DNA of 62,152 nucleotides from a virus (IMGVR_UViG_3300023178_003128:1-62152), one strand, 5' to 3'. Counted from the stretch's first letter, positions 1 through 62,152 are shown. The notes: a model not told the origin generated them from the sequence alone. Translations and numbers: made by a program.

Positions 1-2
1 TG

Positions 3-83
3 CTCTTGTGGTTATACAGTTGGGTTCTGCTCCCTGTGATTGTTTTGATTGTGTTATGGGTTTATGACAGGTGGTTCAAATGA
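3..83 (+). CDS. 3' end of a small membrane protein (truncated by window edge)
   Basis: Frame 3 reads LLWLYSWVLLPVIVLIVLWVYDRWFK*, a hydrophobic helix; its TGA overlaps an ATG at 80. Confidence 0.4.
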   Translation, partial: LLWLYSWVLLPVIVLIVLWVYDRWFK

Positions 84-252
84 TGGCGAAAAAGCGTCCA
101 GGACAGTTGGAAGGAGTCCTCTACGAGCAGACCACAGTTGTTAAGGTTCACTTTGACACAAGCCCTTAAACCTCTCCTCAAATTCGCCACCACCACAGAG
201 AATCCACAGAAATTTTTTTCCGGCCAAAATTCAGACTCCAGCGAAAAAACCC

Positions 253-281
253 TTGACTTTGACCTCTTTTTATGTTATCCT
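253..281 (+). promoter_or_regulatory. host sigma70-type (early) promoter
   Basis: TTGACT-17nt-TATCCT with extended -10 TG; same architecture recurs elsewhere in the window. Confidence 0.6.
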
Positions 282-307
282 TCCATAAGATAGAGAAAGG
301 AGATTAT

Positions 308-565
308 ATGATACTTGATTACACAATACTGTTCTTTGCTTCATTTTCACTGGTCGGTTTATTAGGACTCCAGTCAAAGAATGTGCAAGGTTCAAAATAC
401 TTAGCGGCCGCAGTGACTTCTGTGGCCATATCCATTGCAAACTTCTTCTTTGTGAAGATAGTGGCATCGGGCAATTATGAGGCACTCGCTGTAGCCTCTG
501 TGGGAGGTGCGTTAGGGATTATGACCGCCATCTACATTTATGATAAAATAAACAAAAAGGTCTAA
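308..565 (+). CDS. small multi-pass membrane protein
   Basis: Three hydrophobic segments; ATG 308 follows GAAAGGA RBS (preferred over 272, which lies inside the promoter). Confidence 0.6.
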   Translation: MILDYTILFFASFSLVGLLGLQSKNVQGSKYLAAAVTSVAISIANFFFVKIVASGNYEALAVASVGGALGIMTAIYIYDKINKKV

Positions 566-569
566 ATAT

Positions 570-1184
570 ATGTCTATGCACCTTTCAGATAAGATTGATA
601 AGGCCATTAAGTCCATATATCATCAATTCAATGGCCATATGGGATACCGAACCATAGATGGATTTTGTCGTATGGCTCTCAAACCCTTTGGTATAAGAAC
701 TACATTCTATTTCAGTGATGAGTTAGACCATGGTGACTTTACCATTGCAGGACAATATGATTCAGAGCGAAAACGACAGCCTATATTGATTACACTGGTA
801 TTCTCTCGCAACGATATTGGGCACGATTTCTTTTGGAATGAGGAGAAGCGTAAGAAGTTTTGTTTTGAGCTTTCTCAGGTCTCTCAGCACGAATTAATAC
901 ATAAACAACAGGCAGAGGCGAGGAATACAGAGGAAAGTGGTTATGTGGTTGAAAGAGACCCACAGAAGCAGTTAGAGTCCTATCTAGGCAACAAGGATGA
1001 AATTGAGGCGTATGCTCATGATATCGCATTAGAGATGAAGCATATGGGTTTATCGGTGTCGGAAAATCCTTGGAATTCTTTAAATTCTTACCAAATCTAT
1101 AAGACTGCGTTTGACGGGTCGGATTGGAAGAAAGTGCATGATAGGTTAATTAAAAAGGTAGTCTATTGGATGGAGAATCTATGA
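570..1184 (+). CDS. hypothetical protein with HExxH zincin-like motif
   Basis: QHELIH plus downstream EIEAYA, a gluzincin-like arrangement. Confidence 0.55.
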   Translation: MSMHLSDKIDKAIKSIYHQFNGHMGYRTIDGFCRMALKPFGIRTTFYFSDELDHGDFTIAGQYDSERKRQPILITLVFSRNDIGHDFFWNEEKRKKFCFELSQVSQHELIHKQQAEARNTEESGYVVERDPQKQLESYLGNKDEIEAYAHDIALEMKHMGLSVSENPWNSLNSYQIYKTAFDGSDWKKVHDRLIKKVVYWMENL

Positions 1185-1375
1185 ACGATGCAAGTATATT
1201 AGGGTTAATTGTAACCATTGGGTTTTATGTGGCATATATGGTTGGTATGAGAACGGGTCGTAAAGATGGTGTGGCCGGTGCGTTAGAGCAGTTGGAAGAA
1301 CAAAAGATTATATCGATTGATGAAAAGGGTGATATTAAGCCCGGAACCTCGGAAAAATTCTTTTCTAAAAAATAG
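1181..1375 (+). CDS. small single-TM protein
   Basis: N-terminal hydrophobic helix; GGAG RBS; ATGA overlap with upstream gene. Confidence 0.55.
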   Translation: MNDASILGLIVTIGFYVAYMVGMRTGRKDGVAGALEQLEEQKIISIDEKGDIKPGTSEKFFSKK

Positions 1376-1490
1376 TTTGCCACAAAAAAATTAAAAAAGC
1401 ATATATAATATTGGATAGTTGAAAAACTATTCAACCGGTCTTGGTTTAACGACCAAGACATTTAATTAACATTAAACAAGGAATACATTT

Positions 1491-2639
1491 ATGAAAAACT
1501 ACCCTTACGGTGTGGTTCCTCCACACGCAAAAAAATTCACAGAATTAGATTTATCTCTTTCACGGGCTTTATTCAGTTTACAACATCCAGTATATGTCAA
1601 TCTAACCAAAGGACTAAAGTTTGTTGAACGAACTATTAGACCTTTAAGTGATATCGATACATCTGATGTTGATTTAGCTGGTAAAACAAATGGTGCATAT
1701 ACACAATCAGCTCGTTCATCTGGCCGTGGCGAATATGCTGCTGATGTTCATGCTAGTATTGAACAACAAGGATATAAATTAGACAAAGAACCAATCTCTG
1801 TTGTTATTTGTCCAGATAAAAAAGAACACGCTTGTAATGGTCGAACACGATTAGAGAAATTACAACAATTAGGCTTTGAAAATGCCATTGTTGATGTTTT
1901 TGAAGCTGAAACTTGGAATGCGTTTCATGTCCACAGTTTAAAAACAAATCAATATGCTGATCCATATTCACCATTTTTAGCAATAGACCTTGAACAATAT
2001 GCTTTAAAGGCATGGAGAAGTGGAGACCTCAAAAGAACATTTGAGGGTGTTTATGAGGCTGTCAAAGAAATTGGCGGAACATCATTCAAAGATAAAACCT
2101 ATCACAATATTGCAAGTAATGTTGTTGGTTTCCATGATAGAGATTTACAGTTGTTTGCTCATACAGACGCTTCCGCTAAAGACTGGTTGAATAAAAATGG
2201 ATATATCAATAATTTGAATAACAATCAAATTTATTATTATCCTTATGCGAGTTCTTCATGGTCAAAGTGTTTTGTTAATGCAGCTTCTTTTTATAATGAA
2301 TTGATTAGTTCTGGAAAACCAGTAAAAGAAATTAGAGTAATTATTCAAACTGGCACCTTAAATGGCGCTGATGGTGAATATTGTTGGAAAAATAGAATTG
2401 ACAGATTCAGAAGAAATTGGGCTGATGTGTATAATTTAATTGAAAAAACATATTTCATAAATTCAGAAAGAAAATCGATTATTAAATTATATGGTGCAAT
2501 TCCGGCTGTAGCATCGATTGCTGACGAGTGGCCATTAGACAAATTGGTATTATTTAATAAAGGCGTGTTAGCTGACAAATATTTTCAAGACCTTGATGAT
2601 GATAATAACTTATCTAATTTTCTTGAGGATGCTGCTTAA
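1491..2639 (+). CDS. hypothetical protein, possible ParB/Srx-like N-terminal domain
   Basis: 382-aa ORF with AAGGA RBS; PISVV...NGRTRLEKLQQLG resembles the ParB-N GxxR motif. Confidence 0.5.
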   Translation: MKNYPYGVVPPHAKKFTELDLSLSRALFSLQHPVYVNLTKGLKFVERTIRPLSDIDTSDVDLAGKTNGAYTQSARSSGRGEYAADVHASIEQQGYKLDKEPISVVICPDKKEHACNGRTRLEKLQQLGFENAIVDVFEAETWNAFHVHSLKTNQYADPYSPFLAIDLEQYALKAWRSGDLKRTFEGVYEAVKEIGGTSFKDKTYHNIASNVVGFHDRDLQLFAHTDASAKDWLNKNGYINNLNNNQIYYYPYASSSWSKCFVNAASFYNELISSGKPVKEIRVIIQTGTLNGADGEYCWKNRIDRFRRNWADVYNLIEKTYFINSERKSIIKLYGAIPAVASIADEWPLDKLVLFNKGVLADKYFQDLDDDNNLSNFLEDAA

Positions 2640-2646
2640 TTTGGCC

Positions 2647-2675
2647 TTGACATTTGCCATTCTTTATGTTAGGAT
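2647..2675 (+). promoter_or_regulatory. sigma70-type promoter
   Basis: TTGACA-17nt-TAGGAT with TGn extension. Confidence 0.7.
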
Positions 2676-2680
2676 GGATA

Positions 2681-2936
2681 CATAAAATACCTAATTGATG
2701 GTAGGTTAAGGCCATCAAGTTGAGTGAGCAACAACCGAGATAAACGGACCGTGGGCGCCTTACAAGAACCAATGATTTAGGCAAGCACTCACAAAATCGT
2801 TGGGAGAACCAATCAGAGAAGTTCGACTGGTATAAGGGCATTTGCGTCCGTGAGAGCCAGTATAATTAAATCTCTAAACTAGCCGCAAGTCTTTTAGGCA
2901 GTTCAGACTTACAAAAGATTAACTGCCTTTTTTTTT
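2681..2936 (+). ncRNA. candidate structured non-coding RNA (family unknown)
   Basis: Intergenic segment GC-richer than its surroundings, between a promoter and a terminator, with several complementary helices and no credible ORF. Confidence 0.5.
2896..2936 (+). terminator. intrinsic terminator
   Basis: AGGCAGTT...AACTGCCT stem followed by a T run. Confidence 0.7.
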
Positions 2937-2954
2937 AATAATATAGGAATTGTT

Positions 2955-3206
2955 ATGGCTGAAATTGACAATAAAGAAGACCAAATAGTTGAAATATCAA
3001 ATGAAGTTGATGAACTATTAGTTGAACTATCAACCAAACATAAACAACATCCACTCAATCTAGCATCAATTATACTAGCCCGATTAATGGTTATGTGTAA
3101 TGCTACAAACTGTTTAGATGAATTTGTTAAGATTGTTGAACAGATTGAAGGTGATATTGATAATCTTACTGTTGGAGAAAAATCAAAAGATGAGGTCATA
3201 CATTAA
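2955..3206 (+). CDS. hypothetical protein
   Basis: ORF with AGGA RBS, coupled to next gene. Confidence 0.6.
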   Translation: MAEIDNKEDQIVEISNEVDELLVELSTKHKQHPLNLASIILARLMVMCNATNCLDEFVKIVEQIEGDIDNLTVGEKSKDEVIH

Positions 3207-3772
3207 TGGGTATGAAACTTAAATCATTATTTCACACAAATGTTGGTGCATATGAAATAGAAAATGTTGATTATGATTCAATGATTGATTATATCTACAA
3301 AAATATAAAGATTGATGATGGTGTAAAAGTATCAAATATTTTAGGTTGGCAAAGTCAACATTTTAAACAAGAAGACCATGAAATATTTAAACCTATTTTT
3401 GATGAAGTTAACGAAATGGCCAAATCAATGTATTTTCTTTATGGCATTGAACAAACTCCAGAACCATTAAGATGTTGGGTTAATGTTAATGGTAAAAATG
3501 CTTCTAATTCTAGCCATCATCATGCACCATGTTTTTTTTCAGTTGTTGTTTACTTAAAAGTTCCAGAAAATTCTGGAAGTATTGTTTTTGAAAGAGATGA
3601 TACCTTACTTCATGTAATTCATTACAATAAAATAACACATGATAATTTACCAGGTTATAGTGTTACACCTAAACAAGGAACAGCACTTATATTTCCTGCT
3701 AATTTGAAACATTCGGTTACACCAAATTTATCAGATGATGACCGAATATCAATTGCTATGAACTTTAGATAA
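3206..3772 (+). CDS. 2OG-Fe(II) oxygenase (TIGR02466-like phage family)
   Basis: WVNVN...HHH...SVVVYLKVP...LIFPANLKHSV.PN...RISIAMN motifs. Confidence 0.85.
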   Translation: MGMKLKSLFHTNVGAYEIENVDYDSMIDYIYKNIKIDDGVKVSNILGWQSQHFKQEDHEIFKPIFDEVNEMAKSMYFLYGIEQTPEPLRCWVNVNGKNASNSSHHHAPCFFSVVVYLKVPENSGSIVFERDDTLLHVIHYNKITHDNLPGYSVTPKQGTALIFPANLKHSVTPNLSDDDRISIAMNFR

Positions 3773-3786
3773 GGAGTTATTATATT

Positions 3787-4029
3787 ATGAATACCGTGTA
3801 TGCTTTAATTCTTATTTCTTCATTAGGTGGTGTGCAAGAAGTTTATCGTTTTCCAAATATGGACGATTGCTTAGCAACCAAAACATCATATGAAGAAGTA
3901 TCAGGCAACAAAGCTCATTGTGTTTCTTTAACAGTGAGAAAAAAAGTGCAACCAAGTGAGATATTTGAGAAATTTGGTAATATGATTAAAGAGATAGAAG
4001 GTAAAGACGACTTTGAACCCACAATTTGA
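3787..4029 (+). CDS. small hypothetical protein with Cys pair
   Basis: AAGGAG RBS; hydrophobic N-terminus; F..MDDC...AHC. Confidence 0.55.
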   Translation: MNTVYALILISSLGGVQEVYRFPNMDDCLATKTSYEEVSGNKAHCVSLTVRKKVQPSEIFEKFGNMIKEIEGKDDFEPTI

Positions 4030-4429
4030 TGGCGTCTATTTCTATCCAGACAAAGATATACCAGATTATCTTAATATGGACTGGTTTCATTTTACAAAAA
4101 AGAAATATCAAAGCACCGAAAAACTAAACAACAATGCCATTGGCGACTGTTACTATGTTACTTTCATAGAAAAAGATAGAACAGGTATGCCAAAGTTAGC
4201 CGAAACATTTGAAGCTATCTTCGCAGATGTTGAAACCTACCTAGAAAATCTTGCCGGTTCTAATTCTATTGGCATCATTGTCAGAAAAACAACAAAATCA
4301 CATCTTTGGATGGAAGATTACCGCAATAATATTGAAAAGAATGTTAGGATGGCTAAATTATACAAGCTTGCAAAATCAATTTATGAGAACGAACTAAAAC
4401 CTAAACCTGAGGAGAACGAAGATGCCTAA
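4013..4429 (+). CDS. hypothetical protein
   Basis: ORF filling the operon, TTG start. Confidence 0.55.
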   Translation: MNPQFDGVYFYPDKDIPDYLNMDWFHFTKKKYQSTEKLNNNAIGDCYYVTFIEKDRTGMPKLAETFEAIFADVETYLENLAGSNSIGIIVRKTTKSHLWMEDYRNNIEKNVRMAKLYKLAKSIYENELKPKPEENEDA

Positions 4430-4940
4430 CTGGTGTATGAATAATTGTGAAATCCATCACGAGGATAAAACTAAAATTGATGCGATTGATAGTTTTTTAA
4501 CAGAATATGATGCAAATGAAGACAAAGAAAAGACCGGTTTATTACAGTTTTTAGTTCCAAACCCAGCAAACGAATGGGATTATGGTTGGTGTGTTGAAAA
4601 TTGGGGCACAAAGTGGGATATTCAACTCTATGAATGGGATAGAATTGATGAAAACACCATTTCTCTCAATTTTGATAGTGCTTGGGCACCACCAACAGTA
4701 GCTTATGACACATTAACCGAAGAAGGATATGATATTAGTGGTCATTACCTTGAAGAAGGCATGGGTTTTGTCGGTGCTCATGTAGATGGTGTTGATAAAT
4801 CTTATGAATTTGACTATGAAGATATCACAAAATTAGATGATATACCAGAAGAAGTGTTGGAACATTGGAATTTGCGTGAAAGAGTTGAAGAAGAAATTGA
4901 ATATCAGAAAGAAATTGATGAAGGTGAAGAAGAAGAGTGA
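4422..4940 (+). CDS. YubB/DUF1281-like ferredoxin-fold protein
   Basis: MPNWC.N start, NWGTKWD and FDSAWAPP motifs; very acidic. Confidence 0.75.
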   Translation: MPNWCMNNCEIHHEDKTKIDAIDSFLTEYDANEDKEKTGLLQFLVPNPANEWDYGWCVENWGTKWDIQLYEWDRIDENTISLNFDSAWAPPTVAYDTLTEEGYDISGHYLEEGMGFVGAHVDGVDKSYEFDYEDITKLDDIPEEVLEHWNLRERVEEEIEYQKEIDEGEEEE

Positions 4941-5638
4941 TAGAAAATTTTCAGATATTTAAAGAAAATATCTTAGTTGATGATAAATCTTATTTTTTTG
5001 AAAATTTTGTAAATAATATCACTTCACTTATTTCATGGAGTGATGTTGAAAGATGTTTGAACAATCCAATATTATATAATATTGATATGATAGACAATCA
5101 AACACAAAAAAATATCAACATACCAAAATATAATACTGAATTTTATGGTCTAGTGACAAGCCATAAACATATTATTGACAGCTTTAATCAAGGTAATACA
5201 GCCATTATTCATAATTATGGTTTGTATAGTGAGAAAACAAACGACTTTTTAAGAATGTTTGAAGAAAACTTTGATGTTTGTAGTAGAATTGCTGTTTATT
5301 GTGGTTTAAAAGAATCAAAATCATTTAAAATTCACGCTGATGAACCTAGTAATTTTATTATACAGGTTGAAGGCGAATCTGAATGGGTAATTTATAAAGA
5401 AAAAACATCATCATTATACTCACCGTCAAAAATAAATGAAATATGTGTTGATGATAGAGCGTTAGAAATAGAAACTGAATGTAAACTGAAATCTGGAGAT
5501 ATGCTTTATATACCAGCTAGAAGTTTCCATCAAATGAAATCGAATACAAAGAGAATTTCATTGAGTGTTCCTTGTTTTCCAAGAGAACAATATAAACTTT
5601 TACCTTTGGATAGAAATTATTATTCGATAGGAGATTAA
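4937..5638 (+). CDS. JmjC/cupin_4 family oxygenase
   Basis: F.IHAD..NFIIQVEG..EW and LKSGDMLYIP..SFH (HxD...H iron triad). Confidence 0.8.
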   Translation: MIENFQIFKENILVDDKSYFFENFVNNITSLISWSDVERCLNNPILYNIDMIDNQTQKNINIPKYNTEFYGLVTSHKHIIDSFNQGNTAIIHNYGLYSEKTNDFLRMFEENFDVCSRIAVYCGLKESKSFKIHADEPSNFIIQVEGESEWVIYKEKTSSLYSPSKINEICVDDRALEIETECKLKSGDMLYIPARSFHQMKSNTKRISLSVPCFPREQYKLLPLDRNYYSIGD

Positions 5639-5641
5639 AAA

Positions 5642-5968
5642 ATGGCTGCTACATGGGATTACAAACAGGAGAAAATTATGATGAATGTTGATGCTACACA
5701 ATTAGGTGAATTTAAAGACCAAGCAAGTAAAAATATTCTCATCCGAGCGTTGAAAGAACAAGAAGTTGTTGTTTCATTCAAAAAAGTTGATGGAACAATC
5801 AGAGATATGAAATGCACATTAATGGAAAATCGAATTCCAGAAGACAAAAAACCAAAATCTGAAAATTCAAAGAAAAATGACAGTGTTTTGCCGGTGTTCG
5901 ATATCGAAAAAGATTCTTGGCGAAGTTTTCGATGGGATTCTATTCAAAAAATTTCATTTCCTATTTAA
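5642..5968 (+). CDS. WYL_2/DUF2693 Sm-like beta-barrel protein
   Basis: V.FKKVDGTIR.M.CTL and VFDIEKDSWRSFR motifs. Confidence 0.75.
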   Translation: MAATWDYKQEKIMMNVDATQLGEFKDQASKNILIRALKEQEVVVSFKKVDGTIRDMKCTLMENRIPEDKKPKSENSKKNDSVLPVFDIEKDSWRSFRWDSIQKISFPI

Positions 5969-5973
5969 AAAGG

Positions 5974-5981
5974 CATAAATA
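5974..5981 (+). promoter_or_regulatory. T4-type late promoter
   Basis: CATAAATA, variant of T4 gp55 consensus TATAAATA, intergenic. Confidence 0.6.
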
Positions 5982-6017
5982 GACGACACTTTTTCAACTT
6001 TTTGGAGGAACTACATC

Positions 6018-6227
6018 ATGGCAAAACCAGGCGGACAACAAAGACTACATCCTAGCAAACGGCATCGAGATCCGTTAAAAACCAAGAACGAAAAACTAAG
6101 ATTGGGACCTCTAAACATTAAACAGCTTGAGGAACTTGTTGAAAAATCAAAAAGAAGACGAGACCGAGCAAAGTATTTAAAAGAACTTATTCGAAAACAA
6201 GCGATATTCGCTAAAAGGAGCAAATAA
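6018..6227 (+). CDS. small highly basic protein
   Basis: GGAGGA RBS; K/R-rich 69 aa. Confidence 0.65.
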   Translation: MAKPGGQQRLHPSKRHRDPLKTKNEKLRLGPLNIKQLEELVEKSKRRRDRAKYLKELIRKQAIFAKRSK

Positions 6228-6233
6228 TTCGTT

Positions 6234-6494
6234 ATGGCTGTTGTAAAAAAATTTAAAAACGCTAAACAAACTTTTGGAATGAAAGTTGTAATTGATGATA
6301 GAACTCCTTTTGACAAAGCTTTACGAATATTTAAAAGAAAAGTTGATAATTCAGGTCTTTTAAGAGAAATACGAGAAAGACAAGAATACGAAAAACCCTC
6401 CACCGAGAGAAAACTCGCAAAAAATCGTGCAAAAAAACGCTGGCAGAAAAAGTTTGAACAAACAATTGTTGCCGGTCGTGCCAAAAAATATTAG
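6234..6494 (+). CDS. rpsU: ribosomal protein bS21
   Basis: FDKALRIFKRKV..SGLLREIRERQEYEKPS.ERK is the S21 signature. Confidence 0.92.
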   Translation: MAVVKKFKNAKQTFGMKVVIDDRTPFDKALRIFKRKVDNSGLLREIRERQEYEKPSTERKLAKNRAKKRWQKKFEQTIVAGRAKKY

Positions 6495-6541
6495 CATAAA
6501 TAATAGTATTATTATTCTATATCTTTACGCTTAAAGCGTAA
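6495..6541 (+). promoter_or_regulatory. late promoter and leader hairpin of the curli-like operon
   Basis: CATAAATA 6495-6502; TTACGCT-taa-AGCGTAA inverted repeat 6525-6541. Confidence 0.55.
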
Positions 6542-6569
6542 TTGTCTTTGATAAATTACAGGAAAAACT

Positions 6570-7019
6570 ATGAAAACACCAATTTTATTGGGCGTTTTGT
6601 TATGGTCTTGTTTTGTGGTTTCAGCCCCGCTGGAAGATTTTGAATTTAAGAGTCCAGCCTTTAATGGTAATGGTTATTCTGCTCATGTTTTAACAATTGA
6701 GAATCAGGAACACTCTCGTAAGAAAGCTATTGCAGAAAAACTTGAAGCAAAACTCAAAGAAGCTGAAAGAGAAGCTAATAGCACCAATTTATCCAAATTT
6801 CTTAGCAACCTAGAATCAAGGATATATGCACAAATTAGCCAAGATTTGGCAACAGCAATGTTTGCTGATGATTCGTCATCTCCAACTTCTGGCACATTAA
6901 CATTTGAAGGAAATGTAATTTATTGGGATAAAAGTTCAGGTGATATAGAATTACAAGTTACTGATATAGCAGGCTCAACAACAACAATTACAATACCTTT
7001 GGGTGATTTTACTTTTTAA
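6570..7019 (+). CDS. csgF: curli assembly protein CsgF-like
   Basis: Signal peptide, then F.FKSPAFNG.G...L..ENQ (CsgF N-terminal pattern); adjacent to csgG. Confidence 0.8.
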   Translation: MKTPILLGVLLWSCFVVSAPLEDFEFKSPAFNGNGYSAHVLTIENQEHSRKKAIAEKLEAKLKEAEREANSTNLSKFLSNLESRIYAQISQDLATAMFADDSSSPTSGTLTFEGNVIYWDKSSGDIELQVTDIAGSTTTITIPLGDFTF

Positions 7020-7819
7020 TGAAACACTTATTATTACTACTATTAGCTTTAGTGCTAGTTGGTTGTGCTACTGGTCAAGCGATGCGAGGCGAATACGACC
7101 CGCCAATGGCAGTAGAAAAATCGACTGTTAAAGAATTTGATTCAATAGCAAAACCAAAACTAGGCAAAATAACAGTAGCTGTTTATAATTTTATAGATAA
7201 AACAGGACAAAGACGACCAAGTCAGAATACATCCAGTTTTTCTACTGCTGTTACACAAGGCGCTGAAAGTTTTTTAATTAAAGCACTAAAAGATGTTGGT
7301 GAATGTGGTTGGTTTGATGTGGTTGAAAGAGTTGGATTAGCAAGTCTAACACAAGAAAGACAAATTATACGCCAGATGCGAGAAGCGTATGAAGGTGCTG
7401 ATGCAAAACCACTTATGCCAATGAAATTTGCAGGAATGTTAATTGAAGGTGGTATTACCGGTTATGACCAATCAACAAGAAGTGGCGGAAACGCTGCTAG
7501 ATTGCTTGGCATAGGACCATCAACAAAATATAGTGAAGATATTATTACAGTAAGTTTAAGAGCAGTCAGTGTCAATACTGGTGTGGTATTGGCTGCGGTT
7601 AATGTTCAAAAAACAGTTTATTCTACCGCTGATAGTTTAGCTGTTTTAAAATTTTATGACCAAGGCACACAAGTTTTTGAATTTGAATCTGGTCTTACTT
7701 TAAATGAGCCAGCAACAATGGCAGTTAAAGCTGCTGTTGATGCAGCTGTAGTTGAACTCATTAAAGAAGGCGAAAGGAAGAAAGTTTGGGAATTTGCTAA
7801 CAGTCAGGAGACAAAATGA
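7019..7819 (+). CDS. csgG: curli secretion channel lipoprotein CsgG
   Basis: Lipobox LVGC; VAVY.F.DKTGQR, FSTAVTQGA, WF.VVER.GL..L..ERQIIR, IEGGI.GYD. Confidence 0.92.
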   Translation: MKHLLLLLLALVLVGCATGQAMRGEYDPPMAVEKSTVKEFDSIAKPKLGKITVAVYNFIDKTGQRRPSQNTSSFSTAVTQGAESFLIKALKDVGECGWFDVVERVGLASLTQERQIIRQMREAYEGADAKPLMPMKFAGMLIEGGITGYDQSTRSGGNAARLLGIGPSTKYSEDIITVSLRAVSVNTGVVLAAVNVQKTVYSTADSLAVLKFYDQGTQVFEFESGLTLNEPATMAVKAAVDAAVVELIKEGERKKVWEFANSQETK

Positions 7820-8586
7820 ATAAAATAGTAACAATGTTTTTTACATTATTACTGACAATGACGGTTGCGTTTGCAGCTGATAATAGCATTTATATTGACC
7901 AAGTGGGCGGAAGTTCTACAATTGATATTACACAAGATGGTAGTTCAAACAAAGTTTATGGAGTTGGAGATAGTGAAGGAACAGCCGCTACATTTACTGG
8001 TGATAGTCAGACAATTGATATAAGACAAGTTGGTTCAAGTAACTTATTAGGAATTGATTTAAATACTTCGGTTACTTCGGGTGTTGGTATTGATTTAACA
8101 TATTACATTACAGGTTCTAACTCTGTAGCAAGTATTGATGTTAATGGTGACGGTCAAGGTACCGCATCAAACAATACAATTGACATTCAAATGACTGGTG
8201 ATTATAATGACCTAACATTTGATTTACTTGGAACAGGTAATAGTTTAACTGCAACAGCAACTGGTGGTAATTATAACGATTTTGATTTTACCATTAATGC
8301 TGATTCAACCACTTCAAATGTAGCAATTAGTGGTGGCGGTGGTAATACAACAACACTTAATTTATCAAGTGATGATGCAACTGTTGATATTACAGCTGCT
8401 GGTGCAAGTAATACACTATCAGTAACACAAAGCGGTCTTGGTGGAACAAATGGTATGAACTTTGATTTAGATATTACTGGTTCATCTAACTCATTTACTT
8501 CAACACAAGCCGGCTCACAAGACAATGACATTGATGTGAATATTACTGGTTCAAGCAACACATGGACCATTTCACAAGATGACTAA
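7816..8586 (+). CDS. secreted curlin-like repeat protein (CsgA/CsgB-like)
   Basis: Signal peptide; repeated I.I.QxGxxN beta-arc units; G/S/T/N/D-rich. Confidence 0.75.
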   Translation: MNKIVTMFFTLLLTMTVAFAADNSIYIDQVGGSSTIDITQDGSSNKVYGVGDSEGTAATFTGDSQTIDIRQVGSSNLLGIDLNTSVTSGVGIDLTYYITGSNSVASIDVNGDGQGTASNNTIDIQMTGDYNDLTFDLLGTGNSLTATATGGNYNDFDFTINADSTTSNVAISGGGGNTTTLNLSSDDATVDITAAGASNTLSVTQSGLGGTNGMNFDLDITGSSNSFTSTQAGSQDNDIDVNITGSSNTWTISQDD

Positions 8587-9683
8587 TGAAAAAGTTTCTA
8601 GCACTCTTATTGTTAATACCCCTATTAGCTGAGAGTGCTATAGGAACTATCACAGACCACAAACACGACCCTCTATCAATCAAAAGACAAGATAAGACAC
8701 TAGAAGGTATTATGGGTACCGGTGTCGAAATGCAAGATACATTACGCACAGGCCAAGGCACGGCTGAAATTACATTTGAAGACCAAACACAAGTTCAAAT
8801 GACACAATCAGCCAAACTTATCATTGATGAGTTTGTCTATGACCCAGCAAATAGTGATGCAAGTAAATTGGCATTAAAGATTGCATCTGGAACGGCTAGA
8901 TACGCTTCTGGACAAATAGCAAAGAATAATCCACAGAAAGTTAAAATTAAAACGCCTAGCGCAACGGTATCGGTCCGTGGTACTGATTTTACTGCAACTG
9001 TTGATGAGATAGGTGCAACAACAGTTATTCTATTACCAAGTTGCCCAGCAGGTTGGCTTGATATGGAAAGAGATTGTATTACAGGTGCAATTGAAGTTGA
9101 ATCCTTAGGTGGTGTTGTTTTTATGGATAAACCATTTGAAGCAACTCGTGTGCCTAACCTAGAAGCAAAACCAACCCCACCAGTTATTGTTGATTTAACA
9201 GAGGAGATGATTCGACAAATTATTATTGTTGGACCACCTAAAGAAATTAAAGAACAAGATGTTGCAGAAGCCTCAAATAATATATTAGATCAAAGTGAAT
9301 TAGATAAAGACTTACTAGAAAATGAACTTGATAAAGAAGATGAAAAACTTTATGAAAACAAACTGGCACAAAATCTATTAGATAGAGATTTTCTTAAAAA
9401 CATTTTAGATATATTAGATTTACAATTAAAACTAGCACAAGAAAGAACATTATCAACACAAGAAAAGAATGAGATACTTCCTGATTATATACCTGACCAA
9501 GGTGTAACAGCAACAGTTGATACAATCAATGTTGAACTTTGTATTGATACGACCGGTAGTGATATTGCTTGTGTCAGAGTTCCCACACACCAAGAAGCTA
9601 CCATAAGACAAATACAAGGCGCTGTTGATATAACAAATAGGGTGAATAGTGAAGGCACGACCATAATTACAACTAAACAATGA
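8586..9683 (+). CDS. secreted FecR-domain protein
   Basis: Signal peptide; D.LRTG.G.AEITFED.T, IKTPSATVSVRGTDF FecR motifs. Confidence 0.85.
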   Translation: MKKFLALLLLIPLLAESAIGTITDHKHDPLSIKRQDKTLEGIMGTGVEMQDTLRTGQGTAEITFEDQTQVQMTQSAKLIIDEFVYDPANSDASKLALKIASGTARYASGQIAKNNPQKVKIKTPSATVSVRGTDFTATVDEIGATTVILLPSCPAGWLDMERDCITGAIEVESLGGVVFMDKPFEATRVPNLEAKPTPPVIVDLTEEMIRQIIIVGPPKEIKEQDVAEASNNILDQSELDKDLLENELDKEDEKLYENKLAQNLLDRDFLKNILDILDLQLKLAQERTLSTQEKNEILPDYIPDQGVTATVDTINVELCIDTTGSDIACVRVPTHQEATIRQIQGAVDITNRVNSEGTTIITTKQ

Positions 9684-9802
9684 AAACTATAATTCTTATT
9701 TGTGTATTTTTAATTGGTTGCACCACACCTGTGGAAGGCAAGTATCCTGTCAACGAATATTTGAGGCCAAATGGTTGGAACGACCATTTTTGGGTAGCAT
9801 GA
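9680..9802 (+). CDS. 40-aa lipoprotein (not in ORF track)
   Basis: MKTIILICVFLIGC-TTPVEGKYPVNEYLRPNGWNDHFWVA*; lipobox LIGC; ATGA overlaps with both neighbours. Confidence 0.65.
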   Translation: MKTIILICVFLIGCTTPVEGKYPVNEYLRPNGWNDHFWVA

Positions 9803-11298
9803 GATACTTAATCACAATACTGTTATTTGTCTGTTCTAATGCGTTTGCTTTAGACATCCTAATTTATCACAACAACTATGCTTACACTGATTCAAAGTCT
9901 GGACTTGAAGGGCAAGGATACACTGTGACAGGCACAACATCAACAACAACTGATTCAGCATCAACTCTGGCAAACTATGATGTAGTATTTGACCAACTAT
10001 ACAACAATAACTGTGGATCAACTTGTCGTGGTAACTATGACACTTATGTTAAAGACGGTGGCACTCTAGTTATCGTGGGCGAGAACTCAAACTTTTCTGG
10101 TAGAAACTCAAACATTGTGAGTTTGATTGAAAACAAGTTTGGAGGCACATTAGATTTAGGTTCTGATGTTTATGGTGGAGAATATTACACGGGTGGCACG
10201 AACAACACAACCAATACATCAATTAGTGGCGCTGATGATGGCGGACAATATATTGCTGGATCAAGTATTGCCACAACATCAGACGGCACTTGGGTAGCAA
10301 AGACCTCTGGTGGCGCCATAATTTGGATGATGTGGCGTGGCAGTAGTTTGCCAAGTGGCTACACGGGTTCTGTTATAGTGACATTTGACATTAATCAGTT
10401 CCAAGCAAGTTATGATAGTGATGCTACCTGGGAATTCTTTGATGATGTTGTTTATTATGGTATCAATGGTGAAATGCAATCAAGTTCACCAACAACATCT
10501 ACCACAACAGGAACAAGTGGTGGTATAACATCAGCACAGTCAACATCTAAGAGCCAAGCAAGAACAAGAAGCGATAGTTACACAAATGGTAATACTGTTT
10601 ATATTGACCAGATTGGTAATAATAATACCGTAACAATCGAACAAGATGGCACAGCAACAAATACTATCAAAGGAATATATCTAAATGGTAATGATGCTGG
10701 TGTAATAAATGGAAGTTCAAATACAATTGAAATGAGACAAGGTGCTGACACAAGCACATCATCAAACTTAATTGAGTTTTCTATTATTGGTAGCACAAAC
10801 GATGTATTGTTATACCAAGATAGATTGAATACAGGATATGAAGACACACAAGCTGGTGGTGGCCATACAATACAATTAGATTTAGATGGTGATTTAAATG
10901 ACATTGATATTATTCAAAGAAATAACTATGATACCAATGGTGGTCATTTTGTAAATTTAGAAGTAACAGGTGATAGTAATGTTTTAGATTTAAAACAAAT
11001 TTCTGACTATGGTAAAAATATATTTGGTAAAGTAACAGGTGATTCAAATAATGTTACTGTTTATCAACACGATGATTCAAACAAATACCTAGATTTCAAT
11101 TTAACTGGTGATGGTCATACAATTGATGTTGAACAAACCGGTACAGGTGCTCATAATGCTGAGATTGATTTAACATATGGTTCAGCTTCATCAACAGTTA
11201 ATTTACTTCAACAAGGTTCAACCAACCAAAGTTACTCAATAGAACAAACTTGTTATACAACAGGTGGATGTTCAACCACCGTAACTCAAGGCCAATAA
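9799..11298 (+). CDS. secreted protein: N-terminal alpha/beta domain, Ser/Thr linker, C-terminal curlin-like repeats
   Basis: Likely start ATG 9799 (MRYLITILL..AFA signal peptide); C-terminal half has NTVYIDQIGNNN-type repeats ending in C-x5-C. Confidence 0.75.
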   Translation: MRYLITILLFVCSNAFALDILIYHNNYAYTDSKSGLEGQGYTVTGTTSTTTDSASTLANYDVVFDQLYNNNCGSTCRGNYDTYVKDGGTLVIVGENSNFSGRNSNIVSLIENKFGGTLDLGSDVYGGEYYTGGTNNTTNTSISGADDGGQYIAGSSIATTSDGTWVAKTSGGAIIWMMWRGSSLPSGYTGSVIVTFDINQFQASYDSDATWEFFDDVVYYGINGEMQSSSPTTSTTTGTSGGITSAQSTSKSQARTRSDSYTNGNTVYIDQIGNNNTVTIEQDGTATNTIKGIYLNGNDAGVINGSSNTIEMRQGADTSTSSNLIEFSIIGSTNDVLLYQDRLNTGYEDTQAGGGHTIQLDLDGDLNDIDIIQRNNYDTNGGHFVNLEVTGDSNVLDLKQISDYGKNIFGKVTGDSNNVTVYQHDDSNKYLDFNLTGDGHTIDVEQTGTGAHNAEIDLTYGSASSTVNLLQQGSTNQSYSIEQTCYTTGGCSTTVTQGQ

Positions 11299-11308
11299 AT
11301 AAGAAACT

Positions 11309-13309
11309 ATGAATAAATTATTATCGCCTTGGTGGGCACTTTTATTACTTTTTATATTAATCCCGATTCGAGTAAATGATTATGCTTTTGTTGAATCATT
11401 ACGATTAAGATATTTTGATACACTGATAACATCAGTACCAGAAACAACAAACAATATACATCTGGTTAATATTGACGAATCAGCACTTGAAAAACATGGA
11501 CAGTTTCCATTTAATCGTGGTGTTTATGCTGACATCATTGAAGATTTATATAAAAGAAAAGCCGGTCTAGTTATATTTAATATAATGATGCCTGAGAAAG
11601 ATAGGTCAGGTGAAGATTTTAAATTAATAGAAACATTAAAAAATTATCCTATCATATTACCTAATGCTGGTTCAGATGTAACAAAAAATGAACCAAAAAA
11701 TCCAGGTGCAGTTTCAATTGGTATTAGTAGAGACAAAACAGTTGAATATCCTGGTATCATAGCCAACATAAAAGAATTAGAACAACTTGCTTCTGGTGTT
11801 GGCATTGTAAATACATTTCCTGAGATTGATGGTGTGACACGAAGAATGCCATTAGTCATTTCAAGTAATAATATTCTTTATCCTAGTTTATCACTTGAGA
11901 CTTTGAGAGTTATTGCTGGTGACCCAAGTTTTCAAATTAAATTTAATGAACTTGGTGTTCAAGCATTAAGAATACCACAGTTTGGTAAAATACAGACGGA
12001 TACCATTGGTCGTATATGGATTGATTGGCAACAAAAAGGTGTCGAACATAGTCTAACTAAACTTCCAGATTCTTTTGATGATGGTGTTGTAATCGTAGGT
12101 GTGACAGCGAAAGGATTATCAAATCCAATTTCTACAAGCATAGGCGAAGTATGGCCACATTATGCACAAGCTTCAGTTGTAGGAACTTTGTTCAATAATG
12201 TTAATATATCAAGGCCTGATTGGGCTGACGGTGCTGAATTACTCAGCATTGTTGTTTTATCAATCATACTACTTTTAATATCGAGGTGGAAATATGGAAT
12301 TATTCCTAACATTGGTATTATTTACGGTTTGTATTATACTTCGATGTATGTTTTCCAAAGAGAAAATATATTATTGGACGCTTCTTTTCCTATTGTCAGT
12401 GTGGTTATTGTTTATAGTATTGGTTATACGCTTAAATTTCTATCTGAATTAAGACAAAAACTACAAATTAAAAAACAATTTGGAACTTATCTATCACCAG
12501 CTCTTGTAGAAAAACTACAAAAGAATCCTGAGTTACTTAAACTCGGTGGTGAGACACGAGAATTATCAATTATGTTTTCAGATGTTCGTGGTTTCACAAC
12601 CATATCTGAACACTATGGAAAAGATGTTCAAGGTTTAACTCAAATTATGAACCGTTATATGACCGCTATGACACAAAAAATACTTGATAACAACGGAACA
12701 CTTGACAAGTATATTGGTGATGCTCAGATGGCATTTTGGAATGCCCCACTTGATGACAGAGACCATGCTAAAAATGCTGTTAAGACAGCTCTTCAAATGT
12801 TGGAAGACTTAAGGAGTTTTAACCATGAAATCTCAAAAGAAGGTATCCCGCCGTTCGGTATGGGATTGGGTATTAATTCTGGCGATGTGGTTGTGGGTAA
12901 TATGGGCAGTTCTCAGCGCTTTGACTATACTTGTTTGGGCGATAGCTGTAATCTCGCATCAAGGTTAGAGGGTCAAAGTAAAAATTATGGTGTTGAATTA
13001 ATCATTGGTAAAAGAACCGCAGATTTAATACAAGATGAATATGATGTTGTTGAATTAGATACAATTGCTGTAAAAGGTAAAACACTAGGTGTCAAAATAT
13101 ATACAGTGACACCTATGCCAGATAAAACAGAACATAAAAAGTTCTTAAGAGCATATTATGCTGGTGAATGGAAAACGGCTTTACTAATGACAGGTAAATT
13201 AAGAATACAAAATTCTCAACTAATTAAATATTATGATTTAATGGCAGAAAGATTAAAACAAGGTGTTCCTGCTAAATGGGATGGAGTATATCACGCTACT
13301 TCGAAGTAG
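11309..13309 (+). CDS. CHASE2-domain class III adenylate cyclase
   Basis: N-terminal TM, CHASE2 (LVNIDE.AL...GQFPF.R, DGVTRRMPL), three TMs, FSDVRGFT, DKYIGDA, GNMGS..RFDYT.LGD..NLASRLE; Lys/Asp specificity residues favour ATP. Confidence 0.92.
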   Translation: MNKLLSPWWALLLLFILIPIRVNDYAFVESLRLRYFDTLITSVPETTNNIHLVNIDESALEKHGQFPFNRGVYADIIEDLYKRKAGLVIFNIMMPEKDRSGEDFKLIETLKNYPIILPNAGSDVTKNEPKNPGAVSIGISRDKTVEYPGIIANIKELEQLASGVGIVNTFPEIDGVTRRMPLVISSNNILYPSLSLETLRVIAGDPSFQIKFNELGVQALRIPQFGKIQTDTIGRIWIDWQQKGVEHSLTKLPDSFDDGVVIVGVTAKGLSNPISTSIGEVWPHYAQASVVGTLFNNVNISRPDWADGAELLSIVVLSIILLLISRWKYGIIPNIGIIYGLYYTSMYVFQRENILLDASFPIVSVVIVYSIGYTLKFLSELRQKLQIKKQFGTYLSPALVEKLQKNPELLKLGGETRELSIMFSDVRGFTTISEHYGKDVQGLTQIMNRYMTAMTQKILDNNGTLDKYIGDAQMAFWNAPLDDRDHAKNAVKTALQMLEDLRSFNHEISKEGIPPFGMGLGINSGDVVVGNMGSSQRFDYTCLGDSCNLASRLEGQSKNYGVELIIGKRTADLIQDEYDVVELDTIAVKGKTLGVKIYTVTPMPDKTEHKKFLRAYYAGEWKTALLMTGKLRIQNSQLIKYYDLMAERLKQGVPAKWDGVYHATSK

Positions 13310-13565
13310 AATCTTTTCCTTTTTTTCTTTCTTCTTCTTCTCGTAATTGTAGGATTGTATTGAGTTTTTGATTAAGGCGAATAAGGTCATTATCTAACAT
13401 ACGAACTCTATCAATTAAATCAATTAATATCTTTTGTGCATCACCGATAACTGGTGCAACTTCCTCAGTTACCCATTTCCAAATAAAGTAAATGAAGTAA
13501 CCAAGGCCGAAGACTGCTATGATTGGAAAACCATAGTTTTGTATTAATTCTGCTATATTATCCAA
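13296..13565 (-). CDS. small TM + coiled-coil protein (YvrJ-like GFPI motif)
   Basis: LIQNYGFPII..LGYFIY; paralogue of 14320-14598. Confidence 0.7.
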   Translation of the reverse strand: MDNIAELIQNYGFPIIAVFGLGYFIYFIWKWVTEEVAPVIGDAQKILIDLIDRVRMLDNDLIRLNQKLNTILQLREEEERKKGKDSTSK

Positions 13566-13666
13566 TTCAATAAAAATCCTATAATCAATCCAAGAGCGAA
13601 TGATATAAACATATCTTTATCATACCATAAAGGTGTTTTGGGTAATCTTTTTATTTGTTTTTTCAT
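13553..13666 (-). CDS. 37-aa membrane peptide (not in ORF track)
   Basis: MKKQIKRLPKTPLWYDKDMFISFALGLIIGFLLNWII*; ATGA overlap with upstream gene. Confidence 0.45.
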   Translation of the reverse strand: MKKQIKRLPKTPLWYDKDMFISFALGLIIGFLLNWII

Positions 13667-13959
13667 TGTAATTCTACTTGTTCAAATTTATCATATGGTA
13701 ATTCTGAAAAATCTCCATTATGCCAATCAATATGTATCATATTAGGATATTCTTTCATAAAATACCAACAGCCAGGAATATATAGTCCGTCTATTCTTTG
13801 TGCTGATGCTTTCATATATCCTTTTGGTTTATCTTCACATTCTGTTTCTTGTGATAGTACCACTCTTAAACCATCATATATGTACATTACTAGCAATGGT
13901 TCTAAAGCATTAACTGTAAGAGTCCAAAATAATAATATTAGTAAAGTTATCTTTTTCAT
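13663..13959 (-). CDS. small secreted protein with C...GCW
   Basis: Signal peptide; two Cys; resembles neighbouring ORF. Confidence 0.65.
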   Translation of the reverse strand: MKKITLLILLFWTLTVNALEPLLVMYIYDGLRVVLSQETECEDKPKGYMKASAQRIDGLYIPGCWYFMKEYPNMIHIDWHNGDFSELPYDKFEQVELQ

Positions 13960-14315
13960 AATGTATAATCCTGATTATTTTCTTTTTCAGGTTTAAAAAT
14001 ATCCAATGGCCATTCTACTCTTAAACCATCACCATCAATAAAGTTTACCATAGGAAAAACTTTGTAACCTGGTATTTTAGGGGCATCAGCAACACTAGGA
14101 ACATCATAACAACCCTCATAAACAATATTTGCTTCATTTGTGGTTGCATAACCTCTGTATGGATATTCTTTACTATATTTTGATAATTGGCAAGATTCGT
14201 GGGTGAGAACAATATAACCTCCAGCATCATTGGCGGCGTAAACCTCAAGGGTTACTGGATCGGCTGCAGAATCTAGCGCTAACAATAGCGCCACTAAAAA
14301 CATTTGTATTTTCAT
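13956..14315 (-). CDS. small secreted protein with C...GCY
   Basis: Likely start MKIQMFLVALLLA at 14315; IVLT.ESC...EGCY. Confidence 0.65.
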   Translation of the reverse strand: MKIQMFLVALLLALDSAADPVTLEVYAANDAGGYIVLTHESCQLSKYSKEYPYRGYATTNEANIVYEGCYDVPSVADAPKIPGYKVFPMVNFIDGDGLRVEWPLDIFKPEKENNQDYTL

Positions 14316-14319
14316 GGGA

Positions 14320-14598
14320 TTAATCCTTCCGAGCGTCATTCTTTCCGTCAGCTCGAGCAATGCGATTGATATCTGGTTTAACACCTAGAGCGGACGACAT
14401 AAGAGTGTCTATGCGAATAACATCGTGATTCATAGTTTTTACACGATTGTCTAATGCTATAATAATGCCACTCAGACGCTTGACAGAATCAGTCACATCT
14501 GATAGAATAAATTTCAATGTTAAAAAAACAAAATAACCGGCAGCCATTGCAGCTGCAATTGGAAATCCTACATCGGTTACTAAACTTAAAAAGTCCAT
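14320..14598 (-). CDS. small TM + coiled-coil protein (YvrJ-like GFPI motif)
   Basis: LVTDVGFPIAAA..AGYFVF; GAGG RBS. Confidence 0.7.
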   Translation of the reverse strand: MDFLSLVTDVGFPIAAAMAAGYFVFLTLKFILSDVTDSVKRLSGIIIALDNRVKTMNHDVIRIDTLMSSALGVKPDINRIARADGKNDARKD

Positions 14599-14614
14599 GT
14601 TTGCCTCATTATGC

Positions 14615-14643
14615 TTGACTTTATGTCCTATTTATGTTAATAT
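14615..14643 (+). promoter_or_regulatory. sigma70-type promoter
   Basis: TTGACT-17nt-TAATAT with TGn. Confidence 0.6.
14629..14636 (-). promoter_or_regulatory. late promoter for the minus-strand operon
   Basis: CATAAATA on the minus strand ~30 nt upstream of ATG 14598. Confidence 0.55.
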
Positions 14644-14685
14644 GCCTAAATAATAGGTATATTACAATTATGAAACATTTAAATT

Positions 14686-15165
14686 ATGGCTACTAAAAAA
14701 CGCAGAAAACCAATGTCACCCGAACAACGAGAGGCTGCCGTTGAAAGATTAGCGGCTGCTCGTGAAAAACGACTTAAAGAAAATCCACCTGAATATAAAA
14801 ACATAGCTGATAAAGTTCAGAACTTACCAGAAGACCATCCTTTATCAATGAAAAATGTTAAAGAATGGATTAAAGTCACACAAGATAAACTTGGTGCTTT
14901 AAAGGTTGCAGTTCGTCAGAATGTTAAAGGTGCGGCTGCTGAAACAGCATCACTTGAAGGATATATTCGTAACATGAAAATGTATTTGGAGAGTGGCGAT
15001 TGGATTGATGATTTCTATGGCGAAAACATGGAAATGAAAATGGGTAGAAGATGTATTGCTATGGCCTATGATAAAGAAGGCAATCCAAAAAGAAGCATTG
15101 GTGTATTTTATGATGATATTGGATTGGAATGGACACAAGAACTTGACATTCAATCACGCACATAA
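14686..15165 (+). CDS. hypothetical protein of T4-like phage type
   Basis: Basic N-terminus (RKPMSPEQR..A.ERL..AR) and GYIRNM..YL.SGDW pattern. Confidence 0.65.
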   Translation: MATKKRRKPMSPEQREAAVERLAAAREKRLKENPPEYKNIADKVQNLPEDHPLSMKNVKEWIKVTQDKLGALKVAVRQNVKGAAAETASLEGYIRNMKMYLESGDWIDDFYGENMEMKMGRRCIAMAYDKEGNPKRSIGVFYDDIGLEWTQELDIQSRT

Positions 15166-15207
15166 ATATTTGCCTCAATATAATTTTAAATTTGATATAA
15201 TAATACT

Positions 15208-16056
15208 ATGATAATTTTTGACTACAATCAGGTTGCAATCTCCAATCTGATGGAACATATTGGTTCTTCAAAAGGACCTGTCGATGAATCTATGGTTCGC
15301 CATATGATTCTTAATACAATCCGAACATATGTAAAAAAATACAAAGCGTCTCATGGTCCAGAAGTTGTTATCGCTTGTGATAATAAAAACTTTTGGCGTA
15401 GAGATTTGTTTCCTAACTACAAAGCGGGCCGTAAGAAAGCACGAGAAGCTTCAGGCCATGATTGGAATTCTATTTTTGATTGTTTGCATTTAATTAAAGA
15501 CGAAATCAAAAATAATTCACCATATAAAGTTGTAGAAGTTGAAACATGTGAAGCTGATGATGTTATTGCTGTATTAGCTATGAAATATTCAGCAACACAA
15601 AGAGTTATGATACTTTCATCTGATAAAGATTTTGCTCAATTACAGAAGTTTAAAAATGTAGAGCAATACTCACCTATTATGAAAAAAGCTTTGATTGAAC
15701 CATTACCAACGGTTCAACTCAAACAATTGATTATTCGTGGTGATAAATCAGATGGTATCCCAAATATTTTATCCAATGATGATGTTTTTGTTGAAGGTAT
15801 TCGCCAACGACCAATCACAGAAGCTAAAATTATTAAATGGTTAAATCAGGATCCAAAAGACTTCTGTACCGATGAAATGTATAGAAACTTTACAAGAAAT
15901 GAGATGTTAATTGATTTAACTAAAATACCCGAAGGATTAAAAGAACAAATCCTCGATGAATACGATAACGCTAAACCTAGTAATAGACAACAGTTTATGA
16001 ACTACATGATAGCTAATCGCTTGAAAAACTTACTGGAGGTCATTGACGAGTTCTAA
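15208..16056 (+). CDS. rnh: T4-like RNase H (5'-3' exonuclease)
   Basis: VIACD..NFWRR..FPNYKA.RKK, EADDVIA, ILSSDKDF.QL, GDKSDGIPN. Confidence 0.92.
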   Translation: MIIFDYNQVAISNLMEHIGSSKGPVDESMVRHMILNTIRTYVKKYKASHGPEVVIACDNKNFWRRDLFPNYKAGRKKAREASGHDWNSIFDCLHLIKDEIKNNSPYKVVEVETCEADDVIAVLAMKYSATQRVMILSSDKDFAQLQKFKNVEQYSPIMKKALIEPLPTVQLKQLIIRGDKSDGIPNILSNDDVFVEGIRQRPITEAKIIKWLNQDPKDFCTDEMYRNFTRNEMLIDLTKIPEGLKEQILDEYDNAKPSNRQQFMNYMIANRLKNLLEVIDEF

Positions 16057-16058
16057 TT

Positions 16059-16466
16059 ATGTTACTATTTTCCGAAATATTTGAACAGATTGAAATAGCT
16101 GTTGATAAAAAAAGCCGTATTGAAATTTTACAAAAAAACGATTCTTTATCATTAAGAGAATTTTTTCGTTTATTGTATGATGATAATATTGAATTTGATG
16201 TAGAGATTCCTAAGTATAGACCAGCGATTGAACCAGCTGGACTTAACTTTACCTATCTTCATTCAGAAGTAAAGAAACTTTATCGTTTTATTAAAAATGA
16301 ACCTAGAGCAGTTATGCTAACACCAAAAAAGAAATCAGAAATATTGGTTGTTATTTTGGAATCATTGCATAAAGATGAAGCTAAACTACTGGTTGGATTA
16401 ATCAACAAAGATATAGGTGTAAGACACTTAAATGAAGCTTTAGTAAAAGAAGCTTATAGTTTATGA
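16059..16466 (+). CDS. hypothetical protein of T4-like phage type
   Basis: L..EVKKLYRF...ILESLH.DEA.LL pattern, downstream of rnh. Confidence 0.65.
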   Translation: MLLFSEIFEQIEIAVDKKSRIEILQKNDSLSLREFFRLLYDDNIEFDVEIPKYRPAIEPAGLNFTYLHSEVKKLYRFIKNEPRAVMLTPKKKSEILVVILESLHKDEAKLLVGLINKDIGVRHLNEALVKEAYSL

Positions 16467-17167
16467 AAGTAGCGGTTGTTACACCGACCATTGGTTCTGA
16501 ACATTTGGAACAATGTGTTGAATCTGTAAGAAAACAAACCTACGAAAATCATATTCATTATGTTGTAAAAGATGGAATGAATGTTAAAGTTCCGTCATAC
16601 CTGAACCTTTTGCCTGATGTAAAGTTTATTACACTAGATGAAAATGTTGGTAAAGGTTGGTATGGTCATCGTGTTTATGCAGCTTGTTCTTTTTTAGTTA
16701 ATGCTGATGTTATTTGTTACTTGGATGAAGACAACTGGCTTGAACCAAACCATATTGAGGAAGTTGTAAAAACTTTAGAACAAGGTAATGATTGGTGCTA
16801 TTCGTTAAGAAATATTGTTGATAAAAATGGAGAATTTATTTGTGAAGACAACTGTGAATCTTTGGGTCATTGGCCAGTTTATTTTAATCCAGAAGTTCAT
16901 CATATTGACACATCATGTTTTGCCGTTCGCCGTGATATTGCTGTTAGAATTGGTCACGCTTGGTATGGACAATGGGGTGCAGATAGACAATTCTTTGCAA
17001 ACATAAAACATAACTTTGAAAAATGGACCTGCACAACAAAATATACAGTAAACTATCGTTTAGATGGAAATGAAGGCTCTGTAACAAAAGAATTTTTTGA
17101 TAAAGGCAATCAAGCCTCAAAGGAAAAATATAATAACAAATATCCTTGGACAGGAGAAAAACTTTGA
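16463..17167 (+). CDS. glycosyltransferase family 2
   Basis: VAVVTPT..., CVESVRKQTY, YLDEDN (DxD). Confidence 0.85.
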   Translation: MKVAVVTPTIGSEHLEQCVESVRKQTYENHIHYVVKDGMNVKVPSYLNLLPDVKFITLDENVGKGWYGHRVYAACSFLVNADVICYLDEDNWLEPNHIEEVVKTLEQGNDWCYSLRNIVDKNGEFICEDNCESLGHWPVYFNPEVHHIDTSCFAVRRDIAVRIGHAWYGQWGADRQFFANIKHNFEKWTCTTKYTVNYRLDGNEGSVTKEFFDKGNQASKEKYNNKYPWTGEKL

Positions 17168-18132
17168 CTAAATCCGTTTTAATTACAGGTGTAACCGGTT
17201 ATCTTGGAAATCATGTAGCAAAAGCTTTCAAAAAGAAAGATTGGACAGTTCATGGTTTTGATAACAAACATACAACAAATCCATACCTTGATGTTTTTAC
17301 ACCAGGCGATGTAACAGACCCAGCTGCTTTAGATAGATTATTTGGAACATGGAAATTTGACATGGTTGTTCATTTAGCGGCTAGAATAGAAGCAGGAATA
17401 TCTGTTAAAGAACCACACACATTCTATCAAACAAACACAGGCGGAACCGCTAATGTTGTTAAAGCAATGATTGACCATGGTGTAGATAAAATTGTATTCT
17501 CATCAACCGCTGCTGTTTATAAAACAAAAGAAGAACCTATCAAAGAAACGGACCCTTTAGAATTTAATTCACCTTATGGACATTCTAAGCAAATGGCTGA
17601 AGAAATCATTCAGAGGTCTGGATTAAAATATACAATATTTCGTTTTTTCAATTTAACAGGCGCTGATCCTGATGGTGAATTTGGTGAAGCACATGAACCA
17701 GAAACACATTTAATACCAAGATTAATAATGAACCAAGAAAATGGCAAATTCATTATAAATGGTACAGATTATCCAACAGAAGACGGAACTAATGTAAGAG
17801 ATTATGTTCATGTTACAGATGTTGCTGAGGCTATCTATGATGGCGCTAGACATTTAAATTCAAGCGGACAATCTGATATATTTAATCTTGGATGTGGCAC
17901 AGGTTATGGTATCATGCAAATTATAGATGAACTAGAAATCTGTTCGGGTAAAAAAGTAAAATATAAAATTGGTCCTAGAAGACAAGGCGATGCCGTTAGT
18001 CTTATAGCTGACATAACAAAAGCGAAGGAGGTTTTAAACTATACTAGGAGATTTGATATCGTTTCTATCCTAAATACTGCATATAAATGGCATAATAGAG
18101 ATACAGATGAAGAAACGACCTCAAAAGTATAA
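17164..18132 (+). CDS. galE: UDP-glucose 4-epimerase (extended SDR)
   Basis: LITGVTGYLG, FSSTAAVY, PYGHSK, ETHLIP, DGTNVRDYVHV; TTG start after AGGAG. Confidence 0.88.
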   Translation: MTKSVLITGVTGYLGNHVAKAFKKKDWTVHGFDNKHTTNPYLDVFTPGDVTDPAALDRLFGTWKFDMVVHLAARIEAGISVKEPHTFYQTNTGGTANVVKAMIDHGVDKIVFSSTAAVYKTKEEPIKETDPLEFNSPYGHSKQMAEEIIQRSGLKYTIFRFFNLTGADPDGEFGEAHEPETHLIPRLIMNQENGKFIINGTDYPTEDGTNVRDYVHVTDVAEAIYDGARHLNSSGQSDIFNLGCGTGYGIMQIIDELEICSGKKVKYKIGPRRQGDAVSLIADITKAKEVLNYTRRFDIVSILNTAYKWHNRDTDEETTSKV

Positions 18133-18712
18133 ACCACCTAATGCTGTAGATAAAGATTTAGATGATTTTCTTTTATCATCTGAACGAATAAACACAGCAC
18201 TGTTAAATAATCACATTAATTTTTTAACAGGCGAAATTAACGAAGAAAATACAACAGAGATTATCCGTTGGATTGCTTATGAGAATACATTAGCAACCGA
18301 AGTGCCTTTGACATTGTTTATCAATTCAACAGGAGGAAGTTTGACTGATGCGTTTGCATTGATTGATATCATGCACAACTCACACCGTAAGATAAGAACT
18401 TTTGGAATTGGTAATATAATGAGTGCAGCTTTTCTAATCTTTACATCTGGAATGAAAGGTGAAAGATACATAGGAAAGAATACAAGTATAATGTGCCATC
18501 AATATACTGGTGAAATTTATGGAAAACACCACGACTTGACAGCACAATATAAAGAGACTGAATCTTTAAATCAAAGAATGGTTGAAGTATTAAAACAGGC
18601 TACATATTTGGATGAACGAACAATTAAAAAAAGATTGTTACCACCATCTGATGTTTGGCTTTCACCAGATGAAATTATTGATTTGGGTATTGCAGACCGC
18701 TTAATAAGTTAG
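18107..18712 (+). CDS. clpP: ClpP-family serine protease
   Basis: LFINSTGGS, IMSAA (Ser), IMCHQ (His), DVWLSPDE...GIAD (Asp). Confidence 0.85.
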   Translation: MKKRPQKYKPPNAVDKDLDDFLLSSERINTALLNNHINFLTGEINEENTTEIIRWIAYENTLATEVPLTLFINSTGGSLTDAFALIDIMHNSHRKIRTFGIGNIMSAAFLIFTSGMKGERYIGKNTSIMCHQYTGEIYGKHHDLTAQYKETESLNQRMVEVLKQATYLDERTIKKRLLPPSDVWLSPDEIIDLGIADRLIS

Positions 18713-18721
18713 GGGTAAAAA

Positions 18722-18871
18722 ATGGAATCAGCTATAAGGTTTTTTCAAAGCAGAATAATCCAACTTACTTTTGAAATAGAAGAAAGAGAAACTGAAATTA
18801 AAAAGTATGAAGCGTTGATTAATGAGGTGGAAAAAGAAAATAGCAAAGAACAACAACTTACATTATTTTAA
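18722..18871 (+). CDS. 49-aa coiled-coil protein ending QQLTLF (not in ORF track)
   Basis: AGGGG RBS; MESAIRFFQSRIIQLTFEIEERETEIKKYEALINEVEKENSKEQQLTLF*; fills the intergenic gap. Confidence 0.65.
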   Translation: MESAIRFFQSRIIQLTFEIEERETEIKKYEALINEVEKENSKEQQLTLF

Positions 18872-18874
18872 ATT

Positions 18875-19120
18875 ATGAAAAATGAAAAACATGAAATTCT
18901 GACCATTTTAATGGAGGAATGTGCTGAGGCTTCAATTGAAGCATCAAAAATAATTAGATTTGATAATGGATATGATAGACTGGAATCTGAACTAGGAGAT
19001 ATCTATTGTATGATAGAAATCTTAATAGAACACGGCCTTATCAAAAAAGAGCATTTAGAAAGTTGTGCTCAAGCAAAACGCATGAAACTTCGTCAGTGGA
19101 GTGATATTAAAAATTTATAA
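18875..19120 (+). CDS. MazG-like NTP pyrophosphohydrolase
   Basis: EECAE...SK and LESELGD motifs. Confidence 0.7.
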   Translation: MKNEKHEILTILMEECAEASIEASKIIRFDNGYDRLESELGDIYCMIEILIEHGLIKKEHLESCAQAKRMKLRQWSDIKNL

Positions 19121-19794
19121 TGGATTTAATAAATCAAGATTTTAAAAATCAAATTAGAAACCAATATCTTACGGAAAATGTTTCTTTATTTCTATATTCA
19201 CTAATTCAGACCTGTAGGCCAAAAAATATTATAGAATTTGGAACGGGTTATTCAACTCTTTTTATTTCACAAGCAATCAATGATATTAAAAATGAAAATC
19301 CTAAATTTATTGAATATTTAAGAGATAATGATTATTCAACAGATGATTATTTAAGTCATACAAAATTTTATAATCCAAAATTTACAGTCGTTGATAATTT
19401 TAGTGATGGATCTGCTATACACGAAACGGCCGATATTTTAAAAAATAATTCTTTAGATGATAACATCACATTTGTAAATCAAGATATATTTGATTTTATT
19501 AAAACAGATAATGAGCTTTATGATTTTGTTTGGCTTGATGCTGGTGGTGCTGAAGAATATATGAGAATCACTGAACATTTCTTACAAAAGCTTCCACCAA
19601 ATGGAATAATAATTATTCATAGTACCGTTGGAAATCTTATGGGTAAATTATTTGTAAGTGAGTTGAAAATGAATCATATGGGAAACCATAATATAGAAAT
19701 TATGACTTTTGAAGAACCGCATAAAAAAATTCAAAATAGTTTTACCGTTTTGAAAAGACAGGGGCACTATAAAGTGTATTCTGTGAATGCTTAA
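19120..19794 (+). CDS. class I SAM-dependent methyltransferase
   Basis: IIEFGTGYST, YDFVWLDAG, L.PNGIIIIH. Confidence 0.8.
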   Translation: MDLINQDFKNQIRNQYLTENVSLFLYSLIQTCRPKNIIEFGTGYSTLFISQAINDIKNENPKFIEYLRDNDYSTDDYLSHTKFYNPKFTVVDNFSDGSAIHETADILKNNSLDDNITFVNQDIFDFIKTDNELYDFVWLDAGGAEEYMRITEHFLQKLPPNGIIIIHSTVGNLMGKLFVSELKMNHMGNHNIEIMTFEEPHKKIQNSFTVLKRQGHYKVYSVNA

Positions 19795-19812
19795 TTTTAT
19801 AATGGAGAAATT

Positions 19813-20376
19813 ATGACTTATATTTACTATAATATACAGCCGTTCAAATGTGATGCCTTCCATAACGGTGAAATGAAAACAATTACAGAAGAAAATCTAC
19901 AAGGCCAATGGTCTGTATTATTTTTCTATCCTGCTGATTTTACTTTTGTTTGTCCAACCGAACTAGGTGATTTAGCGGACAACTATGAAGAATTCCAAAA
20001 GATTGGTTGTGAGATTTATTCTATCTCAACCGATACAAACTTTACTCACATGGCGTGGCACGAAGCATCACCAACTGTGGGTAAAATTCAATATCCAATG
20101 TTAGGTGATCCTACTGGACATTTAGCAAAACAACTTGGTGTTTATATTGAGTCCAAAGGTCTTGCTGAACGAGCAACATTTGTGATTGACCCCAAAGGTC
20201 AAATTCAAATAGTTGAAATGACAGCCGGTCGTATTGGTCGAAGTGCAGAAGAACTGCTCAGAAAAGTAAAAGCCGCTCAATATGTTGAAGCAAATCCAAA
20301 CGAAGCTTGTCCTGCTAAATGGAAAGAAGGTGATACCACATTGACACCACATTTAGATTTAGTTGGCAAAATCTAA
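19813..20376 (+). CDS. ahpC: 2-Cys peroxiredoxin AhpC
   Basis: FFYPADFTFVCPTEL and EACPAKW. Confidence 0.93.
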   Translation: MTYIYYNIQPFKCDAFHNGEMKTITEENLQGQWSVLFFYPADFTFVCPTELGDLADNYEEFQKIGCEIYSISTDTNFTHMAWHEASPTVGKIQYPMLGDPTGHLAKQLGVYIESKGLAERATFVIDPKGQIQIVEMTAGRIGRSAEELLRKVKAAQYVEANPNEACPAKWKEGDTTLTPHLDLVGKI

Positions 20377-20377
20377 T

Positions 20378-20395
20378 ATGACACTTTTATGACAA
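20378..20395 (-). promoter_or_regulatory. PhoB/OmpR-family box-like direct repeat
   Basis: Minus strand TTGTCAT-AAAA-GTGTCAT, 11-bp periodicity, close to Pho-box consensus CTGTCAT-A(A/T)A(A/T)-CTGTCA(C/T). Confidence 0.4.
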
Positions 20396-20444
20396 AACTT
20401 CATTTAGGTGCCAGGCTATGAAATATTTCCTTTAAATACCTTTT

Positions 20445-20564
20445 GTGGAAAACTTAAGCATAATTCAAATTATAGTGGCCTTCGCAGTAGGCTCATTAGT
20501 AATTGGTGCTATATTAAGTTGGATATATTTAATCTGGATTTTTATAAAGGAAAAATTTTCATGA
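20445..20564 (+). CDS. possible 39-aa single-TM peptide
   Basis: GTG start; MENLSIIQIIVAFAVGSLVIGAILSWIYLIWIFIKEKFS*; ATGA overlap with the OMP; no clear RBS. Confidence 0.35.
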   Translation: MENLSIIQIIVAFAVGSLVIGAILSWIYLIWIFIKEKFS

Positions 20565-21127
20565 AGAAAATTCTATTAGCAGTATTACTTGCAACATCTC
20601 TAACTGTTATGGCAGAAGAGCAAACTAAAAAAGGTTACTATGTTGGCCTTAAATTAACACATGAAGATAATAAAAATGGCAGTGATGCTGATAAATGGGG
20701 TATGACATTTGGTAAGCATTTATATAAATGGTTAGATGCTGAAATTTATACAAGAACAAAAGATAAAGACACCGGTAGTAATGATACCAAACTTGAAGGT
20801 GCCGTGATTGGTAAGTATAAATTAACCGATAGTCTATCCGCCTATACTCGTGCCGGTATTGGTAACAAATACACACGAGATGAAGACTATGGTTATTGGA
20901 CAATTGAACCAGGTTTAAAATATAAACTCAATGATGATTGGTCAGTTAAAACGGGTGTTCGTTTCCGTGACGCTTTTCAAACAGACCATAATGCTAATGA
21001 TACAACATATAAAACAAGTGTTGGATATAAACTTACAGACGATACTTCTATCGATATGGGTTATGCCCTTAAACGAGGCGATTCAAAAACAGAAGAATTT
21101 GGTTTAGGACTTAAGTTCGAATTTTAA
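20561..21127 (+). CDS. outer-membrane beta-barrel (porin-like) protein
   Basis: Signal peptide from ATG 20561, alternating amphipathic strands, C-terminal BAM signal GLKFEF. Confidence 0.8.
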   Translation: MKKILLAVLLATSLTVMAEEQTKKGYYVGLKLTHEDNKNGSDADKWGMTFGKHLYKWLDAEIYTRTKDKDTGSNDTKLEGAVIGKYKLTDSLSAYTRAGIGNKYTRDEDYGYWTIEPGLKYKLNDDWSVKTGVRFRDAFQTDHNANDTTYKTSVGYKLTDDTSIDMGYALKRGDSKTEEFGLGLKFEF

Positions 21128-21138
21128 CCAAAAAAAGC

Positions 21139-21167
21139 TTGACAAATCTCCATTTTTCTGATACCAT
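21139..21167 (+). promoter_or_regulatory. sigma70-type promoter
   Basis: TTGACA-17nt-TACCAT with TGn. Confidence 0.65.
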
Positions 21168-21197
21168 CCAGGTGTAAAGTGAAATGGAGATTTTTTT
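21144..21197 (+). terminator. 12-bp inverted repeat; terminator and/or RBS-occluding hairpin
   Basis: AAATCTCCATTT (21144-55) / AAATGGAGATTT (21182-93) followed by Ts. Confidence 0.45.
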
Positions 21198-21404
21198 ATG
21201 GGTAAAGTAAAAGAGTTATATACAGAATATACCGAATTACTTAAAAGTGCAGACTGGTATTTTGAATATTCAGATGACCATAGAGTATGGCAATCTGGTG
21301 TTAATCAATTTCAACAACTTGAAAAAATGGCACAAGAAATTGACCCAAAATACACAATCTGGAACGAGTATGCACCAGATGCTTTTAAAGTAACAATTGA
21401 TTAA
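21198..21404 (+). CDS. hypothetical protein
   Basis: GGAG RBS; DWYFEYSDDHRVW motif. Confidence 0.65.
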   Translation: MGKVKELYTEYTELLKSADWYFEYSDDHRVWQSGVNQFQQLEKMAQEIDPKYTIWNEYAPDAFKVTID

Positions 21405-22971
21405 ATTAGGCATTCAAAAACATCATAACTGCTCTATCAGTTTGTTTGATGATAATAAACTTCTATTCTATATGGAAGAAGATAGATTATCAAAAACTAA
21501 ACATACCGGTGGAGTTCCTATAAATTCTTTAATAGAATTAAAAAAATTAAATTACAATATTGATAAAGTTTATTTAACTGGTTACAATCATAATTATGAT
21601 GAAGCTATTTTGGTGACGACTGCGGTTAGACAAATTTTAAAAATAGACCAAAAAATAGCAATTAATTGGGAAGAATATCAATACAGCCATCATACAACAC
21701 ACGCTTTTAAAGCATTTGAATCATCTGGTTTTAATGATGCAATAATTATTGTCAGCGATGGAAGAGGAAGTAGTTATGGTGTCATGGACAATGATACGAG
21801 AAACGGAATAAATTATGAATTATCTTCAATATTTTATTTTTCAAAACATATAAAAAGAACACTATTTAAACACTTATATACAGAAAACTTATCAAGATTC
21901 AAATTATTAAATATACCTTTTGAATATGAAACAAAGTTTACTGAACATTTGAGTGGTGGTAATTTATACGCTCAAGCTACAACAAAAATAGGATTAAATT
22001 CTAATGAAGAAGGTAAGTTTATGGGTTTGGCTGCGTATGGCAAATATGATAAACGATACGATAAAAATTTTAGATATGAAGAATTACAAAAACTTAAAAT
22101 TGATAATTTTGCTAACTTTGCTTTTACAATCCAATCTAATTTAGAAGAATATAGAAAAAATCTTTTACTTAAAGCTTTAGAACATAAAATGACAAATAAT
22201 ATTGTATTAACAGGTGGTGTAGCTTTAAATGTTGTTTCAAATTACAAACTTAAACAAACTTTCAATGAACTTAATTTTTATGTTGAACCCATGTGTGGTG
22301 ATGAAGGCAATTCAATTGGAATTGTTAATTTTTTAGGTGGAACAAATACAGGTAAGTTAAAAGATATTTACATTGTTGGAAATAATCCTATCTATCATAC
22401 CAATTTTGAAGGTTTCAATTTTATTGATGTGAAAGAAAAAGATATTGTTGATTTATTATGTAAAAAAAATATGGTTTGTATATTTCAAGGAAAAGCTGAA
22501 GCTGGCCCAAGAGGTTTAGGAAACAGAAGTATTTTATTTGACCCTAGAGTAAAAAACGGAAAAGACATAGTTAATAAAGTTAAAAAACGAGAAGAGTATA
22601 GGCCTTTTGCTTGTTCAATTATGCATGAATTCGCTAATGATTGGTTTGACATGGCCGGTTTAGATGAATCACCATTTATGATGTATGCTGTGCAAGCTAA
22701 AAAAGATATTAAGAAAAAAATACCATCAGTTATACATGAAGACAATACTTGTAGAGTTCAGACGGTTAAAAGTGAGCAGAATAAAGCTTTATATGATTTA
22801 TTAAAAGCTTTTAATGAAAAAACTGGTGTTCCAGTTTTGTTTAACACATCGTTTAATTTAGCAGGAGAAACAATAGTTCATACTTTAGAAGATGCAATAG
22901 ACACGCTCAGGCGCTCCAAACTAAAATATCTTTACTTACCCGAACTTAAAAAATTGGCAATAAAAGCTTGA
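21397..22971 (+). CDS. carbamoyltransferase (NodU/CmcH family)
   Basis: EEDRLS..KH, HH..HA, DGRG, EGKFMGLAAYG, GGVALNV..N, EAGPRGLGNRS, KKRE.YRPFA, NTSFN. Confidence 0.92.
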   Translation: MIKLGIQKHHNCSISLFDDNKLLFYMEEDRLSKTKHTGGVPINSLIELKKLNYNIDKVYLTGYNHNYDEAILVTTAVRQILKIDQKIAINWEEYQYSHHTTHAFKAFESSGFNDAIIIVSDGRGSSYGVMDNDTRNGINYELSSIFYFSKHIKRTLFKHLYTENLSRFKLLNIPFEYETKFTEHLSGGNLYAQATTKIGLNSNEEGKFMGLAAYGKYDKRYDKNFRYEELQKLKIDNFANFAFTIQSNLEEYRKNLLLKALEHKMTNNIVLTGGVALNVVSNYKLKQTFNELNFYVEPMCGDEGNSIGIVNFLGGTNTGKLKDIYIVGNNPIYHTNFEGFNFIDVKEKDIVDLLCKKNMVCIFQGKAEAGPRGLGNRSILFDPRVKNGKDIVNKVKKREEYRPFACSIMHEFANDWFDMAGLDESPFMMYAVQAKKDIKKKIPSVIHEDNTCRVQTVKSEQNKALYDLLKAFNEKTGVPVLFNTSFNLAGETIVHTLEDAIDTLRRSKLKYLYLPELKKLAIKA

Positions 22972-22996
22972 CATAAAAGACATTTTGTGTTAGGAT
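22968..22996 (+). promoter_or_regulatory. sigma70-type promoter
   Basis: TTGACA-17nt-TAGGAT with TGn. Confidence 0.65.
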
Positions 22997-23003
22997 TTAT
23001 ATT

Positions 23004-23315
23004 ATGATAATTTATGTTAAAAATACATATAAACCTATGCGTAAGTCCAAAAAGCGTGTAGATGTATCTAAACGACCATCAAAAGTCAAAATAGTTCCTA
23101 TGCAGACACATTTCAATCCAGTTGTAAGTGGTGTTTTACATAGAGAAACTCCAAACTATCCTAGTTTATCAACAAATGGTGGCTCAACAACCAAATCACA
23201 AAGAAATGTCTATACTGGTGATAATATGATTGGTATAGGCACATTACACAAATCTAATGCTGTTCCTATCTTCAAAAAAGAAGATATGGAAGACCAGGCT
23301 AAAATGAGGAGATAA
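23004..23315 (+). CDS. hypothetical protein of T4-like phage type
   Basis: YTGDNMIGIGTLHKSNAVPIF motif. Confidence 0.7.
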   Translation: MIIYVKNTYKPMRKSKKRVDVSKRPSKVKIVPMQTHFNPVVSGVLHRETPNYPSLSTNGGSTTKSQRNVYTGDNMIGIGTLHKSNAVPIFKKEDMEDQAKMRR

Positions 23316-23317
23316 TA

Positions 23318-23494
23318 TTGATTGAATTTATAGTATATGTATGGCTGAATACAGCTTATGATGGCAATCCTATTGTTGTGGGTAAGTTTGAGAACTGTGA
23401 ACAAGGTATGGTGATGGTGAAAAACACATATCCTAATGCCAAGGCCGCTCATTGCATACTGCCCGAATATACACCACCAGGTGGAAAAAAATAG
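23318..23494 (+). CDS. 58-aa protein with Cys pair (not in ORF track)
   Basis: GAGGAG RBS, TTG start; MIEFIVYVWLN...FENCEQG...AHCILP; resembles 3787-4029. Confidence 0.5.
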   Translation: MIEFIVYVWLNTAYDGNPIVVGKFENCEQGMVMVKNTYPNAKAAHCILPEYTPPGGKK

Positions 23495-23515
23495 GCAAAT
23501 ATAAGGTAATAATGC

Positions 23516-23544
23516 TTGACTTTTCGGTAATTTTGTGTTATCCT
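23516..23544 (+). promoter_or_regulatory. sigma70-type promoter
   Basis: TTGACT-17nt-TATCCT with TGn. Confidence 0.6.
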
Positions 23545-23578
23545 TGCCATTCACAATATAACTTTGAGGAAATATATT

Positions 23579-23938
23579 ATGAAAAAAGTGAAACTTAAAC
23601 CGTTTCAGAAATTGTTGACAGTTATGATTTCTGGAAATCCAGTAACAAAAGATGAAGTAAATACATTACTCGGCAACGAGATTTATATGTATCGTATTTC
23701 AACATACATTTGGCATATTAAAACTGTTGCAAATGGTATTGTTCGTATCATCAAAGACGGCCGAAAAGTAACATCATATCAATTGGTCAATGTTGATGAA
23801 GTTAAAGAATATATGCGTAGAGTTGGTATAATGAACACCAATTATACACCAGGCAATATCACTAAAAAACCTTCAATTTCTAAACTAGCACAATTAGATG
23901 CTGAACCGATTGTTGAAGAAAAATTACAGGTTGCCTAA
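23579..23938 (+). CDS. hypothetical basic protein
   Basis: GAGGA RBS before ATG 23579. Confidence 0.6.
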   Translation: MKKVKLKPFQKLLTVMISGNPVTKDEVNTLLGNEIYMYRISTYIWHIKTVANGIVRIIKDGRKVTSYQLVNVDEVKEYMRRVGIMNTNYTPGNITKKPSISKLAQLDAEPIVEEKLQVA

Positions 23939-24687
23939 TGAAAAAATTATTACTACCTTTATTAATCACATCAATGTTTGCTAACGCAGAAGTGGTTACG
24001 GCTGTTGGTGAATACAAATATGGTCCTGATACATCAGATGAAGTGGCTTGTGATATGGCAAGAATTATTGCAAAACAAAATGCAATATTAGATGTTGCTG
24101 GTGAAAACATCGGTGCAACTATTATTGAAAATTGCAGTAATGAAAAGTGCGATATTCAACGAGACATGATTGCTGACCAACAAGGCTATATTAAGAGTGT
24201 GGTTGAAGAAACATCACAAATAGGTAAATCGGTTGGTTATAAAAAATGCACATCAGTTATTCGTGCAGATGTTGAAAAGATTGATAATCCAATTCAATTC
24301 AGATTACAACAAACCGAGTTTAATTTTTATGAAGGTGATGAAGTTGTCATTAGTGGCACATCAAACAAACAAGGATTAGTTTTGGCGTTTGTTTATGATA
24401 ATGGTATATACCATTTCTTGGATGGCCAAATGATTACCACATCTCCAGGCAAATTTCTGTTACCATCTTCACAAGAAGATAGTTTGAAAGCTTATTTACC
24501 ACAGAATCAATTACAAAGTAAAGAGCTATTAACTGTATTGTTTATTGAGAATGATGATAGACAATATGATATCAAACCAATGTATAGTAAGATTGAGATG
24601 GAAAATCTCCTTGCAACTATACCGGTACAGAAGCGTAGAGTAATTAATGAGTTTGTTTATATTATGAAAAAAGGAAATATACTATGA
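23938..24687 (+). CDS. secreted protein (FlgT-N/LPP20-like N-terminus, possible Ig-like C-terminus)
   Basis: Signal peptide; V.A.GEY...S..AC..A...AK.NA pattern. Confidence 0.55.
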   Translation: MKKLLLPLLITSMFANAEVVTAVGEYKYGPDTSDEVACDMARIIAKQNAILDVAGENIGATIIENCSNEKCDIQRDMIADQQGYIKSVVEETSQIGKSVGYKKCTSVIRADVEKIDNPIQFRLQQTEFNFYEGDEVVISGTSNKQGLVLAFVYDNGIYHFLDGQMITTSPGKFLLPSSQEDSLKAYLPQNQLQSKELLTVLFIENDDRQYDIKPMYSKIEMENLLATIPVQKRRVINEFVYIMKKGNIL

Positions 24688-25364
24688 AAAACAAAAGTCT
24701 GATTGCCATTCTTGTTGCTTCTTTATTTGCAACAGGTTGTGGCTCGGTCAAATATACGACCGGTTTTGAGTTAGATACCAAATCTGACCCCGAAGTAGCG
24801 GAATCTGGTGTTGAAGTATCTTATCCAGAGTGGTATAATGCTGAATTAGAACAAGACGATGGTAATCTATATGCAGTTGCTACTGAATATTCAAAAGATA
24901 TGCAATTTGCTCTTGATAAAGCTACACTATCTGCTAAACGAGACCTAGCTTCTAATTTCTCATCTCATGTTAGTTCAATGATGAAAGATTATGCTACAGA
25001 GATTGGTGATTTAGATGCGGCTGTTATCCGTGAAATCGACAGAACAACAAAATTGGTTGTTGCTCAGGTTAATATGATTGGTGTTCAACGAACACATATG
25101 TCTATGATTTATGCAAAAGATGGTTATCGTGCATATGTAAAACTTAGATATGTTCCTGACCAAGCTAATCGTGTTTTATTACAAGAAGTTTGGCAAAACG
25201 AAAAACTTAAAGCTAAGTTCCAAGGTTCTAAACGATTTAAAGAACTGGAAGATTCGGTGCAAAACATTAAACAAAATGAAATAAATGAAATTCATGCAAT
25301 AACAGGAAGTCCTGATGTTGAAGTTATTCCTTATACACCAGAACCACCTGTTCAAGTTCAATAA
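24684..25364 (+). CDS. LPP20-like lipoprotein
   Basis: Lipobox ATGC; P.WY, YAVAT..S.D.Q.A.DKA.LSAK..LA. Confidence 0.65.
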   Translation: MKNKSLIAILVASLFATGCGSVKYTTGFELDTKSDPEVAESGVEVSYPEWYNAELEQDDGNLYAVATEYSKDMQFALDKATLSAKRDLASNFSSHVSSMMKDYATEIGDLDAAVIREIDRTTKLVVAQVNMIGVQRTHMSMIYAKDGYRAYVKLRYVPDQANRVLLQEVWQNEKLKAKFQGSKRFKELEDSVQNIKQNEINEIHAITGSPDVEVIPYTPEPPVQVQ

Positions 25365-25921
25365 TGAATATCTTTTATTTACATAACGATACAAAAAAAT
25401 GTGCAGAAATGCACCTTGATAAACATTCTACCAAAATGTGTATCGAGTATGCTCAATTATTATCTACCGCTCATCGTGTATTAGATGGCACAGAGTATTA
25501 CGGCAAAACAGCAAACAATCGTAATATTAAACGATGGCGGTTAGATGATGAGCGAGAACAACAGTTGATGAAAGCCTCTCATGTCAATCATCCAAGTGGT
25601 GTTTGGACGAGAGCAAATCAAAAGAACTACAAGTGGCTGTTTTCACTGTGGAAGAACCTACTGCAAGAATATACTTTTCGGTATGGAAAACAGCACGCTT
25701 GTAGCCGTTTATTGGAGTTATTAGAATCACCACCAAATAATATACCTGATGGTGATTTCTATCCTCCTACACCGGCTATGCCTGATGAGTGTAAAGTTCC
25801 TGGTAATGTCTTGGAATCGTACCATAAATATTACAACGAAAGAAAAAGACATATTGCAAAATGGACCAAAAGGAGCGTACCATCTTGGTATGAAATAGAT
25901 TATGCCGGTTTATCAGTTTAG
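25364..25921 (+). CDS. pyrimidine-dimer DNA glycosylase / DenV-like
   Basis: MNIFYL...CA..H.DKH..KM..EYAQLLSTAH and H.NHPS.VW. Confidence 0.75.
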   Translation: MNIFYLHNDTKKCAEMHLDKHSTKMCIEYAQLLSTAHRVLDGTEYYGKTANNRNIKRWRLDDEREQQLMKASHVNHPSGVWTRANQKNYKWLFSLWKNLLQEYTFRYGKQHACSRLLELLESPPNNIPDGDFYPPTPAMPDECKVPGNVLESYHKYYNERKRHIAKWTKRSVPSWYEIDYAGLSV

Positions 25922-26207
25922 AAATACAGAAACGGGTGAAGTATTTGAAGACTTCATCTCAATTGCAACCAAAGAAGAACTACTTCAAAAGAATCCACAC
26001 ATTCAACAAGTACCAACAGGATTTGCTATTGTGGGCGGTGTTGGAGACAACATGGACGCAAAAACAGATGACACCTTTAAAGAAGTTATGGCCAAAATTG
26101 CAGAAAAGAATCCAGGTAGTCCTCTTGCAGATAGGTTTGCAAAAAATAAAACATTGAAGCGTTCAAAGACAGAACAAATTGTAAATAAACATTGGAAGAA
26201 TAGATAG
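25902..26207 (+). CDS. FmdB-like small protein
   Basis: MPVYQFRN.ETGEVFE start. Confidence 0.6.
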   Translation: MPVYQFRNTETGEVFEDFISIATKEELLQKNPHIQQVPTGFAIVGGVGDNMDAKTDDTFKEVMAKIAEKNPGSPLADRFAKNKTLKRSKTEQIVNKHWKNR

Positions 26208-26878
26208 TGGCGTTTTCATTTATAACATTACCCGAATTAGATTTTGATTTAAAAGCAGAAACAACACCAGAAGGTCGGAGATATATTACACCCGAAGGTG
26301 AATCATATGCTTCAGTAACAACCGTTCTCACAGAATATAATAAGAAAGCTATTATGGAATGGAGAGAACGAGTTGGTGAAGAAGAAGCAAACAAAGTATC
26401 CGCTCAAGCATCCAGCCGAGGCACAAGAGTTCATTCATTATGTGAAACTTATCTAAAGAATGAATTGTCACCTATGAAAATATCAACAATGATGCCTGAT
26501 GCAAAAGAATTATTTTATAAGATAAAACCTTTTTTAGACACACACATTGGCAGAGTTTATGCTTTAGAACAAGCACTCTATTCTGATAAATTGAGAATAG
26601 CTGGTCGTGTAGATTGTATTGCTGAATGGGACGATAAATTATCAGTGATTGATTTTAAGACAGCATCAAAAGAAAAGAATGAAGACTGGATTGAAAACTA
26701 TTTTATGCAGTGTTCAGCTTATGCTGAGATGTTTGAAGAGAGAACAGGAAAACCAATTGACCAAATAGTTGTTGCTATTGCTGTTGCAAATGGTAATCCT
26801 CAAATCTTTGTGAAAGAAAAACAAGACTATTTAAGAGGTCTTAATTACTTTATTGATGAGTATTATTCTACACTATGA
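26207..26878 (+). CDS. PD-(D/E)XK exonuclease (Cas4-like)
   Basis: Y.SVTTVL, RGT.VH, AGRVDCIAE, VIDFKT, YF.Q..AYA. Confidence 0.85.
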   Translation: MAFSFITLPELDFDLKAETTPEGRRYITPEGESYASVTTVLTEYNKKAIMEWRERVGEEEANKVSAQASSRGTRVHSLCETYLKNELSPMKISTMMPDAKELFYKIKPFLDTHIGRVYALEQALYSDKLRIAGRVDCIAEWDDKLSVIDFKTASKEKNEDWIENYFMQCSAYAEMFEERTGKPIDQIVVAIAVANGNPQIFVKEKQDYLRGLNYFIDEYYSTL

Positions 26879-26889
26879 GGAAATAAATT

Positions 26890-27114
26890 ATGCCAATTTT
26901 AAGAGAAGAAACAAAGGTTCAGGAATATATTGAACAACTACCAAAAGAACTAACACAAGCTGATATTAATGATGTTTGGTTAGTAATTGCTTTGGCTGTT
27001 GCTGTGTATGTGGGCAGTAATTTTATTTCAGTTATACTTAAGTTTTTGGCTGCTATAATTGTTATATTAGGACTTGTTACAATTCTTGACCAGAACGGAT
27101 TATGGCAGATTTAA
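26890..27114 (+). CDS. small membrane protein
   Basis: Two hydrophobic segments; GAGGA RBS. Confidence 0.6.
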   Translation: MPILREETKVQEYIEQLPKELTQADINDVWLVIALAVAVYVGSNFISVILKFLAAIIVILGLVTILDQNGLWQI

Positions 27115-27378
27115 ATGGCTTCAAAAAACGATATTACAGGTGATTCTATACAAACCAAAACATCAACTAAAGCTTATGAAGATGGATGGGACCGTATTTT
27201 TGGTAAAAAAGAAGAAGAATTTGATGCCGACCAAGCCATGAAAAATCATGTAGATGGATGGCCAAACGACAAAATGTTTGGTATTTTATGTCAAAATTGT
27301 GGGTTTAAGCAACAAAATCCTAATCCGGTCTTGTGTGAATCATGTGGCCAACTGGTTTCTACGACCTCTGGCACATAA
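27115..27378 (+). CDS. hypothetical protein with C-terminal zinc ribbon
   Basis: NDITGD.IQTK N-terminus; CQNCG...CESCG. Confidence 0.6.
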   Translation: MASKNDITGDSIQTKTSTKAYEDGWDRIFGKKEEEFDADQAMKNHVDGWPNDKMFGILCQNCGFKQQNPNPVLCESCGQLVSTTSGT

Positions 27379-27381
27379 ATA
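27374..27381 (+). promoter_or_regulatory. late promoter
   Basis: CATAAATA upstream of the cell wall hydrolase. Confidence 0.5.
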
Positions 27382-27409
27382 ATAAAACATTTTCCAAATA
27401 GGAGATGGT

Positions 27410-27967
27410 ATGCGTTATTTTACAGCGACATTTTTGTTATTAATATTACTAGGTTTTATTTCAGTAATAATAGGTGAAAGCTTAAAACCCAACAACAACC
27501 ACCTTGAAGTGAAATATGTATCACCTAAATTATTAACATTCAATGAACTAACACCACACCAACAAAAACAGGTGATGTGTTTAGCAGAAAATATTTTTCA
27601 CGAAGCCTCTTTAGAACCCCATGATGGTAAGGTTGCGGTGGCATTCGTTACATTAAATCGTATGTATTCAGAGGACTTTCCTAATAATATATGTGATGTC
27701 GTAACTCAAATCAAACACAGAGGTGTTTGTCAATTTTCTTGGTATTGCCAAGGTAAAGATTCATTTCAAAGCTTGACAAAGCAATATCAAATGAAGTATA
27801 ATGAGATATTAAAAATAGCTACTAATGTTTATTTAAATTATCATCAAATGCATGACCCGTCAAACGGTGCTATGTTCTACCATGCAATTTATGTCAGACC
27901 TATCTGGCGAAAAGATATGACTAAAGTAGCAAAAATTGGAAAACACATCTTCTACGAAGGAAAGTAA
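27410..27967 (+). CDS. SleB/Hydrolase_2 cell wall hydrolase
   Basis: CLAENIFHEA, AVA.V.LNR, FP..IC.VV.Q, CQFSW.C, GA.FYHA.YV.P.W, IG.HIFY; N-terminal TM. Confidence 0.9.
   Translation: MRYFTATFLLLILLGFISVIIGESLKPNNNHLEVKYVSPKLLTFNELTPHQQKQVMCLAENIFHEASLEPHDGKVAVAFVTLNRMYSEDFPNNICDVVTQIKHRGVCQFSWYCQGKDSFQSLTKQYQMKYNEILKIATNVYLNYHQMHDPSNGAMFYHAIYVRPIWRKDMTKVAKIGKHIFYEGK
27773..27802 (+). promoter_or_regulatory. intragenic sigma70 promoter, probably driving gp33/gp59/gp32
   Basis: TTGACA-18nt-TATAAT. Confidence 0.5.
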
Positions 27968-28191
27968 TGCCAACAAAATCTGAAATGGCGGAATTCGCCA
28001 AACAAATACATGAACTCGTAGCACGAACAGATTATAATTACATTGAAGCTATTGTAGCCCATTGTAAAGAAACAGGATTAGAATTGGAGGTAGCGGCAAC
28101 ACTTTGTAACGCCAATCTCAAAGCTCGTTTAGAGAGCGATGCGATGGATAACAATATGTTGAAGGAGAAGGGGAACCGCTTACCAATATGA
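27967..28191 (+). CDS. gp33: late transcription coactivator gp33
   Basis: F...I..LV....NYIEAIV..C...LE.E....L....LK..LE.DA...N.LK; position before gp59-gp32. Confidence 0.82.
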   Translation: MPTKSEMAEFAKQIHELVARTDYNYIEAIVAHCKETGLELEVAATLCNANLKARLESDAMDNNMLKEKGNRLPI

Positions 28192-28246
28192 GTTCCGTTG
28201 TTATCTCACAAAAATAACGACCCAAAACTATAATAGGAGAACTATT

Positions 28247-28336
28247 ATGCCTAGTTTAGATTGGCACTTAGTGCTTAACGCTGCTGTGGCTGTTGTCGTG
28301 GTAGAGCTAGTCGGCAAAGTAACTGGCTGGTGGTAA
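28247..28336 (+). CDS. 29-aa hydrophobic peptide (not in ORF track)
   Basis: Strong AGGAG RBS; MPSLDWHLVLNAAVAVVVVELVGKVTGWW*. Confidence 0.6.
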   Translation: MPSLDWHLVLNAAVAVVVVELVGKVTGWW

Positions 28337-28352
28337 ATTTATTATAGAGTTT

Positions 28353-28384
28353 GGGAGACCTCTAAAAAACTCCCTTTTTATTTT
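28353..28384 (+). terminator. intrinsic terminator
   Basis: GGGAG...CTCCC followed by TTTTTATTTT. Confidence 0.55.
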
Positions 28385-28987
28385 ATGACAGGTTACGAAA
28401 CTTACATTTTATATAATGCTCTTAAATTCCACTTTACCAGAGAAAAGTTTGATTTCTTCAAATACAATGGTAAAGTAAAAACTACACCAGAACAATTTGA
28501 AAATCGTAAAGACAAATATCACTTCTATAAACTCTCCAGAAAATATACAGACAGAGATGACATGATACAATTTCTTACCTATAACTTCCTAGAAAAAGAT
28601 GGATTATGGGTTGGTGATTTACTTACAGATGAGGGTCATAAAAGATATTTAAAACATAAAAAGATTCTACAATCACTATCATATACATTTGAGAATGATT
28701 GTAAAAAGTTATTTGGCGAAACACAAAACCCAAATGACTTAATTAAAACAAATGGTGACTATCCAAAACTTTTGACTATGGCATTACAGCGTGATATTGA
28801 GATAGAAACCCTTTGTATTTTGAACGCCATTTTAAACTTTGTGCCAATGTGGAATGAAAAGATTCAGGACACAATTCGTTGGCCTGAGTTTAGATTGAAA
28901 GTTCAAAAGTTTGCCACATTTCTTCCGAGAGATGTAGTAAAATACAAAATGCTACTCAAAAAGATTATTGGAGAGAAGCATAAATAA
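28385..28987 (+). CDS. gp59: helicase loader gp59
   Basis: Y..Y.ALK.HFT..KFDFFKYNGK, F..RKDKY.F.KLS; position before gp32. Confidence 0.85.
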   Translation: MTGYETYILYNALKFHFTREKFDFFKYNGKVKTTPEQFENRKDKYHFYKLSRKYTDRDDMIQFLTYNFLEKDGLWVGDLLTDEGHKRYLKHKKILQSLSYTFENDCKKLFGETQNPNDLIKTNGDYPKLLTMALQRDIEIETLCILNAILNFVPMWNEKIQDTIRWPEFRLKVQKFATFLPRDVVKYKMLLKKIIGEKHK

Positions 28988-29046
28988 CTTATATATTATG
29001 AATACTGTGGATAAGATAAACATACAATTTATACAAGGAAAATACG

Positions 29047-29958
29047 ATGACAAGCTTTGCAAATCTCAAACGCAATCGTTCAAGTTTAGAAAAACTAACT
29101 AAAGCGATTGAATCAACCACAAATCAATCCGAAAACAGTAACAGTTCAGAAGATACCCGTTTCTGGAAACCAGAAGTTGATAAAGCAGGTAACGGTATGG
29201 CCGTTATTCGTTTTTTACCAGCTCCTGCTGTTGATGGTGATGATGCCCTTCCATGGGTTCGTTACTTTGACCACGGTTTTCAAGGACCTGGTGGTTGGTA
29301 TATTGAAAACTCTCTGACTACATTGGGTCAAAAAGATCCTGTTTCAGAATACAACTCAACACTGTGGAATTCTGGTATTGAAGCAAACAAAGATATTGCT
29401 CGTAAGCAAAAAAGACGCTTACACTATATTGCAAATATCTATGTTGTTTCTGACCCAGCACATCCAGAAAATGAAGGACAAATTCGTTTATTTAAATTTG
29501 GTAAGAAAATCTTTGATAAGATTTCTGAAGCAATGAATCCTGAGTTTGCTGATGAGACACCTGTAAATCCATTTGACTTATGGGAAGGTGCTAACTTCAA
29601 ACTTAAGATTAGAAATGTAGAAGGTTACCGTAACTATGATAAATCTGAGTTTGCTGACAAAGAAGCGCTTCTTGGTGGTGATGACCAAAAACTTGAAAAC
29701 TTATGGCAACAAGAATACTCTTTAAAAGAATTCTTAGATGCTAAAAACTTCAAGTCATATGACCAACTTAAAGCTAGACTTGATAAAGTATTAGGTTTTG
29801 ATGGTGGTGATGCTACACCAAAAACAACAGCAGAGGATGCTGTAATTGATAATACACCTGATATCTCAGAAGATGTATCAAGTGGTTTAAATCAAGTTGA
29901 TGCCGCTATTGCTGAAGATGATGATTTAGATTATTTCAAAAATCTCGCTGAAGGATAA
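29047..29958 (+). CDS. gp32: single-stranded DNA binding protein gp32
   Basis: RFWKP.VDKAGNG.AVIRFLPAP, HGFQGPGGWYIENSLTT, FKFGKKIFDKI, NYDKSEF, acidic tail. Confidence 0.95.
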   Translation: MTSFANLKRNRSSLEKLTKAIESTTNQSENSNSSEDTRFWKPEVDKAGNGMAVIRFLPAPAVDGDDALPWVRYFDHGFQGPGGWYIENSLTTLGQKDPVSEYNSTLWNSGIEANKDIARKQKRRLHYIANIYVVSDPAHPENEGQIRLFKFGKKIFDKISEAMNPEFADETPVNPFDLWEGANFKLKIRNVEGYRNYDKSEFADKEALLGGDDQKLENLWQQEYSLKEFLDAKNFKSYDQLKARLDKVLGFDGGDATPKTTAEDAVIDNTPDISEDVSSGLNQVDAAIAEDDDLDYFKNLAEG

Positions 29959-29975
29959 GATTTAAATCTTAGAAG

Positions 29976-30002
29976 AATACCCGCTCAGGCGGGTATTTTT
30001 TT
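29976..30002. terminator. intrinsic terminator between convergent genes
   Basis: AATACCCGC-tcag-GCGGGTATT plus T run; adjacent 16-bp palindrome TAAGATTTAAATCTTA at 29956-29971. Confidence 0.8.
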
Positions 30003-31743
30003 ATGCCGTTCTTGCGACTAATTGTCCGCTATCTCGTTTTTCTCTTTGAATAGTAACATCTTTACTTACAATGTTTGTATTTGTTGTTGTTGGTGCATTA
30101 ATAATTGTTGGATTTTCCGCTTTCATCATACTTCTTTTACCCACAGCGATATCATTTGAAGCCATAGAAATTGAAGAACCTTGTTCATCACCAGCCTGTG
30201 CAATTAAACCAACAATTTTAGGTCCTCTGACACCAACCTGAGAAAACCATTTACTATCTTTTAGATTTTCAGATGCTAGTGTAAAGTTTCCTTGTTCTAA
30301 TGCAGCTTTTGTGTTTGGCCATTTAGGCCACCATTTGCCCATATTAAATGCAAGGTCAATCATTGCACCTTTACCTGCTTCGTTTGCTTGAGCATAACCA
30401 GGTGTTTGTTCTGCTATTTTTTTGTGATGTTCAAAATCTTTTTCAAACATACTTGCAACTTCTTCATCACTAAATCTTCTATCCATAGAAGACGGTAATG
30501 TATTACCTATCAAGTGACCAACACCAACAGTCCAAAGTCCTTCCGTGTCTTTGTAAGGAGTATTTTCCCAACCCTCGTGTTGTATTATCATTGATTTGGT
30601 ATCATCAAAGGACATACTTGGAACAGCTTCTGGAGTAGTTTCTGCTGATGGTGGTTCAGTAATAGTTGTTTCTGGCGTTACAGTTGGAGTTGCTCCTTCT
30701 TCTACCGCATCTTGTTTTTCTCCCTCTCCACCAGGTTGATTAAATTCTTTCCACAGTTGATATATTTCATATGCAGACCAAACTGATAAACCTATATTAA
30801 CAATAGCAGCTATCCAACCAACAACAGGTATGGCTGCTAAACCAGCAGCTGTTGCTAGTCTTACTCCAACTTTTGCCATAAGTTTTGGTGATTTTCTTTT
30901 TGCAAAATTTAAAAAGCGAGTCCATTTTGAATTTGAACCTTTTAAAGCTTTCATTTGTTTTTGTTTTGTTAAGGCTTCTTTTTTATCAAGTTCAGCAAAT
31001 TTTCTCGCTTGTCTATTTTTTAATCCAACTTTCGCTTTGTTTTTTAATTTATTAATGACCGCTTTGCCGACTTTGTATTGAACAACCGCACCGGCTGTTG
31101 CAGCTGCAGCTGCTTGATTTTGTTGTAATTCTTTATCAATGTTTAAAGTGGCGTTTGGTTTTGGTGCAGGAAGTTGTTGTCCTGTAATAAAAGATAAAAT
31201 ATTGTTTAGACCAATAGCAATCATATCACCAATTCTTAAAAAGAAGTCTTTAACTTTATCAAAGAAGCCTGCGTTTTCTATTGTTTTTCCTACTGTTGAT
31301 TCTTCACTTGAAAATATATCTTTTATAAAGCCTGAAAAATCACTCCACTTCTCTTTGAAAAATTTAGGTAATTCTTCTGAAAACATTTTTTTAAATGTTT
31401 CAACTAATGCTTCACCTATACCTTTTAATTGGGGTTCAAATTCTTTGTATAATTTTGGTAGGGCATATAAAGCACCCATAGCCAAAATCACACCTTTAAT
31501 TATTTTAGAAAATAAACTTTCTTTTTTCTTTTCTTTTTCTTCAACAGTAACTTCAACTTCTGGAGTTGGAGATATTTCACTACCTTTTGGAATTTCAATA
31601 GCTGTAGAAACATTTCGACCGGTTCTAAGTTTTACATATTCAACAAAGTCTTTTGCTATAGCAGAAAAGCTTTCAGTAATAACTGAATAAACATCTAAGC
31701 TTATTGTTCTTTGTCTTTCTAAGGTTGGTGAAGTATCTGCCAT
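30001..31743 (-). CDS. tail/baseplate-hub protein with C-terminal T4-type (GH24) lysozyme domain
   Basis: IIQHEG....YKDTEG.WTVGVGH...DLAFNMG...SKW..QVG.R; TM-like segments upstream. Confidence 0.8.
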   Translation of the reverse strand: MADTSPTLERQRTISLDVYSVITESFSAIAKDFVEYVKLRTGRNVSTAIEIPKGSEISPTPEVEVTVEEKEKKKESLFSKIIKGVILAMGALYALPKLYKEFEPQLKGIGEALVETFKKMFSEELPKFFKEKWSDFSGFIKDIFSSEESTVGKTIENAGFFDKVKDFFLRIGDMIAIGLNNILSFITGQQLPAPKPNATLNIDKELQQNQAAAAATAGAVVQYKVGKAVINKLKNKAKVGLKNRQARKFAELDKKEALTKQKQMKALKGSNSKWTRFLNFAKRKSPKLMAKVGVRLATAAGLAAIPVVGWIAAIVNIGLSVWSAYEIYQLWKEFNQPGGEGEKQDAVEEGATPTVTPETTITEPPSAETTPEAVPSMSFDDTKSMIIQHEGWENTPYKDTEGLWTVGVGHLIGNTLPSSMDRRFSDEEVASMFEKDFEHHKKIAEQTPGYAQANEAGKGAMIDLAFNMGKWWPKWPNTKAALEQGNFTLASENLKDSKWFSQVGVRGPKIVGLIAQAGDEQGSSISMASNDIAVGKRSMMKAENPTIINAPTTTNTNIVSKDVTIQREKRDSGQLVARTA

Positions 31744-31744
31744 A

Positions 31745-33715
31745 TTATGTGCTCATAAGTGCATCAGCAAAGTCAAAGTTTAATACTTCTGCTGGTGGCG
31801 GAGACTTACTTGAATTTGTTGATTGATTTTTTATTTGTGGTGCATTAATTAAACTTCCAGAATCTTGCATCATTTCTGCTCTTTGGCCACTTTCCACTTC
31901 TGTTGAACCAGCTGAAATTGTTTGGCCTGATGTAGCTGCACCAAATGGTGTAACTGGTTCAGGTGTAACGCCACCAGCATTAATTTTATTTGATAATGTT
32001 GATTGAGCACCTTCTAATGAACCAGAAGCATCTTTACTTCTTTCTCCCATTTGACCAAAAGCTGCTTCTAAACCACCACCTTTCATAAAAGCATCAGCCT
32101 TACCCATGTCTGATTGCATACCTTTATTCATAGCGTCTCTATCAACTTTTTCACCAAAAAAGTTTTCAGCTAAACTAGCTGCACCGCCAAATCCTTCAGG
32201 TGACAATTTACCCATATTATCACCCATGAAGTTGCTTAAATTGCTTTGCATATCACCACTTTTTGCCATACCCATATTCAATGGACTTGTTTTAGCAGCA
32301 CTATTGTCTGAAACTTTTTGTGGTGTTACACTTGCAGCTTCATTATTTGATGTGGCTGGCGCTTCTGTTGTTGATGATTTTTCATCTTTAACAGACGGCA
32401 TAGCTCCAGATTCAACACCTGAAACAGTTGGTTCAGCCGATTCGGCCTGAGCAGCTGGCGCTTCAGGCATAGGATCTGGTGCAGGCCTTTCACTTTTTTC
32501 AGCCTCAGCACTTGATGGATTATCTTTAAATGGATACCAAGGACCAAATCCATATGTTTCACCACCAACAGTAAATAAATCAACTCTAGGTATTCCAATA
32601 TTATTAATCATCCAGTCTTTCATATCATAAAACTTGCCAACAATTGCATTTTTTATTTCTGTATATTTTGATTCTATACTAAATTTAACACCATCTAATG
32701 TTTCTTTTGATAAAAGTCCAAGAGTTAAAAAGTTTAATACAGCAGTAAGACCTTCTGCTAATGCTTTTCCTAAACTTCCCGATTTACTGAATTCTTCAAA
32801 CCCAGCTTTAAATCCAACAAAAATTGAACCAACAACAGCAGCAAAAGCGAATAATTTTTTGAATATTGAGAATAAGAATTTTGGACTAAACAATAAACCA
32901 AATGCTTTACCTATACCATTAAAAACCAATGAAGTTATGTTTTTAAGAAAACCCATAATACCGCCACCAGATTTTTTAGTTTCACCACCACCCTCAGCTG
33001 TGACTTGAATGGGTGCTACATTTTTAGCTTCGAGAGCGGCTTCTCTAGCATCCTGTTCTTGTAAAAATCTAGTTTGTTCAGCACGCTTTCCTTGTTCTTT
33101 ACCTTCTTTTTCAAAATCAAGTAGAGTAGATATTGCATTACGAATAATTATAATATCTTTTGCAACACCGGCTAGATTACCTAATCCTTCAGTTTTTCCT
33201 CCAACGGGTGTGGGTGATAGCGCTGTTAGTTTTGTTAGACCATATTTTCGTTGTTGAGCCCACTGTTCTTCTTCTGTGAGTTTAGTAAATCGTCCTGTTT
33301 TTTCATCACGACCCACTAACTTTTTATCATAAGATTCCATAAACTCCATTTTTGGAGTTTCAGCTGGCTTTGCAACTTCTTTAGGTTGTTCTTTAGGCTT
33401 AGGCATAGCTTTTGGTTTTTTAGCCAATCTGCCACGCATATATGCAGAAAAGATATCATCACCGGAGAAGAAATTCATATAAGCTTTTTTAGCAATGTTT
33501 TTAGGATTCATTGCTGTTTTAATGCCTTTTGCTCCTTCTCCTATACCGCCAGCAAACGCTTCTCCAAAACCAGCACCTTGTTCAAGGCGTTGTTTTATGC
33601 CACCAGAATATCCTTTTTTATTTGCTTGTTGATATTCTTTGTAGTTACTATAACCTAGGTCTTTAGCAAGACTTTCTTTATAGTCAGAAACAGCGGTATT
33701 AAATGTGTTAGCCAT
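31745..33715 (-). CDS. tape-measure-like / gp29-like hub protein
   Basis: Long A/G-rich helical protein with hydrophobic stretches and RDxxTGRF; follows gp26/gp51. Confidence 0.55.
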   Translation of the reverse strand: MANTFNTAVSDYKESLAKDLGYSNYKEYQQANKKGYSGGIKQRLEQGAGFGEAFAGGIGEGAKGIKTAMNPKNIAKKAYMNFFSGDDIFSAYMRGRLAKKPKAMPKPKEQPKEVAKPAETPKMEFMESYDKKLVGRDEKTGRFTKLTEEEQWAQQRKYGLTKLTALSPTPVGGKTEGLGNLAGVAKDIIIIRNAISTLLDFEKEGKEQGKRAEQTRFLQEQDAREAALEAKNVAPIQVTAEGGGETKKSGGGIMGFLKNITSLVFNGIGKAFGLLFSPKFLFSIFKKLFAFAAVVGSIFVGFKAGFEEFSKSGSLGKALAEGLTAVLNFLTLGLLSKETLDGVKFSIESKYTEIKNAIVGKFYDMKDWMINNIGIPRVDLFTVGGETYGFGPWYPFKDNPSSAEAEKSERPAPDPMPEAPAAQAESAEPTVSGVESGAMPSVKDEKSSTTEAPATSNNEAASVTPQKVSDNSAAKTSPLNMGMAKSGDMQSNLSNFMGDNMGKLSPEGFGGAASLAENFFGEKVDRDAMNKGMQSDMGKADAFMKGGGLEAAFGQMGERSKDASGSLEGAQSTLSNKINAGGVTPEPVTPFGAATSGQTISAGSTEVESGQRAEMMQDSGSLINAPQIKNQSTNSSKSPPPAEVLNFDFADALMST

Positions 33716-33858
33716 TACCTATTTTTTCTCTGTAATTGTTGTAATCGAATTCTTTCTTTTTCTTCTTCCAAATACTTAATTAACATATTAACATAGATAG
33801 TTCTTTCCCAAGGAATCATTTGTTCAAGCTCAGTCAAACTATATTTGTGATGTTGCAT
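33715..33858 (-). CDS. gp51: gp51-like baseplate assembly ORF (probably expressed as a frameshift extension of gp26)
   Basis: MQHHKYSLTELEQMIPWERTIYVNML..; frame stays open upstream (NYYQTNFAL) to the end of gp26. Confidence 0.75.
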   Translation of the reverse strand: MQHHKYSLTELEQMIPWERTIYVNMLIKYLEEEKERIRLQQLQRKNR

Positions 33859-33908
33859 TAATGCAAAGTTTGTCTGATAGTAGTTCCCTAGTGTATCATA
33901 ACGAAAAA

Positions 33909-34640
33909 TTAGACGAAAAAATTTTGAATTCCTTGTATTGCGATGTCTTCTTTATATTTGCAACGAGGACATTCAAAAGTCACATCTTTTTTAATTTTTG
34001 GAACAGTGTCAAAAAACACTTTAATCTTCTCTAAATCTTTTTGTTGAAGATTATCCACAAAGTCTGTTAATTCTTCTTTGGTTGTATCTTTTGCATAATA
34101 CATTTGTTCATTGTCGTAAATGTAATCAATACAATCAACTAAAACATTAGTGATAACATCTTCACCTTCAGCTGATTCAAATTTTTCAACCATTTCAAAT
34201 GTAGGATATTTTAATACTAATCCTAACTTATCACTTAACTGTATTTTGTTTGTATGATTGGGATCTTTACTCGGTTCAATCTCAAGTAAATTAACATCAA
34301 TCTCTACAACGCCATTACATTTAGCATCTTTACCTTCTTCGTCTTTGACATTGTTATTACATTTATAATTTAAATGAACAACTTCCTCAACAGACCTTGC
34401 TCGTAGTTGAATAAACAACCATTCTAAATCAAATGTTGGTAAAGAATCAACATCAATATCATCAATAATACAATTTCTTAAAACTTGTTTTATAACATTA
34501 ATTGTTTCTTTTGGGTCTTCTGATTCTGAAGCCATCAAAAACAATTTCTGTTCTTTGACCAAGAATGGGCGATATCGTATGGTTTGTCCCGTTGATATCA
34601 AGCTCACTTCAAAGGTCGGTACATCTAACTTTGGTAACAT
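33909..34640 (-). CDS. gp26: baseplate hub subunit gp26-like
   Basis: LPKL..PT...L.STG..I.YRPFLVKEQK, FDLE.LF..LRARSV.E, C-terminal CPRC...G.QNFF. Confidence 0.85.
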   Translation of the reverse strand: MLPKLDVPTFEVSLISTGQTIRYRPFLVKEQKLFLMASESEDPKETINVIKQVLRNCIIDDIDVDSLPTFDLEWLFIQLRARSVEEVVHLNYKCNNNVKDEEGKDAKCNGVVEIDVNLLEIEPSKDPNHTNKIQLSDKLGLVLKYPTFEMVEKFESAEGEDVITNVLVDCIDYIYDNEQMYYAKDTTKEELTDFVDNLQQKDLEKIKVFFDTVPKIKKDVTFECPRCKYKEDIAIQGIQNFFV

Positions 34641-34659
34641 AATAACCTCGCTTTAAATA

Positions 34660-35424
34660 TTAAAATGGCAAGTTTGTCACAGCCTTACCAAATGGTAAAA
34701 GTCTTGCACCAGCAGCACCAAATAGTGCTGAAGCTGCTTGACCTAAATCATAACTACCATCATAAGTCACTCTGTATTTTTGATAAGCAAATTGAACAGA
34801 TAACCTATGAAAATTATCATCTGACCAATTGAGTGTTTGAGGTGCGATGCCAACAGGAAACGCATCTAGTAACTCAACGGCAAATATTTTCTTAATAAAC
34901 TCATCATATTGTATAACTTTAATGTTACACATATAACGAGATGTTTCTCCTTTTGGAAATCTTAAATTATTTGTATCAGACGGCATAATTGCTTCCATCC
35001 ATTTGTCAAATAATTTTCTTTCGTAAAAATCGTTTGTGCATAGAAATGTTAAATTCATATCAGCATACATTGACTGATAAGGTACCTTAAATGTTGGACC
35101 ATAGATTTTAACATCCGCTGTTTGTAATGTTCTACCTGGCAATTCAGCAGCTTCACATTGAAGTGAAAGATAACGAGATAAAGATGAATTACCTGAGCGA
35201 GAAAACTCGTCTTGGCCACTAGAACCACCTATAGCTGAATTGATAGCATCTGACACATCATTGAATACTGAATTTGGAAAATTAAGTATTTTTTCAATGA
35301 TTGAATTGCCAACAGAATTACTTACAGCTGGTGGAATAGGTAATATAACTTCAAATCGTGATGGTCTTGCTAGACCGCTTTTGCCACGAATATTAGATAA
35401 AAATATGTTAGGTGAGAATGACAT
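34660..35424 (-). CDS. tail tube initiator / gp54-like
   Basis: GLARPSRFEV, CEAAELPGR, DAFP.....LNW, V.FAY. Confidence 0.75.
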   Translation of the reverse strand: MSFSPNIFLSNIRGKSGLARPSRFEVILPIPPAVSNSVGNSIIEKILNFPNSVFNDVSDAINSAIGGSSGQDEFSRSGNSSLSRYLSLQCEAAELPGRTLQTADVKIYGPTFKVPYQSMYADMNLTFLCTNDFYERKLFDKWMEAIMPSDTNNLRFPKGETSRYMCNIKVIQYDEFIKKIFAVELLDAFPVGIAPQTLNWSDDNFHRLSVQFAYQKYRVTYDGSYDLGQAASALFGAAGARLLPFGKAVTNLPF

Positions 35425-35997
35425 TTAAAATTTCTTCCTTGATTCGCTATGAACTTGACTTGTTGTTGCACCAGTAAAGTTTTCTGCTGGTAACAACGCA
35501 GCTATGTCCCATTCATCAGCTTTAATTTCTAAAAAACTTGAACGCACTTGATTATACAAATATCTTTTAATACATGGAGTTGCTTCAAAAATGTTTGATG
35601 CAGCTTTTAAATAATCATATGTGATTCTAAATTTTGTTCTTTCATCATAGTTATCATTTGTTAGCGTCTCACTTAACTTATCTAACAAATTCATTCTAAA
35701 TTTAGGGTGAATATAGTGTAAATTCAAACCTAAAAATCCATCTTTATATTCTTCTACGGGTATAACTAAAGGAAAGTTATCATAATATCTCAATTTGTCT
35801 TTAGTTTTTGGGTCATAGAAGTAAAAATACATTTTACCAATAATTGTAGTATCTTTGTCAGCATATCTCATTAAAGATTTATTACTAACTCGCATTTCTT
35901 CAACTTTAGATAATAACCATTCACGAGCTTCACGAGTTCGTGGTGTTAAACCTTCTTTTGCTAAAGATTCTTTGATTCTATCAATTAAGTATGGCAT
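35425..35997 (-). CDS. gp2: DNA end protector gp2
   Basis: GKMYFYFYDPK.K.KL.YYD.FPLV, GFLGLNLHY, CIKRYL. Confidence 0.88.
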   Translation of the reverse strand: MPYLIDRIKESLAKEGLTPRTREAREWLLSKVEEMRVSNKSLMRYADKDTTIIGKMYFYFYDPKTKDKLRYYDNFPLVIPVEEYKDGFLGLNLHYIHPKFRMNLLDKLSETLTNDNYDERTKFRITYDYLKAASNIFEATPCIKRYLYNQVRSSFLEIKADEWDIAALLPAENFTGATTSQVHSESRKKF

Positions 35998-36002
35998 TTA
36001 TC

Positions 36003-36010
36003 TATTTATA
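36003..36010 (-). promoter_or_regulatory. late promoter (exact T4 consensus)
   Basis: TATAAATA on the minus strand immediately upstream of gp2. Confidence 0.7.
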
Positions 36011-36442
36011 CTAGATACCTAACTCTTTTTCAGTAATTAACATAAACTGCCAACCGTGTTCTTTGCAAAACAGGTCAGCTGCACGCCATTTCTCCTGATT
36101 GATAGCATATGCGATTGTTTCGTTGAGGAATGTTCTTGTTCTTCTTTTTTGGGTGGGTTTCTTTGTTTGTTTCTCTGGTTTAACTTCTAACATTAAAGTT
36201 TGTTCTTTACCTTCTTTTGTAAGAACTTTTGCAATAAAATCTGGAAAGTAACGATGTTTTTTATTATCAACAGGCGACACATATGGTATGGGCATCTCTT
36301 CACTCGCCCACCATATACAGTTTTTGTTTTCATCCAAATACTTCATAACACGGCGTTCCCAATTTGAACGATAAATAATGTTGAATGGGTCACCTTTATA
36401 TTTACTTGGATTTTTAGGAGTAAATTTTCCAGAATAAGGCAT
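36011..36442 (-). CDS. gp4: head completion nuclease gp4
   Basis: Y.GKF.PKNP.KY.GD..NIIYRS.WE, HRYFPDF, EVKP.KQT, N..KW.AA. Confidence 0.9.
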   Translation of the reverse strand: MPYSGKFTPKNPSKYKGDPFNIIYRSNWERRVMKYLDENKNCIWWASEEMPIPYVSPVDNKKHRYFPDFIAKVLTKEGKEQTLMLEVKPEKQTKKPTQKRRTRTFLNETIAYAINQEKWRAADLFCKEHGWQFMLITEKELGI

Positions 36443-36447
36443 AAATA
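36440..36447 (+). promoter_or_regulatory. late promoter
   Basis: CATAAATA upstream of the gp48 operon. Confidence 0.6.
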
Positions 36448-36484
36448 CTACTTATGCTAGATTTAATTACTCACGGATAAAAAT

Positions 36485-37882
36485 ATGTCACTTTTTGGCT
36501 TCGGCGATATCAAATTTAACAGTAGCGAACAATCAGGTTTTGGTCCTTTATCTGCTTTAGAAGGAACACAATATAAAAGAGATAGCTTTAGATATCCTAT
36601 TGATGTTGGTGCTTTTGATAAAGGACATTATATGGTCTTTTATATTCGTGAGCAAGATAAGTCAAGCGCTGTTGCTCCAGGCACAGGTAATGCAAAATCA
36701 ACAGATACGCCTGGTGGTATTCCAAGTAGTTTAGCAAGTTTTCAAAACATATCAACTGGTAGTGAAATAACCAATAAACTTGTTAGTGGTGTTAATCAAA
36801 TCAAATCTTCTGTTGGTAATTTAGGATTAGATAATATTGGTTCAAAATTAACAAATATGTCTTCCGGTGTTGGTGGTGGAATTCAAGGCAACTTAAATTC
36901 ACTGTTAAACAAAACAGGTTCAAGTGTTAAAAGTGGCCTTCAAAATATATTTGGCCAATCTCAAAATCTCTTAAAAGGTAGCGCACAATCAACAAACAAA
37001 ATAATTGAAGAGAATATCAAAGAAATAACAAACACAAAACTTATCAACACAACAAGATTAACAAAAGAATCTGTAGCACTGTATATGCCAGATACTTTAA
37101 TGTATAATCACACACAAAATTATGACCAAGCATCTTTAGGTTTAGCTGGTGGTATTGCAACAGCTGCTAAATCTATACTTGATGAATACCAAAAAAGTAA
37201 TCCAACTGATGCTGAATCGAAAAAAAATGCAGCTAATAAAGCTGCTATGAAAGGTTTATCAGAACTTGCTGGCGCTGGAGCTGTTAAAGGTGCAGGAGTG
37301 GCTGCTAGTTTATTAGGTGGTGATGCAGCTACAGGTCGTGCAGCTGCTATTGCTGCTGTTGGTATGATTGCTAATCCTATGTTAGAAATGGTTTATCAAT
37401 CTCCAAATTTCAGAACATTTCAATTTGATTTTATGTTTTATCCAAGAGATGAACAAGAAGCTATTCAAGTTCAAAATATTATTGATAGATTTAAATATCA
37501 CCAAGCACCAGAATATGGAGGTGATGGTGAAGGTCGTTCTTTAACATTAAGACCACCATCAGAATTTGATATTAAATTTTATTATGGTGCAGGAGAAAAC
37601 CCAAACATTCCTGCAATTGCACCTGGTTCAGTATTAACAACAATTGATGTCAATTATGCACCTAATGGTTGGTCAGCATATGAAGTTCCCGGTGAAAATA
37701 TTGCTTCTCTAGGTAGAACTGGTATGCCAACAGCTATTCAATTAACATTACAATTTACAGAAACAATGATTCTTACAAAAAGTGATTTACGAAATCCTAA
37801 CGGCAAAAAGAAATCAATTGGAAATGATGTTCCGGGCCAAAGAGCAATTACTCCTTCGGGCACAATAGGACCAAAATTTTAG
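36485..37882 (+). CDS. gp48: baseplate tail-tube cap gp48
   Basis: LYMP, NP.LE..Y.SP.FR.FQF.F.FYPR...EA, L.L.FTE...LTK. Confidence 0.8.
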   Translation: MSLFGFGDIKFNSSEQSGFGPLSALEGTQYKRDSFRYPIDVGAFDKGHYMVFYIREQDKSSAVAPGTGNAKSTDTPGGIPSSLASFQNISTGSEITNKLVSGVNQIKSSVGNLGLDNIGSKLTNMSSGVGGGIQGNLNSLLNKTGSSVKSGLQNIFGQSQNLLKGSAQSTNKIIEENIKEITNTKLINTTRLTKESVALYMPDTLMYNHTQNYDQASLGLAGGIATAAKSILDEYQKSNPTDAESKKNAANKAAMKGLSELAGAGAVKGAGVAASLLGGDAATGRAAAIAAVGMIANPMLEMVYQSPNFRTFQFDFMFYPRDEQEAIQVQNIIDRFKYHQAPEYGGDGEGRSLTLRPPSEFDIKFYYGAGENPNIPAIAPGSVLTTIDVNYAPNGWSAYEVPGENIASLGRTGMPTAIQLTLQFTETMILTKSDLRNPNGKKKSIGNDVPGQRAITPSGTIGPKF

Positions 37883-37890
37883 GATAAAAA

Positions 37891-38541
37891 ATGGCTAGAT
37901 ATTTTAATTACTTTCCAAAAACACCATATACAAGTAATACACAAACCGGTGGTGTAGAAACTGTAACTAATGTTATTACACGATTTGGATTTGAAAAAGA
38001 ACTCAAAGAAAATCAAAACGCTTTCTACAAATACACAATTAAAGATAGTGATACTCCTGAAATTATTGCACACAAGTATTATGGTCATTCAGAAAGACAT
38101 TGGATAGTTTTATTATTTAATGACATTATAGACCCACAATACGACTGGCCATTAAAGTATGATGAATTTATAGATTATGTAACAGAAAAGTATTCAGCTA
38201 ATGGTGCAGCTAATACAACAGTTCAAACTGGATTAGAATGGTGCCAAGATGTAAATAATATCCATTCATATTATAAGATTGTTACTAGAACAGCATCAGA
38301 CGGAACAACAATAACAGAAAAACTTGAAGTTGATGCTAACACATATGCTAATGTGGGTGCATCAGAAACATCATATACATTGTCAGATAGTTCGACAATT
38401 ACCGAAACAATTTCAACTGAAACAAAAACATATTACACATATGAACAAGAAGAAAATGAAGCAAAACGAGAAATTAATTTGTTGAAGAGTAATTTTGTTT
38501 CAGCTGTTGAAGATGAATTTAAAAGAGTTGTGAAAACATAA
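37891..38541 (+). CDS. gp53: baseplate wedge subunit gp53
   Basis: YF..FP, Y.I.D.DTPEIIA.KYYG....HWIVLL.N.I.DP..DWPL, YE..ENE.KR.I. Confidence 0.85.
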   Translation: MARYFNYFPKTPYTSNTQTGGVETVTNVITRFGFEKELKENQNAFYKYTIKDSDTPEIIAHKYYGHSERHWIVLLFNDIIDPQYDWPLKYDEFIDYVTEKYSANGAANTTVQTGLEWCQDVNNIHSYYKIVTRTASDGTTITEKLEVDANTYANVGASETSYTLSDSSTITETISTETKTYYTYEQEENEAKREINLLKSNFVSAVEDEFKRVVKT

Positions 38542-39878
38542 TGAGTGAATTGTCTGTTAGTCAATCGACCGACTTTTATCTTGAGCAAGTTGCAATAGTT
38601 ACAAAATCGGGAACAATTGACATTAAAGAAATCTTTGAGGAAATAAGTGTGTTTGATTCTTTATTTCTTCCTGTAATCAATGGTCAAATTATGATTACAG
38701 ATTCTCTTGGTTTATCAAATAAACTTCTTTTTGATGGTTCAGAAACATTATTAATTACAATTAAAAAAGATATAAATTCGGATGTAGCTTCATTCAGAAA
38801 AGCATTTCGCATTTACAAACAAACCAATAGAAGAAATCTAAATCAAGGAACAGAATCATACATTCTTCATTTTGTTTCAGATGAACTTTTATTTTCAGAC
38901 CAACAAAGAGTTAATCAAAGCTATACAGGAAAATATTCAGAAATAGTTGAGCGAATTATGCTTGATTATTTAAAAATACCAAAAAATAACTTAACGGGTT
39001 TATACCAAGACACAGCTGGTGTTAGAAAAGTTGTTATACCTAATCTTAGACCAATAGAAGCAATTGAATGGTGTTCAAAAAGAGCCGTTGATTTAGAAAG
39101 CTCACCAAATTATGTTTTCTTTCAAAATATTTCTGGTTATAATTTTGTTTCATTATCAAAATTGCTAACTTTACCTGAAATATTGGATGTGAAGTTTCAA
39201 CCAAAAAACACATCAAACGAAAATAGTTTATCTGAAATATCTTCTGCTAGAAGTTTTGAGGTTGTTAGTCAAAATGATTCTATGGAGAAAATAAGAAGTG
39301 GTGTTAATGCTGGTAAATTTATAGGATTTGATCCATTAACAAGAACGGTCAGTTCAAGAGGTATAAGTTTTTTAGATGTTTATAGTTCAATGAAACATGG
39401 AAATGATAAACCCAATGCTTCAGATGTAAAAAATAGAGCGGGTGAAAGTATATACCAAGCTTTTGATTCACACAAAGTTGTTAATATTGTTGGTACAGCA
39501 AGAAAATATAGTGAGTATATCAAAGCAAAAGACCCAACTTCTTTAACTTATGTTGAAGATTATGAGAATCAAATACTACAACGAAAAGCTATACTAAAAC
39601 ATTTAATGTCTAAAAGATTAAAGTTTGTTATGCCTGGTAATTTTCAATTATCATCCGGTTTTAATGTCAATGTTATGATTCCAGAATTAGGATTACAAGA
39701 ATCAAATGTATCAGAAGAAGATAAAACACTGAGTGGTCGCCATTTGATTGTTAATTCAAGGCAAATTATTACATTTGATAAACACGAAACAATTATTGAA
39801 GTAGCATCAACATCAACAAATCAAGAATTTATTGCATCTGATAATCCAAATCAAACAGCTGCAATACAAGAATATTAA
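38541..39878 (+). CDS. baseplate hub protein (gp27-like)
   Basis: Position between gp53 and gp5; VVIPNLRP..AI.W, LSGR.LI. Confidence 0.65.
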   Translation: MSELSVSQSTDFYLEQVAIVTKSGTIDIKEIFEEISVFDSLFLPVINGQIMITDSLGLSNKLLFDGSETLLITIKKDINSDVASFRKAFRIYKQTNRRNLNQGTESYILHFVSDELLFSDQQRVNQSYTGKYSEIVERIMLDYLKIPKNNLTGLYQDTAGVRKVVIPNLRPIEAIEWCSKRAVDLESSPNYVFFQNISGYNFVSLSKLLTLPEILDVKFQPKNTSNENSLSEISSARSFEVVSQNDSMEKIRSGVNAGKFIGFDPLTRTVSSRGISFLDVYSSMKHGNDKPNASDVKNRAGESIYQAFDSHKVVNIVGTARKYSEYIKAKDPTSLTYVEDYENQILQRKAILKHLMSKRLKFVMPGNFQLSSGFNVNVMIPELGLQESNVSEEDKTLSGRHLIVNSRQIITFDKHETIIEVASTSTNQEFIASDNPNQTAAIQEY

Positions 39879-39879
39879 T

Positions 39880-40869
39880 ATGGAAAACCAAGATAAAAAG
39901 AACTTTGCTGGTAAAAACGGATTCACTTGGTGGGTTGGTATTGTAGAAGATAGAAAAGACCCAATCAAACTTGGCCGTTGTCGTGTTCGTTGTGTTGGTT
40001 GGCACGCTGATGATAAGATGAGATTGCCAACAAAAGATTTGCCATGGGCAACTCCTTCTTTTCCTGTAAATGATAACAACACATTTGTACCAAAAGAAGG
40101 TGATATGGTTTTTGGTTTTTTTGTTGATGGAGAAAATGCACAAGAACCAGTAATGTTAGGTGTGTTGCCTAATATTCCATTGTTTGCAGCTGATAGACAA
40201 AAAGCTTACAATGACCCACGAACAGATGCTGAGTTAGCTAATGCACCTAGACCGCCACAATCAAAGTCATATGTAAAAGATGGTTCAGGTATTGTTATAA
40301 CAGAACAAAGTCAAGCAACTTTAAATCCAAATATACTTGATGAGCCAACAACATCTCGTATTGCAAGAAATGATAGCGATACAATTACAAAGACTTATAT
40401 ACAAGAAAGAAAAGATGAGATTGTAACAGGCGTTCCAACATATAACTCAACATGGTCTGAACCCGAAACAAAGTATGATGCACAATATCCTTATAATCGT
40501 GTAACAGAAACGGAATCAGGTCATGTATTTGAAGTTGATGATACACCAGGTAAAGAAAGAATACATCAAGCACACCGTAATGGTTCATTTCAGGAATGGT
40601 TTCCTGATGGTGACAAAGTAGAGAAAGTCACAAAAGATAACTATGAGATTGTTTATGGTGATGATAATGTTTATATTATGGGAAAATGTAATGTGACTGT
40701 TCAAGGTGATGCTGAAGTTTATGTAAAAGAAAATGCTTATCTAAAAGTGGATAAAAATGTTGAAGTAACCGTTGGTGGAAACTATAATGAAAAAGTTAGT
40801 GGAACTTATACAGTAACATCGGGTGGCAATATGAAGTTTGTTGCACCAAGAATTGACTTTAACCCATGA
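39880..40869 (+). CDS. gp5: baseplate hub/spike gp5 (OB-fold + beta-helix, no lysozyme domain)
   Basis: WWVG.VEDR.DP..LGR.RVR, LPWA, V.GFF.DG..AQ.P, YPYN.V.ETESGH..E.DDTPG.ERI. Confidence 0.9.
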   Translation: MENQDKKNFAGKNGFTWWVGIVEDRKDPIKLGRCRVRCVGWHADDKMRLPTKDLPWATPSFPVNDNNTFVPKEGDMVFGFFVDGENAQEPVMLGVLPNIPLFAADRQKAYNDPRTDAELANAPRPPQSKSYVKDGSGIVITEQSQATLNPNILDEPTTSRIARNDSDTITKTYIQERKDEIVTGVPTYNSTWSEPETKYDAQYPYNRVTETESGHVFEVDDTPGKERIHQAHRNGSFQEWFPDGDKVEKVTKDNYEIVYGDDNVYIMGKCNVTVQGDAEVYVKENAYLKVDKNVEVTVGGNYNEKVSGTYTVTSGGNMKFVAPRIDFNP

Positions 40870-41075
40870 GAAACGAATTTGTAGTATTGGTTGATGGTGA
40901 AATAAAAACTTATCGTAGGTTTGAAGATATTCCAGAAAAAATTGATAATGTAATTAAGTTCTCACCTAAAGTACCAAAAGCGCCACACAATCAACATCAA
41001 CATGATGAGATGTCGGTGTGGAATGAAAAATTAAAAGAGTTATTGGCAAGAGAAACAAATGGCAACAATACTTGA
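40866..41075 (+). CDS. small gp5-associated hypothetical protein
   Basis: Y..FEDIP..IDNVIKF.P..P..PH...QH.E pattern, coupled to gp5. Confidence 0.65.
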   Translation: MRNEFVVLVDGEIKTYRRFEDIPEKIDNVIKFSPKVPKAPHNQHQHDEMSVWNEKLKELLARETNGNNT

Positions 41076-41640
41076 ACCAAATCAATTGAGTTCGGTTGTA
41101 AGAGAAACTAATTTTACAGCAACAATTACTGCTAATGCCAATGGTTCTTCGATTACATCTGTAACAGCAACTTTAGATGTTGACGATCCTGGAATTATTA
41201 TAACTTCTGGACCAGGAACAGATAATGTAACAATATCTGGTCAACACACATCAGCGTTTACTGATACAGCTACATATGTTGTAAAAGGCAGTAGTGATAA
41301 ATTATCTACGCCAATTACAATTACTGGTGATTTAAATAATGATTTACCTGAACAACAAGATGTGTATGTTTATAAACCGGATCCAAGAGGTAGTATAACA
41401 CGAACTTTCAATGTTGTTGTTACAACAGCGGGTTCAACAGAAACAATACCAATCACACAAGTGGTTGAGAATAATATACAAGGTTTTACAACATTCATAC
41501 ACAATTATTTTGCATATGAAAGAGGACAACCAACAGGAAATATTGAAACGGATGCTTACATAGAATGGACTAATCAATACAATGAAATTATTGATTGGAA
41601 AACAAATGATAATAAAACAACTTTGTGGACACAAAACTGA
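41059..41640 (+). CDS. putative structural protein
   Basis: Thr-rich beta-type composition within the baseplate operon. Confidence 0.55.
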   Translation: MATILEPNQLSSVVRETNFTATITANANGSSITSVTATLDVDDPGIIITSGPGTDNVTISGQHTSAFTDTATYVVKGSSDKLSTPITITGDLNNDLPEQQDVYVYKPDPRGSITRTFNVVVTTAGSTETIPITQVVENNIQGFTTFIHNYFAYERGQPTGNIETDAYIEWTNQYNEIIDWKTNDNKTTLWTQN

Positions 41641-42779
41641 TGGCTATAAACAATACATTTACAGATAGATATCCTTCAATACCATTATCGGAGTTGGATG
41701 AAAATTTTGAACAGGTTGATTTAGCTTTCAATCACGCTAATGGTTCATTTACTCATGCCAATTCAGCTTTTGCCACAGCAAATACAAAACTAGCAAGCGC
41801 CGGTGGAACTTTAACGGGTAATTTGATATTTGGTGATAATGTTAAGATACAATTAGGAAATCAACCAGATTTACAAATATATCATGATGGCACTAATAGT
41901 TATATTGAAGATACTGGTGCAGGATACTTAATATTAGGTGGCCAAGATACAGGCGTAATTATTCAATCTAATAGTGGTGGTAATTTACTTTTAACAAGTG
42001 GATATGATGTTGCTTTAAATTACAATGGAGGCCAAAGATTAATTACAACTTCAACTGGTATACAAGTTGATAAAAGTATTCACATTAAAAGCACTGATGC
42101 AACCAACGATGAAACATTTATTTTAATAGAACAAGATAATGGATCTGGTGATTTAGATTCAGAAAAATCCTATATTGATTTTAGTTTTGTTGATGGTAAT
42201 GCTAATTTTACTCCTCAGGTTCGAATTGGTGCAGAAGTTGGAAGTGGAGATGGAAACGCTAGTGATCTTGGAGAAGAGGGATCTGGAGCTTTTGTTGTTG
42301 AAACCGCACTAGGTATAACAGATGGTACAGGAGCATTAAATCAAAACTTTAGAGTTAATCATACAGGAAATGTAACCAAACCAAATCATTGTGCATTTAA
42401 GGTTTATGGTGACACTAATAATACAGCACTAACCGGTACAATTACTTGGGATCAAGTAAGTATTGACAGAGGTAATGATTTTGATTTAACAAATAATAGG
42501 TTTGTAGCTCCAGTAGATGGTGTTTACTTCTTTGAACACCATAATCTAGCGGGTAATAATGGTAATGTAGCAAATGATATTGGGTTTTATAAAAACGGCG
42601 CTTTTCTTGCTGGTACCAGAGTAAGACAACACGAAGACGGAACAGGCTGGAATACATACAATATTGCAAGCGTATTAGACATGAGCGCTGGTGATACATT
42701 AGAAGTTAGAGTGATTACAGGAGCGGTGTATCATAACAGTAACTCATGGACTGTATTTCAAGGATTTTTAATAGGATAA
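41640..42779 (+). CDS. fibre-like protein with C-terminal C1q domain
   Basis: G.LTGNL.FGDN.K..LG...DLQIYHDG.NSYI fibre motif; F.APVDGVY.F...L.M.AGD...F.GFLIG C1q signature. Confidence 0.75.
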   Translation: MAINNTFTDRYPSIPLSELDENFEQVDLAFNHANGSFTHANSAFATANTKLASAGGTLTGNLIFGDNVKIQLGNQPDLQIYHDGTNSYIEDTGAGYLILGGQDTGVIIQSNSGGNLLLTSGYDVALNYNGGQRLITTSTGIQVDKSIHIKSTDATNDETFILIEQDNGSGDLDSEKSYIDFSFVDGNANFTPQVRIGAEVGSGDGNASDLGEEGSGAFVVETALGITDGTGALNQNFRVNHTGNVTKPNHCAFKVYGDTNNTALTGTITWDQVSIDRGNDFDLTNNRFVAPVDGVYFFEHHNLAGNNGNVANDIGFYKNGAFLAGTRVRQHEDGTGWNTYNIASVLDMSAGDTLEVRVITGAVYHNSNSWTVFQGFLIG

Positions 42780-42782
42780 AAA

Positions 42783-43043
42783 ATGACAGATATAACAATA
42801 ACATTAACGGATACGGAATATAAATCTTTAGAATATGTATCTATTTCTCCACAACAATGGTCAGAAAATGCTGTAAAAAATAGAGCAAGAAAAGCTAAAG
42901 ATGAAATTATAAAACAACTTATTGCTCATTGTAATGCTAATTCAATTGCTCTTGCTGTTGGAGAAGATGCTCAAGTTCAACAAGCATATGATTTAGAAAT
43001 CATTGAAACGGCTGCACAAAGAAATACAATACAGGATCCATAA
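42783..43043 (+). CDS. small protein accompanying the C1q fibre
   Basis: ITITLTD.E.K.L....PQ.W..NA..NRAR.A.DEI. Confidence 0.6.
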   Translation: MTDITITLTDTEYKSLEYVSISPQQWSENAVKNRARKAKDEIIKQLIAHCNANSIALAVGEDAQVQQAYDLEIIETAAQRNTIQDP

Positions 43044-43333
43044 TGCCAGCAGCCACAAGAATTGGAGATTTAGATATAACACACTGTTCAACACCAGCAC
43101 GAGCCGTTGGTTCTGGTAATGTTTTTGTTAATAGTATTCCTTGGTCAAGACAAGGTGATATCAATACTCCTCATTTATTACCTGGCAGTCCTTGTCCTAC
43201 CCATGTAGCTCCAATTGCAACAGGTTCATCAACAGTTTTTGTAAATAGTAAAGGCGCAGGAAGAGTGGGTGATGCTGTATCAGGATGTACCTCAGTTGCA
43301 CAAGGATCACCTAATGTTTTTGCAGGCGGATGA
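43043..43333 (+). CDS. PAAR spike tip protein gp5.4
   Basis: MPAATRIGD...H, GS.TVFVN...RVGD...C..VAQGSPNVFAG. Confidence 0.9.
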   Translation: MPAATRIGDLDITHCSTPARAVGSGNVFVNSIPWSRQGDINTPHLLPGSPCPTHVAPIATGSSTVFVNSKGAGRVGDAVSGCTSVAQGSPNVFAGG

Positions 43334-43345
43334 GATAAATAGAAC

Positions 43346-43750
43346 ATGGCAACCGTAAACATAGACACAAATAGAACCTTTAAAGACTTGGATTTGAATT
43401 TCAATATTCATCCAGTGAAGAAGGATATTAATACTCATAGCAATGAATATGCTATTATCAATTCTATTAAAAATCTTGTATTAACAAACCACTATGAAAG
43501 ACCATTTCAACCAAACATTGGAAGTAATATAAGACAATTATTGTTTGATAATTTAGATGCAGTAACAGCAGCTAGTATTCAGAGAGAAATAGAAGAAACA
43601 ATTAATAACTTTGAGCCTCGTGCAGGTATATCAAATGTGAATGTAGTAGCTTCACCTGATGAGAACGGATATAAAGTAGAACTAGAGTTTTTTGTATTGA
43701 ACAATACTTCACCGGTTACAATTAACTTTTTCTTAGAGAGAATTAGATAA
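43346..43750 (+). CDS. gp25: baseplate wedge gp25
   Basis: FKDLDL.F..HP...D, SIKNLVLT...ERPFQP..GS, FEPR; GATAAATA late motif at 43334. Confidence 0.9.
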   Translation: MATVNIDTNRTFKDLDLNFNIHPVKKDINTHSNEYAIINSIKNLVLTNHYERPFQPNIGSNIRQLLFDNLDAVTAASIQREIEETINNFEPRAGISNVNVVASPDENGYKVELEFFVLNNTSPVTINFFLERIR

Positions 43751-43752
43751 AA

Positions 43753-45813
43753 ATGGCAGACAGACTAAGAATAACGGAACTTGATTTTGATACCATCAAA
43801 GCCAATTTAAAGGGCTTTTTAAATCAACAATCAACATTTACAGATTATGACTTTGATGGTTCAGGTCTTTCAATATTATTAGATATTTTAGCATATAATA
43901 CACACTATAATGCTTACTATCTAAACATGGTAGCTAATGAAGCGTTTTTAGATACCGCTTTGTTAAGAGATTCTGCCGTTTCTCACGCAAAGACTTTAGG
44001 TTATACACCTTATTCTAATCGCTCATCTGTTGCAACTATTAATTTTGAAGCTACATCAACTAATAATAATTCGGGAACATTAACATTACCCGCTGGTTTT
44101 TCATTCTTATCAGAATCAATTGATAATAAATCATATAACTTTATTGTTTTGGATGATACAACGGTTACAAAGGCTAATTCAAGTTATTTGTTTGAAAACC
44201 TTTCTTTATATGAAGGTCAATATGTAACTTATGTTTTTAACTATAATGAATCATCTAATCCAAAAGCAGTATTTACTATACCAGATAATAGCATTGATAC
44301 AACAACTATTAGTGTTACTGTTCAACAATCATCAAGTAATACATCAGCAACAACATATAATAAAGTAACCGAAGTTTTAGATATTGGACCAAACTCAGAT
44401 GTATTCTTTTTACAAGAAGAAAGAAATGGTCGTTATCAAATTTATTTTGGCAATGGGGCTGTTGGTAAAAAATTACCAGATGGTGCAGTTATTAATGTAA
44501 ATTATGTTGTTACGAATGGTTCAATTGCAAATAAAGCCAATAATTTTGTAGCAACATCGTCAGTATCCGATTCACTATCAGAATCACTATCATCTTTTGT
44601 GGTTACACCAATTAGTGCAGCTGCTGGTGGTGCAGAAAGAGAGAGTGTTGACAATATTAAATATTCTTCTTCAGCTCAATTTTCATCACAAAATCGTTTA
44701 GTATCATATAAAGACTATGAAACATATATTTTAGCTAACTACCCAAACATCTCATCAATTTCGGTTTGGGGTGGAGAAGAAAATGAACCACCAGTTTATG
44801 GTAAAGTTTTTGTCTCAATGAAACCTAGAGACAATTATTATATATCAGAAACAGAAAAACAAAGAATTATTGACGAAATTATTTCACCAAAAGCTATTGT
44901 AGCTGTTTCAACGCAAATATTGGATCCAGAATATCTATACTTAATTGTAGAAGCTGATGTTGAATATGATCCTAAGAAAACAACACTTACTGAAACTGCT
45001 TTAAAAACAGCAATTAGAAATGCCTTATTAAATTATAAGGCAACATATTTAAATAAATTTGAATCGAGATATGCTCATTCTAAAGTAGAACAAGATATTG
45101 ATGCTGTTCAAAGAAATGCAATCATTGGATGTGAAACCATTGTTCGAGCACAAAAAAGATTTACACCATCATTATTATCACAGACAAGTTATACGATTGA
45201 TTTTAATATTCCTTTACATAGAGGAACAATTACAAATAAATTAACATCAACAACTTTTGACATTTATGATTCAAATGGCACCAGACGGACTGTATTTTTA
45301 GAAGAAGTTCCACAATCATATTCTGGTGTTGCTTCAATTGAAATTACAAATCCTGGTACAGGATACACATCAGCGCCAACCGTAACCATCACCGGTGATG
45401 GTACAGGCGCTACGGCTGAAGCTGTTATTGTTAATGGTTCAATACAATCAATAAACATTACAAATAGAGGTATTGACTATACTCGAGCTATTGTATCAAT
45501 ATCTGGTGGCAATGGTTATGGTGGTGCAGGTAACGCTGTCATTGACGCTAGAACTGGTGTTTTAAGAACATCTTACTATGATGCTACAGCACAGAGACAG
45601 ATTGTAAATTCAACAGCTGGTGAAATAAATTATGATACAGGAAGAATTACAATTAATGATGTTAATATTTTATCTGTTTCCGACACAAATGGCCAAATAA
45701 GGTTAACAATTGAATCGGAAGAGGGAATTATTGAGACACAAAAAAATACAATTATTACAATCGATGAAACTGACCCAACATCAATTGTTACTAACCTAAC
45801 TAAACTAGATTAA
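43753..45813 (+). CDS. gp6: baseplate wedge gp6
   Basis: ELDFD.IK.NLK.FL..Q..F.DYDF.GSGL..LLD.LAYNTHY, QNRLV...DY, VWGGE...PP.YGKVF. Confidence 0.92.
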   Translation: MADRLRITELDFDTIKANLKGFLNQQSTFTDYDFDGSGLSILLDILAYNTHYNAYYLNMVANEAFLDTALLRDSAVSHAKTLGYTPYSNRSSVATINFEATSTNNNSGTLTLPAGFSFLSESIDNKSYNFIVLDDTTVTKANSSYLFENLSLYEGQYVTYVFNYNESSNPKAVFTIPDNSIDTTTISVTVQQSSSNTSATTYNKVTEVLDIGPNSDVFFLQEERNGRYQIYFGNGAVGKKLPDGAVINVNYVVTNGSIANKANNFVATSSVSDSLSESLSSFVVTPISAAAGGAERESVDNIKYSSSAQFSSQNRLVSYKDYETYILANYPNISSISVWGGEENEPPVYGKVFVSMKPRDNYYISETEKQRIIDEIISPKAIVAVSTQILDPEYLYLIVEADVEYDPKKTTLTETALKTAIRNALLNYKATYLNKFESRYAHSKVEQDIDAVQRNAIIGCETIVRAQKRFTPSLLSQTSYTIDFNIPLHRGTITNKLTSTTFDIYDSNGTRRTVFLEEVPQSYSGVASIEITNPGTGYTSAPTVTITGDGTGATAEAVIVNGSIQSINITNRGIDYTRAIVSISGGNGYGGAGNAVIDARTGVLRTSYYDATAQRQIVNSTAGEINYDTGRITINDVNILSVSDTNGQIRLTIESEEGIIETQKNTIITIDETDPTSIVTNLTKLD

Positions 45814-48341
45814 TGGCACATTCTGATAATTTAACATCTCTATTAGTTAATAGACAGGTTCCCGAATTTGTTCGAGAAGAATATCCTGTCTTTATTACTT
45901 TCCTAGAAGCATATTATGAATACCTTGAGACAAAACAAGGTAGCCAACTTAATGATTTAACAACCCAATCAAAAACATTAAGATATTTGGCTGATATTGA
46001 CCATTCTATTGATGATTTTGAAAATAGTTTTTTCAACACATATGCAGATTTATTGCCTAGAGATGTTTCGGTTAATAAAGAGTTTTTAATTAAAAATGTT
46101 TTACCTGTTTATCTTGCAAAAGGTAATGAGAAAGCTTTTAAACTTCTTTTTAGAATGTTGTATAATGATGAGGTTGAAATTAAACTTCCAAAAACAAATG
46201 TTCTTAGGCCTTCTGATGGTCAATGGACAATTGACAATGAATTAAAAATCGAAACGGATATAAGAAGTGTCTATACAGGTAATGGTTCAGAAACCACATT
46301 TTATTTAGCTGAAGAAGTTGATTCCAGTGGTGTTACGGTTTATATTGATGATGTTGAACAAACATTAAATACCGATTATTACATTCGTAAAGAATCATTA
46401 AAAATTGTATTTTTATCAGCACCTTCTAATGGTGCAAGTATTAAGGTTGAATACTCAAACTTTACACCTACTCTATTAGCAAACAGAAAAGTTACTGGCT
46501 TAACATCAGGCGCAACAGCAATTATTGAACGAGCTGTAAAAAGAATTATTACTGATACTTTTAACCTTGGTTTTCCATATGAATTATTCATCAACCCAAA
46601 AACACTAAATGGCTCGTTTGAAACTGGTGAGATTGTTCAAACGGATATAATCAATTCATTAGGCCAACTTGTTACCTTACAAGCAGATTCGTTTGCTATT
46701 GTAACACAAATTAATATTATTGATGGTGGTGCAAGTTATAATGTTGGTGATCCAGTTTTAGTTGTTGGTGGTGGTGCAACCACTCCTGCAACAGCAGAAG
46801 TTTTAACGGTTGTTTCTGGTCTCGTCAATGGTGCAAATATTGTATATGGCGGTGCAGGATTTAGTGACAGCGCTTTAATAGAATCTATTGATACAGCACC
46901 AGAAGTATTACAAATGGCGGCTGATATAGTTGATACAACGGGAGTTGCTAATTCAACCATAAACACATATACAGTTTACAATGATGTCATATCACCATAT
47001 GCTAATGTTAATATATCAGCAACTGATTATGGTTTTGCAAGTGATATTACGGAAAATGTTAGTACCGTTATTGCAGATGCTTTGACACCTTTAACTTTGC
47101 AAGATTTGGGTCCAATTACAAATGTTATTGTTTTATTTTCAAATACAGACATATCATCTTCGCCAACATTAGATAGTGAAGGTGCAACATATCCAGCTGG
47201 AAATGTTTATTACAGTATTAAAACATTTGAATCGGTCGGTAGAATACAAATTAATGATGGTGGTGATGGTTATGTTCCTGGTGATGAAGTTGTTTTTACA
47301 AATCCCTCAGGAACTTACGGTCAAGGAGCTGCAGCTGCTGTTAAAGAGGTTGATGTTGATGGTGCAATTACTCAAGTAGAAATACAACCTTGGAGAGTTC
47401 AAGGAACAGTTAATATTGCCAATACAAATGAAATTGTTGGAACAGATACATATTTTGGAACAGAAATTAGACCGGGTGATAAAGTCATTGTAAATAATGA
47501 AATTCGTTTTATTAATACTGTTGCTAATACAACACACGCAACAGTAAATGTTAATTTTGCAACAACAGCTACTGGTAAAAAAATGGGCCGTTTTGATGTT
47601 TTCCCGATTGGTGGTCAAAGATATGTTCAGTCGAATCTTCCTACACTTACTGTAACATCAGATGCTGGTGCAAATGCAAATTTACAAGTTACTGCATTGA
47701 CAAGTGATGGTGAAAATATTTTAGCAACAATTAGTGGTGTAAATGCTGGACAAATTACCGCAATTAAAGTTTTAAGTGGTGGTTCAAGATATCAATATAT
47801 TCCTCAAATTGATTTAACGGGTTATGGAGACGGATTAGCTATAGCTAATGTTCCAGGCATTGATCCATCTTATGCAACATTCCCAGGTAGATGGACTTCA
47901 TCAGATTCTATTTTATCATCAAGTGAAAGAAAAATACAAGGTGAAGATTATTATATTGACTATTCTTATGTGACATCATCATTAACCGAATTTACAAAAT
48001 ATAAAAAAGTATTAAAAGATTTATTACATCCAGCTGGTTTTGTAAATTATGCTGATTTGAATAGAACATCAATTGGAACTGTTGATGTGATAGATGTTGC
48101 TGGTTCAAATTCAACAACAATTTCTGGTGTGGTTAATGTTACTTCATCATCAATATACATGACCGGACTAAACACATTCTTTGAATTAGCAAATACAAAT
48201 GGAATCTTAAGTGTGGGTTCTAATGTTTCTGTAAATGGAGAAATAAGAACAATTGCAAGTTTTGTAAGTAACAGTAATATCTCTGTAACTTCAGCATTTA
48301 CAAATACAGCAAATCTACAAACTTTAATAATTCTCGACTAA
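45813..48341 (+). CDS. gp7: baseplate wedge initiator gp7-like
   Basis: Q.PEFV.EEYP.F..FL.AYYEYLE, Y.AKG...AFK.LFR.LY, YY.DYSY, LLHPAGF. Confidence 0.8.
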   Translation: MAHSDNLTSLLVNRQVPEFVREEYPVFITFLEAYYEYLETKQGSQLNDLTTQSKTLRYLADIDHSIDDFENSFFNTYADLLPRDVSVNKEFLIKNVLPVYLAKGNEKAFKLLFRMLYNDEVEIKLPKTNVLRPSDGQWTIDNELKIETDIRSVYTGNGSETTFYLAEEVDSSGVTVYIDDVEQTLNTDYYIRKESLKIVFLSAPSNGASIKVEYSNFTPTLLANRKVTGLTSGATAIIERAVKRIITDTFNLGFPYELFINPKTLNGSFETGEIVQTDIINSLGQLVTLQADSFAIVTQINIIDGGASYNVGDPVLVVGGGATTPATAEVLTVVSGLVNGANIVYGGAGFSDSALIESIDTAPEVLQMAADIVDTTGVANSTINTYTVYNDVISPYANVNISATDYGFASDITENVSTVIADALTPLTLQDLGPITNVIVLFSNTDISSSPTLDSEGATYPAGNVYYSIKTFESVGRIQINDGGDGYVPGDEVVFTNPSGTYGQGAAAAVKEVDVDGAITQVEIQPWRVQGTVNIANTNEIVGTDTYFGTEIRPGDKVIVNNEIRFINTVANTTHATVNVNFATTATGKKMGRFDVFPIGGQRYVQSNLPTLTVTSDAGANANLQVTALTSDGENILATISGVNAGQITAIKVLSGGSRYQYIPQIDLTGYGDGLAIANVPGIDPSYATFPGRWTSSDSILSSSERKIQGEDYYIDYSYVTSSLTEFTKYKKVLKDLLHPAGFVNYADLNRTSIGTVDVIDVAGSNSTTISGVVNVTSSSIYMTGLNTFFELANTNGILSVGSNVSVNGEIRTIASFVSNSNISVTSAFTNTANLQTLIILD

Positions 48342-48351
48342 ATAGAAGACT

Positions 48352-49899
48352 ATGACAACAATTATAAAAGAAAAATTAGGTTATCAAAACGCAAAACTTT
48401 GGCGTGATTCACAATCAACTGCAAACGAAAATGATCCTGTCGTTTATGTGTTTGTTGGTAATCATGTTCCTTATGCAAACGAAGCCTCACCGGATTCTAT
48501 TGTTGATACTATTGTAGAAGAAAAAGGCATATATGACAATATATTTGCTGCCAAAAAAATAACAGGTAATGATGTTGAGTTAGTTGTTCCAAGATTTAAT
48601 TGGTCAACAAATACAGTCTATCAACACTATGATGACACGGTCGATGCTAATACACAAATTACAGCAAATACGACAAGTGGAGTTCAACCAATTTATGTAA
48701 TTACATCTGATAGAAATGTTTACAAATGTATGTCAAATAATTCTTCAGCAAATTCAACAGTTGAACCAACAGGTGACTATACAACATCAAATGGAAATAT
48801 TGGTACCTCTGATGGTTACATTTGGAAATATATGTATAATGTCAAACCATCAAATAAATTTTTAAATTCAGATTGGATTCCATCACCACATAGCACAACA
48901 CAACTAGATTATGGTATGAGTAATACGGGTGTTGTTGATGGAGAACTCACAACAATTATTGTTACGAATGGTGGTTCCAATTATTATCATAGTATTGTAA
49001 CAGTTGATGCTTTTGCAAATAGTTGCACAACTTTAACATTAGCCAATACAACAAATATTTCAGCTAATATGAAAGTGGCAGGAACAGGTGTTTTATCTGG
49101 TTCATACATTACAAATATTGATACACCAAATAATAAAATTACACTATCATCCGCTACAACAGCTAATGGTGGTGGTTCAGGAAATAATTTAACAATTACA
49201 ACAAGAGTTTATATTGAAGGTGATGGAACAGGCGCTGAAGCCACAGCTGATGTGTCTGGCGGTAATGTTACAAAAGTTACAGTATCAACAATTGGTACTG
49301 GATATGCAAGAGCAAATGCAATTATATTCGGCTCAGGCACAAATGCAACAGCACGAGTTATTAAATCGCCAAAATTGGGCCATGCTTATAATCCAGCTAA
49401 AGATTTAAATGCAACTAATGTTATGTTTACCTCAAGAGTTGGTGAAATAGATTCAACGGAAAATGGATTAATTTCTACGGATACTTCAATAAGACAGTAT
49501 GGATTATTGGTTGGACCGCATAAATACGGTAATAGTTCTGTAATAACACATAGCACAGCTAATTCGGTTATTTCACAGACACATGATATAACAATGGTTG
49601 CTGGTTCTTCATTTACATTGAATGAATATGTTTATCAAGGAGACCCAAACAATGCAGTCTTTTCAGGTTTTGTAAATGCTCAAAGCACAAACTTGGTTAG
49701 ATTGACAAAAGTTTTAGGAACATTCCAAGGTGGTCTTGATTTGGTTGGCGCAACATCGGGTGTAACAAGAACACCAACAGGTGTAAATTATCCAGAATTT
49801 ACTCCTTATACTGGTGACATTGTATATACAGAAAATATAACAAAGATTGATCGTTCTCAAGGTCAAGCAGAAAATTTAAAAATAGTTTTAAAATTTTAG
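48352..49899 (+). CDS. gp8: baseplate wedge gp8
   Basis: VVPR.NW....Y..Y, VYKC.SN, DGYIWKYMY, GDI.Y.EN...I.R...Q.E..KIVL.F. Confidence 0.85.
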   Translation: MTTIIKEKLGYQNAKLWRDSQSTANENDPVVYVFVGNHVPYANEASPDSIVDTIVEEKGIYDNIFAAKKITGNDVELVVPRFNWSTNTVYQHYDDTVDANTQITANTTSGVQPIYVITSDRNVYKCMSNNSSANSTVEPTGDYTTSNGNIGTSDGYIWKYMYNVKPSNKFLNSDWIPSPHSTTQLDYGMSNTGVVDGELTTIIVTNGGSNYYHSIVTVDAFANSCTTLTLANTTNISANMKVAGTGVLSGSYITNIDTPNNKITLSSATTANGGGSGNNLTITTRVYIEGDGTGAEATADVSGGNVTKVTVSTIGTGYARANAIIFGSGTNATARVIKSPKLGHAYNPAKDLNATNVMFTSRVGEIDSTENGLISTDTSIRQYGLLVGPHKYGNSSVITHSTANSVISQTHDITMVAGSSFTLNEYVYQGDPNNAVFSGFVNAQSTNLVRLTKVLGTFQGGLDLVGATSGVTRTPTGVNYPEFTPYTGDIVYTENITKIDRSQGQAENLKIVLKF

Positions 49900-49908
49900 A
49901 GGAACTAA

Positions 49909-52900
49909 ATGAGTATTGATACCAATTTTAATGTAAATCCTTATTACGATGATTATAATGAGGATAAAAAGTTTCTTCGAATGTTATTCAAACCTGGCTA
50001 TGCTGTTCAGGCTCGTGAATTAACCCAAGCACAAACCATATTACAAAAACAAATTGAAAGATTTGGTAATCATGTATTTAAAAATGGTTCTGTTGTTACT
50101 GGTGGCGCAACATTCTTACAAGAAGTAACTTATCTTAAATTAGATTCTGATTATGCAGGTTCTTCTGTTACTGCAAATAATTTTGTTGGTGAAACTATTG
50201 TTGATAGTGTTAATGATCCTCAAAAACGAGCTACTGTTATTAAAGTATTTGATGCTGACGCTGGTACTGGAGACCCAAAAACATTATTGGTTCGTCAAAT
50301 ATATGGTGATCCATTTGTTGATGGTGAAACAATCACAACAAATTTAGCGTCAGGTGCTACACTTGCTAATGTAGCCACATCTGGTGTTGGAACAGGTCAA
50401 GTGTTTTCTGTTGATGAGGGTGTTTATTATTATGATGGATTTTTTATTAAAAATGATGCACAAACAGTCGCAACATCAAAATACAGCACAACAACAGCTA
50501 ACGCAAAAATTGGTTTTGAAATTACCGAATCAACTGTCACATCAAGCACAGATACATCATTATTAGACCCAGCACAGTCTGCTTCAAACTATCAGGCACC
50601 AGGCTCTGATCGTTTTAAAATCAATTTAGTCCTTTCTACTCGTTCATTAACATCAACCGATACAACACAATTTATTGAGTTAGCCCGAGTTGAAGAAGGT
50701 AAATTGACCAGAAATTATAGAACACCAATTTATTCGGTGCTAGAAGAAACAATGGCCAGAAGAACATATGATGAATCTGGTAATTATACAGTTAGACCAT
50801 TTAAAATTTCTTTAGAAACCAACACAGCTAATACAGCTAATCTTGATGTAATATTATCTCCAGGAAAAGCCTATGTTTATGGTTATGAATACGAAACAAT
50901 TGCACCAACAATATTAACTGTTCCAAAACCAAGAGATACCGATTCTATTCAAAATAGAAGATTGACTGGTGATTATGGTAACTATCTATATACAACAAAT
51001 CACACAGGAACACAAGCAATTAATGATTTATCTACTTTAGATTTACATTGTGTTGATGTAGCTTCAATTAATACAACATCAGCAGCAACAATAGCAAATA
51101 CAAAAATTGGTACCGCTAGAGTTATCTCAACACTATATGATACTTCATCAAATACTTCTGATTCTTCAACTTATACATATAAATCATTTTTATTTGATGT
51201 TCTGGTTAATAATTCAATTACCGGAAATGTTAGAACATATTCTGGAACAACTTTAACAATTGGTAATACAGGTTCTGGCCAAATATTTTCTGGCGTTAAT
51301 GACGCTTATGTTGGCGCTACATTTAAAATTATTGCTGGTCCTGGTGTTGATGAAGAACCAAAACGAATTACTGATTTTGTAGCTTCTACACAAACAATCA
51401 CACTTTCAGAAGCGTTTGTAGCTACTTTAACCACAGCATCAGAATTTTCTATTGATTTTGAAGTAAGTGAAATTGAAAGTTTAGCCGTTCACTCTGGAAC
51501 AACAGTTGTTCATACATCAGATGTTGAAACGAGGTCAAAAGATTTAGCGTCAACTTATAATGATACATATCTTACTGATACCGATTTTCAACCACCTATT
51601 ATTTCACTAGGTGAAAGATTTGTTGCTGACGGAACAATTTCTGACTTTTCATATTCATATAAGCGATTATATGAAGACCAAGCTTTTTCCGCTGGTGTTT
51701 CTCCAGCTTTATCTTTAGGTTCGGGTGAATCTTTAACAACAGCTGGCTCTACATCGGCAATATTACAAAATTATCAAGTTGTTGTTACTAGCGCTGGAAC
51801 CTCTCCATATTCTGTTGGTGAAGTTATTTCAGCTGATAATATTACAGATGTTGACACAGGAACTAAAAAAATAACAATTGCAAGTGCAGGTAATATGACC
51901 GCAAATATTATTACTACTGTTAATTTTACATTAGCATCTGGTAGTCCTGCAAAAACAAAAACTCTCGTTTCAGCTAACTCAACAGTTCAAGTTTCTGGTG
52001 GCGAATCTATTAATACAAATGGTGTCATTGTTTATGCTAATCAAGGTCAAACAACAATTCAAGCAAACAATGTAATTAAAGTTCCATCTACAGCTCAGTC
52101 ACTTTATGTTTCAGATGTTACTGAACTGATTTCCGTTTATGACTTTAATGGTTCTTCTGTTGCAAATACTGGTTATTCAGATGTAACAGCCAGATATACA
52201 TTGGATAACGGCCAAAGAGATTCTTTTTATAATCATGCAAATATTAAATTAAGACCTGGCTATTCAGCGCCAAATGGTCCTTTAGTTGTGAGATATAATA
52301 AGTATTCGTCTTCTGGCGCAGGCTTCTTTACCGTTGATTCTTATCCAACCTATTCTACAATTCCAGATTATACATCACCAACAACCGGTGAAATATATAA
52401 TTTGAGAGATTCTATTGACTTTAGGCCAGTTCGTAAAGATGCTACAGCATCTATTGGTACCGCTGTTCAGTTTGATGTTGATTCAGGAACAACCGGTCCA
52501 AAAGTTGTTGAAAATGGTTCAGATATTATTTTAGATTTTAGTTATTATTTGCCTAGAATTGATAAGGTTGTTTTAAATAAAAGTAGGTCTTTTGAAATTA
52601 TACAAGGAACTTCTTCTAAGAATCCTGTTCCTCCAAGAAATAAAGAAGATTCAATGAATCTTTATGTCTTATATGAATCAGCTTATTTAGCTAATGCTGA
52701 CGATATTGAAACACAATATATAAACAATCGCAGATATACAATGCGTGACATTGGTAATTTAGATAGAAGAATTGGTAATTTAGAGTATTACACATCACTA
52801 TCATTACTTGAACAAGAAACTGTTACAAAACAAGACTTAAGTATTTTAGATTCTACAAATTTACCTAGATTTAAAAATGGTATTATCGTTGATTCATTTG

Positions 52901-55900
52901 TAGGACACTCTGTAGCTGATGTAACAAACAGAGATTACTTTGCTGCTATTGATCCAATCAACAAAGAGCTAAGACCATCATGTAATATATCATCATATGG
53001 TTTAAGTTTTGATTCAGCAAATTCATCAAACTTTACGCAAGATGGACCTTTCATCACCTTAACATCTTCATCTACAAGTTTTGTTCAACAAGATTTAGCT
53101 TCAAAAGCTATGAATATTAATCCATTTAATATGGTTAATTACATAGGTAAAATTAAACTTGACCCACCTTCTGACATTTGGGTCGACACAAGTACAAAAC
53201 CTGATGTATTAGTAAACTTGGGTGGTGATAAAGACGCTTGGGATTTATTAATGTCGCAAGTAGAACCATTTGGCGTTGAGTGGGGAAGCTGGCAAACCAT
53301 TTGGTCAGGAACAGAGATTATCTCCGAAGAAGTTGAACTCAAGTCTGGTCATTGGATTGGTGGGCCTAGACACGGTCGTGGAAATAGATTCACCTCAAAT
53401 GCTGGTACTGTTACAAGAACAATTCAAACATCTGAAGCACAAACTCGTTCAGGTATAGGGTTGGGCTTTAGTGCTGAATCAATAACACAATCTTTAGGTG
53501 ATAGGATTGTTGATGTTTCAGTTATTCCTTATATGAGAGCAAAAAGTGTTTTATTTACCGCATCCGATTTTAAACCAGATACCGTTTTATATACATTTTT
53601 TGATAATACAGCTGTAGAACAATATGTAGCTCGAGCAAACAAATTTGTATTAACAAATAATAATTTATCATACAGGACGGCCGTTGCTAATACTGAACCT
53701 GTTACTGTTTATGACAACGGAACTGCTACAACAAATGGTAGCGCTGTTGTTGTTCAAACATCAAACAACTCGGTTTTTGTTGTTAATGTAAGTCCAACAA
53801 CAAAATTTGATATTACAAGTGCTAATTTAATTGGTTCTGTATCAGGAACAACATCTAGGATTTCTGAATATCATCATTATTCTGGATTTGCAAATGCAGC
53901 TACATCAACAACTATTACTTTAGCAATTGATGCTGAAGGTGCTGATAATTCTGGTTATTATGCAAACACAGCTAACAGTAACACCATCTTTATTGTAAGT
54001 GGAACTGGTGCAGGTCAAACAGCAACAATGACAAGTTATAATGCAACAACAAGAGTTGCGACTATTTCTGGTTCTTGGGCAATAACACCAGACACAACAT
54101 CAGTTTATTCGATTGGTAGATTGACAACAACAAGAGGTGGTGATGTTGCAGGTATTTACAATATACCATCAGGAACATTTAGAACAGGTGAAAAAGCATT
54201 TAGATTAATTGATGTAGCATCTGGAGATATTCCAAGTTCAACAACAAACGGTGATGCTTCATTCTTTGCTCAAGGTTTGTTGCAAACATCCGAAGAGGTT
54301 ATTGTTTCAACAATCCAACCAACAACACAAAGAACAACAGTTATAGATGATAGAATCACATCAACAACTTCTACACAACAAGAAACTGTGGCTGGTTGGT
54401 ACGACCCATTAGCGCAAACATTCCTAGTAGCACCCGACCAACATCCTCAAGGTATGTTCTTGGATAGAGTTCGTGTGTGCTTTAAATCAAAAGATGATAC
54501 CGTGCCCGTAACCTTACAATTGAGACCAACTGTCAATGGTTATCCATCATCAACAACAGTTTATCCATATGGTTCAGTTACATTAACACCAGATAAAGTT
54601 AAAACAACCGATGCTCCAAGTTTTACTGATTCTACAAAATATACAGACTTTGTTTTTGATACACCAATTTATCTATTACCAGGTGAACATTGTTTCGTTC
54701 TTCTTTCAAACTGTAATAGTTATGAAGCTTATGTAGCAGAGGTTGGTAAATTAGACATTGTTTCCGGTGTTCAAATATCTGAACAACCTTATGGCGGCTC
54801 ATTCTTTATGTCTCAAAATGGATCCACATGGCAGGCAGACCAGAATTTAGATATTTCATTTAGATTATTCCGTAAAACATTTAGTTCATCTTCAGCAACA
54901 GCTATGTTTACTGTTGATGCACCTTCTTCAAATGTTTCTTATGATTTGGTAAACTTTATAACATCACAAGTTTCTATGGCAAATACAGCAATATCTTATC
55001 AATTCTTGTCAGAAAAGTCAACTGGTGGATTTACTGGTTATAAAACAATTGTGCCGTCTAATGATTATCCTATGACTGATGGTGATGGCCGAAGAGTTTT
55101 AAATTCAACCACCGGAAACACAACATTACAATTCAAAGCAACAATGTCAACATTAAATACTGATGTGTCTCCTATCCTTGATATTACAAGATTTGGCGGA
55201 ATATTTGTTGATAATAGGATTGATAATTTACCTTTGAAATCGGAAGATTTTGTGATTGAAGCGGCTGGTTCAGGTTACGCTAACTCAGCTGATGTCACTG
55301 TTACAATTACTGGTGGAGGAGGTTCTGGTGCTGTAGCAACAGCAAATGTTGTATCTGGTAGTATTGTTAGTTTTGATGTAACTAATGGTGGTTCAGGTTA
55401 TACAACATCACCAACAATCACATTGACACCTGGTTCTGGTGGTGGTTCTGGTGCGGTTGTATCTTATAACGGTGAAGATAATAAATCTGGCGGTAATTCA
55501 AAAGTGAGATACATCACAAGAAAAGTAACTCTCGCTGACGGCTTTGATTCTGGTGACCTTCGTGTTTATGTCACTGGATATAAACCTAGTGGTTCAAATA
55601 TTCATGTATATTATAAACCATTATCTTCTTCTGATAGTGATAATTTTGATGATAAAGAATATACACTTATGACCGAACTAGGCAATGCTAATTTTGTATC
55701 TGCTAACGAAAGAGATTATAGAGAACTTACATTTGCACCAGGTTCAGATACAACAGCAACAAATTCTGTTACTTATACAAGCGGTTCAACAACATATAAT
55801 TCATTTAAAACATTCTCAATTAAAATTGTAATGTCTAGTGATAACACAGTTGATGTTCCAAAAGTTAGAGACTTTAGAGCGGTTGCTTTACCAGCAGAGG

Positions 55901-55905
55901 TGTAA
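49909..55905 (+). CDS. large virion structural protein (DUF4815/VrlC-like)
   Basis: NVNPYYDD....K.F.R.LFKPG.AVQARELTQ.Q, ARRTYDESGNY, RRYTMRDIG, RFKNG..VD.F, DPLAQTF. Confidence 0.85.
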   Translation: MSIDTNFNVNPYYDDYNEDKKFLRMLFKPGYAVQARELTQAQTILQKQIERFGNHVFKNGSVVTGGATFLQEVTYLKLDSDYAGSSVTANNFVGETIVDSVNDPQKRATVIKVFDADAGTGDPKTLLVRQIYGDPFVDGETITTNLASGATLANVATSGVGTGQVFSVDEGVYYYDGFFIKNDAQTVATSKYSTTTANAKIGFEITESTVTSSTDTSLLDPAQSASNYQAPGSDRFKINLVLSTRSLTSTDTTQFIELARVEEGKLTRNYRTPIYSVLEETMARRTYDESGNYTVRPFKISLETNTANTANLDVILSPGKAYVYGYEYETIAPTILTVPKPRDTDSIQNRRLTGDYGNYLYTTNHTGTQAINDLSTLDLHCVDVASINTTSAATIANTKIGTARVISTLYDTSSNTSDSSTYTYKSFLFDVLVNNSITGNVRTYSGTTLTIGNTGSGQIFSGVNDAYVGATFKIIAGPGVDEEPKRITDFVASTQTITLSEAFVATLTTASEFSIDFEVSEIESLAVHSGTTVVHTSDVETRSKDLASTYNDTYLTDTDFQPPIISLGERFVADGTISDFSYSYKRLYEDQAFSAGVSPALSLGSGESLTTAGSTSAILQNYQVVVTSAGTSPYSVGEVISADNITDVDTGTKKITIASAGNMTANIITTVNFTLASGSPAKTKTLVSANSTVQVSGGESINTNGVIVYANQGQTTIQANNVIKVPSTAQSLYVSDVTELISVYDFNGSSVANTGYSDVTARYTLDNGQRDSFYNHANIKLRPGYSAPNGPLVVRYNKYSSSGAGFFTVDSYPTYSTIPDYTSPTTGEIYNLRDSIDFRPVRKDATASIGTAVQFDVDSGTTGPKVVENGSDIILDFSYYLPRIDKVVLNKSRSFEIIQGTSSKNPVPPRNKEDSMNLYVLYESAYLANADDIETQYINNRRYTMRDIGNLDRRIGNLEYYTSLSLLEQETVTKQDLSILDSTNLPRFKNGIIVDSFVGHSVADVTNRDYFAAIDPINKELRPSCNISSYGLSFDSANSSNFTQDGPFITLTSSSTSFVQQDLASKAMNINPFNMVNYIGKIKLDPPSDIWVDTSTKPDVLVNLGGDKDAWDLLMSQVEPFGVEWGSWQTIWSGTEIISEEVELKSGHWIGGPRHGRGNRFTSNAGTVTRTIQTSEAQTRSGIGLGFSAESITQSLGDRIVDVSVIPYMRAKSVLFTASDFKPDTVLYTFFDNTAVEQYVARANKFVLTNNNLSYRTAVANTEPVTVYDNGTATTNGSAVVVQTSNNSVFVVNVSPTTKFDITSANLIGSVSGTTSRISEYHHYSGFANAATSTTITLAIDAEGADNSGYYANTANSNTIFIVSGTGAGQTATMTSYNATTRVATISGSWAITPDTTSVYSIGRLTTTRGGDVAGIYNIPSGTFRTGEKAFRLIDVASGDIPSSTTNGDASFFAQGLLQTSEEVIVSTIQPTTQRTTVIDDRITSTTSTQQETVAGWYDPLAQTFLVAPDQHPQGMFLDRVRVCFKSKDDTVPVTLQLRPTVNGYPSSTTVYPYGSVTLTPDKVKTTDAPSFTDSTKYTDFVFDTPIYLLPGEHCFVLLSNCNSYEAYVAEVGKLDIVSGVQISEQPYGGSFFMSQNGSTWQADQNLDISFRLFRKTFSSSSATAMFTVDAPSSNVSYDLVNFITSQVSMANTAISYQFLSEKSTGGFTGYKTIVPSNDYPMTDGDGRRVLNSTTGNTTLQFKATMSTLNTDVSPILDITRFGGIFVDNRIDNLPLKSEDFVIEAAGSGYANSADVTVTITGGGGSGAVATANVVSGSIVSFDVTNGGSGYTTSPTITLTPGSGGGSGAVVSYNGEDNKSGGNSKVRYITRKVTLADGFDSGDLRVYVTGYKPSGSNIHVYYKPLSSSDSDNFDDKEYTLMTELGNANFVSANERDYRELTFAPGSDTTATNSVTYTSGSTTYNSFKTFSIKIVMSSDNTVDVPKVRDFRAVALPAEV

Positions 55906-55906
55906 T

Positions 55907-56137
55907 ATGGCATATGTAAAAATTAAAGATAATGATAAGTTAATTAGAGATACTCATTCTAAAGCCATTCTAAATACCGATAGAATAGCATTAGAACAGT
56001 ATTATGCTAAGCGAGCTGTAGCTAAAAAGCAACAACAAGAACAATATGAGACTAAACAAAAAATAGCACAACTAGAGAAAGATATGTCTGAAATTAAAGA
56101 TTTACTTAAACAAATTGCATTAGCAAGGAAATCATAA
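55907..56137 (+). CDS. small coiled-coil protein
   Basis: L.RD..S.AILNTD...Y.....L..D.SEIK.LL; GAGG RBS. Confidence 0.7.
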   Translation: MAYVKIKDNDKLIRDTHSKAILNTDRIALEQYYAKRAVAKKQQQEQYETKQKIAQLEKDMSEIKDLLKQIALARKS

Positions 56138-56550
56138 TGGCAATAACTTATATAACCACAGCAAACACCTTTCAACAATGGGTTGTTGCAACACAAGACT
56201 TAATTACTGTTGCTAATAACTTAACAGATGGTGGTTATTCTCAAACATTTTATGCTAATACAAACTTAAGCATTGGTGGTGATTTAACAGTCACCGGTAA
56301 TCTTACTTTAGATTCTGTTGGCTATGATGACTTATCTGTAGCTGGTAATGCTACAATTACTTTAGATACAACAATTGGTGGTACACTCGATGTAACGGGA
56401 GATGCAACATTACAAAATGTGACTGTTAATTCAGCAGCTACATTAAATGTCACACATGGTGGTTTTATTGGTACTGCAAACACTAACATTTATTCCGAAA
56501 TGGAAAGAATAGAAAACCAGTCTCTTGCATACGCAATTGCTTTAGGATAG
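56137..56550 (+). CDS. virion structural protein (fibre-like)
   Basis: TF.QW....N; G.L.V.G repeats; ends AYAIALG. Confidence 0.65.
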   Translation: MAITYITTANTFQQWVVATQDLITVANNLTDGGYSQTFYANTNLSIGGDLTVTGNLTLDSVGYDDLSVAGNATITLDTTIGGTLDVTGDATLQNVTVNSAATLNVTHGGFIGTANTNIYSEMERIENQSLAYAIALG

Positions 56551-56581
56551 AATAAATAGATTATTAAGGAAATAAAAACAA

Positions 56582-56908
56582 ATGGCAAATACTTTTAAAT
56601 CATATGTAGCTGCAAATGTATTGACAGGTGGTACTGTTGTCTATACTGTTCCTAGTTCTACAACAGGCACAGTTATAGGTTTATCACTTTCAAATAAAGG
56701 CACAGCTACTGTTACGGCAAATGTATTTTTGACGAGGTCCTCTGTTGACTATTCAATTATATCTAATGTGCCAATTACATCCGGCTCTACTTTGGTTCCT
56801 GTTGGTGCTGAACAGAAACTTGTTATGCAAGATGCCGATGAATTAAAAATAACAGTAAGTGCTAATAGTGTAGTTGATTGTATTGCTTCACTTTTAGAAA
56901 CAACATAA
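56582..56908 (+). CDS. small virion structural protein
   Basis: MANTFK...YTVP....VIGL...N...KLV...D.L; AATAAATA late motif at 56551. Confidence 0.7.
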   Translation: MANTFKSYVAANVLTGGTVVYTVPSSTTGTVIGLSLSNKGTATVTANVFLTRSSVDYSIISNVPITSGSTLVPVGAEQKLVMQDADELKITVSANSVVDCIASLLETT

Positions 56909-56920
56909 TAGGAGTTTTTT

Positions 56921-57772
56921 GTGGGATACTTAGGTGCCGTAAATCCTTTATTTGATGCTGCTAGAGCTTTAGTTGGTAGAGAAGATGTAGATCGTTTTAA
57001 TGGCGATAGCTCAAATACATCATTCACCCTAACAAAATCAGTATTATACGCAACAGATGTTGATGTATGGGTTGACAATGTTCATCAAGAACCAAGAACA
57101 GATTATGATGTTGCTGGAAATGTATTAACTTTTGCTTCACCGCCAGCAACAGGATCAAACAACATATATGTAAATATTAGAGGTTCAGCTTATAACAATT
57201 ATGCTGTTGTTCCTGATGGTTCAATTACAGTTAATAAACTCGCAGATGAATTGAGGATTTTTGTTGATGACCAATTCACCGCTAATGGTACAGGAACAAC
57301 ATTTGAACTATCACAAGAACCTTTAAATGCTACAACATTAGTTGTTTCGATTGATGGTGTATTTCAATCACCAACAACAAATTACACACTTTCTGGAACA
57401 ACTTTGGAATTTACAGCTGCACCACATAATAATGCACAAGTATCTGTTAGACATTTAGGATTTAGAACAACAACAACTACATATCCACCTATAGCATCAA
57501 ATACAATTACAACTTTGATGTTACAGGATAATATTGTAACAGGAGATAAGTTAGATTTAGCTTCTGAATATTCTTCAACAACCGAAACCGCTAATGGTTC
57601 AGGACAAACATTCACTGTTACATCCGGATATAATGCAAACTCTGTTATTGTATTTTATAATGGAATTGCTCTTGTTCCTGTTGAGGATTATGATATATCA
57701 GGAACAACATTAACGACAACATTTACTCCAACCGCAAACTCGGTTGTAAGTATTAGATATTTACCAATATAG
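56921..57772 (+). CDS. tail-fibre/baseplate protein with F.G.G...F.L repeats
   Basis: Three repeats of V..DGV.Q.P..DY...G..L.F...P. Confidence 0.7.
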   Translation: MGYLGAVNPLFDAARALVGREDVDRFNGDSSNTSFTLTKSVLYATDVDVWVDNVHQEPRTDYDVAGNVLTFASPPATGSNNIYVNIRGSAYNNYAVVPDGSITVNKLADELRIFVDDQFTANGTGTTFELSQEPLNATTLVVSIDGVFQSPTTNYTLSGTTLEFTAAPHNNAQVSVRHLGFRTTTTTYPPIASNTITTLMLQDNIVTGDKLDLASEYSSTTETANGSGQTFTVTSGYNANSVIVFYNGIALVPVEDYDISGTTLTTTFTPTANSVVSIRYLPI

Positions 57773-57781
57773 AGGAAATAA

Positions 57782-59236
57782 ATGGCTTCAACATCAAAAA
57801 CGATAGGCGATTTAATAGGTGCAGATGGTGCTGTAACAATACCTGGTGATGGTATTATATTAGCATCCGATTTAGCTGATAATTCAGTTACTACATCTAA
57901 AATTGTTGACGCTAATGTTACAAACGAAAAAATTGATTCTGTAGCTGCAAGTAAAATCACAGGAACATTAGATATAGCCTATGGTGGTACAGGTGCAACC
58001 AGTTCAACATCAGCACTAGACAATCTTTTGCCCGGCGGAGAAGTTTCCGGCTATGTCCTTAAAACTGGCGGTTCAGGCTCTTATTATTGGGGTTCCGCTA
58101 ATGCTGTTTCTGGTAATAGTGTTGGCACTATTATTAATTCAACTAGAATAGTAAATACAGCTAATGCTTCTCAAACGGTGTTTTCTTCTCCAACTTATAC
58201 ACAAGGCGCCAATCAATTAAGAGTTTACATTGATGGTGTAAGACAATTCCCAAGTGCTTACACCGAAACAAGTAACACCTCGTTCACTTTAGGTGAAGCT
58301 CAAGATGCAGGCACTATCGTTTTAGCTGAAGTTGATGGATATGTGGACTATACAGTCAACGCTTCAGATGTTGTATTTTCACCAACGAGCGATATAACAT
58401 CAAACAATGCTCAAGATGCTATTGCTGAAGTAGCAAGTGATTTATCTAATCTAGTCGTCCAAACATCTGGAATTGCTGATTCTGCTGTTACAACAGCTAA
58501 GATTGCTAATGCTAATGTTACTGTCGCAAAAATATCAGCAACAGGCACGGCTTCATCATCAACCTTCTTAAGAGGTGATGGTGCTTGGCAAGCTGTTGGC
58601 GGATTCTCTAATATGCAAGTATTTTCAACACCAGGAACATGGACCAATCCAGGCCAAGTTACAAAGGTTAAAGTGACTGTTCTTGCTGGCGGTGGCGGCG
58701 GTTGTGGTGGTAGAACACCCGGTAACTGGTCCAACAGTGGTGGTGGCACTTATCTAACACAGTCTGCTGCTGGTGGCGGAGCTGCTATTGAAGTTACAAA
58801 TATACCAACCTCACCTGTTCCTGTTACAGTTGGATCTGGAGGTGCTGGGGGTGCATTTCCTGGGTCAAACGGTACAACTTCAGCAGGAACACCTGGTGGC
58901 ACATCATCTTTTGGTTCTTATTGTTCAGCATCTGGTGGTGAGGGTGGCAAAGGACAAGTACCACAATATTCTAATTATCAATTAAGTGTTGGAGGTATTG
59001 GTTCTGGAGGTAATTATAATATTAGAGGTAGCGATGGTAGCTATAATACATCTGGCGCAGGAGCTTTGGGCTCAGGAGCAAAAATATTAAGTTTATATAA
59101 CGGTTTTAACAACACAAATGGTTGGAGTGCTGAATCTGGTTCTGGTGCAGGAGGAACTGGCATGACTTCAAGCGGTAACGGCACTGGTGGTGCCGGTGGT
59201 AGTGGTGGCTCAGGCGTGGTCATTGTAGAATGGTAA
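57782..59236 (+). CDS. tail fibre protein with glycine-rich C-terminal domain
   Basis: AD.AVT.AKI repeats, TFLRGDG.W, VKVTV.AGGGGG...G.SG.VIVEW. Confidence 0.75.
   Translation: MASTSKTIGDLIGADGAVTIPGDGIILASDLADNSVTTSKIVDANVTNEKIDSVAASKITGTLDIAYGGTGATSSTSALDNLLPGGEVSGYVLKTGGSGSYYWGSANAVSGNSVGTIINSTRIVNTANASQTVFSSPTYTQGANQLRVYIDGVRQFPSAYTETSNTSFTLGEAQDAGTIVLAEVDGYVDYTVNASDVVFSPTSDITSNNAQDAIAEVASDLSNLVVQTSGIADSAVTTAKIANANVTVAKISATGTASSSTFLRGDGAWQAVGGFSNMQVFSTPGTWTNPGQVTKVKVTVLAGGGGGCGGRTPGNWSNSGGGTYLTQSAAGGGAAIEVTNIPTSPVPVTVGSGGAGGAFPGSNGTTSAGTPGGTSSFGSYCSASGGEGGKGQVPQYSNYQLSVGGIGSGGNYNIRGSDGSYNTSGAGALGSGAKILSLYNGFNNTNGWSAESGSGAGGTGMTSSGNGTGGAGGSGGSGVVIVEW
58395..58446 (+). repeat. 52-bp exact direct repeat (other copy 61120-61171)
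   Basis: TAACATCAAACAATGCTCAAGATGCTATTGCTGAAGTAGCAAGTGATTTATC in both fibre genes. Confidence 0.9.
58533..58582 (+). repeat. 50-bp exact direct repeat (other copy 62051-62100; degenerate copy near 61260)
   Basis: TATCAGCAACAGGCACGGCTTCATCATCAACCTTCTTAAGAGGTGATGGT. Confidence 0.9.
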
Positions 59237-59264
59237 TTAATTTTTTAACAAAGGAAATAAAAAA

Positions 59265-59573
59265 ATGGCAAAGAAAGCATTAGTATCAACAATAGAAACA
59301 TCAGGTAATCCGGCTGATTTGGGTAACCGAGTTTTAGAGGTTGTTGAAGCTGGCCAAGAGTTTGAAACTCATTCTAGCCTTCAATGGAAAGATTGTGATG
59401 ATACAGTAGAATCTTTTAACTACTGGTGGAAAGATGGTGAATTTAAAAAATTACCACAAGCAGTTGATCCTGTTGAAGAAGCTGGTGAATTATCTCTGGA
59501 TGCAGATGGTAATCCTACCGAACAGCATGTATGGGATTGGGATTCAGAAACTTGGACTAAAGAATCAATTTAA
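59265..59573 (+). CDS. tail fibre accessory/chaperone-like protein
   Basis: Acidic, Trp-rich; directly follows a Gly-rich fibre gene. Confidence 0.55.
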   Translation: MAKKALVSTIETSGNPADLGNRVLEVVEAGQEFETHSSLQWKDCDDTVESFNYWWKDGEFKKLPQAVDPVEEAGELSLDADGNPTEQHVWDWDSETWTKESI

Positions 59574-59583
59574 GGAATAAAAA

Positions 59584-59964
59584 TTGGCGAACACTAAAGT
59601 CACAACCAAAACAATACAGGATGGTGCAATTACCAATTCTAAATTGGCAGGTAGTATTACCAACGATAAAATTACATCACTATCAGCATCTAAATTAACG
59701 GGTGCATTACCTGCAATTGATGGTTCAAATTTAACTGGTATTGCGCCACCTACAACATTAAATGCAGTCGGAACATATAGATTGATTGCTACTACGACTT
59801 CTAATAATAATAGCTCACCATATGGTGCAATAGGTAGTATTGCAGTAAATCCTGGATCATTAACAGGATCTTGGAGAGTTATGGACTTTATAACTACCAG
59901 CGCAATTTCAGGTCCGGTTCAGACCACTTATACCGTTGTAACATTATTAGTAAGGATATCATAA
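59584..59964 (+). CDS. short fibre-like structural protein
   Basis: IQDGAIT..KL, ASKLTGALPAIDGSNLTG motifs. Confidence 0.6.
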   Translation: MANTKVTTKTIQDGAITNSKLAGSITNDKITSLSASKLTGALPAIDGSNLTGIAPPTTLNAVGTYRLIATTTSNNNSSPYGAIGSIAVNPGSLTGSWRVMDFITTSAISGPVQTTYTVVTLLVRIS

Positions 59965-60017
59965 TGGCAACAGAAGCTGATATTAAAGGGTTAGTAATTA
60001 AAAGAGGATAACATAGA

Positions 60018-60554
60018 GTGTCATATTTAGGATCACAAGTAATTAGTTCAGGAACCATAAGGTCTGAAAGATTTTCTGGCAATAGTTCAGATACAGACTT
60101 TGTATTGTCACACGCTCATTCAAATGAAGCCTCATTATTAATATTTGTTTCTGGAACAAAACAAGATGCTTCAACTTATACAATTAGTAGTGGATTATTA
60201 CAATTTAGTTCACCACCAGCAGCAGGTACAAATAATATTGAAGTTATCTATTTAAATGGTCCCATATTACAATACTATGTGACTGATGGAAGTATTGGTA
60301 CTGCTCAGTTAGCAAACAATTCCGTCACCAATGATAAAGTAGAATTTACATATTCATCATCAACACAAACAGCTAATGGTTCAGGACAAACATTTACTGT
60401 AACTGATGGAACAACAGCCAATTCTGCTATCGTTACATATAACGGTATTATTTTATTACCCGTTACTGACTATGACATATCAGGAACAACATTAACAACA
60501 ACATTTACTCCAGTGGCTGGTTCAGAAATATCAGTTCGCTACTTACCAGTATAG
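60018..60554 (+). CDS. paralogue of 56921-57772 (two repeats)
   Basis: Shared TANGSGQTFTVT and DYDISGTTLTTTFTP...YLP C-terminus. Confidence 0.7.
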   Translation: MSYLGSQVISSGTIRSERFSGNSSDTDFVLSHAHSNEASLLIFVSGTKQDASTYTISSGLLQFSSPPAAGTNNIEVIYLNGPILQYYVTDGSIGTAQLANNSVTNDKVEFTYSSSTQTANGSGQTFTVTDGTTANSAIVTYNGIILLPVTDYDISGTTLTTTFTPVAGSEISVRYLPV

Positions 60555-60563
60555 AGGAAATAA

Positions 60564-61901
60564 ATGGCTTCGAATTCAAAAAATATTGCAGAACTTTTAA
60601 ACAGTGATACCCAAATAGCTCTTGCTGATATAGCTGATGGTTCAATTTCAGATGATAAAATTAGTGATGTATCAGCAACAAAATTAACTGGAACAGTTAG
60701 TGTCAACAACGGTGGTACCGGTGCTAGTGATGCTGGTTCTGCTATAAACAATCTTTTAGGTAGTGGCACATCTGGATATGTCCTTAAAACCGGTGGTGCT
60801 GGTTCATATTATTGGGGTTCTGCTAATGCTGTTTCTGGTAATAGTGTTGGCACCATTATTAACTCAACTAGACTTGTTCACACAGCTACTGCTAGTCAAA
60901 CGGTATTTGCTGCTCCAACTTATACAACTGGAGCTGGTCAGTTAAGAGTTTATATTGATGGTGTAAGGCAATTTCCAAGTGCTGTTACTGAAACATCTAA
61001 TACTTCATTTACACTTGATACAGGCGTAAGTTCTGGTACAGTTGTGATGGCAGAAGTTGATGCCTACACAGATTACACTGTTAATGCTTCAGATGTTGTA
61101 TTTTCACCCACAAGTGATGTAACATCAAACAATGCTCAAGATGCTATTGCTGAAGTAGCAAGTGATTTATCAAATTTGGTTGTTCAAACATCTGGAATTG
61201 CTGATTCGGCTGTTACAACAGCTAAGATTGCTGATGCTAATGTTACTATGGCTAAACTATCAGCAACAGGTTCAGCTTCATCATCAACATTCTTACGAGG
61301 CGATGGTGCTTGGCAGGCAGCAGGCGGCTTTGCCAATATGGAAGTATTTTCAATAGCTGGACCAGCTACTTGGACCAATCCAGGCCAAGTTACAAAAGTT
61401 AAAGTGACTGTTGTGGGTGCCGGTGGTGCTGGTGGAGGTACTACGGTATCGCCATCTCCAACAAATGGAAATGCAGGTGGAACATCTAGTTTTGGTACTT
61501 ATATGTCTGCTACTGGAGGTGGCGGTGGTGGTAATACAAGAGGCGCTGCAGGTGGTGCCAGCGGTGGAAATTTTGTTGTATATGGTAAAACTGGTAGTTT
61601 AACTCCCTCAACTGCTAACGTACCTGTTCATGGAGGTGATTCTCTATTAGGCTTTGGAGGACATCCAAGTACACCAGGCTCAGGATTTGGTTCAGGAGGA
61701 GGAGTAACATCATATGGACCAATAAATTTATATTCTGGTTCGGCTGGAGGCGCCACTGTTGGAATAATAAGTATTCCTACGAGTCCAGTTCCAATTACGG
61801 TTGGTGCTGGCGGAACAGCAGGCCCTGGTACTTGGCCTGGTCCATCTGGTCAATATGTTCCAGGTTTAGGCGCTGATGGTGTTGTAATAGTTGAATATTA
61901 A
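60564..61901 (+). CDS. tail fibre protein, paralogue of 57782-59236
   Basis: Near-identical central region, divergent Gly-rich tip. Confidence 0.75.
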   Translation: MASNSKNIAELLNSDTQIALADIADGSISDDKISDVSATKLTGTVSVNNGGTGASDAGSAINNLLGSGTSGYVLKTGGAGSYYWGSANAVSGNSVGTIINSTRLVHTATASQTVFAAPTYTTGAGQLRVYIDGVRQFPSAVTETSNTSFTLDTGVSSGTVVMAEVDAYTDYTVNASDVVFSPTSDVTSNNAQDAIAEVASDLSNLVVQTSGIADSAVTTAKIADANVTMAKLSATGSASSSTFLRGDGAWQAAGGFANMEVFSIAGPATWTNPGQVTKVKVTVVGAGGAGGGTTVSPSPTNGNAGGTSSFGTYMSATGGGGGGNTRGAAGGASGGNFVVYGKTGSLTPSTANVPVHGGDSLLGFGGHPSTPGSGFGSGGGVTSYGPINLYSGSAGGATVGIISIPTSPVPITVGAGGTAGPGTWPGPSGQYVPGLGADGVVIVEY

Positions 61902-61935
61902 AATAAATAAAAAAGTAAAATAACAAGGCATAAAA

Positions 61936-62152
61936 ATGGCAAATACTTTAGCTACGACAGAAGTTTTAAAAAATGCTTCAGTAACAAACGACAAACTTGC
62001 TGGAAGTATATCGCAAGATAAACTCGCTGGAGCTATTCCTATATCAAAGCTATCAGCAACAGGCACGGCTTCATCATCAACCTTCTTAAGAGGTGATGGT
62101 TCTTGGCAAGGTGCTGGAGGTCCAGGTTCATTCAATGTTGATTATTATACTT
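61936..62152 (+). CDS. 5' part of another fibre-like gene (runs off window)
   Basis: MANTLATTEVLKNASVTNDKLAG...SATGTASSSTFLRGDGSW. Confidence 0.65.
   Translation, partial: MANTLATTEVLKNASVTNDKLAGSISQDKLAGAIPISKLSATGTASSSTFLRGDGSWQGAGGPGSFNVDYYT

Follow-up and report, generated by a model that had tools for sequence, protein, structure and literature searches.

A pelagiphage-type T8SS gene cluster joined to FecR and CHASE2 cyclase genes in a T4-like myophage: a candidate fibre module with a borrowed cAMP sensor

Pelagiphages have been reported to carry clusters of CsgF, CsgG, CsgA/B, FecR and adenylate cyclase genes, with expression in metatranscriptomes (PMC9599517, 2022). FecR is taken as an iron regulator in these accounts (PMC7029224, PMC9599517), and the passages searched in the two papers contain no mention of CHASE2. 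In podophage clusters FecR is always present and the cyclase only frequent (PMC9599517), so that FecR must be able to act without the cyclase too, which counts against the sensor pairing preferred below. FecR-domain genes are also described beside CHASE2 receptor genes in bacteria: smc02177 adjoins the CHASE2 cyclase gene cyaD1 in S. meliloti (PMC5498481), a Campylobacterota cluster combines a CHASE2 cyclase with FecR-domain, TPR and phosphodiesterase genes (PMC9239204), and Burkholderiales and P. aeruginosa have an operon of LysM-FecR and a CHASE2 histidine kinase (PMC5192318). The Sinorhizobium CHASE2 cyclases CyaD1, CyaD2 and CyaK sense an extracellular protein via the outer-membrane protein NsrA (PMC13001267), and in FecR itself the FecR domain touches an outer-membrane protein (PMC5498481).

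The locus considered here lies in a 62,152-nucleotide viral stretch, IMGVR_UViG_3300023178_003128 (the window), whose carrier is a T4-like myophage of salt-marsh and estuary metagenomes; baseplate and tail PHROGs are part of the operon's phage context. Seven ORFs run head to tail on one strand, from csgF to a CHASE2 class III cyclase gene, with successive junction overlaps of 1, 4, 1, 4 and 4 nt and then a 10-nt gap before the cyclase. This order, with its overlapping or near-abutting junctions, had been put forward in an earlier, sequence-only reading; ORF calls and Pfam agree with it, and Pfam likewise returns the gene identities given there (CsgF, CsgG, Curlin_rpt, FecR, CHASE2 and Guanylate_cyc). 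The features are:

6495..6502, + strand: CATAAATA, a T4-type late-promoter-like motif 68 nt upstream of csgF (motif scan)
6525..6541, + strand: short hairpin, stem 7 bp, lying after the motif and ahead of the csgF ribosome-binding region (terminator-like scan)
6570..7019, + strand: csgF-like gene, 149 aa (Pfam CsgF 1.9e-13; phrog_35372 1.9e-53)
7019..7819, + strand: csgG-like outer-membrane lipoprotein pore gene, 266 aa (Pfam CsgG 2.9e-49)
7816..8586, + strand: curlin-repeat protein 1, 256 aa (Pfam Curlin_rpt 1.6e-4)
8586..9683, + strand: secreted FecR-domain protein, 365 aa (Pfam FecR 4.6e-11; phrog_37870 1.2e-107)
9680..9802, + strand: 40-aa ORF with a lipoprotein-type signal, LIGC (ORF call)
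9799..11298, + strand: curlin-repeat protein 2, 499 aa, ATG start (Pfam Curlin_rpt 7.9e-5)
11309..13309, + strand: CHASE2 class III (IIIb-like) adenylate cyclase, 666 aa (Pfam CHASE2 5.5e-34, Guanylate_cyc 2.4e-20; phrog_35576 8e-262)

The gene set is not new, and the window holds a further copy of the pelagiphage T8SS cluster. Novelty had been seen in the joining of FecR and a cyclase to the secretion genes; this has to be given up, the combination being already in print (PMC9599517) and present in the same order in Pelagibacter phage HTVC008M (KC465899), where CsgF, CsgG, curlin, FecR, a second curlin and adenylate cyclase follow one another as in the window. The window's phage is a different one: its proteins are 32-45% identical to those of HTVC008M, and the clusters are alike in lying beside tail and baseplate genes, but HTVC008M lacks both the 40-aa ORF at the FecR/curlin-2 junction and the N-terminal extra domain of curlin 2. 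The 40-aa ORF overlaps both neighbours by ATGA. It had been listed as a lipoprotein gene, and the ORF and its LIGC signal are indeed there, but it is not conserved: no homologue occupies the same slot among 125 related viral loci, and in locus L049 an unrelated 50-aa membrane ORF is found instead. Its standing as a real gene is uncertain.

The explanation preferred here, to which we would give a probability of about 0.6, is that the operon is a viral T8SS fibre module of known type, expressed late, to which a borrowed FecR/CHASE2 cAMP sensor has been added. Its genes would be co-transcribed late from a NATAAATA-type promoter; CsgG and CsgF would export the curlin proteins onto the surface of the infected cell, and the FecR-domain protein would partner the CHASE2 domain in the periplasm. 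FecR and CHASE2 would together make up a two-gene sensor of the alphaproteobacterial kind, joined to T8SS genes by the phage lineage, which may respond to a state of the periplasm or surface by making cAMP, to be read by a host protein; candidate effects of the cAMP are on host physiology, surface behaviour, or timing.

On the secretion side, the window has the CsgG pore, the CsgF partner and the predicted exported curlin-repeat subunits of type VIII secretion, and is without the CsgE gate and CsgC chaperone: neither had been recognisable by eye, and their models match nothing anywhere in the 62-kb window. Both are also absent from alphaproteobacterial modules (PMC9599517). CsgG residues 1-264 align to residues 1-259 of the E. 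coli CsgG structures 3x2r/6l7a (1.4e-45, full-length), and the lipobox is LVGC. CsgF covers positions 22-132 of the 132 in the Pfam profile and has a signal-peptide-like hydrophobic N-terminus by hydropathy; a phmmer search with it against PDB gave no match. The constriction residues of CsgG, by our own comparison with those of E. coli, appear only partly kept. With E. coli curli (CsgG/CsgF/CsgA/CsgB/CsgE; PDB 3x2r, 6l7a, 6si7) the phage cluster shares CsgG, a match to the CsgF family and repeats of curlin type, but the phage curlin proteins are far longer, one of them has an extra domain, and CsgE and CsgC are lacking.

Curlin-repeat protein 1 has a signal-like N-terminus, a G/N/S/T/D-rich composition and four h-x-h-x-Q-x-G-type repeat motifs, and matches the NCBIfam CsgA model at 6.5e-6, under that model's cut-off. 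Curlin-repeat protein 2 consists of a signal peptide, an N-terminal domain (~18-262), a Ser/Thr linker and curlin repeats (~265-499) with six repeat motifs; the N-terminal domain is seen only fused to curlin repeats (89 metagenome proteins), and Pfam and Atlas offer no lead from it to any family. The two genes score 22.0 and 23.0 bits with Curlin_rpt, against a cut-off of 20.7; that these matches are barely over threshold counts against the preferred explanation.

The FecR-domain protein is predicted to be exported by Sec and has no anti-sigma part. An alignment of 30 viral homologues gives it a signal peptide, the FecR domain (~20-150), a further conserved beta region to ~215, an acidic Leu/Asp-rich linker (~220-300) and a C-terminal domain of ~70 aa ending in I-x-x-x-Q; its sole hydrophobic segment, by hydropathy, is N-terminal. 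A C-terminal h-x-h-x-Q ending, common to the curlin proteins, occurs in 62/68 FecR proteins, 0/73 CsgG proteins and 0/90 cyclases, and the FecR C-terminus has a weak profile match to curlin repeats (hhalign probability 11%, P 0.0027). There is no retention_LapA match at E 0.01 or better. Membership of FecI/FecR/FecA surface signalling, with which the FecR Pfam domain is held in common, was considered and rejected, there being no cytoplasmic anti-sigma part, membrane anchor, ECF sigma or STN; neither Sigma70_r2 nor STN is matched anywhere in the 62 kb of the window, which make up only about 37% of the genome.

The cyclase is predicted to be a CHASE2 receptor of the inner membrane whose output part is an intact class III catalytic domain specific for ATP. 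Its layout is a TM, a periplasmic CHASE2 domain (~25-312; the Pfam match spans residues 15-322), a TM cluster (304-378), the catalytic domain (~380-600) and a conserved C-terminal extension (600-666), with hydrophobic segments at 2-28 and 304-378; as in CHASE2 receptors, the sensor domain sits between an N-terminal TM and a TM cluster, ahead of the output domain. The class III residue set of two metal-binding Asp, substrate-specifying Lys plus Thr, and transition-state Asn and Arg is complete (D425, D471, K467, T541, N548, R552); D425 (FSDV), D471 (IGDA), K467, N548 and R552 (NLASR) are invariant across 12 viral cyclases, and the catalytic residues align with those of P. aeruginosa CyaB, 3r5g, and others. 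An intact set with a Lys/Asp pair had been claimed: the metal Asp, Lys, Asn and Arg bear this out, but the second substrate-specifying position is T541, seven residues ahead of the Asn, as in CyaB (T/S/D among relatives), so that the pair is Lys/Thr (class IIIb-like). Scans for a cNMP-binding domain gave nothing, either in the window or in five related phage records, the complete HTVC008M included; this counts against a sensor role.

In phages, the linkage on which the sequence-only reading depended holds well, csgG, FecR and the cyclase being kept in order across many contigs. Among 45 CsgG-anchored viral loci fetched, 33/33 of those that extend 2.5 kb or more downstream have FecR, always as the gene immediately following curlin 1, and 24/25 of those that extend 7 kb or more have the cyclase; these and the following viral loci are not independent, many being near-identical, which counts against reading FecR and the cyclase as a sensor pair. 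Anchoring on the cyclase instead (the best 80 of at least 594 loci) gives FecR and CsgG in 46 of the 50 loci with at least 6 kb upstream, with the cyclase inverted yet adjacent in 3 of the 46. Of 80 distinct viral loci, 16 have the FecR and cyclase genes overlapping or no more than 24 nt apart; in the window, one curlin gene and the 40-aa ORF part the two.

For bacteria the same expectation is half borne out: FecR lies beside CHASE2 far above chance, but T8SS genes do not accompany them. In a sample of 151 Alphaproteobacteria, a FecR match lies within 10 kb of at least 30 of the 137 CHASE2 matches (19 of 63 genomes), versus ~1.6 expected; the strongest, anti-sigma-type FecR matches are near CHASE2 in 0/62 cases, the weaker ones in 31/88. 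The closest bacterial cyclases (30-37% identity) are nearly all labelled Alphaproteobacteria, and their loci contain a viral-FecR HMM match in 26/80 cases, 10 of them within 600 nt. T8SS genes were found in 0/80 of these cyclase loci, and the bacterial T8SS loci closest to phage CsgG have a FecR gene within ~9 kb in 0/8. Among the loci examined, T8SS joined to FecR and cyclase is confined to phages, so the phage linkage could reflect block transfer, not a shared pathway.

An exported FecR-domain gene near a CHASE2 receptor gene is found in the window, in the viral loci and in bacteria, and the comparison suggests that FecR and the CHASE2 cyclase may act as a sensor pair. The S. meliloti CyaD1/CyaD2/CyaK-NsrA-Clr pathway has in common alphaproteobacterial-type CHASE2 class III cyclases with a FecR-domain gene nearby, but its outer-membrane part is the beta-barrel NsrA, not CsgG, and its cAMP reader, Clr, is known. 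Its smc02177 is reported dispensable for signal perception (PMC5498481): the FecR gene next door is not always the input, which counts against the pairing. The BiofilmReg operon/PA4035-4036 and the Campylobacterota cluster likewise have a secreted FecR-domain gene beside a CHASE2 receptor, but the bacterial pairs have histidine kinase output in Burkholderiales and LysM on FecR, or adhesin-type repeats in alphaproteobacterial loci, and none is T8SS-linked. Many FecR partners of the closest bacterial cyclases are large and adhesin-like, with FecR as their N-terminal domain, and most of the partners are without an N-terminal hydrophobic segment; sub-threshold matches to retention_LapA were obtained for 4/6 and to BapA-prefix for 2/6, and of 15 scanned, 2 have RTX (HemolysinCabind) and 7 cadherin/Big_9 repeats. 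They resemble LapA-type adhesins, whereas the phage protein, of 365 aa, begins with a Sec signal peptide; the likeness is one of system, not membership. To judge from sequence, giant LapA-like adhesins whose N-terminal module is FecR, encoded beside CHASE2 cyclases, appear to be a so far undescribed arrangement.

The alternative that survives best, though unlikely, is that the phage FecR serves the T8SS as an accessory, such as an adaptor or gate in the periplasm that replaces CsgE, and that the CHASE2 cyclase is an independent host-manipulating gene, raising cAMP on a periplasmic cue of its own. The absence of CsgE from the window, the universality of FecR but not of the cyclase in phage clusters (PMC9599517), the unvarying place of FecR right after the first curlin gene (33/33) and its curlin-like ending (62/68) are all consistent with this; the lack of FecR near the nearest bacterial T8SS loci (0/8), the strong enrichment of divergent-type bacterial FecR genes beside CHASE2 receptors and the translational abutment of FecR and cyclase in 16/80 viral loci argue the other way.

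Another possibility, which we consider quite unlikely, is that the FecR protein is a trans-envelope tether, its FecR domain touching CHASE2, its linker passing through CsgG/CsgF and its C-terminus lying in the surface fibre. The folded FecR domain may stay periplasmic while the acidic ~80-residue linker threads the CsgG/CsgF channel, and the C-terminal curlin-like strand may be built into, or seed, the fibre of the two curlin proteins. The shared h-x-h-x-Q ending (62/68 FecR proteins) and the weak hhalign match to curlin repeats lend this indirect support. If so, the tether would let the infected cell report the state of its surface fibre (whether it is assembled, what load it bears, or whether it touches cells, particles or virions) as cAMP, and would be the T8SS counterpart of the LapA-like FecR adhesins beside bacterial CHASE2 cyclases.

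It is improbable that the cluster is a fibre module only, for "sibling capture" aggregation or as a superinfection barrier, with FecR (in an iron/ferric-citrate role) and the cyclase regulating T8SS expression. This accords with published hypotheses (PMC9599517, PMC7029224) and with a complete minimal T8SS having two candidate fibre subunits, but the FecR domain follows directly on the signal peptide with no anti-sigma part or second hydrophobic segment, ECF sigma and STN domains were not found in the window, canonical FecR matches are near CHASE2 in 0/62 cases, and cells infected by the related phage Melnitz did not clump (PMC9004378). The sequence-only reading's idea of a lysis-timing role akin to T4 lysis inhibition gained no support here. 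A repurposing of CsgG/CsgF as a pinholin- or secretin-like gated pore by which lysis is timed, with the other genes tuning its opening, was published for Melnitz (PMC9004378) and would suit the late-promoter-like motif, but is very improbable for an operon that encodes two curlin-repeat substrates, assumed missing in that paper, whose CsgG matches E. coli CsgG full-length and which has no link to holin/endolysin genes, an endolysin-like domain lying at 30001-31743 on the opposite strand.

Late expression, part of the preferred explanation, can be set beside the motif counts. CATAAATA, presumably a promoter by analogy with T4-like late promoters, occurs 9 times in the window versus 8.0 expected and so is not enriched as such. 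Its core ATAAATA is depleted (15 versus 36.4 expected), and by our reading of the scans 12 of these 15 precede a same-strand ORF start by 5-72 nt, including those at 6496 (before csgF) and 11295 (before the cyclase). The late-type motif noted earlier is present ahead of csgF, with its core mostly near ORF starts, but without enrichment of the full motif. Two RNA-library contigs start at 6531 and 6536, near the hairpin, a weak hint; segments of csgF, csgG, the two curlin genes and the cyclase gene recur unchanged in RNA-library contigs from four metatranscriptome runs.

The 62,152-base IMG/VR viral contig, estimated to be 37% of a complete genome, codes for T4-like baseplate, tail-tube-cap and tail proteins, and the seven-gene head-to-tail cluster proposed in the sequence-only reading was recovered as seven ORFs on one strand between 6570 and 13309. 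The first five junctions are overlaps of 1, 4, 1, 4 and 4 nt, and the last is a gap of 10 nt.

ORFs of the cluster, in order, with Pfam E-values
First ORF, + strand: CsgF (1.9e-13)
Second ORF, + strand: CsgG (2.9e-49)
Third ORF, + strand: curlin 1 (Curlin_rpt, 1.6e-4)
Fourth ORF, + strand: FecR-domain protein (FecR, 4.6e-11)
9680-9802, + strand: 40-aa ORF (no Pfam family)
Sixth ORF, + strand: curlin 2 (Curlin_rpt, 7.9e-5)
Seventh ORF, + strand: cyclase (CHASE2, 5.5e-34; Guanylate_cyc, 2.4e-20)

The window's CsgG aligns over its full length with the solved E. coli CsgG (1.4e-45); CsgF found no match in the PDB with phmmer. All cluster products but the cyclase have a single N-terminal hydrophobic segment, and lipoboxes are present on CsgG and on the 40-aa product. 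The absence of csgE and csgC was borne out, models of both being without a match in the window. The extra N-terminal domain of curlin 2 matched no Pfam family even at E 10 and gave no useful Atlas lead, and its homologues are solely curlin fusions, from metagenomes. The proposed 40-aa lipoprotein gene has its lipobox and ATGA coupling, but no conservation, there being no counterpart in 125 related loci; the coupling, present at both ends, argues for a real gene, and we regard the ORF as a lineage-specific insert of uncertain status. The slot it occupies, between the FecR gene and curlin 2, is variable: most relatives have no ORF there, and in one related locus, L049, it is filled by a Cys-rich membrane ORF of 50 aa (7684-7836) that bears no relation to the window's, the small ORFs of both window and L049 overlapping the ends of both neighbours. 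Directly 5' of the cluster lies a homologue of ribosomal protein S21 (6234-6494, + strand; phrog_21469, 3e-15), a core gene in pelagimyophages (PMC7029224; this and the other papers cited are represented here by excerpts of their text). Elsewhere in the window, a 580-aa protein (30001-31743, - strand) has an endolysin- or virion-lysozyme-like C-terminal region.

The observation as a whole was thus confirmed, with three corrections; its claim to novelty did not survive. As a genome finding the cluster is already known: its six main genes recur, in the window's order and with 32-45% protein identity to it, in Pelagibacter phage HTVC008M and are in print (PMC9599517), annotated in HTVC008M as CsgF, CsgG, curlin-associated, two hypothetical proteins and adenylate/guanylyl cyclase. 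At the nucleotide level, the phage collection yielded a single match, 230 nt long, to HTVC008M. (HTVC008M also shares with the window a Nol-like carbamoyltransferase, here at 21397-22971, + strand; phrog_1601, 2.7e-131.) A curli operon of pelagimyophages has been described (PMC7029224), and podo- and myo-pelagiphages are reported to carry CsgF, CsgG, CsgA/B, FecR, a second CsgA/B and adenylate cyclase, with a global distribution, gene trees placing them near Alphaproteobacteria, and curli genes on phages common across ocean viromes (PMC9599517). Proposed roles include aggregation, superinfection defence, import and a lysis pore, none of them based on experiment in the excerpts (PMC7029224, PMC9004378, PMC9599517), the pinholin or secretin proposal coming from phage Melnitz (PMC9004378). 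The word CHASE2 does not occur in the excerpts of these three papers. In podophages a histidine kinase is upstream of csgF (PMC9599517); none was found among the ORFs 5' of csgF in two related loci with myophage genes (L005, L021).

Co-conservation and gene order, proposed earlier as a check, hold well in phages. Among 45 CsgG-anchored viral loci, 33 extend for 2.5 kb or more downstream, and every one of these has a FecR gene; 25 extend for 7 kb or more, and 24 of them have the cyclase. The exception, L008, does have the cyclase on its contig, but about 13 kb downstream (L119). Viewed from the cyclase (best 80 of at least 594 loci), FecR and CsgG accompany it in 46 of 50 loci with at least 6 kb upstream, the others being L055, L065, L094 and L119, and three of the FecR-carrying loci have the cyclase inverted yet adjacent. 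Of 80 distinct same-strand viral loci, 16 have the FecR gene directly against the cyclase gene or overlapping it, and 44 have curlin 2 between the two; viral loci are often near-identical, so such counts are not independent. The cluster genes have one common phage history, so a mirror-tree or covariation comparison of FecR with CHASE2 would not tell the hypotheses apart. The cluster is found also in T4-like phages of 235-337 kb, five records of which include three with a Gp23 capsid gene and one with direct terminal repeats. The csgF-csgG-curlin-FecR-cyclase cluster occurs in L082 (235,812 bases), L101 (337,119) and L104 (328,068), each with Gp23 and a CheckV completeness of 92-100%.

The candidate late-type motif ahead of csgF, NATAAATA, was partly upheld: CATAAATA is indeed present at 6495-6502, but the octamer shows no enrichment, with 9 copies where 8.0 are expected. 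Its ATAAATA core is depleted (15 copies against 36.4 expected, with at least 15 in 100 of 100 shuffles), and TATAAATA is nearly absent from the window (1 copy against 9.7). By our own reading of the positions, 12 of the 15 core sites are 5-72 nt upstream of a same-strand ORF start, and a second copy of the motif, after the one before csgF, is 8 nt ahead of the cyclase start codon. T4-type late promoters have a characteristic word, and this depletion and placement fit what is expected of a word reserved for them. The window's stretch is present in salt-marsh and estuary metagenomes, and four metatranscriptome libraries yielded RNA contigs (at least 99% identical) that match stretches of csgF, csgG, the two curlin genes and the cyclase gene; since RNA libraries may contain DNA, these matches lend weak support to expression. 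No RNA contig from the four runs covers 8604-9537 in the FecR gene, an interval whose absence from contigs cannot show absence of transcript, and contigs begin at 6531 and 6536, starts that cannot define a transcript start. Expression of the phage cluster in metatranscriptomes has been reported independently (PMC9599517).

Bacterial neighborhoods are arranged differently. The closest bacterial cyclases, nearly all from Alphaproteobacteria going by record titles, share 30-37% identity over their full length, C-terminal extension included. At 80 such loci, HMMs built from the viral proteins picked up no CsgF, CsgG or curlin gene up to 10 kb away; a FecR match was present at 26, in 10 of them at most 600 nt from the cyclase frame. 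Conversely, a CsgG protein search matched 8 of 401 sampled alphaproteobacterial genomes (42-46% identity), all 8 with csgF and csgG accompanied by curlin genes and none with FecR or cyclase within about 9 kb. The union of the type VIII secretion (curli) system, or T8SS, with FecR and cyclase is thus phage-specific among the loci examined, in agreement with the description of bacterial T8SS operons as having no FecR, kinase or cyclase (PMC9599517). Full-length cyclase homologues (33% identity) are also found in two SAR86 single-cell assemblies (L195, L201; contigs of 158-264 kb), with no FecR or T8SS match within 10 kb.

FecR and CHASE2, on the other hand, are a recurrent bacterial pair. In 151 sampled Alphaproteobacteria there were 137 CHASE2 matches over the cut-off, in 63 genomes, and 215 FecR matches, 150 of them listed and used for neighborhood counts: a listed FecR match lies no more than 10 kb from at least 30 of the 137 CHASE2 matches, in 19 genomes, where chance would give about 1.6. 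Among those 150, none of the 62 strongest FecR matches (anti-sigma type) is near CHASE2, compared with 31 of the 88 weaker ones. Published examples include a Campylobacterota cluster in which a CHASE2 cyclase and a FecR-domain protein are accompanied by a TPR protein and a phosphodiesterase (PMC9239204), a LysM-FecR and CHASE2 kinase operon in Burkholderiales and P. aeruginosa (PMC5192318), and the S. meliloti FecR-domain gene smc02177, which adjoins the CHASE2 cyclase gene cyaD1 (PMC5498481). On these comparisons, the phage lineage probably joined the bacterial FecR/CHASE2 pair to a T8SS.

The published interpretation of FecR in the phages is as an iron-dependent ferric-citrate regulator (PMC9599517). 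The sequence-only reading instead proposed a sensor, in which a surface cue would pass through CsgF/G and FecR to the CHASE2 cyclase and so to cAMP. In S. meliloti an external protein is reported to act on CHASE2 cyclases by way of NsrA, a protein of the outer membrane (PMC13001267), a precedent for trans-envelope input into a CHASE2 cyclase; smc02177 is dispensable for plant-signal perception (PMC5498481), which counts against a simple version. Of the two readings of FecR, the candidate sensor is the better grounded. Read as a bacterial-type sensor pair, FecR and the cyclase would make the role of the phage curli genes testable: does cyclase output depend on FecR and on the T8SS fibre? Membership of a FecIRA system was considered and rejected, the phage FecR protein having neither an anti-sigma domain nor a membrane anchor. 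ECF sigma and STN domains were not found in the window.

The cyclase itself appears equipped for catalysis. D425, K467, D471, N548 and R552 do not vary in an alignment of 12 viral homologues, and line up with their counterparts in class III cyclases of solved structure, P. aeruginosa CyaB (3r5g) among them. The catalytic set proposed earlier stands for the metal Asp, Lys, Asn and Arg, but the specificity pair is Lys/Thr rather than Lys/Asp: T541, seven residues ahead of the Asn, is Thr in CyaB also (T, S or D in relatives), so that the enzyme looks like an ATP-specific class IIIb-type cyclase. Its CHASE2 domain is flanked by an N-terminal hydrophobic segment and a hydrophobic cluster at 304-378. 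The C-terminal extension matches no Pfam family; it ends WDG-x-Y/F-x-AT-S/T-K in the window and in bacterial homologues, and the conserved stretch of about 65 residues is missing from the 612-616-aa cyclases of L014, L021 and L036. A cNMP-binding domain was found neither in the window nor in five related viral records, namely HTVC008M, which is complete, and four more, two of them at least 96% complete. If cAMP is the output, it would be read by a protein of the host or by an unrecognised one of the phage.

How FecR might connect fibre and cyclase is a more speculative matter. In the phage protein the N-terminal half is conserved and leads, through an acidic linker, to a C-terminal domain of about 70 residues; the C-terminal half of the protein matches no Pfam family, and a profile of 30 FecR proteins found no PDB sequence with an E-value under 0.3. 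A C-terminal h-x-h-x-Q motif, at most four residues from the end, is present in 62 of 68 viral FecR proteins (loci L003-L127), in curlin 2 (28 of 49 strictly, 47 loosely) and in curlin 1 (15 of 58 strictly, 31 loosely), and in none of 73 CsgG or 90 cyclases; hhalign gave a weak match of the FecR C-terminus to curlin profiles (probability 11-13%). From the shared ending, the three-part layout and this match one might picture a tether, with the FecR domain on CHASE2 in the periplasm, the linker threaded through CsgG/CsgF and the C-terminal strand in the fibre, an arrangement we offer as inference and not as a result, and consider rather unlikely (roughly one chance in six).

An unexpected parallel comes from the bacterial FecR proteins beside the closest cyclases: they resemble LapA-like adhesins exported by type I secretion, with an N-terminal module that would be kept in the periplasm. 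The FecR domain is N-terminal in all 15 scanned, most with no hydrophobic segment ahead of it, and in 10 it is followed by adhesin-type extracellular modules (Cadherin_4/5, Big_9, Laminin_G, NIDO, DUF4114, RTX repeats); sub-threshold NCBIfam matches were to retention_LapA (4 of 6) and BapA-prefix (2 of 6), together with RTX-type C-termini. Such adhesin-like proteins beside CHASE2 cyclases are an unstudied bacterial theme, and the pairing could be a general coupling of surface structures to cAMP. At eight alphaproteobacterial loci, Bradyrhizobium among their sources (L136, L139, L148, L149, L152, L156, L141, L180; about 4500-9900 in each), the closest CHASE2 cyclase homologue has immediately 5' of it an ORF of 1200-2000 aa with N-terminal FecR and then cadherin-like, Big_9 or Laminin_G repeats. 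Two other loci, L162 (18058-21003, - strand) and L158 (13826-16771, + strand), one of them from a 1.4-Mb marine single-cell genome, encode FecR-domain proteins within 1.6-5.7 kb of CHASE2 cyclases; these carry RTX calcium-binding repeats at the C-terminus and match the LapA retention module below threshold.
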